DNA of 64,000 bases, from positions 62,589 to 126,588 of the forward strand of contig CAWHOE010000027.1 of NCBI GenBank assembly GCA_963830915.1. Reading direction: 5' to 3'. Made by a program: the position numbers and the translations under genes. The number at the start of each line of letters is the position of its first letter. The first letter of the stretch is position 1. The DNA is from a candidate division FCPU426 bacterium (lineage in GTDB: Bacteria > Oederibacteriota > Muellerivitia > Muellerivitales > Muellerivitaceae). A model generated the notes under the pieces. It made no database searches, was not told where the DNA came from, and saw only the letters and a list, made by a program, of their open reading frames with translations. Shown piece after piece: positions 1-64,000 of the stretch.

Positions 1-162
1 GACGGAACGACGAGAAAGGAAATGGTCGTTAAACACGTACCTCCTAGTGTGCCTGCCATTATATTCTGGTTATCGACCCGGCGGCCTGAGGAATGGAAAC
101 GAGGTGGCAGGAACAGTGAAGCACAGGGAGATGTGAAGATAGTCTTTGATAGACCGAGCTGA
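1..162 (+). CDS. C-terminal fragment of a phage small-terminase-like protein (5' end outside window)
   Basis: Frame 1 is open from base 1 to TGA 160-162: ...MVVKHVPPSVPAIIFWLSTRRPEEWKRGGRNSEAQGDVKIVFDRPS. IFWL-x-RRPEEW resembles the small-terminase C-terminal signature as I recall it. A further open stretch in frame 2 (161-301) may be a frameshifted continuation. Below the ORF-track size cut-off. Confidence 0.3.
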   Translation, partial: DGTTRKEMVVKHVPPSVPAIIFWLSTRRPEEWKRGGRNSEAQGDVKIVFDRPS

Positions 163-333
163 TCCCGGATCCGGATGCGTTCAGAAATTAGGTAGCGAGC
201 TCGACCTGGCAGATTGTGAGAAATTCATCAACGACATAAAAAGGGGAACCGACAGCGGATCTGTCAGGATAGTCACCCGGAGATACAACAGAATGACCTA
301 ATATTTATTTATCATTTAATACTATAGAGAATA

Positions 334-897
334 ATGAAAAAATCTGATATATTTTTCGTTTGCATCCTGTTGCTCCTTGCCGTCGTATTTGTTGCCGGGT
401 GCACATCAACGAGCGCGGCTGCCCCCGTTATAACCACACCGGGATCAGCCGGGACTGCAATCCCGCAGACGGCATCTGCCACTTCCGCAGAAATAACACC
501 TGTTCCGACAACAGTCCAGACAGCACCGGCCACTCCTGTATCTGATGAGGGTATTGATGTCACCATAAACTCGGCAAAAACTGCAGGCACATGGGTAGGA
601 TACCTCCCACCGCAAGGCGATACCTGGCTTGTGCTGGATGTCACTTTGAAAAATAATGGTAATACGGATTTCGCATATGCCAAAGATTCGTTTTCCCTTG
701 TACGATATGGCGGGGGTTCATGGCATTCGGCTTCGTATTTGTCAACGGAGTTTAATGATGTGAGTATCCCTGCAAACGCGGCCGTATCCGGTAAAATCGT
801 CTTTATGGTTCTCCAGGGTGCAGATATGTTCAGGTTTACCGTGAAAGATTCTTCGGGGACAGTAATTTCTGAAACTGACAACATTCGCCCGACATAA
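334..897 (+). CDS. secreted lipoprotein, DUF4352-like beta-sandwich domain
   Basis: 187-aa ORF. Signal peptide with lipobox (VFVAGC), a Thr/Pro/Ala-rich linker, then a ~110-aa beta-rich domain (WLVLDVTLKNNGNTDF...SGKIVFMV) reminiscent of DUF4352. The antisense 312-929 ORF is its shadow. Confidence 0.6.
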   Translation: MKKSDIFFVCILLLLAVVFVAGCTSTSAAAPVITTPGSAGTAIPQTASATSAEITPVPTTVQTAPATPVSDEGIDVTINSAKTAGTWVGYLPPQGDTWLVLDVTLKNNGNTDFAYAKDSFSLVRYGGGSWHSASYLSTEFNDVSIPANAAVSGKIVFMVLQGADMFRFTVKDSSGTVISETDNIRPT

Positions 898-1303
898 CCA
901 GGAGGTTTCTTTTTTTTCTCCGGAAGCATTTCGGGCTCGGCGTCCAGGTGATATATTCTCTATCAGCAGTCAAAAACCGTTCAGAACCATGAAACAGAAT
1001 TTACCTGAGAAACCTCAATAATCGATTCAAAAAAGGAGGGGAAAATAGGATAAAATACCCATTGTTTCACTATTTACTACACTCCTTATATGATTGTATG
1101 TTGTTCTGGGATGGACTTCCATTACCATATAATTAAAAAAAATCTATACTTTTCGTAATAAATATATATTATCTTATCCTCCTTAACAATGTAAAGGATA
1201 ACATCTGTGGGGGATGCTAAACTTTACAAAATATTTATCAGAGAGATAAAATTGCAATAATTGCTTAAATCTCTTAATAAAACAGCAAATTCAGGAGAAA
1301 CGC

Positions 1304-2226
1304 ATGGCTAAAATAAGCAATGAATTAGCAGTCTCGCCGATTATTGCAACGCTCGTACTGATCGTCGTTGCAGTTATCGGTGCGGTCGCAGTCGGCACCA
1401 TTATGGGTACCTTCTCGACCCAGGTATCGAAACAGGCGTCAGCCTCACAGGCAGCGTCTGCATCACAGGACGAGATTATTGTTGCTGGAACATGGTTACC
1501 TGTTCCTGCGGAGACAGAATATTGCAGCGGACTTTGAGAGGTTAAATCCCGGAACGATGGTAAACGTCCAGAGTGGCGGTCGAGGGGGGGTTCAATCAGT
1601 GGTAATGGGTCTTTCTGATGTTGGTGCGGTATCATCTCCAACGACAATTACAAACATGCCAGACCACCAACCCGACCGATCCGATTTACCAAAATCTCTA
1701 TTATACCCAGGTTGGTGGACGGGGCGATGTGTTCATCCAGGACCAGAGCGGTGTAGCAGTACCCAATAATATGGTTGCACGCTCTGACATCCAAACCTTA
1801 TACTCGAATGTTGCCCCCGATGGAACAGAAAAGGGGATTGCAAACAATTTCTCGGTTACGACTAATATAACTGTTGAACAGTACCCGCCCCAACGCTGGA
1901 ATAATCAGGTAGTGTTTATCTGGGCTAACCTGCCTTATGCCAGGTCAAAATAAAGACGCACCTAATGCAGTAGCCAACAATCACGGCCCGCTATGCTCGC
2001 GTCAGTTCAGGCAGGTTCAGCAGCACACCCGGCTTTCGGCTATATTGATGCAGGATACGCATTTACCGGTGGCGTTACGAGCAACACTACGGTAAATGGT
2101 ATAAAAATCGTCGGGATCGCTACAAATACTGGAACATATGTGCCGACTCAAACAAACATCAGAAACGCACTCCATGACTGGGAATATGGATATGCACAGG
2201 ATACAACGTCTGTACGGTCTGGATAG
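1304..2226 (+). pseudogene. archaeal type IV pilin-like signal peptide fused to a PstS-like periplasmic-binding domain, frameshifted
   Basis: Starts MAKISNELAVSPIIATLVLIVVAVIGAVAVG (class III/archaeal pilin signal). PBP/PstS-like motifs continue in other frames: FERLNPGTMVNVQSGGRGG...LSDVGAVSS (1368-1769 ORF), VARSDIQTLYSNV (1618-1953), HPAFGYIDAGYAF...VNGIKIVGI...PTQTNIRNAL (1993-2226). At least 3 frame changes. Confidence 0.55.
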
Positions 2227-2827
2227 TGCCGTTCTTGACCGCCGCCAAGAGCCACTTCTGCGTCTGGGCCTCGATATGTTTCTGGAATCTCTGTTCGAAC
2301 CGGACCGCCCGAAAGATGCGGGTGGGGTCGTCGATGAAGCTCTGGTCGTGGAGGGCCCGGATACGGCCCCGGCGCAGGTCTTCCCGCCCCTGGAACGGGT
2401 CCAGGAGTTTGAAAAAGCACCCGGGCGTCAGGCTCAAGGCCATGGAGTTGATGGAAAAATCCCGGCGGTAAAGGTCCTGGACAATGTCGCTCTTTTCGAC
2501 GTCAGGCAGGGCCCCCGGCCTCTCATAGCGCTCCGTACGGGCGGTGGCGATGTCCACTTTTCCGAAGCCCGGGACCACCACGATGGAGGTGCCGAAACGG
2601 CTGAAAGCTTCCACCTCCGAGCCGGTCCGCTGGGCGAACTTTTCCGCGAAGGTGACCCCGTCCCCCACTACGGTGATATCGATATCCACGCCCGTCTTGC
2701 CCAGGAACAGGTCCCGGACGAAACCGCCCACGGCGTAGGCCGATTCGCCCCTTTCGTCGGCCAAACGGCCGACCTTTTTCAGGAGCGCCAGTGTCTTGGG
2801 GGGTATGTTCTTTTCAAACCGTTCCAT
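2227..2827 (-). CDS. CCA-adding enzyme / poly(A) polymerase family nucleotidyltransferase, N-terminal ~200 codons only (3'-truncated)
   Basis: Motifs GGFVRDLFLG...DIDITV, RRDFSINSMAL, DDPTRIFRAVRF. Family members are ~400+ aa. Homology ends near 2230, and the tracked ORF (2159-2827) only finds a stop by reading into unrelated AT-richer DNA. Confidence 0.7.
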
Positions 2828-2866
2828 GAATCTTCCTTAGCAAAAATATCAACAAAACCTATTTAA

Positions 2867-2972
2867 CCACCAAGGGCACTAAGGGCACCAAGAAAAGCAA
2901 TTAATATTTTTTAAAAACCAATAATAATCTTTAATCTTTCATCGTTCTTGGTGATCTTGGTGTACTTGGTGG
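2867..2972. repeat. long-arm hairpin element, CCAC...GTGG family (arm type CACCAAGGG x3)
   Basis: Left arm ccaccaagggcactaagggcaccaaga (2867-2893), AT-rich 52-nt centre, right arm tcttggtgatcttggtgtacttggtgg (2946-2972). Lies between yraN and the cca fragment. Confidence 0.8.
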
Positions 2973-2993
2973 TAAAAAATCAGTTAATCTTTT

Positions 2994-3377
2994 TTAAACA
3001 TTAAAACTGCCCTCGGCGGAAAAGGCGTCCTTCAGATGCCTGACCTTGGGGAGCCCCAGCCAATTCCTGTCGGGGCCGATCGCCACCACATCGAAGCGGC
3101 ATAGGACGTTGGACCGGGTCTGCCGGGACAAATAGACCGCCGCCGCCGCGGACAGGCGCTTGACCTTCCGGGGGGAAACCGCCTCTTGAGGCGTTCCCTT
3201 TCCACCGCTTCGTCTGGTTTTCACCTCGACGAAAACCAGTGTATCACCCTTAAGAAGGATCAGGTCGATCTCCCCCTGAGGGACACGATAATTGCGTTCC
3301 AGGACCTTGTAACCTTTCAGAAGGAGATATGCCGCCGCCAGGTCCTCGCCTTTTTGGCCCTGTTGGTAAGTGCTCAA
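2994..3377 (-). CDS. yraN: YraN family (UPF0102) endonuclease-like protein
   Basis: GEDLAAAYLLLKGYKVLERNYR...GEIDLILLKGDTLVFVEVKTR is the YraN signature. TTG start at 3377 is preceded by GGAGG and overlaps the rnhB stop (TTGA). The longer tracked ORF (to 3629) overlaps rnhB and is an extension artefact. Confidence 0.8.
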   Translation of the reverse strand: MSTYQQGQKGEDLAAAYLLLKGYKVLERNYRVPQGEIDLILLKGDTLVFVEVKTRRSGGKGTPQEAVSPRKVKRLSAAAAVYLSRQTRSNVLCRFDVVAIGPDRNWLGLPKVRHLKDAFSAEGSFNV

Positions 3378-4399
3378 TCTTTTCCTCCGGAGGATCCATC
3401 CCCTTTGAACCGTTCCGCTATTCCGGCGTAGATCTGCCGTAGTTTTTCCAGGTCCTTGGCGGACATATTTTCCGAAGCCACCCTTTTGATGAGAAGACCG
3501 ATCCTTTTGAGGTCCGAACCAGTTTTCGCCCCTTCCAATTTCGAGGTCCAGTATCCCAAAGGTCCGCCCGACGCTTCCCGAGCCAGTGCCTCGGCCACAG
3601 GGCCGAAGGTCATTCGGTGTTCGGGGCACAATCCCTTTTCCTGGATGGCCTTCATGTGTTCGGCCGTGCCGTAACCCTTGTGGCTCAGGAATCTGTATTC
3701 CGGGTATTTCCGGTCGAGTTCCTCCATCATCCGGTCCCTGGTCACCTTGGCCATGATGGAAGCCGCGGCGATGCTGGCGGAGAGGGCGTCCCCATGGATG
3801 AGGGGTCTTTGGGGGATGTGGGGAAAGGAAGGGAGTTTCATGGCGTCGGTCAGCAAAAAATCCGGTGGTTTAGGCAGGTCGCGGATGGCCCGGTCCATGG
3901 CGAGCCTGGCGGCCTGAAAAATGTTCAATTCGTCGATCTCGGCCGCGCTGGCCTCGCCCAGACCGACGCCTTCGGCCTTTTGACGGATGACCTCGAACAG
4001 GGCGGCCCTTTTCTCGGGAGTGAGTTTCTTGGAGTCATCCACGCCCTTCAGGACCGTGCCGGGATAAAGCACGACCGCGCCGGCAACCACCGGCCCCGCC
4101 AGAGGGCCCCGGCCCGCCTCATCCACGCCCGCGATCAGGACATAGCCTTTCGCGGTCAGTTCTTTTTCATGGGCCCAAAGCCTGTCGAGCCGGAGGATCT
4201 CCGTCTCCTCGGCCTGGGCTTTTTTCAGGTATTTGGAAAGGAGATTTTTCGCCCCGGCCCGGGGGTCGTTCGTCAGTTCTTTTTTAAGGAACTCCAGGGC
4301 CAGGAGGGCGGAGCCTTCCTGGCGGGCCCTTTCTTCAAGGCTTGGGAGATGGGGAAGGAGTGGCATTGGCCGATCCGTCGTTGGAGTTATCCGCGTCAT
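3374..4399 (-). CDS. rnhB: ribonuclease HII with N- and C-terminal extensions
   Basis: Core GVDEAGRGPLAGPVVAGAV...DDSKKL...AASIMAKVTRD matches RNase HII. ~75 extra N-terminal and ~70 extra C-terminal residues. Alternative start at M12 (4366). Confidence 0.85.
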   Translation of the reverse strand: MTRITPTTDRPMPLLPHLPSLEERARQEGSALLALEFLKKELTNDPRAGAKNLLSKYLKKAQAEETEILRLDRLWAHEKELTAKGYVLIAGVDEAGRGPLAGPVVAGAVVLYPGTVLKGVDDSKKLTPEKRAALFEVIRQKAEGVGLGEASAAEIDELNIFQAARLAMDRAIRDLPKPPDFLLTDAMKLPSFPHIPQRPLIHGDALSASIAAASIMAKVTRDRMMEELDRKYPEYRFLSHKGYGTAEHMKAIQEKGLCPEHRMTFGPVAEALAREASGGPLGYWTSKLEGAKTGSDLKRIGLLIKRVASENMSAKDLEKLRQIYAGIAERFKGDGSSGGKD

Positions 4400-5987
4400 C
4401 GCCGGACGGCTGGGGCGTGGTGGACGGCGTGACCGCCGGTTTATCCTTGAGGGACGGCTCGGAGGAGGCCTTGCTGATGAGGGTAAGGGGTTCGGCCTCG
4501 GAGACGACCCGATCCTGCGTCTTCAGCACGGCCTTCAGGATGACCGGATAATCCTTTTTCTCGCCCTTCTTGCTCTCGATCTGGACCGCGATGGTCTTCA
4601 ATTCGGAGGTGACGATGGTCCCCAGTTCCAATTGCATGGCGTTGTCCTTCATGACCCAAGTTCCCGCGATGGGAACGGCAGTCTTGAGTTTTGGCGGAGC
4701 GGGGGTCGGGCTTCCAGCCGTGGGCGTGGTGGCCAGAGTGGGGGTAGGGGTGACGGTCGGGGTGAGTGTCTTGGCCGTCATCCAGGCCGGCACGGGGGTC
4801 GGAGTCTGGGTGACTTCCTTGGGTTGATAGGGTTCCAGTCCCTTCGGGAGTTCCAGCGAGAAGGTGACCGCGGGAGAGGTCTTAGGACTCTGGTTCATCA
4901 AATTATAGTTCACGGTCCAATATGGCTCGGCCTTGGTGGGTTTCTTGACATTCTGGGCCTTGAAGAGGAAGGAGAACTTGGCTGGCTCCCCATTGGGCTC
5001 GAACCTGAGGAAAGTACCGCTCTGGCCCACGATGAAACCCAGGTCCTTACAAAAGGCCACGCTGTTCAGGGCTGGTTTGGTCGGGGGTTTCTGGTGGGAG
5101 ATCCATCGGGTCCCATCGTAATAAATGATGGTCCCGTCCTGGCCGACGGCCCAGCCGTCGCTGTCGTTACGCATGAAGATATGGTAGAGGTCGAATCCCG
5201 AGAAGGCGCTGCCCATTTTGTTCCAAGTGGTCCCGTTGAACTGGATGATGGTGCCGAAAGCCCCGACCGCCCAAGCCTGGACATCATTGATGGCTGAAAC
5301 GGAGTTGAGTTTTTCAGTGGTGACGCTGGTGGTGAAAGGGGTCCACTTGCCGTCATAGCGGAGGATCAACCCTCGGTTCCCTACCGCCCAACCGTTGTTC
5401 TGATCGGCCATACTGATGCTGTTGATGTCATCCTTGACCGTCACACCGGAAGCGGAGACATAGATCTGTCCCCAGGAGATGCCGTTGTAGTTCAGCAGGG
5501 TCCCGTTGGAGCCCACCACCCAGACCGAATTGGACCGGCTCACCGTGGCTTCATAAAGGGTTTCCTCGGTAGGAGAGGCGTCCTGGCTCCAGTTGCCGTT
5601 GTTGTAGTGGAGGATGATCCCGTGGGTTCCCACGATCCACCCCTCGGTCTCACTGGCGAAAGCCGCCGCCATCAGGTTCTCGTTCTTGGCGTAACCCGTC
5701 TCGACCTGGGACCAGGTCTCCCCATCCCACTTCAATACGGTGCCGTTGTTGCCGCAGGCCCACCCCAGTTTTTTCGAGACCAGGCATACCCCATTCAAGG
5801 GATCGGTCAGGGTGAAAGTGACGGGAAAGGCAGTCCAGTAAACGACATCGGAATCGGAGAAAGAGGATGCGTCCGGCGTGGAGGATTTGGCGGGGGAAAG
5901 GGGCGTGACAGCCCCGCTGCCCGTACAACCCACGATGGTCCCCAAGACCAGGAGGGTCAGGAAGAGTCCGATAATTAAGGTTTTCAT
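4335..5987 (-). CDS. lipoprotein with Ycf48/BNR-like beta-propeller repeats and a C-terminal Pro/Thr-rich tail
   Basis: MKTLIIGLFLTLLVLGTIVGC lipobox. Repeated GW(A/I)VG..G(T/L)I(L/I).Y blades. PT-rich low-complexity C-terminus. Start taken at the ATG (5987) that begins the signal peptide. Confidence 0.7.
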   Translation of the reverse strand: MKTLIIGLFLTLLVLGTIVGCTGSGAVTPLSPAKSSTPDASSFSDSDVVYWTAFPVTFTLTDPLNGVCLVSKKLGWACGNNGTVLKWDGETWSQVETGYAKNENLMAAAFASETEGWIVGTHGIILHYNNGNWSQDASPTEETLYEATVSRSNSVWVVGSNGTLLNYNGISWGQIYVSASGVTVKDDINSISMADQNNGWAVGNRGLILRYDGKWTPFTTSVTTEKLNSVSAINDVQAWAVGAFGTIIQFNGTTWNKMGSAFSGFDLYHIFMRNDSDGWAVGQDGTIIYYDGTRWISHQKPPTKPALNSVAFCKDLGFIVGQSGTFLRFEPNGEPAKFSFLFKAQNVKKPTKAEPYWTVNYNLMNQSPKTSPAVTFSLELPKGLEPYQPKEVTQTPTPVPAWMTAKTLTPTVTPTPTLATTPTAGSPTPAPPKLKTAVPIAGTWVMKDNAMQLELGTIVTSELKTIAVQIESKKGEKKDYPVILKAVLKTQDRVVSEAEPLTLISKASSEPSLKDKPAVTPSTTPQPSGDDADNSNDGSANATPSPSPKP

Positions 5988-6039
5988 GACGGCTATCCTA
6001 CCTTTGACGGGAGGGCTGTTCAAGGGAATGCCGTTCCAT

Positions 6040-6069
6040 AAAAAAACCGTCCCGCTGACGCGGGACGGT
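6040..6069 (-). terminator. intrinsic terminator after rplS
   Basis: 10-bp perfect stem accgtcccgc/gcgggacggt with loop tgac (6046-6069), followed on the minus strand by a T-run (A-run 6040-6045 on plus). Confidence 0.55.
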
Positions 6070-6105
6070 TTCGGAAAGACTTCTTTTGTTACAGCCTGGT
6101 GAAAA

Positions 6106-6582
6106 TCAGGCTTTTTCTTTCTTCTCGGCCTTCGGTTCCACAGCGGCTTCGACCGGCTTCTCGACCGGAACGGCTTCCGCCACGGCGACCGGCGCTTGCT
6201 CTTGGGCTTCCTCGCCCGGGACCCGGATGGCCCTCTTGTTTTCCTGGATACGGGTGTCTTTTTTGTTCAGCTTGCCCCGCAGGTAGAACAACTTGGCCCG
6301 GCGGACCTTGCCTGAACGGACCGTCTTAACATCCTTGATCATGGGGGATTGGTAGAAGAAGGTCTTCTCCACACCCACACCGTAGGACAGTTTGCGCACG
6401 GTGAAACGAAGCTTCGCTCCGCCGCCCTGGATGCCGACGACCAGGCCTTCATAGACCTGGATCCTTTCCTTCTCCCCTTCCTTGATGCGAAGGGAAACCT
6501 TGACCGTATCCCCGACCCTGAAGGGAACCGCTCCCTTTCGGATGATCTGGCTTTTTTCGATCTTGCGTATGATCTCGTTCAT
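6106..6582 (-). CDS. rplS: 50S ribosomal protein L19 with an Ala/Glu/Pro/Val/Lys-rich C-terminal tail
   Basis: MNEIIRKIEKSQI...FRVGDTVKV...RIQVYEGLVVGIQGGG...FTVRK is canonical L19. ATG 6582 overlaps the trmD stop (ATGA). ~40-aa extra tail. Confidence 0.9.
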   Translation of the reverse strand: MNEIIRKIEKSQIIRKGAVPFRVGDTVKVSLRIKEGEKERIQVYEGLVVGIQGGGAKLRFTVRKLSYGVGVEKTFFYQSPMIKDVKTVRSGKVRRAKLFYLRGKLNKKDTRIQENKRAIRVPGEEAQEQAPVAVAEAVPVEKPVEAAVEPKAEKKEKA

Positions 6583-7379
6583 TTTTTCTTTCCTCCGGCT
6601 CTCGTCCCCCGCGCTTTGGGCGGTTGGCTTTTTGTTTGGTTTTCCATCTCCCCCCGGACCTCGTCCAGGAGTTCTTGCTGTTCTTCCGTCAAAACCACCC
6701 TTTCCAACAGATCGGGCCGCTTGAGGAGGGTGTTCCTCAGGGACTCTTTTTGTCTCCATCGTTCGATCCGGGCATGGTTGCCAGAAAGGAGGACCTCCGG
6801 CACCTGCATCCCCTTGAAGACGCGGGGACGAGTATAGTGCGGATAATCCAATAATCCATTAAAAAAGCTGTCACGCTCGACCGACCGTTTATCCCCAACC
6901 ACTCCCGGCAAAAACCTCGCCAAACTATCGATGATCACGGCGGCCGCCGGTTCCCCGCCCGTCAAGACGTAATCTCCCAGACTTACTTCCCCGTCGATGC
7001 ATCCCATGACCCTCTCATCCAGGCCCTCATAATGGCCGCAGACGAAAAGAAGGGACTTTTCTTCCGCCAGCGATAACGCCATCGAATGGTCGAAGGTCTT
7101 TCCCTGGGGCGACATCAGCAGGGTCCGGACCTTCTTACGGCCCTTCTTGATGGCCGCGATCGCCTTCAACAGGGGCTCGGGCTTCATCACCATCCCGGCT
7201 CCCCCGCCGAACGGAACGTCATCGGCGGTATTGCGTTTGTCCGTCGTAAAGGCCCTGAGATCATGGACCCGAAGGTCCAGGGCTTTCTTGTCGACCGCCC
7301 GCTTGACCATGCTCACGGTCAAGGGCCCCCGGAAATAATCCGGGAATAGGGTCAGGATATCAATCCGTGTTGTCCGCAT
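6579..7379 (-). CDS. trmD: tRNA (guanine37-N1)-methyltransferase
   Basis: RIDILTLFPDYF...DDVPFGGGAGMVMKPEP...CGHYEGLDERV...SLGDYVLTGGE are TrmD motifs. Synteny rimM-trmD-rplS. Confidence 0.9.
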   Translation of the reverse strand: MRTTRIDILTLFPDYFRGPLTVSMVKRAVDKKALDLRVHDLRAFTTDKRNTADDVPFGGGAGMVMKPEPLLKAIAAIKKGRKKVRTLLMSPQGKTFDHSMALSLAEEKSLLFVCGHYEGLDERVMGCIDGEVSLGDYVLTGGEPAAAVIIDSLARFLPGVVGDKRSVERDSFFNGLLDYPHYTRPRVFKGMQVPEVLLSGNHARIERWRQKESLRNTLLKRPDLLERVVLTEEQQELLDEVRGEMENQTKSQPPKARGTRAGGKKK

Positions 7380-7917
7380 CGATCTCTTCCGGCAGTGACA
7401 CCACCATGGTCTTCGAAGTCAGGTCCACCTTTTGGATGACCGACCTGAGCATCGGGATCAGGGTTTCGGCCCCGCCCTTCCTCACCACACAAACCCCATT
7501 CGCGCCTTCTAGCACATCCTCGACGGTTCCCAGTTCCAGGCCTTCCTCGGTCTGGACCTTGAGTCCCACCAGATCATTGATATAGAAGCTTCCTTCCGGA
7601 AGCTCGGCCCGGTCCCCAGCGGGGATGGCCAAATGGCAGCCCCTTAGGGTTTCCGCCTCGTCGACGCCCTCGATCTCCTTGACCCTTACCACCACATCCC
7701 CGTCTGGATGGTGGAAGGAACGGATGATCGTGGCCTTTTTTAGTTCTTTCCCATCCCTCACCAGCCTCAAGGACGGACAGGTAACCAACCGGTCCAGGCC
7801 TGAACAGGAAAGGGACAACTTCACCTCACCCTTTAAGCCGTGGGGGCGAACGATGGTACCCAGGACAACAAAGTCATCGGATGGCTCGCCAGGCTTTGGT
7901 TGGGGAGTGTTATTCAA
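7360..7917 (-). CDS. rimM: 16S rRNA processing protein RimM
   Basis: VVLGTIVRPHGLKGEVKL...FYINDLVGLKV...G.V.DV is RimM-like. Conserved position between the KH protein and trmD. Confidence 0.85.
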   Translation of the reverse strand: MNNTPQPKPGEPSDDFVVLGTIVRPHGLKGEVKLSLSCSGLDRLVTCPSLRLVRDGKELKKATIIRSFHHPDGDVVVRVKEIEGVDEAETLRGCHLAIPAGDRAELPEGSFYINDLVGLKVQTEEGLELGTVEDVLEGANGVCVVRKGGAETLIPMLRSVIQKVDLTSKTMVVSLPEEIDADNTD

Positions 7918-8158
7918 CGACTTCGAGGGAATATTTCAGCCCATTCTTGGCGCAGGAAGCGGAGACCAGGGTCCGCAGGGCCTTGATGGTGCGGCCCTGT
8001 TTGCCGATGATCTTCCCATAATCCTCTTTGGAAACACGAAGTTCCAGGACCGTCAGATTGCCTTCCAGTCTCTGCTCCAAGGCCACGCTTTCCGGCTTGT
8101 CGACCAGGGACTTCGCGACGAATTCAATTAGTTCTTTCATGACGCCTTCTTTATTCAT
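7910..8158 (-). CDS. KH-domain RNA-binding protein (YlqC/UPF0109 family)
   Basis: LIEFVAKSLVDKPESV...DYGKIIGKQGRTIKALRTLV is the KH GXXG signature. Usual position after rpsP. Confidence 0.8.
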   Translation of the reverse strand: MNKEGVMKELIEFVAKSLVDKPESVALEQRLEGNLTVLELRVSKEDYGKIIGKQGRTIKALRTLVSASCAKNGLKYSLEVVE

Positions 8159-8171
8159 TATTGGGTTAGGA

Positions 8172-8420
8172 TCAGACCTTGACGCTGGCTTTTTTCAGGA
8201 TGCCTTTCACCGTGTCGGAAAGAACGGCCCCTTTTTTCACCCAATCCTGGATGGCTTCGGTTTTCAGGTTCATCACGCTGTTATCGGCGGAACGGGGTAT
8301 ATAGGTACCCAGATCCTGGACCCTTCGGCCTTTGCCGGAGAACCGGCTATCCACGACGATGATTCGATAAAAGGGCTTCTTGCTGCTTCCCATGCGTTTT
8401 AAGCGGATCTTGACGGACAC
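8172..8420 (-). CDS. rpsP: 30S ribosomal protein S16
   Basis: (M)SVKIRLKRMGSKKKPFYRIVV-type N-terminus. GTG start preceded by AGGAGG. Confidence 0.9.
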   Translation of the reverse strand: MSVKIRLKRMGSSKKPFYRIIVVDSRFSGKGRRVQDLGTYIPRSADNSVMNLKTEAIQDWVKKGAVLSDTVKGILKKASVKV

Positions 8421-8538
8421 AATGCCTCCTAAGAATGTTAAAGACTTAAATGAACGACCCCGCCTCGTGCGGCGGTTCCCGCCCAGTGGGGGGGGCTTTC
8501 GTTACTATCCGACTTGGTTTGTAAGGAAAGGAACGAGA

Positions 8539-8567
8539 ATTCTAAAAACCTGGTCAAGGTTTGTCAA
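8539..8567 (-). promoter_or_regulatory. sigma70-type promoter for the rpsP operon
   Basis: Minus strand reads TTGACA-17 nt-TAGAAT (-35 at 8562-8567, -10 at 8539-8544), ~115 nt upstream of the rpsP start. Confidence 0.45.
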
Positions 8568-8717
8568 GGAAATAGGCCCAAAATCAGGCGGTATCGGCTT
8601 TTAATGGGTATAAATGGTGTCGCGGAAGAAAACAAATGAGGGTTTCAGTGAACACATTCCGACAAATTACGGGTGAACCCCTTCTTGTACTAAGACCCTG
8701 AATACCGACGAAAAAAA

Positions 8718-8793
8718 TGGAGCTGGGGACCGGGATTGAACCGGCGACCTGCTGTTTACGAAACAGCTGCTCTACCAGCTGAGCTACCCCAGC
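8718..8793 (-). tRNA. tRNA-Thr (anticodon CGU), CCA encoded
   Basis: Reverse complement GCTGGGGTAGCTCAGCTGGTAGAGCAGCTGTTTCGTAAACAGCAGGTCGCCGGTTCAATCCCGGTCCCCAGCTCCA folds as a cloverleaf: 7-bp acceptor stem, GCTC/GAGC D stem, GCTGT/ACAGC anticodon stem, loop TTCGTAA, TTCAATC T loop. Confidence 0.9.
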
Positions 8794-9003
8794 GTCGAAC
8801 CCACAAGGTGAGACGCACGAATTAGGAGTACTAATTTCGATTAGAAATTAGTGCCCCAGCACCGAATCAATCAGACGAGGGCATGTTTTGGGTGTCCCAA
8901 GTTTAATCAAAACTTGGGACCCTAGCACCGAGGTCACAAACCGAGGTGCGAATTCGGGAGTGCCAATTTCAATTAGAAATTGGTACCCCAGCGTCGAACC
9001 CAC
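8785..9003. repeat. tandem array of three ~65-bp units (variable hairpin + copy of the tRNA-Thr 5' end and leader)
   Basis: Hairpins at 8830-8852, 8895-8919 and 8963-8983, each followed by (c)CCCAGC(a/g)(c/t)CGA. 20/20 direct repeat taccccagcgtcgaacccac at 8785-8804 and 8984-9003. Confidence 0.75.
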
Positions 9004-9071
9004 GCAGACCGAAAGTTTACCTAATCATACCGACTTCTGGCAGTTTTTTTGATCGACCTGCTAAAAAATGA

Positions 9072-9102
9072 ATCCCCGAGTTCTCAAGGAAAACCCGGGG
9101 AT
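9072..9102 (-). terminator. possible intrinsic terminator after the 9126-10238 gene
   Basis: Stem atccccg/cggggat with a 17-nt loop, followed on the minus strand by tcaTTTTTT. Confidence 0.4.
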
Positions 9103-9125
9103 CCTTTGATCATCAAGCTTTCAGA

Positions 9126-10238
9126 TTACTTAGCGACGACCTTATCGACCGCGAATACGAACTTACCCACGGTTTTCGGCTGGATGTTGAAGGTTTTCAC
9201 CAGGCTGAAATCCTGAGCGGCGCCCTTCACCGCGTCCGGCGGGGTGTAATAAGGATCCAACTTGAAGGAATCCAGTGAAACAGTGATGTTCTCCCACTTT
9301 CCGCCGCCCTTGGTGGAAGGAGCTTCCGCCACATATTGGTTGTTGTTCTTGTCCTTCAAGGCCAACCCGAGGACTACCGGATCCTTGGAGAAAACCGTCA
9401 GGGTGAGATTCTTGGCTCCCACCAGACTGATCCCGTCCCAGGTTTGCCCGGCCCGGCACCACATGCCGCAATAGCCGCCGTTGACATAGTTATAGGTCAC
9501 GAAGAGATATTTTTTCTTCGGCCCGGTCTTGAAACTGACCACATAAGAAGAACCATTGCTGTCCTGGAAAGTTCCATAGGTTTTCGGATCATCGGTTGAA
9601 AAGTCGGAAACGACGACCGCGCTTCCGTTAGAAACGGCCGGAGCCGCCGCCGCGGGGGCCGCGGACGCACCCGCGCTGGCATTCGCCGCGCCGCCACCCT
9701 TATCGGAAGAAATAGGTCCGACCTCGATGACCGCCGCTCCCACGATGTGGGAGGCCAGGTTCATGCCCGTGGTCTTGCTCAGGTCCATGGGATGTCCCGT
9801 GACCGCGTCAGAGGGAGTGTAATAAGGGTCCTTGATGAAGGATGAGACAGCGATGGTGACCGGCGCCCAATCCCCAGCCGCAACCTGGAAGTTGGAGATA
9901 TATTGCATGTTATAAGCGTCCTTCAAAGCCATCTGCATCTCGCCCGCGACCGTTGACTTGGCCATGAAGACCAGGTTGCCGGCTTGGGACAGATCGGTGG
10001 AGATGTTGTGCCAGATCCCAACGTATCCGCCTTGGGCCAGGGTGACGGTCAGCTTGATGGCCTTGGCTCCGCTAGGCCCAGCGTCCGTGGCGAAATCGAT
10101 CTTCGAACCGGTGGAATCGGCGTAGGTTCCGGTGTTGGTGCTAGGTACGACATTGGACCAGTCCTCGATGACTCCCGCCCAAGCGCTCGAAACCTGCAAC
10201 GCGAGGGAGATGAGCGCGCATCCTAAAAACTTTTTCAT
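9126..10238 (-). CDS. secreted protein with two tandem carbohydrate-binding-module-like domains
   Basis: Signal peptide MKKFLGCALISLALQVSSAWA. Two ~150-aa repeats both end ...(F/S)(I/F)K(D/L)DPYYTP(S/P)DAV.G, separated by an Ala/Gly-rich linker. The CBM/CIA30-like assignment is only a resemblance. Confidence 0.7.
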   Translation of the reverse strand: MKKFLGCALISLALQVSSAWAGVIEDWSNVVPSTNTGTYADSTGSKIDFATDAGPSGAKAIKLTVTLAQGGYVGIWHNISTDLSQAGNLVFMAKSTVAGEMQMALKDAYNMQYISNFQVAAGDWAPVTIAVSSFIKDPYYTPSDAVTGHPMDLSKTTGMNLASHIVGAAVIEVGPISSDKGGGAANASAGASAAPAAAAPAVSNGSAVVVSDFSTDDPKTYGTFQDSNGSSYVVSFKTGPKKKYLFVTYNYVNGGYCGMWCRAGQTWDGISLVGAKNLTLTVFSKDPVVLGLALKDKNNNQYVAEAPSTKGGGKWENITVSLDSFKLDPYYTPPDAVKGAAQDFSLVKTFNIQPKTVGKFVFAVDKVVAK

Positions 10239-10268
10239 CCTAGACTCCTTTAAAATAATTCAAGATCC

Positions 10269-10451
10269 TTACAACGTATCTTCGATCAAACCCAAACAGA
10301 TCAGCTCGATGACCACCATGACCGTCGCTTCCACGATATAACTCATGATCGGTGGACGACCGTTCCCAAATACGAAGTTGATCATGGCGATGAAAGAGTA
10401 GTTCCCGAACCACAACACGAACGCTAACCGTTGCAAACTAAAGTTTTTCAT
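10269..10451 (-). CDS. possible small two-helix membrane protein
   Basis: 60-aa ORF with two hydrophobic segments and a weak GGGGA RBS 7 nt upstream. No homology recognised. Confidence 0.3.
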   Translation of the reverse strand: MKNFSLQRLAFVLWFGNYSFIAMINFVFGNGRPPIMSYIVEATVMVVIELICLGLIEDTL

Positions 10452-10479
10452 GACAATTCCCCGCTCGTTCCATGAAAGT

Positions 10480-11088
10480 TCAAAAGGCGGCTACTGATTT
10501 TAAACTAGACTTCAAAATATCTTCAACAGTTGATTTCTCGCCCAGGGCTTGAGCCGCCGTCAGGACCGCCCTCCGGGACTCAGCGGCCGAGTAACCCAGC
10601 GCCATCATGGCCTGGATCGCGTCCCCAATGCTCCTGGTTTCGGCGCCGAGAACGCTTTCTTCGGACAGAGCGGCCCCACCCACTAATTTTGTTACCTTAT
10701 CTTTTAATTCCAGCACCAGATGCTGGGCGGTTTTCTGGCCGATCCCCGGGATGGTTTTCAGGGTGACCAGATCGTTCCTTAGGACCGCCTCATAGAATGC
10801 CTCCGGCGAATGGGTGGAAAGGATGTTCATGGCCGCCTTGGGACCCACTCCCGAAACGGATAAAGCCAACAGGAACGCCTGCTTTTCCGATTCCTTAATG
10901 AACCCGAACAACTGCATCAGATCTTCCCGGACATGGAGGTAGGTCTTGAGCAGGACCGTCTTACCAACGGGCGGAAGGCCTTGGAGCGTCCGCTGAGAAA
11001 CCGTCACCTCGTATCCCACCCCGTTCACATCGATCTCCAAACGGTCGGGATGCTTGGCGGTCATTACTCCCTGCAAAAAAGCGATCAT
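10480..11088 (-). CDS. ruvA: Holliday junction DNA helicase subunit RuvA
   Basis: MIAFLQG...VNGVGYEV...LLKTYLHVREDLMQLFGF...GVGPK.A..IL is canonical RuvA. Confidence 0.9.
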   Translation of the reverse strand: MIAFLQGVMTAKHPDRLEIDVNGVGYEVTVSQRTLQGLPPVGKTVLLKTYLHVREDLMQLFGFIKESEKQAFLLALSVSGVGPKAAMNILSTHSPEAFYEAVLRNDLVTLKTIPGIGQKTAQHLVLELKDKVTKLVGGAALSEESVLGAETRSIGDAIQAMMALGYSAAESRRAVLTAAQALGEKSTVEDILKSSLKSVAAF

Positions 11089-11139
11089 TTTCTCTCCAAA
11101 CGGCTACGGGGCTGAAAGGCCTACCGAAAACTTTCCCCG

Positions 11140-11709
11140 CTAATCTTCCAGGAAATTCAGGTGAACCAGGATATGCAGCAGCTCCTCGACCTGGGTCAAG
11201 GCGGGCGCCTCTTTGTTCTGGGTCGCTGCGTACCAGAAGGAGATCACGTTTTGGTCCAGCCAGATGCCTTTGGACTCAAAATCCTCATCGATGACCAGGG
11301 CTTTGTAATAATGCTCGTCCAGTTCGTTATCCGTGATCGGGCTCTTGAGGCCCGAGGCCCTCAACTTGATGTGTTCCTTGGCCTGGTTGAAGTATTTCTG
11401 GTCCTCATCAGCCAAGTTCTCGAAAACCACCTGGGCCGCTTCCCGATCGATGGCCTCGATTACGGCTTTATCGATCCAGACCCCCATGCTTTCCTCGTCC
11501 CAGAGGTACTGGTGTCCCTGGTGCTCCAGGAGGGTCATGGGCTGACTGCTGTCAGGACTGAGTTTTTCGGTCTTGCCCTTGTTCTCGGTGTCCCTAAGAT
11601 AATCCTCGGGAGTGACATTGAATTTCTCGTCGACCGGATATCCGCATTCCGAACAGTACCTGGCGTTCTCGAATAGTTTGTTTCGGCAGTTCTTGCATTT
11701 CATGGACAT
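11140..11709 (-). CDS. zinc-ribbon protein with two degenerate GxW(I/L)D repeats
   Basis: MSMKCKNCRNKLFENARYCSECGYPV (CxxC...CxxC). Later GVWIDKAVIEAI and GIWLDQNVISFW resemble cysteine-less zf-TFIIB-like units. AGGAG RBS 5 nt before ATG 11709. The tracked ORF start (11796) overlaps ruvC. Confidence 0.65.
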   Translation of the reverse strand: MSMKCKNCRNKLFENARYCSECGYPVDEKFNVTPEDYLRDTENKGKTEKLSPDSSQPMTLLEHQGHQYLWDEESMGVWIDKAVIEAIDREAAQVVFENLADEDQKYFNQAKEHIKLRASGLKSPITDNELDEHYYKALVIDEDFESKGIWLDQNVISFWYAATQNKEAPALTQVEELLHILVHLNFLED

Positions 11710-11723
11710 AATGCTCCTATTCT

Positions 11724-12287
11724 TTAGTGAGGCGGGAATCCCAAGGGACTCCGAGAAAGCCTCTTCACCAACTCCGACAACCGGGTGCCCGAACATTGAA
11801 CATGGGTGATGGCAATCGCCAGCGCATCCGCCGTGTCGTCAGGCCTGGGGATCTCTGCGAGCCCCAGTAACAACTTGACCATCTTTTGCACTTGAGTCTT
11901 ATCGGCGGCGCCGAACCCGGCGACCGCCTGTTTCACTTCCATCGGACGATACTCGAAAACCGGCAACCCCTCCAACCCGCAAACCGTCATAGCCACACCC
12001 CGGGCCTGCCCCACCACGATGGCGGTCTTGACGTTGCGTGAGAAGAACAGATCCTCCACAGCCACGGCCTGGGGCTTGACCTTTTTTATTATCTTTTGCA
12101 GGTCCCTGAACAGGGACGCCAGCCTCTTTTCGAGTGGGTCCTTGGAGGACGTGGTCAGGGTCCCGTATTCCAGGGCTTTCATCTGATTTCCCTGCTGAAG
12201 CACTGCGCCGTAACCCATCCGGGCCAGTCCCGGATCGATCCCCAACACGACCGTTTGGCCGGACCGGGGGAGAGGCTTATTTTTCAA
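11724..12287 (-). CDS. ruvC: crossover junction endodeoxyribonuclease RuvC
   Basis: VVLGIDPGLARMGYGAV...AVEDLFF..N...A...GQARGV...are RuvC motifs. Start uncertain (TTG 12287 or GTG 12248). The upstream ATGs would overlap yebC by ~90 nt. Confidence 0.85.
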   Translation of the reverse strand: MKNKPLPRSGQTVVLGIDPGLARMGYGAVLQQGNQMKALEYGTLTTSSKDPLEKRLASLFRDLQKIIKKVKPQAVAVEDLFFSRNVKTAIVVGQARGVAMTVCGLEGLPVFEYRPMEVKQAVAGFGAADKTQVQKMVKLLLGLAEIPRPDDTADALAIAITHVQCSGTRLSELVKRLSRSPLGFPPH

Positions 12288-13029
12288 GCTTAGCCATGAT
12301 TTCTTCACTGATGTCGAAATTCGCGTAAACGTTCTGGACATCCTCGTACTCGTCCAAAGCGTCATAAAGCTTCAATAAGGATTCGGCCTTTCTCTCATCC
12401 AAGGGGACGGTGGTCTTGGGGATCATGGTGACCTCACCACTTTCGGTGGCGATCTTTTTATCTTCCAGGGCCTTTTTGACCTTATCGAAAGTGGCGTCCG
12501 GGGCGGTCACCACCTCATAAACATCCGCCTTGTCGGTTTTCAAATCCTCCGCGCCCGCGTCCAGCACCAATCCCATCAGGTCATCCTCGCCGATGGCGCT
12601 TTTCTTGACCGTGATCAGGCCTTTTTTATCGAATAGGAACGAGACCGATCCCGATTCCGCCATGTTCCCGTTGTATTTGGAGAAGATGGAACGGATATCG
12701 GCTGCCGTACGGTTCTTGTTGTCCGTGACCACTTCTACCAGGATGGCCACACCGGCTGGGCCGTAACCCTCGTATAAGAACTCCTCGATCGCCGCACCAG
12801 CCTCGGCTCCCGTCCCTTTGTTGATGGCCCGCTTGATGGTATCGGCGGGCATGCTGACTTCCTTGGCTTTCATCAGGATGGTGCGCAGGCGCAAGTTGGT
12901 GTCCGGGTCTCCCCCGTTCTTGGCGGCCAGTTGGATTTCCTTCGAAAGGCGGGAAAATACCTGCCCCCTTTTCTGATCCAGCGCGCCCTTATACCTTTTG
13001 ACCTTGGCCCATTTGCTATGTCCGCTCAT
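12277..13029 (-). CDS. yebC: YebC/PmpR family transcriptional regulator
   Basis: MSGHSKWAKVKRYKGALDQKRG...YEGYGPAGVAILVE...TDN.NRTA is the family signature. Start at ATG 13029, not the tracked 13200. Confidence 0.9.
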   Translation of the reverse strand: MSGHSKWAKVKRYKGALDQKRGQVFSRLSKEIQLAAKNGGDPDTNLRLRTILMKAKEVSMPADTIKRAINKGTGAEAGAAIEEFLYEGYGPAGVAILVEVVTDNKNRTAADIRSIFSKYNGNMAESGSVSFLFDKKGLITVKKSAIGEDDLMGLVLDAGAEDLKTDKADVYEVVTAPDATFDKVKKALEDKKIATESGEVTMIPKTTVPLDERKAESLLKLYDALDEYEDVQNVYANFDISEEIMAKLEK

Positions 13030-13282
13030 CGTTCGACCTCTTGATGTTTCATTAAAAATAAATCCATAAAACCAGAAAAATTTCCATTGTCCCGTTCTTT
13101 CGGGCAATGGGACCGGAGAAAACGATGGAAAAATATGGGTTTCCCCGAGAAAAAAAAGCCCTAAAACGACAAAAGGCCGCTTTCTGGAAGAACGACTCAA
13201 GAAAGCGAACCTTTGTTGGTCAAAATTATACTGACCGACTTATAAGAAGGCTACTAAAAACCGGGGTTAAATCCCTGTTGCT

Positions 13283-15046
13283 TCAAGGCGTTTTGGATGA
13301 ATCCGAGGAATTTTCATGGTGTTTATCCGGAGGTAGCGAACTGGCTAAAAGCAGGACCAAGGGAGCGTTCCAATTGATGGCCACCTCATTGGAGGAATAG
13401 GAACCCTGAACGTCCACATAAGACCTGGCTGGGGGTCCTTTGGGTATTTGCCGAAGGGCCGGATCCCCAGGGTATTGGTTGGGTCCGCCAGCCAACAAGC
13501 CAGGCCAGGGCTGGGACAATCCAAGGGCCGCCGTGGGCCTATGATGGGGATGAAGGACCGAGTGACTCCCCAACTGGGTAACGAAGCAAAGGCCAAAAGC
13601 GTTCCTTCCGAACAGATAGTGAAGGTTCTCCAAGGCTGTGGAGACATAATCCCGGCTCGGTTTCATGCGTTCCGCGGCCAGGAGAAGAACTCCGAAATTG
13701 GCGGCCACGGCGTTGGAACCCCATATGTAATTGGCCGACCGCAGGCTATGGTGATAACCGGTCAGATGGGAGGCCTTGACCACGCTGTCAGCGGCTTTCA
13801 AGGTTTGATCCTCGATATCGACGATCGTTCCCCCATCCGCTTCTTCCCTATTGGAAAAATAATAGTCCCACAAACCCAGGTTAGAAACCGTCCCCCAGGA
13901 CTGGGGCCAAAGATCCGAGACCGGATACTTTTGATAGTGGGTCACGAAATATTTGTTATATTCCCCCTTGCCTGTAAGACGGAACAACTCGGCCGCGGCC
14001 CAAAGGATCTCATCCCCGCAATCACCGTCTCCATAACCTCCCGTTCCCACGCCTGAGGGATTGGAAAAGGTCACGTTCGGATGGGCGATCAACCATGGCC
14101 AGGCTTTTTCCGCGGCCTTTCGACATTCCTCCGCGTATTGGGGCAGGAAAGGCCGATAGATCCGAGACGCCATGGCCATGACAGCCGCGAAATCCCCGGT
14201 GGCTCCTGTGCTTTTGTAAGGATCCTTTCCCGTGCCGATGATGTATCGCGTTCCCCCATCGTCCTTTTCCGGGGCGACAAACCCACAGAATTTTTCCGTG
14301 GTCAGTTTGTGCCAAACCCCGCCATCCGAATCCTGCATGGTCAGCATCCAATCCAGGTTCCACTTGATCTCGTTGAGAATGTCAGGAATGCCATTGCCCG
14401 ACTCCGGCAAATCCAGACGGATGGCCCCCACTTTTTCCGGGAACCATTCATAAGCCCAAAGCAGGGTGCCGCACGAAATACCGGAGTTGACCATATACTT
14501 GCCGTAATCGCCCGCGTCATGCCAACCCTTGGTGGCGTTCTTGGAACCCGTTTTGCCTGAGGATGGATGGAAAGCCCCGTCTTGGGTATGACAGGCGTTG
14601 TGGTGATATTGGGGGAATCGTGGACCCAGATCTACCGGGATCCCACATCTTTGACCGTAATAGGACCTCATACACAGATAGTAGGCATCGGAGTAAACAT
14701 CGTGAGTGATCTTGAATGGAAAACTGTAACCGGCCCCAGGCACGGTGATAAAAAACTCTCCCGTCTCTTGGAGCGAAGAAAAATCGGCTTCCCGCAAAGA
14801 ATCCCCGGAATCAGGATCATCCATTACCGGGCCTAACTTTCCTTTGAAGACAACTTTCTTGTCGGAAGTCCGGAGGACCTGGAAAGTTCCTTTGGCCTTG
14901 GGCGAGGAGATGAAAGCGCTTTTGGGTTGGTCGGGAAGGTATCCCACCTGGTCCACTTTGATCTCCAGGCTGGGTTCAGCGGAAACCCTGACCGTCCACA
15001 GGACCATCAGGATCAAAAACACGACCGATACTTTTTTCAAGAACAC
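13283..15046 (-). CDS. glycoside hydrolase family 9 endoglucanase with an N-terminal Ig-like (CelD_N) domain
   Basis: Signal peptide; VDQVGYLPDQPK (CelD_N); GWHDAGDYGKY and DEILWAAAEL; C-terminal YSSNEVAINWNAPLV (GH9 signatures). Confidence 0.85.
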   Translation of the reverse strand: MFLKKVSVVFLILMVLWTVRVSAEPSLEIKVDQVGYLPDQPKSAFISSPKAKGTFQVLRTSDKKVVFKGKLGPVMDDPDSGDSLREADFSSLQETGEFFITVPGAGYSFPFKITHDVYSDAYYLCMRSYYGQRCGIPVDLGPRFPQYHHNACHTQDGAFHPSSGKTGSKNATKGWHDAGDYGKYMVNSGISCGTLLWAYEWFPEKVGAIRLDLPESGNGIPDILNEIKWNLDWMLTMQDSDGGVWHKLTTEKFCGFVAPEKDDGGTRYIIGTGKDPYKSTGATGDFAAVMAMASRIYRPFLPQYAEECRKAAEKAWPWLIAHPNVTFSNPSGVGTGGYGDGDCGDEILWAAAELFRLTGKGEYNKYFVTHYQKYPVSDLWPQSWGTVSNLGLWDYYFSNREEADGGTIVDIEDQTLKAADSVVKASHLTGYHHSLRSANYIWGSNAVAANFGVLLLAAERMKPSRDYVSTALENLHYLFGRNAFGLCFVTQLGSHSVLHPHHRPTAALGLSQPWPGLLAGGPNQYPGDPALRQIPKGPPARSYVDVQGSYSSNEVAINWNAPLVLLLASSLPPDKHHENSSDSSKTP

Positions 15047-15053
15047 CTTTGGA

Positions 15054-16295
15054 TCATGAAATGACCTTCAAAAAAACCTTACCGGAACGAATGAGTCCCG
15101 TCTCGCCCGCGCCGACCCGGATGATCTCATTGAAGGACACGATCTTCCGTTTTTCCTGTTTGGCGTCCACCCATTCCACCGCGCCCTGTTCGATCAAACG
15201 TTTGGCGTCGCTCTTGGTCTTGGTCACCCCGATGGACACCATAAAATCCGCCGCTTTATGGTCTCCAGGCGCGACCCGGACCTTTTTATAGTCCACCGTT
15301 TGGTCCATTTGGTGGCGGTTCTCGAAATAATCCCAGGCATCCTGGGCCTGGGTCCCATCGTAGAACCTCTTGGTGATCTCCATGGCCAATTCCTGCTTGG
15401 CCTGTTTGGGATGGAATTTGCCTTGAGCCACCTGATCCTTTCTATCCTTCCACGCTTGGGTGGACAGATCGGACAGGAGTTCGTAGTACCTCCACATGAG
15501 TTCATCCGAAACACTCATGAGTTTGGCGAACATTTCATTGGGAGTGTCCGTCACTCCCACGTAATTGCCCAGGCTCTTGGACATCTTTTTGACCCCATCC
15601 AATCCCTCAAGTAATGGCATGGCCAGGATGGATTGGGGCTTTTGACCCACCTCTTCCTGCAGGGCCCGACCGACCAGGCAGTTGAACTTTTGATCCGTCC
15701 CGCACATCTCCACATCGGACTGCAAGACCACCGAATCATAGCCCTGGATCAGTGGATAAAGGAGTTCGTGCAGGCTGATGGGTCTTTGTTCCTTCATGCG
15801 GTTGGTGAAATCGTCCCTCTCCAGGATACGGGCGACCGTATAGCGGGAAGCCAGACGAATCACATCCTCAAAGGACATGGGTCTGCACCATTCGCTGTTG
15901 TAACGGATCTCGATCTTCTGCGGATCCTTATCCAGGACCCGGAAAACCTGTTCCATATAAGTCTTGGCGTTGGCTTCCACTTCTTCCCGGGTGAGGGGTT
16001 TGCGCATGACCGATTTGCCGGTCGGGTCCCCGATCATGGCGGTGAAATCACCGATCAAGAATTGGACCTTGTGTCCCAGGTCCTGGAATTTCCGCAGTTT
16101 CCGCAAGACCACTGTATGACCCAGGTGGATGTCGGGGGCGGAAGGATCGGCGCCCCATTTCACCTTCAATGGCCGTCCCTCTTGATAGGACGTTTTTAGG
16201 TTTTCCAATAGCTCCGCCTTGGAGATGACCTCGGAGGCCCCTTGGAGCAATTCTTCAAGTTGTTCTTCCGGCTTCTTGGAAAAGGTGATTTTCAT
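15054..16295 (-). CDS. tyrS: tyrosine--tRNA ligase (with C-terminal S4-like domain)
   Basis: HLGH (HIGH motif), KMSKS, Y..IQGYD. Start probably ATG 16295 (MKITF...). Confidence 0.9.
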
Positions 16296-16420
16296 GGGCC
16301 ACATCATAACAAAGGAAGACGGAACGGGCTGTTGAAAAATGCCTCCCCTGCTATAATGAACGGCTTGCGGCTGGAAAACCCCTTTCAGGCGGTGCCGCGA
16401 TCAAGAACAAAGGATCCCTC

Positions 16421-18631
16421 TTGCCGATTGAAAAATCAAAACGACCCAATTCTTCCCTTCTGAAGACCCTCTTCGCCCTCGCCTTCGCGGTGGTCGGCGT
16501 ACTGATGGGAGTGCTCTATGCCCAGCTCCAGGAACTTCCCGACATCACCAACCTGAACGAGTTCAAACCCTCGCAGGCCACCAAGATCTACGATATGAAC
16601 GGCGAGTTGGTTAGCCAATTATGGTTGGAACAGCGGACGATCGTTCCCCTGGAAAAGATCCCCGTGACCCTCCAGAACGCCGTCATTGCCATTGAGGACC
16701 AGCGTTTCTATGAGCACTGGGGCATCGACCCTATCGGCGTCATCCGGGCATTCGTGGTGAACGTGACCGCCGGAGGTGTCCGCCAGGGCGCTAGCACCTT
16801 GACCGAGCAGCTGGCCAAGAACCTTTTCCTCACCCGGGAGAGGACGCTGACCCGAAGGGTCCGGGAAGCCCTGCTTTCCCTGCAGATCGAGAGGAATTAC
16901 TCGAAGAAACAGATCCTGGAAATGTACTTGAACGAGATCTATTTCGGTGCCGGCGCCTATGGTGTGGAATCGGCAGCCCGGACCTATTTTGGTAAACATG
17001 TGGAAGAACTTTCCCTTCCCGAGTGTGCGCTACTGGCAGGTCTGCCCAAGTCCCCCACCAACTTCGATCCCTACAAGAATCCCCTGGAAGCGTTGAAACG
17101 GCGCAATACGGTCCTGACCGAAATGGTGAACGCCTCTTTCATCACCGCCCAAGAAGCCACCGAGGCAAAGAACACCCCTGTTGAACTCAAGAAGATCGAG
17201 GTCCAGAACGCCCCTTATTTCGTGGAATATATCCGCCAGCAATTGGAAGCTCGGTACGGTTCCAACGCTGTCTATAAGGGCGGCCTGTCCGTCTATACCA
17301 CCCTGGACCTGAAACTTCAAGAAGCGGCTCAGAGGGCCCTGGCCAAAGGCATCGAGAATGCCGAGATCGTTGCCCGCAAGAACCGTCTGACCAATATCCC
17401 TGTGGACCAGCCCATCCAGGGGGCCCTTCTGGCCATGGATCCCCACACGGGCGCCATCCGGTCCATGATCGGCGGGATCGACTACCGCAAGAGTGTTTTC
17501 AACCGTGCCATCCAGGCAAAACGCCAGCCAGGATCCGCCTTCAAACCCATCATTTACGCGGCCGCCATTGAGAATGGCTACACCATGGCGGATGTATTCC
17601 TAGACTCGCCAGTGGTCTATCCCGACCCCACCACGGGCAAGCCGTGGCGCCCGGTCAACTTCTCGGAGAAATTCAGGGGCCCCACCACCCTGCATACGGC
17701 CTTGATGTACTCCATCAATGTGGTCACCATCAAACTCCTGGAAAAACTTGGCATCCAGCCCGTGGTCAGCATGGCCAGGCGCCTGGGGATCACAACCCCC
17801 ATCAAACCCAACCTTTCCCTGGGGTTGGGAACTTCCGAGGTCTTCCTGGAAGAAATGGTACAAGCCTTCTCCGTATTCGCTAACCAAGGTATACGGGTAG
17901 AGCCATTTGGCATCGTGACGGTCAAGGACAATTCAGGCAAGATTTTGGAAAGTAACACCCCGACTGGGCAGCAAGTATTGGACGCCAAGACAGCCTACAT
18001 CATGGTAAATACCATGAAGGACGTCATCGACCACGGGACCGGACGCATCATCCGCCGCCTCGGATTCACTTATCCGGCGGCGGGAAAGACCGGGACCACC
18101 AATGACAACGTGGACGCCTGGTTCATTGGATTCACTCCGGACCTGACCTGCGGGGTCTGGGTGGGCTATGACGAGCGCCAGAGCCTGGGCCGCAAGCAGA
18201 CCGGCGGTGAGGCGGCCGCCCCGATCTGGGCCGAGTTCATGAAAGCCGCGACCGCGGGGAAACCGCCAGTGGATTTCGGATCACCGAGAGGTTCGGATAG
18301 TGATTTCGTGAAAAAGAAGATCTGCCTGGACTCTGGGTTGTTGGCCACACAATATTGTACCAATACAAGGGATGAGGTCTTCAAAAAGGAAACGGCCCCC
18401 ACGAAATTCTGCACCCTGCATCATGGTAATGGGGCCAGTGCCACTGGTGTCGACGACACTTCGGGAGGTAATCCCCAGCCAGGCGGTGATATCTTGGAGA
18501 TGGAAGCCCAACCTGTCACCCAAGCCGCCCCCGTGACCGTGGCCACACCAGGGGAAGCGGAAGAAACAACAGAAACGGAACCGAAGAAACCCAGTAGCGA
18601 TAAGGAAAGTTACCCCGACGAAGGGTTTTAA
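16421..18631 (+). CDS. mrcA: bifunctional class A penicillin-binding protein (PBP1A family)
   Basis: N-terminal TM helix; glycosyltransferase motif EDQRFYEHWGID; transpeptidase motifs SAFKP, SIN, KTGTT; Pro/Thr/Glu-rich tail. TTG start. Confidence 0.9.
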   Translation: MPIEKSKRPNSSLLKTLFALAFAVVGVLMGVLYAQLQELPDITNLNEFKPSQATKIYDMNGELVSQLWLEQRTIVPLEKIPVTLQNAVIAIEDQRFYEHWGIDPIGVIRAFVVNVTAGGVRQGASTLTEQLAKNLFLTRERTLTRRVREALLSLQIERNYSKKQILEMYLNEIYFGAGAYGVESAARTYFGKHVEELSLPECALLAGLPKSPTNFDPYKNPLEALKRRNTVLTEMVNASFITAQEATEAKNTPVELKKIEVQNAPYFVEYIRQQLEARYGSNAVYKGGLSVYTTLDLKLQEAAQRALAKGIENAEIVARKNRLTNIPVDQPIQGALLAMDPHTGAIRSMIGGIDYRKSVFNRAIQAKRQPGSAFKPIIYAAAIENGYTMADVFLDSPVVYPDPTTGKPWRPVNFSEKFRGPTTLHTALMYSINVVTIKLLEKLGIQPVVSMARRLGITTPIKPNLSLGLGTSEVFLEEMVQAFSVFANQGIRVEPFGIVTVKDNSGKILESNTPTGQQVLDAKTAYIMVNTMKDVIDHGTGRIIRRLGFTYPAAGKTGTTNDNVDAWFIGFTPDLTCGVWVGYDERQSLGRKQTGGEAAAPIWAEFMKAATAGKPPVDFGSPRGSDSDFVKKKICLDSGLLATQYCTNTRDEVFKKETAPTKFCTLHHGNGASATGVDDTSGGNPQPGGDILEMEAQPVTQAAPVTVATPGEAEETTETEPKKPSSDKESYPDEGF

Positions 18632-18648
18632 AGAAGTTTTTTTGGATT

Positions 18649-19128
18649 TTATTCCGTTGAGCCTTTGACCTGCTCCACCGCGACCCGTAGGACTGGTTTC
18701 AAGACATCCAAAGCGTCCTTCACCGAGGTTGGTGAACCCGGCAGGTTGATCAGGATTGTCTTTCCCCTGATACCCGCCAAACCCCTGGTCAATATCACCT
18801 GGGGGCTTTTCTCATGGGCCTTCACCCTTACCATCTCAGCCAAACCCGGGACCCACTTCTCACAGATCTGCATCATCGATTCGGGAACCCGGTCTTTATC
18901 CTGCAACCCGATCCCATCCAACGTGAAGATCACATCCACATGCCCGCTGTCGGCTACCTGGATCAAATAGTTCGTGACATGTTCCTGATCATCTCCCAGG
19001 ATATGCCGTTGCAATAGTTCCCAACCCATCTTTCGGCAAGTAGCTTCCATAAGTTCACCCAACTCATCATGGGCTCCCTCGACGGTATAACGGTTCCCAA
19101 CGGTCAAGACTACGACATGGATGGGCAT
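18649..19128 (-). CDS. mogA: MogA/MoaB-family molybdenum cofactor biosynthesis protein
   Basis: ...DVIFTLDGIGL..DRVPE...PGLAEMVR...LTRGLAGIRGKTILINLPGSPTSVKDAL matches the MoCF_biosynth domain. Confidence 0.8.
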   Translation of the reverse strand: MPIHVVVLTVGNRYTVEGAHDELGELMEATCRKMGWELLQRHILGDDQEHVTNYLIQVADSGHVDVIFTLDGIGLQDKDRVPESMMQICEKWVPGLAEMVRVKAHEKSPQVILTRGLAGIRGKTILINLPGSPTSVKDALDVLKPVLRVAVEQVKGSTE

Positions 19129-19338
19129 AAAACTTACCTCTTTGGCTTTTGCGGCAGATTAACCCAGACGATGATCAATTCCAAGGTTCATTTTATACTT
19201 TAGAGAGATCCTCATTCATCCAAAAACGAAGAAAGTAAAACAATAGCCAAAAGAATCCAACAAATGGGTGTCGATCACGGATTTTAAAGTTTTGCTAATG
19301 AGGAATATGAAACAAGCGACGAAAGAAAACGGAACCAA

Positions 19339-21631
19339 TTATTTATTGCGGGAATCCAAGTTCACGTTACCAAGATCGTCGGTTGGCGGTAAATCCAGGT
19401 CTTTGGGGGCTTTCACATCCGAATCCTGCAAGGGCGGAAGGGCTAAGCCCATGTCGTCAGCGGGAGGTGCACTGGCCTTAGCACCATTCGAATTATTGGT
19501 GGTTGAGGCCGAAGCGTTTGAATTACTGGGTGAGGTAGCCGAAGGTGCGCCAGTCCCAAGGTCCAAAGGTGGGGCTTGCATGCCATCTATATCAGATTTG
19601 ACGCCATCCAAAGCTTGCAAAGCGTTTTGTTGTGAATTGGTCGGTTCAGTACTTTGCGCCGGAGCGGCGGCCGGCTCGGAAACTACCGGTTGGTTGTTCG
19701 TGACCGGAGGGGCCTGGGTCACAGCGCTTGCCGCAGGAGCGGTGGCTGGAGCGACTGGCGCCTGAGTGGAACTTTCCAAAGCTGGAGGCGGTGGAACTTG
19801 ATCATTCGTGGATGGAGCGATTGTTCCGGTCGCCGGCTGGCTGCCACCCGGGACTTGAGGAACGGTCTCAGCGGCAGGCGGAGGAGGAGGCACCTGATCA
19901 TTCCCTACAGCGGGGGCGGTGGCCGGGGGTGGCGGGGCCGTGATAGCGGTAGACGGAGCGGGAGCGGTCGAGGCGTTACTACCGGCTTCCACATCCGGGG
20001 GCGGCGGCACTTCATCCGCGCTAGCCGGCGCGTTGGAAACAGGAGCTGCCGGGATTGATTGAGTGGTCGCGGGAGCGGCCGGTTGGCTGGCAGCGGGCAA
20101 AGGAGGGGCCGCGACAGGTACGGAAGGCGGGTTTTCAGAAAGTGAAGGTGGTAATTCGATCTCCGGACCAGGAGGTATCAAACTGGTTTCAGGTAGCGCA
20201 GGTACAGCTGGCACGTTGGATGAGCTTGCCGATGGAGCCTGAACAGCCGGAGCGGCCTCTTCCGAGGGCGGTGGTGGAGGTGTGGATGTATCAGCCGTAG
20301 TTGGCGGCGGGGGAGGTGCGGTTGTTTCAGCCGGAGCCGCCGGGGAGGGAGCCACTGGTGCCGCTGATTCAGCCGGGGTTGAGGGTTGAGGTTCCTCGAT
20401 CACCGTGGTGAAAGAAGTATTTCCTGTAGGGGAAATTTTTTGTTCCTCGGGAAGAACAAGGGGTTTCAATTTATGGGGAGCTGGCGGAAGGGCCTTCACT
20501 TTGGCCACACCGGTGGGCGCCAAGGTCTCCTCGGGAGCCGACACTTCAGCTGGCGCGGCGGTTTCCACGGCGGGAGCTTCAGCGGCTGTGGCTTCCGCGA
20601 CGGGAGCTTCGGGCTGGGCTGGCTGTTCGACGGCGGTCGTTTCCTCGTTCTTTGGCTGGGGTACGGGAAGAGCCGGTGCTTCCGGAGCGGTCGTCGAGGC
20701 TTCTTGGGCTTTTGCCTTAGCCTCCGCCTCTTTCTTGGCTTTTAAGGCTTGCAAACCTTCTTCTTCCTTCAGTTTTTTCAATGCGAGTTTCTCGGCTTTT
20801 TCCTCGCGTCTTTCCTTGGCAGCCATTTTGTTGGACATATCCAGGGTTATGGCTGGCAATTGGGTCTGTATATAGACCCTTAGGACATCCTTCAGGGATT
20901 TCATGGGTTCCAGGCTGACCGAACCCTGTATCTTGGGTAGAACGGCCTTTTCATCAGTCGTGCCCCAGAAGTTATTCCCTAACTTATAAGGAGGCGTGTT
21001 GTTGATGACCTCGACCATATTGTCATGGATGCTGTTATTCGTGAAATAGAATTCGGCAAAGCTTTTGAGGAACAACCCATAGGTGTTATTGACGATCGTA
21101 TTGAATGAGACATTCGCCCTGACCTTGCCATCGGTGACGATACCCGTGGCGTTCCCGAAGATCTTGTTGTTCTTAAGATGAGCTTGGGTGGTTCCCTGCA
21201 GGTAAAGACCGCTCCCTTTTGTAACCTCGCAGCCATTCATGGAAAGTTCAGCGTCCCGAGCCAGGATGATACCGCTCAAGATCCTCGCGTTGGAGAGGCG
21301 AACATCACCGCCATTGATGAACAATTCGCTTTGAAGGCCGCCTTGCTGCATATCGAATACCACGGGGGAAGCCGCGTCGCCAAGGACCTCAAGGGTTCCG
21401 TCTACCTCGATCTCGGCAGCACCGGAGTAGATCACCTGGACCCCCGGGCCGATGGTCAGGACCGTTCCTTTAGGCACTACGACCTTCCCTTGGACCTGGT
21501 AGGGATTGCCATTCGCGTCCCAATGGGTATCGGTCAAAAGAGTGGTGGGGTACTTGCGTGGAAGCGCTAAGTGAAATGCATGTAAAGAACGAGAGGAAAA
21601 AAATGGAAATAAAAGATGTGGTTTGCTTCAT
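19339..21631 (-). CDS. secreted right-handed beta-helix protein with a ~450-aa Pro-rich C-terminal region; frameshift after the signal peptide
   Basis: Tracked ORF 19339-21537 has parallel beta-helix-like repeats (NNKIFGNATGIV, NTIVNNTYGLFL, NNSIHDN), then a KAEKLALKK coiled segment and a long P/A/T/S-rich tail. A good signal peptide MKQTTSFISIFFLSFFTCISLSAS starts at ATG 21631 in a different frame. Confidence 0.6.
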
Positions 21632-21876
21632 CACTAGGTCATTAACCCCGAATGAAAGAATATAAGGACAAACCCTGCGCCCTCTAAGGAAAACGAAAGT
21701 ACTATAACATAAATCGACATTTACGAAATCACAAACGAGGCTCTAAACCATTTTTCACGGGCAAATATTGACCGGGGTGAGATGGTCTATACCACCCCAC
21801 CACCGGTTAAAACATTAAACAACGAGCCTTTAGGCTCCCGCTTAAGGAGACCCAAAGGCTTTAAAGAGCTTAAATT

Positions 21877-24665
21877 TTACTTAGAGGAATATTCTTTGCT
21901 ACCCTTTTTCGAGTGTTTGAGCGCGGCTTGGGCCGCCGCCAAACGGGCGATAGGGACCCGGTAAGGTGAGCAGGAGACGTAATTCAATCCCACCATATGG
22001 CAGAACTCGACGGAATTGGGATCCCCGCCGTGCTCCCCGCAAATCCCCACCTTCAGCTTGGGCTTCACTGATCGGCCCTTTTCCACGCGCCATTTTGACC
22101 AGCTGGCCGACGCCGCCCCGGTCCAAGACCTGGAAGGGATCCTTCTCGAAGATCGCCGTGGTCCTGGTAATAACGGATGATCTTCGCGGTATCGTCCCGT
22201 GAAAACCCGAAGGTGGTCTGGGTCAGGTCATTGGTCCCAAAGCTGAAGAACTCAGCTTCTTCAGCGATCTTGTCGGCCGTGACGGCCGCCCGGGGAAGCT
22301 CGATCATGGTCCCGATCATGTATTCCAGCTTGACGCCGTATTTCTTGATGGTCTCCTCGGCTTTTTTGATGACGATGGCCTTCTGGTTCTTCAATTCGAG
22401 CCACGTCCCCGACCAGCGGGATCATGATCTCAGGGATGATCTTCTTGCCTTTCTTCACCAATTCGCAGGCCGCGGCGATGACAGCCTCGGTCTGCATTTC
22501 GGTGATCTCAGGATAAGTGATTCCCAGCGGCAGCCCCGGTGGCCCAGCATGGGGTTGAACTCGTGGAGTTCCTCCACCCGGGCCAAGAGCTTCTTGGCCT
22601 TATCCAGCTCGGACCCTCTTCCTTACCAGTTCCAAGGCCTTCTTGATGATCTCGTTGGTTGTGGTGTTTTCCGGTGGCTTCCATCGTGGCGATCTCCACC
22701 ATCAGTTCCTCCCGTTCGGGCAGGAACTCATGCAGGGGGGATCCAGGAAGCGAACGGTGACCGGATGGCCTTCCATGGCCTCGAACAACCCCTTGAAGTC
22801 GGATTGCTGCATGGGCAGGAGTTTTTCCAGGGCCTTGCGGCGGGAAGCCTCATCGGTGGCTAGGATCATGGCTTGCATGTGGGGCAGCCGGTCCTCGGCG
22901 AAGAACATATGCTCGGTACGGCATAACCCGATGCCCTCGGCCCCGAAAGCGCGGGCCACCTTGGCGTCCCGCGGGATGTCGGCGTTGGCCCGGACCTTAA
23001 GGGTGCGGGTTGCGTCCGCCCAGCTCATCAGTGTGGCGAAATCCCCGGAAAGCTCCGGGTCCATGGTCGGCACCTTGCCCGTTGATGACTTCGCCGGTGG
23101 AGCCATTGAGGGAAATCCAATCCCCTTCTTTGACAGTGACCGTCCCCGACCGAGAACTTACTGGCTGTGTTCATCCACCTTGATGGACTTCGCAGCCGGC
23201 CACGCAAGTCTTGCCCATGCCCCGGGCCACGACCGCCGCGTGGCTGGTCATGCCCCCGCGGGCGGTCAGGATGCCCTCGGCGGCATCCATGCCATGGATG
23301 TCGTCGGGAGAGGTTTCCAGGCGGACCAGGATCACTTTTTTACCGTCAGCTTTCCATTCCACGGCCACATCGGCGGTGAAGACCGCCTGGCCGGTGGCGG
23401 CGCCGGGCGAGGCCGGCAGGCCCTTGGTGATGACGTCCTTCTTGGCCTTCGGGTCGAACACGGGATGCAGCAATTGGTCGAGCTGGATGGGCTCGACGCG
23501 CATGAAGGCCTCTTCCTTGGTGATGAGCTTCTCGGCCACCAGGTCGATGGCGATCTTGACGGCCGCGGCCGCGGTGCGTTTGCCCGTGCGGGTCTGCAGC
23601 ATGAAGAGCTTGCCCTTCTCGATGGTGAACTCGAAGTCCTGGATATCGCGGTAGTGCTTTTCCAGCTTCTTGGTGGTGTCATAGAGCTGTTTGAACACCT
23701 TGGGCATGTCTTTTTCCAGGTGCGTGATGGGCTGGGGCGTGCGGACGCCCGCCACGACGTCCTCGCCCTGGGCGTTCAACAGATACTCGCCATAGAATTT
23801 CTTCTCGCCGGTGGCCGGGTTGCGGGTGAAATCCAACGCCCGTTCCCGAATCGTCGCCCATGTTGCCGAACACCATGGATTGCACGTTGACGGCCGTCCC
23901 GATGTTGTGGGGAATGTCGTTCTGTTTACGGTAATAGATGGCCCGGTCGTTCATCCAGGAACGGAAAACGGCGTCCCTGGCGCCCCGAAGCTGTTCCATG
24001 ACATCCTGCGGAAAAGCGTGGCCCGTTTTCTCTTTAATTAGCTTCTTGAATTGCTCGACCATATCCTTCAGGTCGGCGGCGGTCAGGTCGGTATCGAGCT
24101 TGACATGCTTGGCTTCCTTCACCTTGTCGATGACCCGTTCGAACACTTCTTTGCCCATCTCCATCACCACGTTGCCGTACATCTGCACGAAACGGCGGTA
24201 GGAATCCCAGGCAAAACGCTCGTTGTTGGTGGAGGCGATCAAACCCTTCACCGTCTCATCGTTCAATCCCAGGTTGAGGATGGTATCCATCATGCCGGGC
24301 ATGGAGAACTTGGCACCCGAGCGGACCGAAACCAACAGGGGGTTATTGCGGTCCCCGAACTTCTTTCCCAGGGCCTTTTCCAGTCGGGCCAAATGGGTCT
24401 GCATTTCCTTGTCGATGGAGGCCGGAACCTTCTTGCCGGCCTCGTAATAGATACGGCAGGTCTCGGTGGTAATGGTGAATCCCGGGGGAACAGGAACCCC
24501 GGCGTTGGTCATCTCGGCCAACCCGGCGCCCTTGCCTCCCAGGACATCCTTCATGGTGCCGGTTCCTTCGGCTTTACCGTTGCCGAAGAAATAAACGAAC
24601 TTGCTGGATTTTTTGGCGGACTTGGCTGCGGAGTCTTTCTTTTGCGACTTTGCTTTTTTCGGCAT
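21877..24665 (-). pseudogene. ppdK: pyruvate, phosphate dikinase, split over at least 8 reading-frame segments
   Basis: PPDK-conserved blocks appear successively in ORFs 23679-24698 (GGKGAGLAEM...SMPGMMDTILNLGLND), 23171-23836 (TRNPATGEK...[15 protein letters not shown]), 22702-23106 (ANADIP...GIGLCRTEHMFF), 22508-22702, 22261-22497, 22065-22394 ([20 protein letters not shown]), 21899-22126 and 21877-22086 (ICGEHGGDP...[19 protein letters not shown]). ATG 24665 has a GGAGG RBS. Confidence 0.85.
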
Positions 24666-24847
24666 TTCTTCCTCCCTGGAATGGAACGGCGGTTTCAAAA
24701 TATTTTTAAGCGTGGTAAAGGAGCATTAAAATGGCCCTCATTGTAGCAAACACTTTTGCCTTTGCAATGACAGCTATCACAATCAAAGCGTAACGATAAA
24801 CAACATCGCAATCTTGGAAAAATTAAGGTTTAACGACATTTTTGTCG

Positions 24848-26963
24848 TTACGAGGCGGGAGCCGCTTCTGAGGAATAAACCAACTTTCCGAAATCACACA
24901 ACACCAGAAGGAGTTCGGAAGTTTGTTTCAACAAGGCCAATCGATTATTCCGGACCTTGGCGTTCTTATCCATGACCATCACCTTTTCAAAGAAAGCATG
25001 GATCGGCTGGACCAGGGTATTCAAGTGGTCGATGACATCCTCGTAAAAGGTGGGGCTTTGGGGATCAAGATCGGCGATCAGTTTTTTCGCGAACAACATC
25101 TTTTCCAAAAGTTCCTTTTCCTCGTTCAATTTGAAAAGCGCCTTGGAGATCTTTTCGGAGATCCTTTTGTTTGGGCAGGATGCGCAGCACACGTCCAGCC
25201 GCGGTCACCAAGTCCTGGAATTCCTTCTCTTGTTTATGCCGCTGGATGATCTCGGCCTTACCGACCATGTCGGTCAGGGATGGAGAAGGAGACCCCAGGG
25301 CGGCGTTGATGACATCATAGGATAGTCCACGGGATTCCAGGACACTTTGGAACCGTCCCTTCACGAACTCCAGTATCTCCTCGATCTCACCCGGCTTGAC
25401 CTTGCCTTCGTACTGTTTCCGGGCGGCTTTGACCAGATCTTCCATGGAAACGGGATAGCGGTGTTCCAAGATGATCAGGATGACCCCCAAGACCTGGCGT
25501 CTCAGGGCGAAGGGGTCCTGGGAACCGGTCGGGATCAATCCCGCCTTGAAACATCCGACCATGGTGTCGACCTTGTCGGCGATGGACAGAAGACAGGATT
25601 CACGGGTAGGCGGCAAGACGTCCCCCGAGAAACGGGGATAATAATGATATTGGATGGCATCGCCTTCGGACTCCCGGCCCTGCTTCTTGGCGTAGATCCC
25701 GCCCATATAGCCTTGGAGACTATTGAATTCTTTTTCCCGGATGATGTTGGTCGCCAGGTCCGCCTTGCAAAGAAGGGCGGCCCCGCCCAAAGCCTTTTCC
25801 ATCTCTTTGGGGGCATGGCAGAGCTCGGCGACTTTTTTGACGAGTTTCTCAAGACGGGCGGACTTATCCGCCATGGTTCCCATGCCTTCCAGCCAGGTGA
25901 TCCCATTGAGCTTTTCGGCCCACTCTTCCAGCGGGATCTTCATATCCTCGGACACGAAAAATTTGGCGTCCTCCAAACGGGCCTTCAAGACCCCCTCATT
26001 GGCCCTGGTCACGACGGACTTGTCCTTGGGAGTCCCATTGATGACACCGATGAAATGGGGAAGGAGTTTTCCGCCCTGGTCCCGGACGGCGAAGTATTTT
26101 TGATGCTCCCTCATGGCCGTCACGATGACCGCGTCGGGCAATTCCAGGTACTTGGGGTCAAAGGACCCCATGATCACGTCGGGACTTTCAATGAGATTGT
26201 TCACATCGCTCAACAGGTCCGGGTCCTGGGGTACGACACATCCCTTTTCGGCGGCCGTTTGCTGGACCTTGTTCCAGATGGAGCTCTTTCTCTCGTCCGG
26301 ATCCACGATGACCCCGGCCTGCCGTAGGACCTCCAGATAATCCCCCGCTTCCTCTATATCCAAGGCCCCTTTCTTGAGGGACCTCAACCCGTAGGTTTCC
26401 CGGCTGCTATAAAGGCCGGCGATCTCGAAGGATATGACGCTTCGCGAGAAGACCGAACAGATCCATCGGATAGGCCTGGCGAACTGGAAATCACCGTTCC
26501 CCCAGCGTTGGACCTTGGGAAAGCGGATCTTTTTGATGACTTCGGGGAATACTTCGGCCAGTATCTCGGAGGTCAATCGTCCTCCCGATTTTTTGATGGC
26601 TACCACCACCTCGCCTTTGGGGGTTTGTTTGCGTTTCAAGGCAGCGGCTGAAATTCCTTGGGCCTTGGCGAAACCCTCCCCCGCGCGGGTCGGCAACCCG
26701 TGTTCATCAAAGGCTATCGACACCAGGGGACCAGTCACTTCCTTGGCCACATCCTGCTGCATCTCGGGAAGGCCCTTGAAGAAAAGAGTCAGTCGGCGGG
26801 GCGTGTAATAGGTATAAAGGCGCTGGAAAGCGATCCGGTGTTCCCGCAGGGAAGCTTCCGCGGCCGAGACCATCTGGTCGATCGCCGGGCGTATATAGGA
26901 GGACGGCAGTTCCTCACAGCCGATCTCCAATACCGCGTCTTTTAGAATGATCGAATGATCCAA
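24848..26963 (-). CDS. glyS: glycine--tRNA ligase beta subunit (one frameshift near 25170)
   Basis: LLEIGCEELP, RRL..., GLIPTGSQDPFALRR are GlyS motifs in ORF 25065-26963. The C-terminal ~110 aa continue in ORF 24848-25192 in another frame. The switch lies in cccaaacaaaagga. Confidence 0.85.
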
Positions 26964-26975
26964 TTTCCTATCCGT

Positions 26976-27857
26976 TCAAGCTTTCTTTAACAGCGGGAAA
27001 CCCAGGGCTTCCCTTTCCTTCACGTAGGCGGTCGCAACCCCTTTGGCCATAGCCCGGACCCGGCCAATGTAATTGGTCCTTTCGGCCACCGATATGGCCC
27101 CTCGGGCGTCCAATAGGTTGAAAGTATGGGATGCCTTGATGACGTAATCGTAAGCCGGCGCCACCAGGCCAAGCTCCAACAGCCGTTTTACTTCGCCCTC
27201 GAAGTCCTTGAAATGGCGAAGCAGCATCTTGGTATTGGCGTGCTCGAAATTGAAGGCCGAGAAGGCCTTTTCGCTCGGATGGAAGATGTCCCGGTAGGTG
27301 ATGTTCTTCCCGCCGTAATGAAGGTCCCAAACGCTATCCACGCCTTGGATGACAGTGGCGATGCGCTCCAGACCGAAAGTGATCTCCCCGGAGACGGGTT
27401 TCAATTCCAAGCCCCCGGTGGTCTGGAAAAAGGTGAACTGGGTGATCTCGATGCCGTCCATCCAGACCTGCCAGCCCAAACCGGAAGCCCCCAAGGTCGG
27501 CGATTCCCAGTCGTCCTCGACGAAACGGATATCATGCTCGTCTTGCTTGATGCCGATCTGTTCCAGGCTCTCCAGGTAAAGTTCCACCATGTTGTCGGGC
27601 GAGGGTTTCAGGATGATCTGATACTGGTAATAATGCTGCATGCGGTTAGGGTTCTCGCCGTAACGTCCATCCTTGGGACGACGGCAGGGATCCACATAAG
27701 CCACTTGGTAGGGTTCGGGACCCAGGACTCGGAAAAAGGTGGCGGGGTTGAAAGTACCGGCCCCTTTTTCCATGTCATAGGGCTGTTGGATGATGCATCC
27801 CTGACGGCTCCAGAAATGGTCGAGGTTTAGGATGAGTTCTTGGAACGAAAGCGCCAT
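26976..27857 (-). CDS. glyQ: glycine--tRNA ligase alpha subunit
   Basis: [15 protein letters not shown]...QPYD.E.GAGT.NPATF...[17 protein letters not shown] is canonical GlyQ. Confidence 0.92.
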
Positions 27858-27980
27858 CGAATTCCCTTATGTTTTGATGTCCTGCCCTGGCCTCGGGTTT
27901 TTCAAACCCAATGGCCCGGAACGCCCCCCAATATAAAGCATTTATCCGGGACGGCATAGCCCCACATCCAATATGAGGTC

Positions 27981-28010
27981 AAAAAAAAAGCCCCCGATCT
28001 CTCGGGGGCT
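27981..28010 (-). terminator. intrinsic terminator after cspA
   Basis: 9-bp stem agcccccga/tcgggggct (27989-28010), followed on the minus strand by a 9-nt T-run. Confidence 0.6.
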
Positions 28011-28032
28011 TTTAATGAACCGCCTGGATCGT

Positions 28033-28233
28033 TCAGATTTTACGGACGTTTTCGGCCTTTAAACCCTTGTCACCCTTGGCCACGTCGAATTCCACTCGAT
28101 CGCCTTCGTTCAGGCTTTTGAATCCATCGCTCTGGATGGCTGAATAGTGAACGAACACATCGTCACCGCCGTCCTGTGAGATAAAACCAAAACCCTTTTC
28201 GTTCTTGAACCACTTGACTGTCCCTTGAGCCAT
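28033..28233 (-). CDS. cspA: cold-shock protein (CspA family)
   Basis: [15 protein letters not shown]...DVFVHYSAI is the RNP1/RNP2 cold-shock signature; 66 aa. Confidence 0.9.
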
Positions 28234-28430
28234 TCCGCTAACCTCGACCTGATGAATTTAACAACCTCCATGGGCCCGAACCCAGAAGGCATTCATCTTA
28301 CAAAAAAGTGCATTTTTTGAGAACTTTTTTGGCGAACTAAATTCGATTTACCCCATGACTTAAAGTGGCGAAAGGTTATAATCGTGCTCGTTTAAGCTGT
28401 ATATTTTGAACCTTTTATGGAGGGGAGCCC

Positions 28431-29660
28431 ATGAAAAAGTTCTTCATCGGTTTGTCTTTATTGTTACTGGTCTTGGCCCTGATCATCGCCGGTTTCGCGC
28501 TGTACATCCAATTCACCGGCATCCCAAAATACCCCGTTGAAAAGATCGACCTGAAGGTGCAAAGCACGGCCCAGCGGGTGGCCCGCGGCCGGAAGCTGGT
28601 CAATATGCTTTGCGCCGACTGTCACTACGACCAACAGACCCATTCCCTGACGGGCAAACGCATGCTGGATTTGCCCCCATCCTTCGGGACCGCCTATTCA
28701 GCCAATATCACCCAACACCCGGTCAAGGGCATCGGGAACTGGACCGATGGACAGATCGCATGGTTCTTGCGGACAGGCATCAAACCCACGGGCGAGTATG
28801 TCCCTCCTTATATGGTGAAGCTGAATGACCTGTCGGATGAGGACATGGCTTCCATGATCGCTTTCTTGAGGTCCAATGATGCCCTGGTAGCCGCCAAGGA
28901 TGTGGACAGCGTCCCCTGCCGTCCTTCCTTCCTGGTCAAGTTCCTCAGCCACGTGGCTTTCCTGCCCCTGCCCTACCCCAAGGCCCCCATTGCCCACCCG
29001 GACCTGAAGGACGAGGTGAAATACGGAAAGTACACCGCCCTTTCCGTGGCCAAATGCTACGAGTGCCACTCCGCCGACTTCAAGACCAATGTCGCCCTCT
29101 TTCCCGAGCGCTCCAAGGGGTTCATGGGAGGTGGTAACGCCATGAACGACGCCAACGGCAACACGGTCTACAGCGCCAACATCACCCCCGACACGGAAAC
29201 GGGCATTGGCCGTTGGACCGAAGCACAGTTCGCCCGTGCCCTTCGGCAAGGTTTCCGCCCGGACAACACCGTCATCCGATATCCCATGGTGCTATATCCG
29301 GACCTGTCGAACCAGGAGATCCATGACCTTTACTCTTATTTCAAGACCGTACCGGTCATCCATCATCAGGTCCCGCCCTCGACCGGCGTGGTCATGAGCG
29401 ACGCCAACGCCTCAATAGGTAAAAAACTCTATTACAACTACTCTTGCGATACCTGCCATGGCACCACGGGAAATGGCAGCTGCGACCTGACTGGTTCCAA
29501 CAAGGATTACCCGGACGACAAACAATTGAAGGGTTATATCCGGAACGCCTCCAATTATTTTCCAGATTCTAAGATGCCGACATGGCAAGGCGTCATCAAG
29601 GAAGAGGAATACGGCCCCTTGATCAGCTATGTTCGGAGCCTTTCAGCCGGTAAAAAATAG
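28431..29660 (+). CDS. membrane-anchored c-type cytochrome with three CxxCH haem motifs
   Basis: N-terminal TM helix; CADCH, CYECH, CDTCH. Confidence 0.8.
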   Translation: MKKFFIGLSLLLLVLALIIAGFALYIQFTGIPKYPVEKIDLKVQSTAQRVARGRKLVNMLCADCHYDQQTHSLTGKRMLDLPPSFGTAYSANITQHPVKGIGNWTDGQIAWFLRTGIKPTGEYVPPYMVKLNDLSDEDMASMIAFLRSNDALVAAKDVDSVPCRPSFLVKFLSHVAFLPLPYPKAPIAHPDLKDEVKYGKYTALSVAKCYECHSADFKTNVALFPERSKGFMGGGNAMNDANGNTVYSANITPDTETGIGRWTEAQFARALRQGFRPDNTVIRYPMVLYPDLSNQEIHDLYSYFKTVPVIHHQVPPSTGVVMSDANASIGKKLYYNYSCDTCHGTTGNGSCDLTGSNKDYPDDKQLKGYIRNASNYFPDSKMPTWQGVIKEEEYGPLISYVRSLSAGKK

Positions 29661-29749
29661 GCATTTTGCGTTTCTTCGGGAGATCACTGGTGGTTCTTCC
29701 CCGTGATAGGTAGACTTTAAATCCTGAATGTCTTCCTCAAGGAATATCC

Positions 29750-30340
29750 ATGATCCGGTCGGCCGCTATCCCATTCCCTCTCTTCCTCGCTGTCTTGATC
29801 TTCCTGTGCTCCTGCCGGGCAGCGGCCCAATCGGGCGTTCCAAAGGAGGCTCTCAACGACCAGCCTGGGATCATCGAAACAAAGATGGGCCTTGTCTTGT
29901 ATGGGATCATTGGCTCGGACACCGACTATTTCCTGAACGGAAAAAAGGTCAATGAGTTCCGCGATCTCAAAAGCCTCATCTACCCCCTTCACGACGCGGA
30001 GGCGTCCCAATTGATCCGGGACGCGGAGGACACGGACTTCGCCGCTTCCATGTTTTTCGCGGGTGGGACGATCGCGGGAGTCTATATCGCCCTGGCCTAC
30101 AAACCCATGCCTTTCGTCGGCGTGGATTTCATTGACCGAATCAACACGGGGCTTTTCGCCGCCCAATTCTTATGGGCGCCCTCGTTCGTTTTCGGAACCA
30201 TCTCGGGCGTCAAGAAATTCAACGCCGTCAAGAGATACAACGATTTGATCAAAGGGAGGGATAACACCGGCATCGACTTGAAACCGCGCGTTTTCGCCGC
30301 GAGAGGCGGCGGTGGATTCGGATTGGAATGTGACTTTTAG
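29750..30340 (+). CDS. hypothetical lipoprotein
   Basis: MIRSAAIPFPLFLAVLIFLCSC lipobox-like signal, one internal hydrophobic segment. No recognised domain. Confidence 0.55.
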   Translation: MIRSAAIPFPLFLAVLIFLCSCRAAAQSGVPKEALNDQPGIIETKMGLVLYGIIGSDTDYFLNGKKVNEFRDLKSLIYPLHDAEASQLIRDAEDTDFAASMFFAGGTIAGVYIALAYKPMPFVGVDFIDRINTGLFAAQFLWAPSFVFGTISGVKKFNAVKRYNDLIKGRDNTGIDLKPRVFAARGGGGFGLECDF

Positions 30341-30786
30341 GAGATCGTCAGGGCCAGGAACGCGAACTCCACCATCACCAGACCCAGCACGAAGATGGTG
30401 CCCACGATGAACCAACCCCATCCATCCGTCGGGGGGCCTCCAACCAATGGCTTCTTGGCGGGCCAAACCTGGACGATATCACCCTTGACCGGTTGGAGTT
30501 GATCGGGCCAGACCGGATAAAAACAGTAAACATGGTCAAATTTCTGCTTGCCGATGGCCACGGAGACATCAAAAATTCCACCCAATCGGCAGGCTGTCTT
30601 TATCTTCCCCACATGGTCGGAATATCCCGTTACTTTGGAACTCTGACCGCCCCGGGTCGTGGATAAACAAACGACTGGATAGATCAATAACAATAAAGCT
30701 ACCGCCACGAAGACCAGGGCCAAAAGACCGCCCAATGTTTTCATGAGGATGAGACGAATGACGGATTTCCAATTGGGCCAGGGCAT
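30337..30786 (-). CDS. hypothetical membrane protein (TM - beta-rich domain - TM; DUF3592-like topology)
   Basis: 149-aa ORF with N- and C-terminal hydrophobic helices. Homology not recognised with confidence. Confidence 0.5.
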   Translation of the reverse strand: MPWPNWKSVIRLILMKTLGGLLALVFVAVALLLLIYPVVCLSTTRGGQSSKVTGYSDHVGKIKTACRLGGIFDVSVAIGKQKFDHVYCFYPVWPDQLQPVKGDIVQVWPAKKPLVGGPPTDGWGWFIVGTIFVLGLVMVEFAFLALTIS

Positions 30787-30914
30787 CGAAGGACCTTTGA
30801 TGAGGTAATTTCAAAAACGGACTTTATTCTATATTTCGCCGGACGAATATCCCACTTAAAACAATGAAAAGCAAGTGTTGGCGCTTACCCGCGAGTTATC
30901 TGCAACTTCACAAC

Positions 30915-30952
30915 AAAAAAGAACGGCCCGCCATTAAAGCGAGCCGTTCTTT
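30915..30952 (-). terminator. intrinsic terminator after the 30978-32540 gene
   Basis: aagaacggc(c)cgc...gcg(a)gccgttctt hairpin, flanked by an A-run on the plus strand (a T-run on the minus strand). Confidence 0.6.
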
Positions 30953-30977
30953 TTAAATTATTTATATTCTAGCTAGT

Positions 30978-32540
30978 TTATTGGTAAAGCCAGCTTTTAA
31001 CGTCCAAGACTGGTACTTGAGTGAAATCCGTTCCACCGCCTCCAGTGCCTATTTGAATCCCTACGATACCAACCTGGGTAGGATCAAAGGTCCCATTATA
31101 AACACTGTAACCCGTATAACTGCCTACCGCGGCCGATGAAGCCGGCATAGTCAAAGACAGGGTCACGCATCCTGAGTCGGTAGCCGTACTAATCGCGCTC
31201 CATAAACCCGTTCCATTTTGATAAACACATGCCCAGGGACTGACATTTTCTTGTACAAAAATAGCGCCATAGATCGATTCACCGTCCGAGTTCCAGCCGC
31301 TGCTAACATCCATGATCACTGAGATGGTCTTTCCAGCCATGTTTGTGGCGCTTCCCAAAGTGTTTTGAACAAAAACCGCTTGGTTGATGGCGGTAAAACC
31401 CATAGTAACTTCCATGGCCCCTGTGCTGGCCGAACAAGAGCTATAGGTCGAGCTATAAATAACTTTCACTGCGCCACCGGCCGTGGTACTGCCGGTATTG
31501 TTGGCCCAGCCCGTCATAGAAGCGGCGGAGCTGAATGTAAACCCTTGAGCCGTTCCCGAAGGAGTTGCCGTGATCGTTGGGGTAACGGTTGGTGTTGGGG
31601 CGGCGCTGATGACCACATCATCCACATAAACGTTTCCAGTCGTTCCCGCCGAACTGTAGATCTGAACACCGAATTGGAATACTTTGGTCGGGTCGCCACT
31701 CGGGGATGCGGGCCAAATGAAAGTAACCGGGGTCCAAGTCCCGCCGGCTGTTACATTGTTCCAAACAGCATCCCAGGAACCCGTCGGGGTACTATGGGTT
31801 TGGATGAAAACCTGTGCGGCGGCGCTGGTGGCCAAGGCTGGGTCCACATATACCCACATGGTCAACATTTGTCCGGTCATATCCACATCGCTGGGAAGGG
31901 TGATCTCTAACTGGCATTTATTCTGACCGGTAGGATAGGTCACATTGGCTTGCAAGCTTCCCGAACCGGTGTGAGCTAAGGTGGTAACCTGGCTAAACGT
32001 ATTGGGAATCGTATTTCCAGCCGAGGAATCCACATGCCAGCATTGGGCATCCGTCTCAAAAGTGTAAGTTGGCTGATACACGGCTACACAGGTCGTAGCC
32101 GTCGGACTGGGAGTTGGAGTAGCCGTTAACGCAGAAGTATTGGTAACGGTCGGCGAATTGGTCGGCGTACCGCTGAAGGTAGGCGTGTCGGTGGTTGAGG
32201 GTGTATCCGTGGTCGTGGCGGTCAAAGTAATGGTCGCGGTACTGGTCGGCGTTCCCGTATCCGTTAAGGTGGCCGAATTGGTAGGGGTGCTGGTAGGACC
32301 AGGCACGGTGGGTGTATTCGTCACGGTCGGTGTAAAGGAAGTGGTGGGAGTGAACGTTTTAGTGAAAGTGTTGGTTGGCACACTGGTGTTGGTATTGGTG
32401 GAGGTAATAGTCGGGGTGTTGGGAATAGGTGTAGCCGTAGGCGCGGGGAGCGGTTGGGCCGGCGTGACCATCTGTCTGGTACAGGAGATCGAGACTCCCA
32501 GAGTGATAATTAAAAGAGCCAGGATGGAATAGCGATTCAT
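30978..32540 (-). CDS. lipoprotein with a long Thr/Pro-rich linker and two CBM-like beta-sandwich domains
   Basis: MNRYSILALLIITLGVSISC lipobox; ~130 aa of TPT/PTxT repeats; two related domains (..W......G......T.....G.GSL / ..GW.N..GSTTAGGAVKV). Confidence 0.7.
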   Translation of the reverse strand: MNRYSILALLIITLGVSISCTRQMVTPAQPLPAPTATPIPNTPTITSTNTNTSVPTNTFTKTFTPTTSFTPTVTNTPTVPGPTSTPTNSATLTDTGTPTSTATITLTATTTDTPSTTDTPTFSGTPTNSPTVTNTSALTATPTPSPTATTCVAVYQPTYTFETDAQCWHVDSSAGNTIPNTFSQVTTLAHTGSGSLQANVTYPTGQNKCQLEITLPSDVDMTGQMLTMWVYVDPALATSAAAQVFIQTHSTPTGSWDAVWNNVTAGGTWTPVTFIWPASPSGDPTKVFQFGVQIYSSAGTTGNVYVDDVVISAAPTPTVTPTITATPSGTAQGFTFSSAASMTGWANNTGSTTAGGAVKVIYSSTYSSCSASTGAMEVTMGFTAINQAVFVQNTLGSATNMAGKTISVIMDVSSGWNSDGESIYGAIFVQENVSPWACVYQNGTGLWSAISTATDSGCVTLSLTMPASSAAVGSYTGYSVYNGTFDPTQVGIVGIQIGTGGGGTDFTQVPVLDVKSWLYQ

Positions 32541-32695
32541 AAGGTTCTTCCTTTCGTATTAATGGGCCAACGCCTGGATAAAACGCTTTAGCCTTGATAT
32601 TCAACGATAGAATTATAGGTTCAAACCTTGGGATTGATAAAAAAATTATACCACTTAGGGGTTTTTTGGAGGAAAAGTGGCCTTTTGTCGGGAAT

Positions 32696-33262
32696 TTACA
32701 TCATTCCCAATTGAAGCCTGGCGGCTTCGGTCATCAGGCTCTGGTTCCAGGGGGGCTCGAAGGTGACCTCGACGAATGACTCTTTAACGCCTGGAATACG
32801 ACTTAATTTCTGTTCGATCTCAGCTTTCAACACCGTGGACATCCCGCAGCCAGGGGCGGTCAGGGTCATGACGATATCTACCTTTTTGCCACCCTCCGGA
32901 TGTTCCTTTAGGACGCAACCGTAGATCAAACCCAACTCGACGATGTTCACGGGGATCTCAGGGTCATAGCAGGTCTTCAGGGTATCCCAGACGCTCTTCT
33001 CCACATCCTGGTCGCTGACCTTGCCCTCGTCCCCGTAACTGATCTTGAATACCTTGGCCTCGGCCGGCACTTCCTTGCCCAGGGCGTCCGCGTCCTTGCC
33101 CTCGATGCGCACCAGCTGGCCGTTGTCCCTCTGAAGCGTGAAACTGCCACCCAATGTCTGGGTCAGATAGACCTTCTCATCCTTGAAGACGACCGTCTCG
33201 GTCCCGTAAGGGATGGTGATGGCCTTGCACTCCCGGGAGATAGTGAGCAGTTCTTGTTTCAT
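32696..33262 (-). CDS. sufT: Fe-S cluster assembly protein SufT (DUF59-containing)
   Basis: C-terminal WDTLKTCYDPEIPVNIVELGLIY...TLTAPGCGM is the DUF59/MIP18 signature. Last gene of the suf operon. Confidence 0.75.
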   Translation of the reverse strand: MKQELLTISRECKAITIPYGTETVVFKDEKVYLTQTLGGSFTLQRDNGQLVRIEGKDADALGKEVPAEAKVFKISYGDEGKVSDQDVEKSVWDTLKTCYDPEIPVNIVELGLIYGCVLKEHPEGGKKVDIVMTLTAPGCGMSTVLKAEIEQKLSRIPGVKESFVEVTFEPPWNQSLMTEAARLQLGMM

Positions 33263-33729
33263 GCGTCTGGTCCTTCCCCGTCATCGGTCGAGACCACATC
33301 CTTTTGGTCATGGAGCGCGGCTTCCAAGGTATGCCAGGCTAGGCTGGCGCATTTGACCCGAGCCGGATAATCCCTCACTCCGGCGAAAACTTTCAGTTTG
33401 CCCAACTCAGCCGCCGGACCTTCCTTCCCCGTCACCAGGTCGTGGAACTCATGGAATATCCGTTCGGCGTCCTGGGTCTTCTTCCCTTTCAGCGCCACCG
33501 TCATCATGGAAGCGGAGGCCTTGGAGATGGCGCATCCCGAACCCTTGAACTTGATGTCCTCAATGACACTGTCCGTCCCGACCTTCAAGGAGAGTGTTAT
33601 CTTATCCCCGCACAGTGGATTGAACCCGTCCGCGTGATGGTTGGCCCCTTCCATTTCCCCGAAGTTGTGGGGATGCTTTTGGTGGTCCAGGATGACTTCC
33701 TGGTATAGGTCCCTAAGATCGGACATCAA
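33259..33729 (-). CDS. sufU: SufU/IscU-like Fe-S scaffold / sulfur acceptor
   Basis: LYQEVILDH.K.P.N.G......H...G.NP.CGD...L......I.DI.F.G.GCAIS.AS.SMM is the SufU/NifU-N signature. Confidence 0.85.
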   Translation of the reverse strand: MMSDLRDLYQEVILDHQKHPHNFGEMEGANHHADGFNPLCGDKITLSLKVGTDSVIEDIKFKGSGCAISKASASMMTVALKGKKTQDAERIFHEFHDLVTGKEGPAAELGKLKVFAGVRDYPARVKCASLAWHTLEAALHDQKDVVSTDDGEGPDA

Positions 33730-33769
33730 AGACTCCCTTGTTCATTTTCAATATCGTTGACCGATTCCC

Positions 33770-35032
33770 TCACGCGAACATCTCGATGACTTTCTTGACT
33801 GCCTTGGCCAATGCGTCTATCTCCGACCTGGTGTTATAAAGGGCCAGGGACGCTCGGGCGGTCGCCGGTATGCCGTAGCGTTCCATGACCGGCTGGGCGC
33901 AATGGTGTCCCGCCCGGATAGCCACTCCCTGGCGGTCCAGAATGGTGCCGATGTCATGGGGGTGTATCTCTCCCAGCGTGAATGACAGGACGCCCGCCTT
34001 GTGCGGGGCCGTCCCGACCAACTTCAACCCAGGGATCTCCTGGAGTTTTTTCGTCCCGTAATTCAAAAGGTCCTGCTCATGGACCGCGATATTGCCTAGC
34101 CCGATGGCGGTGACAAAATCCAAGGCCGCGCCCAGGCCTATCACCCCAGCGATGTTGGGCGTTCCCGCCTCGAACCGGTAAGGGGGTTTCTTGAAAAGGG
34201 TCTTCTCGAATGTAACCGATGAGATCATGTCACCCCCGCCCTGGTAAGGCGGCATGGCTTCCAAAAGGGCGTATTTCCCGTAAAGGATCCCTACCCCGGT
34301 GGGGCCGTAGAGTTTATGGCCCGAAAGCGCGTAGAAATCGCAGTCCAGGTCCCGAACATCCAAGCTCATATGGGAAACTGCCTGGGCGCCATCCACCAGC
34401 ACTTTCACGCCCCTCTCATGGGCGAATTTCACGATCTCTTTGATGGGGTTGACCGTTCCCAGCGCGTTGGAAACATGGGTCAAGGCCAACAATTTTGTCT
34501 TGGGGGAAAATAAACGGAAGAGCTCTTCCATCACCAATTCACCCTCGTCAGTAATGGGGGCCACTTTGACATGGGCCTTCTTTTCGTCGCAGATCAACTG
34601 CCAGGGCACGATATTCGAATGGTGTTCCATCTGGGTCAGGATGACCTCGTCGTCCTGGGCCAGGTTCTTCCTGCCCCAGCTTTGCGCCACCAGGTTGATG
34701 CCGTCGGTGGTCCCCTTGGTGAAGATGATCTCCTTCGGATCAGCGGCGTTCAAGAATTTCGCCGCTTTCTCCCGGACGCCCTCATAGGCCGCCGTGGCCT
34801 TCTCGCTCAAGAGGTGGAGGCCCCGGTGGATATTGGAGTTGTATCCTTCGTAATAACGCTCCAGGGTCTGGATCACGGCTTTGGGTTTTTGCGTGGTCGC
34901 GGCGTTGTCCAGATAGACCAGGGTCTTCCCATGGACCTTCTGTTTGAGGATGGGAAATTCCTTGCGGAGCTTATCCACGTTGAAAGTTGGGTTCTCGGAA
35001 ATCCTCTTTTTCATTTTTTTCTTGGTTTTCAT
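33770..35032 (-). CDS. sufS: cysteine desulfurase SufS
   Basis: YLDNAATTQKP, SGHKLYGPTGVGILYGK (PLP lysine), RAGHHCAQP (group II active-site loop). Confidence 0.9.
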   Translation of the reverse strand: MKTKKKMKKRISENPTFNVDKLRKEFPILKQKVHGKTLVYLDNAATTQKPKAVIQTLERYYEGYNSNIHRGLHLLSEKATAAYEGVREKAAKFLNAADPKEIIFTKGTTDGINLVAQSWGRKNLAQDDEVILTQMEHHSNIVPWQLICDEKKAHVKVAPITDEGELVMEELFRLFSPKTKLLALTHVSNALGTVNPIKEIVKFAHERGVKVLVDGAQAVSHMSLDVRDLDCDFYALSGHKLYGPTGVGILYGKYALLEAMPPYQGGGDMISSVTFEKTLFKKPPYRFEAGTPNIAGVIGLGAALDFVTAIGLGNIAVHEQDLLNYGTKKLQEIPGLKLVGTAPHKAGVLSFTLGEIHPHDIGTILDRQGVAIRAGHHCAQPVMERYGIPATARASLALYNTRSEIDALAKAVKKVIEMFA

Positions 35033-36337
35033 AGGGCCTCGCCTTCCCAGCCCATGGCTTGATTCACCAGTTTATGGACCGGAGCCTTCAGGCCGTTCTC
35101 GCCCACCCTTTGCACCATCTCGCCCGCGAAGGCGTAGACCAGGGTCTTCCTCGCCTCTTCCTTGCCGATCCCCCGGGACCGAAGGTAGAAGAGCAGCTTC
35201 CTCATCCAACTGGCCGGTCGCCGAACCGTGGGAGCACTTCACGTCATCCGCGTATATCTGGAGCTGGGGTTTGGAGTAGACCAGGGCTTTCTTGGATAGA
35301 AGCAGGTTCTTATTGGATTGTTTGGCGTCGGTCTTCTGGGCGTTCTCCCGTACCAGGACCCGTCCGTCGAAGATGGAAACGGCTTCATGGTCCAGCACGC
35401 TCTTGAACACTTGCTCGCTCTTGCATCCTGGGACCGCGTGGTCCACGAAGGTACGGATATCCATGTGCTGGTGGTCCTTAGCGACCGTCAAACCCTCCAA
35501 AAGGCACTCAGCGTTGTGTCCCGCCAGGCAGGTTTCCACTTCGCTTCGTCCCAAGGTCCCACCCAGGGCGAAAAGCCGGGAGGTTAATTTACTTCCCTCT
35601 TCCTGTCGAACCGAAAGAGTTCCGAAGTGATAGGCCAAATCGGTTTCTTGTTGGATCTTCGTGTGCGTCAATGAGGAGCCGCGGGATAGAACAGCCTCGG
35701 TGACGGCCCCCGTAAAATAGGATTGGGTATTTTCACCCAGATAATGCTCGATGACGTTCGCCGAACTGTCTTGATCCAACAAAAGCAGGTTTCGGACATG
35801 GGTTTGACATTTGTGGGTGCCATCGGTCGTGACATAGACAATGTGGATGGGCCTGGGAAGGATCTTTCCTTCCGGAACCTTTAAAAATAAACCATCGGTG
35901 AAATAAGCCGTATTCAACGCCGCGAATGGGCGATTCTCCTCATGAAGGACTTTTCCAAAGCCACTGCCGATCGAGGCGTCATCCGCCTCTAAAATGGTTT
36001 TCATGACGGTCTTATCCGGCAATTCACCGATCTTGGATAGCTTCCTGACCATGAACCCGTTCACAAACACAATGACATCGGAATGTTCCACGTCAAAATC
36101 GAGGGATCTCAAACGGTCTAATACATCGACCGAGGGCTTCTCCACCCGACCCCAACAAAAATAATGCTTCATCAGCGAGTCCAGCGAAGTGTGTCGCCAA
36201 AACTCGGACTTGGTGGTCGGGAACCCGATCTTGGAAAAACGCTGCCACGATTTATCCCGCGCCTCTTTTATCCACGAAGCGGTCCCAAACTGTACCGCGT
36301 CTTCGAAAGGAAAATTTTCTAGTTTCATTGTGTCCAT
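35029..36337 (-). CDS. sufD: Fe-S cluster assembly protein SufD (one frameshift near 35195)
   Basis: SufD body lies in ORF 35072-36376 (...KPQLQIYADDVKCSHGSATGQLDEE). The expected C-terminus LFYLRSRGIGKEEARKTLVYAFAGEMV...GWEGEAL* is read in the +1 frame and ends in ATGA overlapping the sufS start. Confidence 0.8.
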
Positions 36338-36342
36338 ATCGG

Positions 36343-37101
36343 TCACGCTTTTACCTTCGCTGGATCGGTCAGCCACTCGTAGCCCTTCTCTTCCAGCTCC
36401 AGGGCCAGTTCCTTCCCGCCAGACTTGATAATGCGTCCTCCCGCCAGTACATGGATCTTGTCCGGCACGATGTAATCCAGCAGCCGCTGGTAATGGGTCA
36501 CCAACAGGACGGAACGCTTGGGACTCCGCAGGGAATTCACCCCGTCGGCCACCACTTTCAGGGCGTCGATATCCAGCCCCGAGTCCGTCTCGTCCAGGAT
36601 GGCTAGCTTGGGTTCCAACACAGCCATCTGGAGCACCTCGTTCTTCTTCTTTTCCCCGCCCGAAAAGCCCTCGTTGACCGACCGTTGCAGCATGGACTCG
36701 TCCATCTTGAGGGGCTTGAGCTTTTCCTTCACCAATTCAAGGAAATCCATGGCGTCCAGCTCTTCCTCACCCCTGGCCTTGCGCAGGGCGTTCAGCGCGG
36801 CTTTCAGAAAATAGGTATTGTTCACCCCCGGTATCTCCACCGGATATTGGAATGCCAAAAAGACCCCGGCCCTCGCCCGGTCCTCCGGGGAAAGGGACAA
36901 CAGGTCCTTGCCGTTGAACAGCACTTCCCCTCCCGTCACCTCATAACCCTCTCTGCCCGCCAGGATATGGGCCAGAGTGCTCTTTCCCGAGCCATTGGGC
37001 CCCATGATGGCGTGAACTTCACCGTCCCCCACGGTCAGGTTGATACCGTTCAAGATGGTCTTTTCCTCGACCCTGGCTTTTAGATCCTTGATGACTAACA
37101 T
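36343..37101 (-). CDS. sufC: Fe-S cluster assembly ATPase SufC
   Basis: GPNGSGKSTL (Walker A), LSGGEKKKNEVLQM (ABC signature), LAILDETDSGLD (Walker B). GGAGA RBS before ATG 37101. Confidence 0.9.
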   Translation of the reverse strand: MLVIKDLKARVEEKTILNGINLTVGDGEVHAIMGPNGSGKSTLAHILAGREGYEVTGGEVLFNGKDLLSLSPEDRARAGVFLAFQYPVEIPGVNNTYFLKAALNALRKARGEEELDAMDFLELVKEKLKPLKMDESMLQRSVNEGFSGGEKKKNEVLQMAVLEPKLAILDETDSGLDIDALKVVADGVNSLRSPKRSVLLVTHYQRLLDYIVPDKIHVLAGGRIIKSGGKELALELEEKGYEWLTDPAKVKA

Positions 37102-37138
37102 TGGTTTCTCCATATTCAAGTTACTAGATTGATGATCC

Positions 37139-38598
<1,460 letters not shown>

Positions 38599-38602
<4 letters not shown>

Positions 38603-39117
38603 TTGGGCTGCGCCTGCGTTGTGCTTTCGACCAAGCCCATCGGCTTGGAGGCGGGGCCGACCGCCGTGACCTGGCGGTTGAGCCACTTTTCCATCTCCGG
38701 CTCTGGCAGGACCAGGTCGGTCAGCTTGCATTTGCGAAGATAGCCGGACATGGCCAGGTCCAGTCCCATCCAAAGGGAGCGGATGGCGCAATCCATGGAA
38801 TGAATGCAGGATTTATGCTCCGCCGTGGGTGTCTCACAAAGCTCCTCTTGCTTGAAGAACTTACCGCCCAAGGCTTCCATCACGTCATTGACCGAAATTT
38901 CCTCAGGGGGCTTGGAAAGCTGGTAGCCGCCACTTTGACCCCGTAGGCTCTGGATCAAACCGCTTCGGCGAAGGATGGCCATGATCTTGGCCACATAGGC
39001 CGGGGTCAGGCCTTCCTTTTGGGACAGTTCAACGATGGTGGTATTGCCCTTGTGGCCCTTCTTGGCCATTTGGAGCATGCATCTGAGTCCGTATTCTTCG
39101 GTCGATGAAAACTTCAT
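38599..39117 (-). CDS. Rrf2-family transcriptional regulator (IscR/SufR-like) heading the suf operon
   Basis: [19 protein letters not shown]...[38 protein letters not shown] is the Rrf2 wHTH. Cys residues (C..C......C) could ligate a cluster. Confidence 0.85.
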
Positions 39118-39128
39118 ACTTTTACCTC

Positions 39129-39194
39129 TTGCAGACTGCGAAAAATTAAATGGGCTACAAAGCAGTCTGCAACCCCAAAGATTCTGCAAGAATC
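39129..39194. promoter_or_regulatory. candidate Rrf2 operator: three TTGCAGA/TCTGCAA half-sites
   Basis: ttgcagactgc (39129-39139) and gcagtctgcaa (39162-39172) form an 11-bp inverted repeat. gattctgcaagaatc (39180-39194) is a third palindromic copy. All lie within 80 nt upstream of the rrf2 start. Confidence 0.35.
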
Positions 39195-39314
39195 GTGGGG
39201 TTACCATGAATGTAGCTAATCTATGAATAGAATGTCGTCAATCTGTACGAAAAAGTCAAGTATAGGCAGAAGTCTTATTAAATCAAGCTTTTTGGGGAAA
39301 TTTACGTTGTATGA

Positions 39315-39497
39315 CTACGGTGTATGACTGTGGAAGGAATCAGCGATGTTTTGTAGAACCGGCCTGACATTGATCACGATCACATCCCAGACCAATTTGG
39401 CTAAAAAGGTCACTTCGTGGGGGTAACAATAAGCCACAACCATTAACAGGGCTATGATGATGGCAAAAATTCCTTTTGTACTGCCTTCTTTATACAT
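39315..39497 (-). CDS. possible small membrane protein
   Basis: 60-aa ORF with one hydrophobic helix. ATG overlaps the gntK stop by 8 nt. No homology recognised. Confidence 0.25.
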   Translation of the reverse strand: MYKEGSTKGIFAIIIALLMVVAYCYPHEVTFLAKLVWDVIVINVRPVLQNIADSFHSHTP

Positions 39498-39993
39498 CTT
39501 TAACCCACCCCGGTAATGCCTTCAAGATCCGACGGACTATTATATCGATATTGGACGTTACATCGACCACTAAAGCGGCGTTTGGTTCCTGCAGGTCTCG
39601 AAATTGACTATCCAAAAGAAGTGGGTCAAAAAAATGACCATTCCGTTTCTTTAGCCTCTCTCTTATCCGTGTCTTACTTCCCTTTAAATGGATGAACCTC
39701 ACATCGCCTCCACCCTTCAACACTTTCCGGTATTTCGCTTTCAAGGCTGAACAGGCCAGGACCGTCAGGGGCGAACTTTTTTCCCATTGTCTAATGAACT
39801 CCGACAATTTCTTAAGCCAGGGTGCCCTATCCCGATCGGTCAGGGGTTTTCTCTTCGCCATCTTTTTCAGGTTGGTATTGGGATGGTAGTCATCCCCATC
39901 ATGGAAGGGACAACCCAACGCCTTGGCCAGACGCCGTCCCACAGTGGTCTTGCCGCTCCCTGCCACCCCCATCAGGACGATCACCATGACCAC
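39490..39993 (-). CDS. gntK: gluconokinase (GntK/IdnK family)
   Basis: LMGVAGSGKTTVG...F.DGDDYHP..N..KM....PL.D.DR.PWL..L...........ACSALK..YR..L.......F..L.G......RL..R.GHFF...LL.SQF..L.EP closely parallels E. coli GntK. Confidence 0.85.
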   Translation of the reverse strand: MVMVIVLMGVAGSGKTTVGRRLAKALGCPFHDGDDYHPNTNLKKMAKRKPLTDRDRAPWLKKLSEFIRQWEKSSPLTVLACSALKAKYRKVLKGGGDVRFIHLKGSKTRIRERLKKRNGHFFDPLLLDSQFRDLQEPNAALVVDVTSNIDIIVRRILKALPGWVKDV

Positions 39994-39994
39994 C

Positions 39995-40750
39995 TCAAAT
40001 CGGGACCACTTTCAAATAGTAATCCAGGGTCCGCAGTTTTTTCTCGATGGTCCTCTCCAAATATTCCAGCAGGGTCAGAAGGATGCTCCGCAAGGGGGCT
40101 GGTTTGATCTTGAGGATCTTCACCCGGTCCATCGGCAGATTCCTGAGTTTTTTCAAAAGTTCCAGGGTCAAAGGAGTGGCCTTCAAGGCCGAAGGGCCGG
40201 AGGGACAGCAATCCCCGCACAAAGCCCCTCCCCGGTGGGGGATGAGCAGGACGCTGACCCGGTCCAGGGGTTTCTGGCATTCGGCGCAAGCGGTAAGCTC
40301 CAAGGGGTAGCCGGAGAGCTCGAGGAACCTCAGGCAAAAAGCGCAGAGCACCTGTTCCCTTGCCTCCGACCCTTTCCAAACTTCCAGGGTCTCCTTTATC
40401 AAGGCATAGAGTTCCCGGTTCGGTTCATGGTCGTGCAGGGATTGGATCAGGATATCGGAAAGAAGTTGGAGGATGCTGATGGAACCCAGGTCCTCCTTCA
40501 AGGCGTGATGGTCGTGAAGGACCTTGGCCTGGCTGAGTACATACAGGTCCCCGCCCGGCCTTTTGTTCAGGCCGAAGGTTGACTCAGTGAAAAGTTCCAT
40601 CGAGGAGGAAAGTTTGCTCTTGGGTTTACGGGCGCCCTTGGCGATGGCCCGGACCTTGCCGGCTTGAAGGGTATAGACCTGGCAGATGCGGTCGGCCTCG
40701 CCGTAAGCGAGGGTACTGAGGATGAAACCGCGGACAGGCAGGTAGGCCAA
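39995..40750 (-). CDS. recO: DNA repair protein RecO
   Basis: N-terminal OB-fold region (GFILSTLAYGEADRI..VYT...GKVRAIAKGARK) and C-terminal zinc motif C.EC...........GGALCGDC. Confidence 0.85.
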   Translation of the reverse strand: MAYLPVRGFILSTLAYGEADRICQVYTLQAGKVRAIAKGARKPKSKLSSSMELFTESTFGLNKRPGGDLYVLSQAKVLHDHHALKEDLGSISILQLLSDILIQSLHDHEPNRELYALIKETLEVWKGSEAREQVLCAFCLRFLELSGYPLELTACAECQKPLDRVSVLLIPHRGGALCGDCCPSGPSALKATPLTLELLKKLRNLPMDRVKILKIKPAPLRSILLTLLEYLERTIEKKLRTLDYYLKVVPI

Positions 40751-40753
40751 AGC

Positions 40754-41680
40754 TCAGGCTTCCGACTCGTCAATGAAGGTGACGGTCAGGCCGGGGATAT
40801 AGACCCCCACCACGATTCCCACGACCATTGCCACGAAAAAATCCAGCAGGGAGAACAGGATGCCGATCAGGGGGATCATGCTGAAAAGCCCCAGGACCAT
40901 GCGGACCGCCATGAAGGCTATGACGTACAGGACCAGGATCAATACCGTTCCCTTCATGATCCTCCACCGGTTCTTCCGGCAAAGGTCGTAAGCTTCCCGA
41001 AGGGACTCCCGGGCCGTCGACCCCTGGGATACCTGGGCCCTGGCCACCAGAGCGTAGACCGAAAAGAGGACCATGGCCACGACGAACAGGAAGACTAGGG
41101 GAAGGCCGATGAGGACCGAACATAGGATGACCGCGATGGTATTGAAATGGATGAGCGCCAAAGCCCCCACCACCAGCCCGGCGATCACGCCGAACACCAG
41201 GAATATGGCCGCTCCCAGCAACGAAAGCCAGCAATAAAGCCATATCATCGGCATCATGTACTGGAAGCCGTCCTTGAAGAATTGTTTCAGATTGAAGGCC
41301 TTTTCATCCCGTATCCATCTCCAGAAGCTGGAGTAAAGTCCGCTCTCGAAGACCGCCATGAGCATCAGCCACCAGGTGATCAAAAGGAAGATCAGCCCCA
41401 CCACGATGCTCAGCCAGACCGGGTCGCTGAAACGGGCCACATAATCCGAGCCAAATTGGGACCAATCGGCGTCCTGCAGGTTCTTCATGTTGTCCATGAT
41501 GAAGCTGGCGTACTTGGCGATGAGGGGCCCAAAGATGATGAGCAATACGATGATGATGGAGGCGTAAATAATGATGATGAGCCCGAATTGAACCAAGAAA
41601 AGGGGCCAAAGCTTCACGGTCCTGTCCCATGCTTGTTTAAAGACATCCATCAGGGACGGCAGTGTTTTTTCGGCTTTCAT
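40754..41680 (-). CDS. polytopic membrane protein of unknown function
   Basis: 308-aa ORF with ~6-7 hydrophobic helices. No motif recognised. Confidence 0.6.
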   Translation of the reverse strand: MKAEKTLPSLMDVFKQAWDRTVKLWPLFLVQFGLIIIIYASIIIVLLIIFGPLIAKYASFIMDNMKNLQDADWSQFGSDYVARFSDPVWLSIVVGLIFLLITWWLMLMAVFESGLYSSFWRWIRDEKAFNLKQFFKDGFQYMMPMIWLYCWLSLLGAAIFLVFGVIAGLVVGALALIHFNTIAVILCSVLIGLPLVFLFVVAMVLFSVYALVARAQVSQGSTARESLREAYDLCRKNRWRIMKGTVLILVLYVIAFMAVRMVLGLFSMIPLIGILFSLLDFFVAMVVGIVVGVYIPGLTVTFIDESEA

Positions 41681-41728
41681 ATTGGCCTTTGGAGACGGTT
41701 TATCTATCGCAAACTATCAAATTAATCA

Positions 41729-41894
41729 GCCACCGATTAACACCGATAAACACCGATTAGATTTCGATTTAAAATCAAGATTTAGACTTTTCCCATCAGT
41801 GTTCATGCCGACCTTCAATATAACTTTTAAAGAGGTCGGTATAGTACCGATTTCCATATTTTTTATTCCATTAGAAAATCGGCACATCGGTGAC
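41729..41894. repeat. degenerate / interrupted long-arm hairpin element (arm type CACCGATTAA x3)
   Basis: Left arm gccaccgattaacaccgataaacaccgatta (41729-41759); centre motif aaaatcaagattt (41771-41783); right-arm fragment ccatcagtgttcat (41792-41805); a ~70-nt unrelated hairpin-containing insert; then aatcggcacatcggtgac (41877-41894). Confidence 0.5.
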
Positions 41895-41952
41895 AAAAAC
41901 AGATTTTGCCTTTTTTCTTTTCTCTAAAATCATCTTGTTCCAGAAAATCTTG

Positions 41953-42453
41953 TTACCTGTAATTGTTGAACTGCAGCGGCACCTTCAGGTCGGGTATGGC
42001 CTTCAAGAGCGCGATGGCGCCTTGCAGATCGTCCTTCGCCTTGCCCGACACCCGCACCTTCTCATCCACGATCGCCACCTGCACCTTGAGCTTTGAATCC
42101 TTGATCCGTTTGACGATGTCCTTGCAGACATCCATGGGCATCCCGCTGATGATCTTGACCTTCTGGTTCACCGTCCCGCTGAAAGCCGCTTCCGCCGTCT
42201 GGAAATCCATGGCCTTGGGGGAGATGTTGCGCTTGACGAACTTGCCCTTCAGCACGTCCACCACCGCTTTCAGACGGTTGTCGTCGTCCGCCACGATCTC
42301 CAGTTCCTTGGTCGCCTTGTTCAGGGTGACCTTGCTGATGGAACCCTTGAAGTCGTACCTCTGGGATATCTCCTTCATGGACTGGTTGACCGCGTTGTCC
42401 ACTTCCTGCAGGTCCACTTCGGAAACTACGTCAAAGGAATAGGTATCCGCCAT
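41953..42453 (-). CDS. yajQ: YajQ family (UPF0234) nucleotide-binding protein
   Basis: SFDVVSEVDLQEVDNAVNQ..KEI..RYDFKGS is the YajQ N-terminal signature; 166 aa. Confidence 0.9.
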   Translation of the reverse strand: MADTYSFDVVSEVDLQEVDNAVNQSMKEISQRYDFKGSISKVTLNKATKELEIVADDDNRLKAVVDVLKGKFVKRNISPKAMDFQTAEAAFSGTVNQKVKIISGMPMDVCKDIVKRIKDSKLKVQVAIVDEKVRVSGKAKDDLQGAIALLKAIPDLKVPLQFNNYR

Positions 42454-42494
42454 TCACTACCTCCTAAAAAACAATTGAACCCCAAGATATTTTG

Positions 42495-42599
42495 AACCAC
42501 AGAGTCACACGGAGTCACTCAGAGTTTAAAACCGGAAATAATTTTTGTTTCAAAAAATCAAAGACTTTACTCTGTGTGACTCTGTGCGACTCTGTGGTT
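42495..42599. repeat. long-arm hairpin element, CCAC...GTGG family (arm type CACAGAGTCA x3)
   Basis: Left arm aaccacagagtcacacggagtcactcagagt (42495-42525), 43-nt AT-rich centre containing aaaatcaaagacttt, right arm actctgtgtgactctgtgcgactctgtggtt (42569-42599). Confidence 0.85.
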
Positions 42600-42633
42600 A
42601 ATGCTTTTGCCGTTCTTCGTTTTCGTAAACAAA

Positions 42634-43521
42634 TTACGAGTTGTCGCTATCTTGGTCGACCGTATCGCTGTCAGGCCCGGGAGGCAATGTGATCTCCACC
42701 ACCTGGCCCGTCGTCCCCAGTATCCCCATGGGCTTGCCATTGAACTGTACATCCACGCCGCCCGCGTTGCCCAACCTCAATTTGAAATTCCTCAGCGCCT
42801 GGTAGGTCTTGACCTCGCCCTGGGCTAGGTCCACCTCCGAGCTCGATTGCCCGTCGTCCATGGTCACCAGTACCCAGGACTTGTCCAAACCCTTGAGGAT
42901 CAGGTGCTGGTACTTGTCCGTCACGTTGATAGCGTCATAGGCGTTGGCCGCGGTGGGGGCCACAGGCTTGGGGGTGAATAACTTGATCTTCCCGAACCAA
43001 CCCTTGGTCTCTTCCCATCCAAACACGCAGGCGCCCAGGATCACGAGAACGATGACCGCCTGGGTCATCCCGTTGGTCCATTTCCATTTGCGCATCATCC
43101 TGGACCTTTGCTTCCGGATGGAGGGGTCATGCTGGGGCGGGCCCTCGAACTGGTCAGCGTCGACCATTTCCAGGTTCAGGTCGTTGGTCTCGGGACGGTT
43201 GAACACGGGGGGACGGTCAAGGGTGGGTCTCCATCCCAGGGTCCTTTCCATCTCGGCCTCGGGATTGCCCGGTTCGATCTTGACCTCTTCGGCCTTCACT
43301 TCCGATTTGAACTGGCGGGTCAATAGCATCGGGTCCAACCCGGCGACCTTGGCCATGGCCCGGATGAAACCCTTCACGTAGACCTGGGACGGGAAGATGC
43401 TGTAGTTATCGCTCTCGATGGCTTCCAGGTACTTGACCGGTATCTTGGTTTTCTTGGCCACATCCTCCAGGCTGATCTTCCTGGCTTCCCTGGCGTTTTT
43501 CAGTTCCGATCCGATGCTCAT
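42634..43521 (-). CDS. rodZ: cytoskeleton protein RodZ (HTH + TM + DUF4115)
   Basis: N-terminal XRE-type HTH (LKNAREARKISLEDVAKKTKIPVKYLEAIE), a central TM helix, and a C-terminal beta domain. Start overlaps the upstream stop (TAATG). Confidence 0.8.
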   Translation of the reverse strand: MSIGSELKNAREARKISLEDVAKKTKIPVKYLEAIESDNYSIFPSQVYVKGFIRAMAKVAGLDPMLLTRQFKSEVKAEEVKIEPGNPEAEMERTLGWRPTLDRPPVFNRPETNDLNLEMVDADQFEGPPQHDPSIRKQRSRMMRKWKWTNGMTQAVIVLVILGACVFGWEETKGWFGKIKLFTPKPVAPTAANAYDAINVTDKYQHLILKGLDKSWVLVTMDDGQSSSEVDLAQGEVKTYQALRNFKLRLGNAGGVDVQFNGKPMGILGTTGQVVEITLPPGPDSDTVDQDSDNS

Positions 43522-44186
43522 TAAAAGATGGCTCCTTCCACTATTTCAGTGCCCTTGGGTATTTTGAATTCGAACAGGTCATCCTTCAGCCCTTTATTAT
43601 AGGTAAAGTTGGAGAAACGCGCCTTGGTAACCATCGAGGGAGTTGTCACTTCCATTTGGTAAGGCCACCAGTCTTTTTTGTGTATATAAACCCGCATTTT
43701 ATCGAACCCGGCGTTGTCGACCGTCGGCATGAAAAGCAGTCCGACCTCGTCGTTATCATCCTTGATGATGGAAACCCGGCTGATGGCCACGTAGCGCTTC
43801 AGCTCCTTGCCCACTCCCAGGTAGACCGGTCCCGAAGTGTCACCCTTCTCTTTGTGCTGTTGGTAGACCATCTTCTGGTCCGGTTGGTACATCTCCGCTA
43901 AGGGTCCCACCATATAGAGGAATTGCTCGCTGGGCTGGGTGTAATGGACCAGCACCTTGTTGGGGGATTTGATCTTCACCGTCCCCTTGGACTTTTGCTC
44001 TGTGCCCGACAGGGTGTCCTTCATTTCCATGCTCAAGTCCATCTGCACATCCTGGATGGCCGACTGGGCCTCCTCGACCTTATCCGTCACATCCGTCACG
44101 GACAGGGCCTTCTTGGGTTGGTCCGCCCAAACCGGGAAGGAAAGACACACAATCATTAACCACAGAGACACAGAGACACAGCTCAA
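43521..44186 (-). CDS. LolA-like outer-membrane lipoprotein carrier / sorting protein
   Basis: Mature part (ADQPKKALSVTDV...TVKIKSPNK.LVHYTQP...YQMEVT...FEFKIPKGTEIVE) is LolA-like. Conserved ftsK-lolA synteny. Start uncertain (TTG 44186 or 44216). The tracked ORF to 44429 reads through the repeat arms. Confidence 0.7.
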   Translation of the reverse strand: MSCVSVSLWLMIVCLSFPVWADQPKKALSVTDVTDKVEEAQSAIQDVQMDLSMEMKDTLSGTEQKSKGTVKIKSPNKVLVHYTQPSEQFLYMVGPLAEMYQPDQKMVYQQHKEKGDTSGPVYLGVGKELKRYVAISRVSIIKDDNDEVGLLFMPTVDNAGFDKMRVYIHKKDWWPYQMEVTTPSMVTKARFSNFTYNKGLKDDLFEFKIPKGTEIVEGAIF

Positions 44187-44306
44187 TAAATTAGGAAAAC
44201 CAAAATTCTGAATCAAATTCTTGTGTCGCTGTGTCTCTGTGCCTCTGTGGTGAAAATCATTCGTTTTATCTAACACTTTTAGCTGTGCCTCTGTGTCTCT
44301 GTGGTG
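44158..44306. repeat. long-arm hairpin element with one left and two right arms (arm type CACAGAGA x3)
   Basis: L aaccacagagacacagagacacagc (44158-44183); R1 gtgtcgctgtgtctctgtgcctctgtggtg (44223-44252); R2 gctgtgcctctgtgtctctgtggtg (44282-44306). Confidence 0.8.
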
Positions 44307-44319
44307 AAAGCCGTATGTT

Positions 44320-46749
44320 TTAGTTGTTTTTTTCATCTTCGTTTCCTTCATCCTCTTCGTCGAATGGGTCGGGACTCGTAGTTTGGACGAGTATCTTACG
44401 TGGTTTGTTACCATCCGCCGGGCCCACAATACCCCTTATTTCCATGTCATCCAGCAATCTGGCCGCCCTGCCGTACCCTACTTTGAGGCGCCGTTGTAAT
44501 AGGGAGGTGGAAGCCTGTTTGGCCCTCATGACGATCTCCACCGCCTGGTCGTAATACTCGTCCTCGCTGTCTTCCGTCACCACGTCCCGGGACTTGGCGG
44601 AAGTAAGGTCCTCGGAGTAAATGGGCCCGCCCTGGGACTTCCAAAAGTCCGCCAGGCGCTCGATCTCTTCCAGCGTCACATAGGCTCCCTGAAGCCGCAA
44701 GGGTTTGGGAGCGCCCGAGGCCAGGTACAGCATGTCGCCTCGGCCTAACAGTGCCTCCGCGCCGTTCATGTCCAGGATGGTGCGCGAGTCGACCTTGGAA
44801 AAGACCTGGAAGGCGATACGAGAGGGAAAGTTGGCCTTGATGATGCCGGTGATGACCTCCACCGACGGCCTCTGGGTCGCCAGCACCAGGTGGATGCCCA
44901 CTGCCCGGGCCATCTGGGCCAGACGCGTGATGGAATCCTCGACCTGGTCCTTGGCCGTCATCATCAGGTCGGCCAGCTCGTCCACCAGCACCACGATGTA
45001 GTACATGTTGTACTGGTCCGCCTCGCCCGCTTCCCTCTTCTGCGCCATCTTGGCGTTGTAGGTGTCGATGTCCCTCGCGCCCACATGGGCCAGGGCCTGG
45101 TACCTTTCTTCCATTTCCCGCACCAGCCACTTCAGGGCCAAGTGGGCTTCCTTGGGGTCGTTCACTACCGGCAGAGCCAAGTGGGGCAGGCCCTTGAAGA
45201 TGCTCATCTCGACCCTTTTGGGGTCGATCAGCACCATGCGCAGGTCCTCGGGGGTGAGCTTGAAGATGAGGCTGGCGATAAGGGTATTCACGCAGACGCT
45301 CTTGCCCGACCCGGTGGAACCGGCGATGAGCACGTGGGGCATTTCCTTCAGGCTGGCCAGGCAGGAGGACCCGGCGATGTCCTTCCCCAGGGCCACGGTC
45401 AGTTTTTTGGTGGCTGATTGGAAATCGTCCTGAGCCAAAAGTTCCTTGAGGGTGACGATGCGTCCCTTGCTGTTGGGCACCTCGATGCCGACCGCCGCCT
45501 TGCCAGGGATGGGCGCCACGATGCGCAAGTGCCCGCATTGCAGGGCCAAGGCCAGGTCATCGGATAAGGAAGCGATCTGGTTGATCTTTACCCCCGCCGC
45601 CGGCTGGACCTCGTACTGGGTCACGGTGGGCCCGGGGTTGACGGCCACCACTTTGGCCTCGACGTTGAAGTTCTTCAGGGTCTCCACAATGGTGTTGCTG
45701 ACCGCCTCGTAGTTATCCACCATCTTCTCGCTGAGATCCTCGACCGTCTTCAGGATATGCACCGTGGGCAACTGCCACTGGCGGATGACCCGGTGAGGCT
45801 TGGACGGTTCTTCTTCCTCTTCTTCCGTACCCTTTTCTTCCTCGGCGAACTCGATGCTGGCCGCTTCCATCTTTTGCTTGGTCGTCATGGGGTCGCTTCC
45901 CCTGGCTTCCGCCAGGGCAGCCTCGACCATGTCCTCCGCCTCAGGCTCTGGCTCCGCCTCGCCGGTGAAAAGGGGTTTGGCCTTCGGGCCTGAAAGGGGC
46001 GTTTTGGACGCTTTGGGTGGAGGGGATATGACCACGGCCCTGGGCGGTTTGACCACCGGAACCTCCTCCTCGTTCTTAGGGACAGCCCTTTGTTTGGATT
46101 CGACCTTTTCCCGCGCCTTCTCCGCCACTTCGTGGGTCTGTTTGCGGGACTTCCACTTCTCGAAAGCTTCCACGCCCTTGTCATAGGCCATGCCGAAAGC
46201 CTTGAAGCCGTTCTCTTTCAGGAATTCCAGGCCCCGGCCGAAACCATCCAGCACCCCTTTACCCACGTTCACCAGGTGCTCTTCTTTTTCCAGGAACCAG
46301 GCGGACAGCACCAACACCATCAGGCAGATGACCATGGTCCCGAACCGGGTCAGCACCGCTTCCATCCGGTCGCCGGCCAGCTCGCCCAGTTTGCCGCCCC
46401 ACTCCACCCCTTCCCTCATTTGGGAAGCCGAGAACATCTGCACCCCGGGGAACATCACCCTCAGGGCCACACAGAAAGAAAGCAGACCCAGCAAAAGACC
46501 CAGCAGTTTCAGGCCGGGTTTGGACAATGGCTCGTCCGTGAAACGGCCGTAGGCGAAACGGAAAAGGACCAGCGGGAAGAACCAGGCGCAAAGGCCGAAC
46601 CCGCTATAGAGGAAGTAGGAAAGGCCGGAACCGATATTGCCCAGCAGATTGGGGTTGGAAGCCGTGGGTATCAGGGACAGGGCGATCAGCACGCCCAAGC
46701 ACCCCGTGAGGAAGACCACCAAAAAATGATGGCGTTTGTCTTTTGTCAT
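44320..46749 (-). CDS. ftsK: DNA translocase FtsK
   Basis: N-terminal TM helices, Pro/Glu-rich linker, motor domain with GSTGSGKS (Walker A), LVDELADLMM (Walker B), and a C-terminal gamma wHTH (SLLQRRLKVGYGRAARLLD). Confidence 0.92.
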   Translation of the reverse strand: MTKDKRHHFLVVFLTGCLGVLIALSLIPTASNPNLLGNIGSGLSYFLYSGFGLCAWFFPLVLFRFAYGRFTDEPLSKPGLKLLGLLLGLLSFCVALRVMFPGVQMFSASQMREGVEWGGKLGELAGDRMEAVLTRFGTMVICLMVLVLSAWFLEKEEHLVNVGKGVLDGFGRGLEFLKENGFKAFGMAYDKGVEAFEKWKSRKQTHEVAEKAREKVESKQRAVPKNEEEVPVVKPPRAVVISPPPKASKTPLSGPKAKPLFTGEAEPEPEAEDMVEAALAEARGSDPMTTKQKMEAASIEFAEEEKGTEEEEEEPSKPHRVIRQWQLPTVHILKTVEDLSEKMVDNYEAVSNTIVETLKNFNVEAKVVAVNPGPTVTQYEVQPAAGVKINQIASLSDDLALALQCGHLRIVAPIPGKAAVGIEVPNSKGRIVTLKELLAQDDFQSATKKLTVALGKDIAGSSCLASLKEMPHVLIAGSTGSGKSVCVNTLIASLIFKLTPEDLRMVLIDPKRVEMSIFKGLPHLALPVVNDPKEAHLALKWLVREMEERYQALAHVGARDIDTYNAKMAQKREAGEADQYNMYYIVVLVDELADLMMTAKDQVEDSITRLAQMARAVGIHLVLATQRPSVEVITGIIKANFPSRIAFQVFSKVDSRTILDMNGAEALLGRGDMLYLASGAPKPLRLQGAYVTLEEIERLADFWKSQGGPIYSEDLTSAKSRDVVTEDSEDEYYDQAVEIVMRAKQASTSLLQRRLKVGYGRAARLLDDMEIRGIVGPADGNKPRKILVQTTSPDPFDEEDEGNEDEKNN

Positions 46750-46814
46750 TGCCTTATCGAGCCTTTACGAAAGTATTAAACTGGCACAAGCACACCAGCC
46801 CAAAATAAAATTTT

Positions 46815-46905
46815 GCCACAGATACATGGGATTCATGAGATTTTAAAATCGTGATAATTTTAAACTCTTTCTTCGCCTATCCAATGCATCCCATGCATCT
46901 GTGGC
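46815..46905. repeat. long-arm hairpin element, CCAC...GTGG family (arm type CACAGATA/CATGGGATT/CATGAGAT)
   Basis: Left arm gccacagatacatgggattcatgagat (46815-46842), AT-rich centre, right arm atccaatgcatcccatgcatctgtggc (46879-46905). Upstream of ftsK. Confidence 0.75.
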
Positions 46906-47204
46906 TAATTAAGCCTTAGCCGTGCCTTTTATCCTAAACAATAAATTCAATTGATTTGACTATCTATGGCCTTGGGATTACGCCTTTCTCGGACAGTCGT
47001 GTGACACAAGATATCAGCGAAGAACCGAGATATAGACTCCGGGAAAGCGTTTTTTTGAGTCAGTTGGTGGCGGAAGTTCATTCTGGATTCAAAGTATAGA
47101 CCATCCGAGAGGCCCATTTGAAGATAAATGTTTCTGCCGAACCTCGGCCTTTCATCCTGTAAAATGAAACCCCTCAAGCCGTCCTGACCCATGAAAGGAT
47201 CACC

Positions 47205-48119
47205 TTGCTTCTTCTCTACATCGCCTTCAACGTCGTACTGCCCATCTTCATCGTCATGGCCCTGGGTTACGCCTTGGCGAAATTTTTCCCCATTGACCTC
47301 AACACCCTTTCCAAACTGAACTTCTATGTCTTCATCCCGGTCTTCATGTTCTACAGCCTGCTCATCTTCAAACCCGGCAACCGGGAAATGGCGCTCACCG
47401 TTCTCTTCAACCTCATCCTGGCCGTGGTCACCTTCCTCGTCATGATCGGCATTACCCGGGCCTTGAAGTTCCCTCCCGGCCTGGCGGCTTCCTCCACCCT
47501 GGGGGTGATGATCTTCAACTCGGCCAATTACGGCATCCCCATCGTCCAGCTGGCTTTCCAGGGCGAGGGGGTGGCCATCCAGGTCATTACCATCACTACG
47601 ATGAACATCCTTACCTATACGGTGGGCATCTTCATCGCCGGGGGGTGGGCCGAATGGCGCAAAGGACTTATCACCATCTTGAAGCTTCCCATCCTTTACG
47701 CCCTCTTACTGGCCTTGGCGATCCGGGGTTTGAGCCTGAACCTGCCCGACGCTTTCCTGACCCCCTTGAAATGGACCTCGGACGGGATGTTGCCCATCGC
47801 TCTTTTGACCCTGGGCGCCCAGTTGGGACAGGGGGGCATCACCCTGAAAAGCCCGAAGCAACTGTGGATCACCGTCGCTGGAAGGCTTTTGATCGGGCCC
47901 ATCCTGGCCTTTTTACTCATCAGCGCCATGGATATCCATGGGCTTCTGGCCCGGGTGCTATTTGTGTCCAGCGCCTTCCCCACCGCCGTCATCACGGTCA
48001 TTTTTGGCATCGAGTACGATAAGGAGCCCACTTTCGCCGCGGACGTGGTCTTTATCACGACCCTGCTATCTGCCATCACGGTCACGGGCGCTCTGAGTCT
48101 TTCCACCATTCTTTTTTAG
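47205..48119 (+). CDS. AEC (auxin efflux carrier) family transporter
   Basis: 304 aa, ~10 hydrophobic helices. N-terminus LLYIAFNVVLPIFIVMALGYALAKF and overall layout are typical of the Mem_trans family. TTG start. Confidence 0.8.
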   Translation: MLLLYIAFNVVLPIFIVMALGYALAKFFPIDLNTLSKLNFYVFIPVFMFYSLLIFKPGNREMALTVLFNLILAVVTFLVMIGITRALKFPPGLAASSTLGVMIFNSANYGIPIVQLAFQGEGVAIQVITITTMNILTYTVGIFIAGGWAEWRKGLITILKLPILYALLLALAIRGLSLNLPDAFLTPLKWTSDGMLPIALLTLGAQLGQGGITLKSPKQLWITVAGRLLIGPILAFLLISAMDIHGLLARVLFVSSAFPTAVITVIFGIEYDKEPTFAADVVFITTLLSAITVTGALSLSTILF

Positions 48120-48149
48120 AAAAACGCACAGAGGTTAGATAGGAAGAAT

Positions 48150-48317
48150 ATGGGCAATCAGGACAAAAACCCCAAAAGCCTTTCCCACGCCAAAGACAAA
48201 GACCTTTTGAAGAACCCTTCCTACAAAAACATGATCAATCCCTATGAAAGTAAGTATCCTCAAAAGAAGAAGGCTATTGATCCAGCTACACAGGGATTTC
48301 GAAAAAAACAGAAATAG
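48150..48317 (+). CDS. possible small Lys-rich protein (55 aa)
   Basis: ATG 48150 preceded by AGGAAG. MGNQDKNPKSLSHAKDKDLLKNPSYKNMINPYESKYPQKKKAIDPATQGFRKKQK, stop 48315-48317. Below the ORF-track cut-off; no homology recognised. Confidence 0.25.
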   Translation: MGNQDKNPKSLSHAKDKDLLKNPSYKNMINPYESKYPQKKKAIDPATQGFRKKQK

Positions 48318-48341
48318 TCATTTTCAGTGAGGCTAGATTAA

Positions 48342-49100
48342 ATGCGACTATTAAGTCGGTCGAAAATTTTATTGGCGGCTACTTTACTTTTATCTAGTTG
48401 CACACTACTTAATAAAAACACTCCTTCAAAATTAATACTCGGTAAGAATTTGGCACTCCAAACTCTCGTATTAGAAACACCCGAATATGACGGTTCATAC
48501 GGAAAAACAAAAATATCTATCTATTCAGTACCAGATAACAAAAAAACGAAAGATTTCGTCCTCGAAGGTATTTGGCATTGTTTGGGGTACATCACAAGCA
48601 GGAAATCTTTTTTTCTTGTAGGAGAATTTCAAGAGGGAGCGTGTCTGCCATTAACAAAAATAAAATATTTATCTGAAGATAACTACGAAGTTACTGATTC
48701 TAAGTACCGGTATAACGCCATCAAAGGTGATAACGATCCATTAAGTTGGAACGCTTTGACGGCCGTACCAAGTGAAGATTTAAAATACATTGCTTTTGTC
48801 GGCGACCTAGGAAAAGCAAATACTCGGTTAATAGTTTTAAATACAGACAAAGATTTGATGACTGTTTTAGGAGACCCGCCCGCGCCACCACCCATTTCAG
48901 ATCCATATTGGCAAAAAGAAGCTTTACGGCAAAGTCCCGATAATTGGGTATGGGATTTTCCATGCGTTGATGGATATGTTGAGATGGACAATGGAATTAT
49001 TAGGTTTAACAAAGATACTTTGTCCGTAAGTTATGGGAACGATACGGTTATCAAAAGGTCTGGTAAAAGAAAAACAAAGACCTGGAAACTAAAGATTTAA
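48342..49100 (+). CDS. hypothetical lipoprotein (AT-rich islet)
   Basis: MRLLSRSKILLAATLLLSSC lipobox; 252 aa; visibly AT-rich codon usage unlike the flanking genes. Confidence 0.6.
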   Translation: MRLLSRSKILLAATLLLSSCTLLNKNTPSKLILGKNLALQTLVLETPEYDGSYGKTKISIYSVPDNKKTKDFVLEGIWHCLGYITSRKSFFLVGEFQEGACLPLTKIKYLSEDNYEVTDSKYRYNAIKGDNDPLSWNALTAVPSEDLKYIAFVGDLGKANTRLIVLNTDKDLMTVLGDPPAPPPISDPYWQKEALRQSPDNWVWDFPCVDGYVEMDNGIIRFNKDTLSVSYGNDTVIKRSGKRKTKTWKLKI

Positions 49101-49176
49101 AACACCAATAAAACCTTTGAAGCGGTAAAAGGAACAAAAAATTCTGAAATAGTAGAAACAACAAAGGACTCATCAA

Positions 49177-49239
49177 ATGCTAAAACCCCAATCCAATCCA
49201 TTCCGGCAAATGAAAGACCTCTCCGGCTTTTGGGAATTT
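49177..49239 (+). pseudogene. orphan 5' fragment (21 codons) of a GH2 beta-glucuronidase gene
   Basis: atgctaaaaccccaatccaatccattccggcaaatgaaagacctctccggcttttgggaattt matches 51900-51962 at 57 of 63 nt (MLKPQSNPFRQMKDLSGFWEF vs MLKPQSNPFRQVKDLSGFWDF), then diverges into stops. Confidence 0.8.
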
Positions 49240-49272
49240 ATAAATAACAAAAATTATCTAGAGGGGTAATAA

Positions 49273-50384
49273 ATGCGTTGTTTTACAGAGTCTTATAAAA
49301 AAACGAAAATAATCATATCCTTCATTTCAATTTACGCTTTTTTGTTTTTACCAACAGCGGTAAGACAAACCTTCGGAAAAGACGCTTCTGAAAATGAAAA
49401 AGTGGTTCTTTCCGATTTCCCTACTCAAGACCAACCTTCTCCGTCTGACCGAGAAAACTTGATGGGCGAATCAGCAAAGAATTTTTATTACGGGATTGGT
49501 GAACCTGTAGATTATGTAAAAGCGCGTTACGCCGCTATGCTCGAAATGGATCCGAGTATTCCAAAAATAGAGAATGAGGACACAGAGCATTTCTGCTCAC
49601 CCGCCATATTGATGATGATTTACGCAAACGGGTACGGAGTGCAGAAAAATATCGATCTATGTATTCGTTTAGCACAATTGTATGTATCTGGCACGAGCTC
49701 GGAACTCGAAGCCCGAATTAAGCATTTGAAAAATATGAACTCCTTTTTCCATGGAATCTTCGATATTTGTGACGATGTGCCGCCCGATTCAGGTTATAGG
49801 TCTTTATGCGATGGAGGCCGCAAGACAAACGACTTCGTACACGAAATGTTACCTTTCGACATTCAAAAAAGACTCCCAGATCAATCAAAATGGAGTAAGA
49901 AACAAATTAATGCATTTAAACATTTAGAAACGTTAGCAACGACTATTTCACTAGAAGAACTTATTATGAATTGGATAATTCCGGCTCAGCCAGAAGTGAG
50001 ATTGAAGAAGATGAAATGAATCAATTGGAGAATAATTTCTTAGAAGTTTTAAACTTATTAGAGAAAAGCCAATTCCCAAATTATTCTCAATCTGAATATA
50101 AGAAATCGGAATTCGATTTAAAAAATACTTATACCCAACTTTTAAACACAAGAAACTTTACCCTTGGTACGGTCAACCTTACTGGTATCAGGGTCACACA
50201 ACGCAGGTGGACCGCATATCGCGAAACATGGGTTCAATTCGCCGCATTGCGTTATCCTAATGTTCCCGGTGATTGCTTACGAAAAGTATTAACAGATGAT
50301 CGAGATGCCCAATTATTAATTTTACTTAAACCAACCTACGAAATACCAATCGATTCATTAAGCCTCAAAGGATCAACCAAATGA
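49273..50384 (+). pseudogene. secreted Sel1-like + DUF1311 (LprI-like) protein, apparently split by one frameshift
   Basis: ORF 49273-50019: signal peptide, Sel1-like YYGIGEPVDYVKA / YANGYGVQKNIDLCIRLA, then a Cys-containing DUF1311-like start. ORF 49971-50384 (other frame) carries FDLKNTYTQLL...QRRWTAYRETWVQFAALRY (DUF1311 signature). The second frame is already open from 49920. Confidence 0.45.
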
Positions 50385-50403
50385 TCAACTCGCAAACAAA
50401 ACA

Positions 50404-58540: not shown

Positions 58541-58596
58541 CGCATACCCCCTGGGATTTACTTCAAATATCTTACCAGCCACTTTTCACTGAGTCT

Positions 58597-61251
58597 TTAT
58601 TTAACAAAAATTACGTCCGTACACCAGCTTTTGAAACTCTGATAAAACTCGGTATTACCATAATCCTTTTTCAACTCAAGGATCGTTAATCTGGCCTCAT
58701 CAGTATTGTGCTTCGTCCAATCCGCTTTTTTATTAAATATGGGCTCGTATTGTTCATTTTGAATCGCAAATTTATAGCCGTTTTGTTCTATCGTCTGAAT
58801 GGAAGCAATACTCGCAAGGCTCTTCGCTGTCAGTTCCCGATCAGCATTCGATTCAACCGCCTGTTTCAAAAAGCCAATACCTTTTTCATTGTAATCCTGA
58901 CAATCCGATGTGAATTTCTTGTACCTCTTTTCTAATAGTTCAGTGGTACCCGGCATCCCTAAAGGGAATTTTTCAATCATATCAGGGTAATAAGTGTGGA
59001 TATTTGAGGACGGGTTAGGTCGACGAAATTCCGGCCATCCGGTTAGATCTTCTGTTCCATAGATATTACCGATCTCATAACAAAGGGACGCAAATTTTTT
59101 CGAATGAGCGTTTTTTGCTTTTTCCCATTTTTTCATCAAGCTGCTCATCATTTGGGTATATTCCAATATATTCATACTTTGCGTTTTGGCATTTTGAATA
59201 ACATGACGATTCAAGGGATTGAAAGAAACAGTTTTATATTCGATGTATGCCGTATCGGAATAAAATTGCTTATTGTGCCAATCAACTTTATCAGAGCTTT
59301 TTGTCGAATGGCTCTTGGGCATCGATTTCAAAACTACCAACGCGCCATCATAATCATCGTTCCTTATTCTTTTGACCGCTCTGATCAAACACATATCACT
59401 TACAGTCAATGCTGACTCTTTAATAGCCAATCGGTCTAAAGATGTACCATTCTTTCCTTTAATGAGATTCTCCAACTTTACTAATTCTTCTTCGTTGGCG
59501 ACGGCATCCAAAAGGAAATTTGTTGGTTGTAAAGCAAGGTTAAAAGGCACTATATACATTGAAGTTGACGAGATTCCATAAGGCCCTTTGGCTGACGCAA
59601 AGCAAAGGATGGATCTTGGGAGATCTCCGACCGTTAAGAACTTTTCACCAGCCAAAACCCAAAGTGAGTGGTATAGACCCATGTTGTGCCCGTCGGAACC
59701 TAGCGTCTTCGCCCATTGGATATCGACCAATAAACTTTTTTGCGCGGATAACGAGAATGTTTTTTTATCTTTTTGCAATTCTAAAAGAGTACCTATCAGA
59801 TGGATCTGTTTACTAAGAGGGGTCTTTGCTTTCATTGTTTTAAGCGCTGACTGATACAAGACATCCGCTTTGACTGTATCGCCTTCTAACAATGCCAAAT
59901 ATGAGCCAGCCATGTTCCATAAAGACTTTTGTTTAACTTCTGGATCGGCGCCGACTTTTTGGCATAGTTCAACTAACTTCGCGTATTTTTTCTCTTCGTG
60001 AGTCTGGGCTGCAATCTCCTTAAATTTATCCACGATGGAAGATTTTTCTTCTTCAGTTTTTGTCCCGACCAAGAAGAACCTATCAGTTAACATATCTTCG
60101 TTCTCCACGCGTTGAAGAATACGCACTAACATCGCTTCAGTTTGGGCGTCGTTTTTTCCGTGGGCGGCCATATTCTCAAGTACTTCCGAGGAAGTATCCC
60201 GATTATCCCGCAAGCCCATTAAATAATAAGCGGTTGTGATCTTATGGTCGTTGGTCAGGCTTTTGATGAATGCTTCATGTTCTTCGTAAGTGAAGGCGTG
60301 TTTGACTGAAAATAAACACATGGGTCTTAAGGGAAGACATTGGTCCGATACTTCAGCGTAAAGGGTCAATGCTTTTGTCTTATTCCCTTTATGAAGATAA
60401 ACACCCGCAAGGTCACCCATAGCCCTAAAACGCGTATAGGTTTGAATACTACTTGGCCCTATTACTTGGTTGTAGATCTTGACCGCTTCCTCATCAGGTC
60501 GTTTCATCAAGCCGATCATTCGGATCAATTGAAACCCGTATTTCACACGGATGAATTCATCGACTTTCTTGTCATAGGCCCTTTCTATCGCTTTTTGATA
60601 GAAGGGCTTCAATTCCGTTTCAGGATCACCCTGGTAATCAACCCATTTTCTTAATTTCTCATCATATTGACCCCCATTGATAAATCGGTCCATCACGGGA
60701 TTGTATTCAACTATGAATTTCGAGTAATCAATAGCATCGGGAAAGGATTTAAAAGCTTCGATCATGGTACGTTGTGGAACGCTAGTTAACCATTCGTTCA
60801 ACCCTTTAAATCTTTGTTGGTAGTAACTATCATTCGCACTTTTCACAATTTCTTCTTTAATCTCCCCGCCATAAATAAGCGTGAATATTTCTTGGCGATT
60901 GATCGAGGTTGGTCCCTTGGAGTTGAAATAGGTTATCCACTCATCCAGGTTCGCCGACTCGGTATTGCCTGTTTCGGACCAAGGTTTTTTTGCCCAACCG
61001 TAATAGTCATAGTTTGAATCATCGGGCGTTGGTGTCTCGAGCCCATAATTTTGCGAAGAATATAAATAATCATCTTTGAATATTTTTTCTTTAACGATCG
61101 TTGGTTCAATGAACGATAGAGAATCCATCGTTTCGGGCCATTCGTGTTCTACCGCGCAGGGGAAAGCGGAATTAACCGAACCCATCACTAAAATAAATAC
61201 TAATTTCGAAATCGCTTTACTGGTTGAATAGCAGACTGAATTTTTCATCAT
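58597..61251 (-). CDS. large (884 aa) secreted, predominantly alpha-helical (TPR-like?) protein of unknown function
   Basis: Uninterrupted 884-aa ORF in AT-rich DNA (unlikely by chance). Hydrophobic N-terminal segment. No motif recognised. Confidence 0.7.
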   Translation of the reverse strand: MMKNSVCYSTSKAISKLVFILVMGSVNSAFPCAVEHEWPETMDSLSFIEPTIVKEKIFKDDYLYSSQNYGLETPTPDDSNYDYYGWAKKPWSETGNTESANLDEWITYFNSKGPTSINRQEIFTLIYGGEIKEEIVKSANDSYYQQRFKGLNEWLTSVPQRTMIEAFKSFPDAIDYSKFIVEYNPVMDRFINGGQYDEKLRKWVDYQGDPETELKPFYQKAIERAYDKKVDEFIRVKYGFQLIRMIGLMKRPDEEAVKIYNQVIGPSSIQTYTRFRAMGDLAGVYLHKGNKTKALTLYAEVSDQCLPLRPMCLFSVKHAFTYEEHEAFIKSLTNDHKITTAYYLMGLRDNRDTSSEVLENMAAHGKNDAQTEAMLVRILQRVENEDMLTDRFFLVGTKTEEEKSSIVDKFKEIAAQTHEEKKYAKLVELCQKVGADPEVKQKSLWNMAGSYLALLEGDTVKADVLYQSALKTMKAKTPLSKQIHLIGTLLELQKDKKTFSLSAQKSLLVDIQWAKTLGSDGHNMGLYHSLWVLAGEKFLTVGDLPRSILCFASAKGPYGISSTSMYIVPFNLALQPTNFLLDAVANEEELVKLENLIKGKNGTSLDRLAIKESALTVSDMCLIRAVKRIRNDDYDGALVVLKSMPKSHSTKSSDKVDWHNKQFYSDTAYIEYKTVSFNPLNRHVIQNAKTQSMNILEYTQMMSSLMKKWEKAKNAHSKKFASLCYEIGNIYGTEDLTGWPEFRRPNPSSNIHTYYPDMIEKFPLGMPGTTELLEKRYKKFTSDCQDYNEKGIGFLKQAVESNADRELTAKSLASIASIQTIEQNGYKFAIQNEQYEPIFNKKADWTKHNTDEARLTILELKKDYGNTEFYQSFKSWCTDVIFVK

Positions 61252-62314
61252 TGCCTCCGCTAAATTGACGAACCAAAGATAGATCGTAATGAAATAGAGA
61301 AAGAGTGATTGGGCTCTTTCTGGCGTGGTCTTTAATATAACCTAACATTTCACGGCAAGCCTCAATATCCGCCTCATCCAACTTAACAAAATCCCCTTGC
61401 AAAACACGGTTTTCAGAAACAATGGTTCTTTGCGTGGCCGCGAATATGTTTTTCTGGGTCCGCTTTAGATCAGGGTTGCTTTCGAGGGTCTTCCGGTTGG
61501 CCCCTTCCAGAACCCGGATAAATTTATGTTCTGAATTGAACTGGATACCCCACGAAAAGACCGGAAGGGCGATATCCAGAGGGAGGGGATATTCGCTGAA
61601 ATGCGCCAGGTATTTCTTCGCTTCCCCGACATCCAATATGGAATTTTCATTCTTAAATACTTTTGGGGATGACGTGTGATAGATCATCAGAACCCCGCTG
61701 TCCACTGGTGGAACACCTGTGGCGGAAACGTATTTGATCTGGTGTAACCTTATCGTGCAGGTGAGAGTAGCCCCCGGGAAAGCCTTCGAAACCCTTAATT
61801 TCAATTTATCCAGCAACTGAAAGTAATTATGTCGTGTTTGAGGTATCCAATCACAATCGACCTGTAATTCGGTGATCCTTGGACAACCCGTTCTTTTCGA
61901 TATTTCAGAAACGATCTGGATGATGTTCTTGGCGAGCGCGTCGCTTTCCTTAGGTGTTGCCGTCATTTGGATGGCTTTGGGTGTGATGAATATGACAGGA
62001 ACTACCTTTTCGACCCAGACGGTACCCTTTTTGACGGTCAAAACATTTGAGGGAACCGTTGTTCTATATTTCTCATCCCATAAGACATCGAAAAACCGCA
62101 CATACATCTTCTTCAATGAAATGGATTTGAAAAACTCATAGTCAGCGGCATCGAACGCAAGTGAGGTTTTCCAGTAATAGAAGGACGGTATAACTTTGAT
62201 CTTCATTGAATTAGAACCACAACCAATCAGACCGAGGATGAACAAGGTTAAAAGGCAAGCAAACAACGATCGGGATGTTTTTTGTTTGAGATTCACGGAA
62301 ATCATATAAACCAC
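61217..62314 (-). CDS. lipoprotein, possibly DUF3142-like (TIM-barrel-like)
   Basis: SLFACLLTLFILGLIGC lipobox. YYWKTS..., ITELQVDCDW...YFQLLDKLK... resemble DUF3142 as I recall it (low certainty). Overlaps the next gene by 35 nt. Confidence 0.65.
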   Translation of the reverse strand: MVYMISVNLKQKTSRSLFACLLTLFILGLIGCGSNSMKIKVIPSFYYWKTSLAFDAADYEFFKSISLKKMYVRFFDVLWDEKYRTTVPSNVLTVKKGTVWVEKVVPVIFITPKAIQMTATPKESDALAKNIIQIVSEISKRTGCPRITELQVDCDWIPQTRHNYFQLLDKLKLRVSKAFPGATLTCTIRLHQIKYVSATGVPPVDSGVLMIYHTSSPKVFKNENSILDVGEAKKYLAHFSEYPLPLDIALPVFSWGIQFNSEHKFIRVLEGANRKTLESNPDLKRTQKNIFAATQRTIVSENRVLQGDFVKLDEADIEACREMLGYIKDHARKSPITLSLFHYDLSLVRQFSGGNDEKFSLLFNQ

Positions 62315-62374
62315 ATTATAAACAAAAGGGGCATGCCAACCGGCATACCCCTTTGTTCTCCCAAACCCTAAAAG

Positions 62375-63457
62375 CTAGTTTTTACCGCGGGTATTCGGCT
62401 GAGTATTGGTATATAGGAATTTAGCCATTTTGGCGGCTAACCCTCCCTGTAAGACCCCTTGGATAGCCTGGGCCGTATCGTAGGTCTTTTGGCTCCCGGT
62501 AATGGCCAAGTGGATTTCATAATCCTCCCCACCCTTATATTTGACTTTTAGGTTGGGGGCAAACTCCTTCCAGACCTCTTCATTGACGTCTTTACCCTTC
62601 TTACCCCCCTTAGACCCGGCACTAGGGTCAAAATCCTGAGGTTCGTTACCCTTTTTGATCCAATCAATAAACTTCTTGACCACATCCACTGACATTTCGT
62701 TATCGATTATCAGTCCTATGGCTTCATCGATTAAATCTGGGTCTTCCAGCACTGCCAAAGCCAGTAAGACATACTCGGTTATCTGGTAATCGGACTCCGT
62801 TTTGCCCCGACTCGGGGCAACATCCTCCTCATCCTCGTTTTCTTTGCCCCGAGTCGGGGCAAAAACATCCCCATGAACCGGGGGTTTGTCCAAATTAAGG
62901 TTTATTGTGTCCTTGGCCCAGTCGTTAATAACCTTGCCCAATATCAAAGCATTGCCCACTTTTGTTTTGGATACCCCTAACCGCTTGGCCAACTGCCTTT
63001 GGGGCATATCGGGAAAGGCTTTGTGTTCGGCCTGAATCGCCAAATCCCAGTCCCACCAGTCCATTTCATCCAGGTTATTGTCCATCAGAGAGGCCAGATG
63101 GGTATCTTCAGGTGGGATATTCAGGACGATAGAATCAAGGGTTTCCAAACCAGCCAATTTAGCCCCTGCCAGGCGCCGATGACCCCCAATCAACATATAT
63201 TCGAAACCCAGTTCGCCTATTGTTTTCTTAGGCACTTCCTGCCCTGGCCATTCCGGTTTCTGGAAACCCGCTTTTTCCTCTGTTGTCAGGGGGCGAACCT
63301 TAATAGGGGTTTGCTGACCAATAGCCAATAGGGATTCGACCATGACCTGGATAGACCCCGGTCTGAACCGATGCCTTGGCTGGTCAGGATTTTCCATGAT
63401 CTTTGAAACGGGGATCTTGACGATGGACGGATTGGTATTCGGGCCTGCGTTAGACAT
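62375..63457 (-). CDS. ParB/Srx-fold N-terminal domain + HTH protein (ParB/KorB/VirB-like)
   Basis: IMENPDQPRHRF...MVESLLAIGQQTPIKVRP (ParB box I/II region), LIGGHRRLAGAKLAG (GxxRxxA arginine patch), HTH QRQLAKRLGVSKTKVGNAL, acidic linker, Lys-rich C-terminal domain. Confidence 0.8.
   Translation of the reverse strand: MSNAGPNTNPSIVKIPVSKIMENPDQPRHRFRPGSIQVMVESLLAIGQQTPIKVRPLTTEEKAGFQKPEWPGQEVPKKTIGELGFEYMLIGGHRRLAGAKLAGLETLDSIVLNIPPEDTHLASLMDNNLDEMDWWDWDLAIQAEHKAFPDMPQRQLAKRLGVSKTKVGNALILGKVINDWAKDTINLNLDKPPVHGDVFAPTRGKENEDEEDVAPSRGKTESDYQITEYVLLALAVLEDPDLIDEAIGLIIDNEMSVDVVKKFIDWIKKGNEPQDFDPSAGSKGGKKGKDVNEEVWKEFAPNLKVKYKGGEDYEIHLAITGSQKTYDTAQAIQGVLQGGLAAKMAKFLYTNTQPNTRGKN
62802..62862. repeat. 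two 19-bp GC-rich palindromes inside the parB-like CDS
   Basis: ttgccccgaCtcggggcaa (62802-62820) and ttgccccgaGtcggggcaa (62844-62862), 42 bp centre to centre. Translated as VAPSRGK / FAPTRGK in the acidic linker. Confidence 0.85.
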
Positions 63458-63758
63458 AGGGGTGCCTCCAAATAGAAGATTTCCCCTTTGAGCTGATTAA
63501 TACAAGACGATAAAAAGAATGTCAAAATGATTTGGCAGGAGAAGATATTATTTTTTTGTGCCGCACTATTTTTGACCGTTTTGGCGAGAAGGAAAATTAA
63601 CAGGTGGGACAAATTTTTTACAAGAATCGTTCAGTTAGCAAATTGGGCCCGTTTGAGGGGAATACGATGATTGCTGTTATTCATATCCAAGGAGTGTCCC
63701 TGTCGCAGACCATAAACTTGAAAAATCTTTATTCTATTCTCGATGTTTTCTCTCCAAC

Positions 63759-64000
63759 CTAAAGTGCGATAGCGTGGCTTCGAACATAAAATTGGAATGA
63801 AACCCAAACAATCCAAACCAACGCAACCACTAGCCAGACGAAAATTACGGGCCTGTTTCCTTTCAAAAAACTCACAAAAAACCAAACCCCATTCACCAAA
63901 AACATCAAAATGAGTATTGGGCCACAAGTAAGAGCCGCACCTATAGCCGAATTAGTATCATCATAAAACTTTCCGTTCTCGTACCCTGGCCAAGACCAAA
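63759..64000 (-). CDS. 3' end of a membrane-protein gene running off the window
   Basis: Minus-strand frame open from the window edge to TAG (63759-63761): ...GKFYDDTNSAIGAALTCGPILILMFLVNGVWFFVSFLKGNRPVIFVWLVVALVWIVWVSFQFYVRSHAIAL has two clear TM helices. Not in the ORF track because its start lies outside the window. Confidence 0.4.
   Translation of the reverse strand, partial: WSWPGYENGKFYDDTNSAIGAALTCGPILILMFLVNGVWFFVSFLKGNRPVIFVWLVVALVWIVWVSFQFYVRSHAIAL

Follow-up and report, generated by a model that had tools for sequence, protein, structure and literature searches.

A probable family of mobile palindromic repeats built from three-unit modules in an FCPU426 bacterium

Seven intergenic regions (IGRs) within a 64,000-nt stretch of DNA from a candidate division FCPU426 bacterium (the window) contain long inverted repeats that belong to one family and have a common architecture. 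More likely than not, each locus is a copy of a mobile (selfish) palindromic repeat, small and non-coding, whose role is comparable to that of REPINs and MITEs. The family is apparently undescribed; literature searches, run both on the concept and on sequence strings, turned up no account of these elements.

The seven loci and their common module

The window is a piece of ordinary bacterial chromosome, encoding RimM-TrmD-L19, RuvABC, tRNA synthetases, SufBCD and RecO, together with YajQ, RodZ, LolA, FtsK and glycoside hydrolases. The source organism is uncultured and originates from peat or wetland metagenomes; the RodZ protein of the closest species-level genome is 58% identical.

In its seven best matches, an inverted-repeat scan of the window detects arms of 27-33 nt, which are 82-93% complementary and lie 37-55 nt apart, at positions 2862-2977, 42495-42599, 44156-44308 (two overlapping matches), 46812-46908, 53645-53749 and 54458-54554. 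The locus at 41729 is recovered by a scan for arms that start with CCAC and have a tandem periodicity. The window contains 12 CCAC-start arms with a periodicity of 8-10 nt, compared with 0.02 expected from shuffled sequences. For six of the elements, the folding energies of both strands lie between -34 and -60 kcal/mol and the z-scores between -6.8 and -11.8. The seven loci that the sequence-only reading had proposed are real, and with seven elements in 64 kb they are frequent.

Each arm is a module of ~30 nt, whose anatomy was drawn from 36 hairpins found in the window, in its relatives and in other sources. The module consists of a T-rich leader (TTTAR), the tetranucleotide CCAC, and three tandem units of 8-10 nt. 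A unit, in turn, is a heptamer core, CAC-N-R-A-K, followed by a spacer of 1-3 nt, giving a period of 8, 9 or 10. Within the core, positions C1, C3, R5 and A6 are almost invariant, while the spacers are free. A single module, with its three direct units, has no internal complementarity. Elements of the present genome set two modules of one unit type in inverted orientation on either side of an AT-rich spacer of 15-60 nt, so that the DNA, and any transcript made from it, can form a stem of ~28 bp; the hairpin ends read TTTAR-CCAC...GTGG-YTAAA. The unit count is nearly always three. Phage contigs that carry the module (see below) contain 209 runs of three units and 8 runs of four or more, and the window group contains 15 three-unit runs, 16 two-unit runs with a decayed third unit, and none of four or more. 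Arm sequences at different loci, which at first had seemed unrelated, in fact share the heptamer core and its short spacer; what holds is that the arms vary between loci yet match within one locus.

The hairpin at 2862-2977 has units of the CACCAAG type with a period of 9, its left module lying at 2867-2892 (+ strand) and its right module at 2947-2972 (- strand). It occupies the whole IGR between a UPF0102 gene and a poly(A)-polymerase-like gene, which is convergent by the ORFs as called here. The RodZ-YajQ IGR holds the hairpin at 42495-42599, with units of type CACAGAGTC(A/G), a period of 10, and arms at 42497-42525 and 42569-42597. The same unit type and period recur in the hairpin at 54457-54554 (arms 54459-54486 and 54526-54553), which is located between two convergent genes. 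At 46815-46905, units of the types CACAGAT/CATGGGAT, with a period of 8-9, form arms at 46816-46841 and 46879-46904 in a divergent IGR, the Mem_trans/FtsK promoter region. The elements at 42495, 44158, 53648 and 41729 are present in co-directional IGRs.

At three loci the simple hairpin proposed earlier proves to be only part of what is present. The stretch 44158-44306 in the FtsK-LolA IGR had been taken as one hairpin. The hairpin is there, at 44158-44252 (unit type CACAGAG(A/G), period 8; arms 44160-44183 and 44227-44250), and it is accompanied by one additional, directly repeated right arm at 44254-44308 on the - strand, composed of a module (44281-44304) and ~30 nt of flank. Similarly, the stretch 53648-53789 resolves into a hairpin at 53648-53746 (unit type CACCGAT, period 10; arms 53649-53676 and 53718-53745), whose CCAC lies immediately 3' of the TAG stop codon of a GH2 gene, and a solo module of a different type, CACAGAGA, at about 53765-53789 on the - strand, which has no inverted partner. 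The hairpin at 41729-41894 (unit type CACCGAT, period 10; left module 41730-41757) also exists, but its right arm is in two pieces, 41794-41805 and 41885-41894, split by a nested element of 79 nt at 41806-41884 (+ strand). This nested element, called element X here, is a double hairpin that sits between CA/CA and has the sequence TGCCGACC...GGTCGG / ACCGATTT...AAATCGGCA.

The elements have practical consequences for annotation and assembly. As had been anticipated, ORFs that read through the arms are misleading: one public gene call stretches LolA to 312 aa through the arms. Elements of this kind give rise to spurious ORFs and to false N-terminal extensions. They also interrupt metagenome assemblies, leaving contigs that terminate inside an arm; two public contigs from the strain that the window belongs to stop at 54550, within an arm of the 54457 element.

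Arm complementarity and strain turnover

Variation between loci, with complementarity kept within each locus, had been read as compensatory change under selection for a folded structure of RNA or DNA. Covariation is indeed present, but it reflects six units of one type rather than the upkeep of individual base pairs. In an alignment of 22 period-10 hairpins, 85.2% of the pairs are standard in the true register, and the covariation score is 0.271, a value reached by 0 of 500 shuffles. When the register is slid by one whole unit, 81.4% of the positions still pair (85.5% without one forced end mismatch) and the covariation score is 0.281. Since pairing is equal after a slide of one unit, complementarity stems from the fact that all six units share one type; the signal is independent of register, and pair-specific compensation is not seen in this alignment. 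The difference per position is 15.6% between units that are base-pairing partners, 15.8% between units that are in opposite arms and are not partners, and 15.2% between neighbours within an arm. Mismatches between arms occur at 41.8% of spacer positions versus 8.9% of heptamer-core positions (Fisher p = 7e-21), and those within the core cluster at the N position. These results carry a general caution, in that homogeneity of repeat units alone can produce apparent stem covariation. With loops of 10 to 90 nt among the copies, and with a register test that shows no contribution of structure over and above the module sequence, scanning relied on profile HMMs of the module in place of a covariance model.

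Comparisons among the loci of the window provide evidence for copying. The right arms at 42569-42598 and 54525-54554 are identical at 30 of 30 positions, and the adjoining loops are related. The 41729 element is a flipped copy of the 53648 element, containing the same arm variants in reverse order. Since copies within a subfamily share even the "free" positions, whole elements have been copied between loci, reaching new intergenic sites in either orientation. A centre motif, AAAATC..AAGA.TT, which had been reported at 42554-42568, 54509-54523 and 41771-41783, is present at all three positions but does not constitute three independent copies: the 42495 and 54457 elements, with their identical right arms, belong to one subfamily, so only the third copy is independent.

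Further evidence comes from a strain that is 97-98% identical to that of the window (public contigs L001/L014, L156 and L164). In this strain, the 46815 element is identical and the 53648 element is conserved except for one spacer substitution. At 44158 the arms are conserved, and the extra-arm copies, which have a 54-nt period, number four versus two in the window. At 42495 the arms are again conserved, with a different loop and with element X within the left arm; element X thus sits in different arms, the right arm of the 41729 element in the window and the left arm of the 42495 element in the related strain. A possible inversion of the 42495 loop between the strains was checked, and the forward and reverse alignments score equally. 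At 41729, the related strain is missing a 247-bp segment (41706-41952), which starts directly after the YajQ stop codon and is bordered by an imperfect 6-bp direct repeat, TTATCT/TTACCT. The IGR that remains is 22 nt, and the orthologous IGR is 22-27 nt in four other relatives. At 2867, a CACAGAGTCA-type hairpin replaces the CACCAAG type between flanks whose identity stays at 99-100% as far as the stop codon and the RBS, and at 54457 an unrelated palindromic element fills the IGR. These strain-specific segments exceed the hairpin, spanning the whole IGR. Among 15 more distant syntenic relatives, some FtsK-LolA and RodZ-YajQ IGRs are empty, at 12-33 nt, and the others contain hairpins built from a different unit type, decayed arms, or plain heptamer repeats. 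More distant relatives likewise lack the 46815 element in the orthologous IGR, which measures 171-195 nt there.

Alignment of the two strains shows gain, loss and replacement of elements within 2-3% sequence divergence, local expansion through tandem duplication of an arm, and the use of arms as landing pads by another tiny element, element X. Orthologous IGRs that are empty or differently occupied show that the elements are dispensable and turn over fast. The alternative occupancy of an IGR could also reflect recombination between old alleles rather than recent insertion. Near-identical strains come to have non-homologous IGRs, which is relevant to strain typing, to pangenome analyses of IGRs, and to operon expression.

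Together, the register tests and the strain turnover argue against selection for an RNA fold as the reason these elements exist. The rival account that grows out of the sequence-only reading is that of functional RNA hairpins, kept because their transcripts form stem-loops that would stabilise, process or terminate mRNAs on either side, with the arms under selection to fold. This now seems unlikely. Several elements must be transcribed, given their position inside co-directional gene strings, and the folds of both strands are very stable; the sense strand folds better than the antisense strand at 53648 (-50.4 vs -39.5 kcal/mol) and at 44158 (-50.8 vs -44.4 kcal/mol), and the transcribed strand has 16 G-U mismatches versus 8 A-C mismatches. 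However, this G-U excess is not significant, covariation is not pair-specific, and a mismatch level of 42% is tolerated in the spacers. Moreover, the hairpins are missing at the orthologous IGRs of relatives, and in one case from the 97%-identical strain, with other types or unrelated elements taking their place; one copy is in a divergent promoter region, solo arms are unable to form a hairpin at all, and the sequence vocabulary that the arms draw on is a restricted one, common to different phyla.

The view that the elements differ from ordinary terminators is upheld: they have no U-tract, and terminators are not enriched. A scan of the window for intrinsic terminators found 11, with 8.1 expected, and never a full hairpin element; it does flag a short stem inside element X (41832-41854) and one stem at 46900-46924, overlapping the right arm of the 46815 element at that arm's outer end. 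A scan for sigma-70 promoters shows no enrichment. The hairpins match no Rfam family; with the gathering threshold as with a permissive one, they give nothing but generic matches to miRNA precursors that stay below threshold, while the Rfam matches in the window (tRNA, TPP and Bacteroides-1) are all outside the hairpins.

Modules in other genomes and a possible mobiliser

Module profiles were built for each of the three periods (8, 9 and 10). When trained solely on modules from outside the window, these profile HMMs recover the window arms with E-values of 1e-8 to 1e-3 and recover nothing else in the window. The arms at 2867 match the period-9 profile with E-values of 2e-6 and 2e-5, and the arms of the 41729 and 53648 elements match a module profile with E=2e-6 and E=1e-8, respectively.

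A degenerate pattern for a single arm matches at least 120 stretches in IMG/VR. Among 160 matches listed, only about 17-21 have an inverted partner; the remainder are solo modules, direct arrays with a period of 47-54 nt, or modules adjoining others of a different unit type. The contigs that carry these modules are real phages, encoding capsid, terminase and Mu-like transposition genes, and one of them also contains a long simple (GCCACAGATA)n array. Strand bias within a phage contig is strong (0:13, 0:9 and 10:0). A BLAST search against cultured-phage records gave no match, for which low-complexity masking is possibly responsible. Among bacteria, hairpins of the same architecture are found in pieces of the Bacteroides finegoldii chromosome, in the dnaB-pheT and rlmD-rluA intervals and beside a cat gene. 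A perfect hairpin copy with 29-nt arms is carried by plasmid pTs485 of the purple sulfur bacterium Ca. Thiodictyon syntrophicum, and plasmids of Gloeothece, Dolichospermum, Anabaena and Aulosira have weaker, arm-like matches, which are partial, solo, or variant in the core. Carriers thus include cultivable bacteria, such as B. finegoldii and Gloeothece PCC 7424, as well as phages. Identical units, such as CACAGATGAA, recur in different phyla.

The strict grammar of the module and the identical units seen across phyla keep open a sequence-specific binding function. The modules would then be arrays of binding sites, in which a host or phage factor reads three phased heptamers per arm and the potential to form a hairpin is incidental, as may be compared with iterons or with the repeat-binding regulators proposed for TAACTGA repeats (PMC4679880). 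The near invariance of C1, C3, R5 and A6 beside free spacers, the three units, the conserved TTTAR-C leader, a vocabulary common to five distant lineages, and the same-stranded modules within a contig are all consistent with such arrays. Nevertheless, their chance of being the explanation is small. Types that coexist in one genome differ at N4 and K7, in the spacer, and in a period that may be 8, 9 or 10, which would require either one very tolerant factor or many factors. In addition, strains that are nearly identical differ in these dispensable elements, no candidate protein was found, and the orientation and distance of the elements relative to genes are inconsistent: by a crude ORF caller, 45 modules are sense and 36 antisense, with no clear bias.

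A classical MITE, that is, a deletion derivative of a DDE IS (for example, of the IS630 type, with a TA target) whose arms are terminal inverted repeats (TIRs) bound by the transposase, is very unlikely. The elements are small, non-coding and present in many copies, they have inverted-repeat arms, and they are polymorphic for insertion; the polymorphic segments start at the TA of stop codons, and IS630-family genes are annotated near two of the cyanobacterial plasmid matches. But, in agreement with the sequence-only reading, they do not behave as TIR elements with a target-site duplication (TSD). Direct repeats of 2-4 bp are not in excess at offsets of 0-7 from the ends of 36 hairpins, and the sole pair of empty and filled sites has the imperfect 6-bp repeat around the 247-bp composite segment. 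The coexistence of at least eight arm types would demand as many transposase specificities, and solo arms and same-strand direct arrays are common. Inverted pairs of modules lying 250-7000 nt apart enclose ordinary phage genes, both structural and Mu-like, and in 1.3 Mb of loci no parent IS was found between them. Least likely of all are by-products of replication, in which slippage repeats become quasi-palindromes through template switching, locus by locus and without mobility or function: the FtsK-LolA IGRs of relatives L020 and L017 do hold plain heptamer tandem repeats without a partner, arm copy number changes through tandem duplication, and the simple array in a phage contig is long, but the unit count is fixed at three where slippage would spread it, a conserved leader and CCAC precede every module, distant loci have identical arms including the free spacer positions, and the same unit sequences occur in different phyla.

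If the loci are indeed mobile palindromic repeats, their movement would be driven by a trans-acting protein encoded elsewhere. Such a protein would probably recognise the CCAC foot together with the three heptamer cores of each arm, perhaps while the DNA is single-stranded or cruciform, in the way that HUH/Y1 enzymes act on REPs. The window ORFs that were scanned have no transposase or HUH/Y1 (PF01797-type) domain, and 120 ORFs from module-rich phage contigs have no HUH/Y1 domain or other candidate mobiliser domain; the only transposase-type matches, a Mu-like phage transposase and an integrase core in two phage ORFs, are the phages' own. Transcribed copies must, by the folding predictions, form very stable stems, and these may have incidental effects on mRNA processing. 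Such effects on host mRNA (RNase III cleavage, 3'-end protection) would be by-products.

The mobile-repeat reading leaves unexplained how six units change together to a new type. The fixed unit number and the core motif shared across phyla also suggest a sequence-specific function, beyond what a purely selfish model needs. One proposal, which we put forward with considerable reserve, is that the module is the cis-site of an unrecognised, horizontally spreading system in which each unit type has its own trans-acting specificity. Such a system might be a new class of mobilisation that uses hairpin or single-stranded DNA, or a factor whose binding to nucleic acid follows a "three-unit" reading frame. 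If this were true, a separate specificity for each type would explain both the likeness of the six units and the coexistence of several types in one genome. It would also explain why identical units are present in Bacteroidota, Cyanobacteriota, Chromatiales, an uncultured lineage, and their phages. The strict grammar, with unit types that can be interchanged and that different phyla share, points to a specific recognition machinery.

Comparison with known systems

Resemblances to the DnaA box, Chi, the CsrA site, the T7 class II terminator and the Rho site were weighed and then dropped, as each fits only some of the unit types. The elements differ from intrinsic terminators in their loops of 15-60 nt and in having no T-run afterwards. 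Like integron attC sites, the model implicit in the sequence-only reading, they have members that are recognised by their ends and their fold and that vary in internal sequence; unlike attC sites, they have no RYYYAAC/GTTRRRY core sites and neither a cassette array nor an integrase here, their neighbours are housekeeping genes, and their arm sequence is constrained. With simple tandem repeats they share a head-to-tail unit of 5-11 nt, but not free variation of copy number by slippage.

Size, lack of coding capacity, inverted ends, intergenic dispersal and presence/absence polymorphism are all features of MITEs (Correia/NEMIS, Nezha, ERIC). However, the present elements differ in that they have no TSD, no arm sequence conserved across the family, arms that are internally tandem-repetitive, frequent solo arms, and no parent IS in the loci covered. 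Elhai and colleagues (in 2008) reportedly described small dispersed repeats (SDR) in Nostoc, which are said to be very small and to nest inside other repeats, including tandem heptamers. Element X likewise nests in hairpin arms; by that description, the SDR are set apart by their sequences, sizes and organisms.

A closer parallel at the level of the unit is found in the short intergenic tandem repeats that Cyanobacteria, Beggiatoaceae/Chromatiaceae and Bacteroidetes carry (PMC4679880 and work cited there), which comprise STRR heptamers, long simple sequence repeats and TAACTGA direct repeats. These also are tandem direct repeats on a 7-nt core, are intergenic, and have few copies per set, and the matches of the module in the plasmid database fall in the same, unusual taxonomic trio (Cyanobacteria, Bacteroidetes and Chromatiales). 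In the present family, however, the units are 8-10 nt (heptamer plus spacer), each starts with CAC, and they follow a leader and CCAC; furthermore, the unit number is fixed at three, the modules of this genome form inverted pairs, and many unit types coexist.

Finally, a REP monomer is an imperfect palindrome of 20-40 nt with a 5' foot of GT[AG]G, CGTC or CnGA (PMC6006769), and REP, BIME and REPIN sequences are mobilised by RAYT (TnpA-REP, HUH-Y1) proteins (PMC3116915; PMC6006769; PMC3733652). The family described here departs from this plan in two respects: its monomer is composed of three tandem direct units and is not self-complementary, and its foot has the opposite polarity, CCAC lying 5' on both strands and GTGG 3'. 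No RAYT gene is among the scanned ORFs of the window or the 120 of the phage contigs. In other respects the likeness to REPINs is extensive. Both are short, non-coding, intergenic repeats that form inverted doublets and hence long hairpins, with several subfamilies per genome; both close the stem at its base with a conserved tetranucleotide foot and lack a TSD; and in both, IGR content differs from strain to strain and other small elements insert into the repeats.

Replacement and insertion within the hairpin loci

Several of the sites occupied by the hairpin elements, which are intergenic inverted pairs of arms, differ in content between strains or relatives. A 79-nt element (element X), present at 41806-41884 within the right arm of the 41729 hairpin and at about 9855-9935 in contig L001 of the related strain, is a double hairpin composed of TGCCGACC..GGTCGG and ACCGATTT..AAATCGGCA. 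Its ends are TGCCGA/TCGGCA, flanked by CA/CA, and the two strains carry it at different loci, each time inserted into an arm of a hairpin. Element X appears to be a REPIN- or PATE-like micro-element that is actively mobile and uses the arms as its target. At the 42495 hairpin, in the RodZ-YajQ intergenic region, the loop (42526-42568) has an entirely different sequence in L001, although both arms and the flanks are retained; inversion and conversion are the two candidate readings of this difference. At the 54457 hairpin, the whole intergenic region in the related strain is occupied by a widespread palindromic element of another kind, GTCATTGCGAGGAGCG...GGCAATCTCAG...CTGAGATTGC...CTCGCAATGAC (L164 6424-6592, orthologous to window 54439-54578), and a similar sequence adjoins modules (the ~30-nt arms) in the phage contig L048. 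Finally, in the FtsK-LolA intergenic region of the relatives' contigs L020 and L017/L021, simple heptamer tandem repeats, (CTGTCAG)4 and (CTGTCGG)n, begin immediately 3' of the FtsK stop codon, at the site that holds a hairpin element in other relatives.

Modules in viral and phage-like contigs

An IMG/VR contig from isolate genome 645058788 carries a hairpin of the CACAGAGT type (L036 1181-1634), whose centre contains an insert of ~133 nt, present three times in tandem. The phage-like contig L112 contains a long, simple tandem array of ~30 units, (GCCACAGATA)n, at 3620-3930, and its core vocabulary is common to the modules. Three contigs of IMG/VR 3300037461 (L041, L048, and L049) have an extreme strand composition (GC skew of -0.42 to -0.48) and carry modules head to tail, with two or three unit types per intergenic region.

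Strain-variable segments and palindromes at a ParB-like ORF

Segments of low GC (38-41%) at 48306-49160, 51068-51898, and 57513-58083 vary between the strains: one gene position holds non-homologous genes in the two strains, an extra 280-aa ORF with a Big_14 domain is found only in the window, and 572 nt of the window correspond to 4.3 kb in the related strain, which encode five genes, including a DUF5131 gene. Positions 1-2213 (~2.2 kb, GC ~45%) lack collinearity with other contigs of either strain; a poly(A)-polymerase-like gene is truncated at 2214 and continues normally in contigs L156 and L160. Either a chimeric assembly or an insertion may account for this stretch.

At the other end of the window, a perfect 19-nt palindrome, TTGCCCCGA[C/G]TCGGGGCAA, which has no further copies elsewhere in the window, occurs at 62802-62820 and 62844-62862. 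The two copies, separated by 23 nt and lying within or beside a ParB-like ORF, form a REP-like pair.
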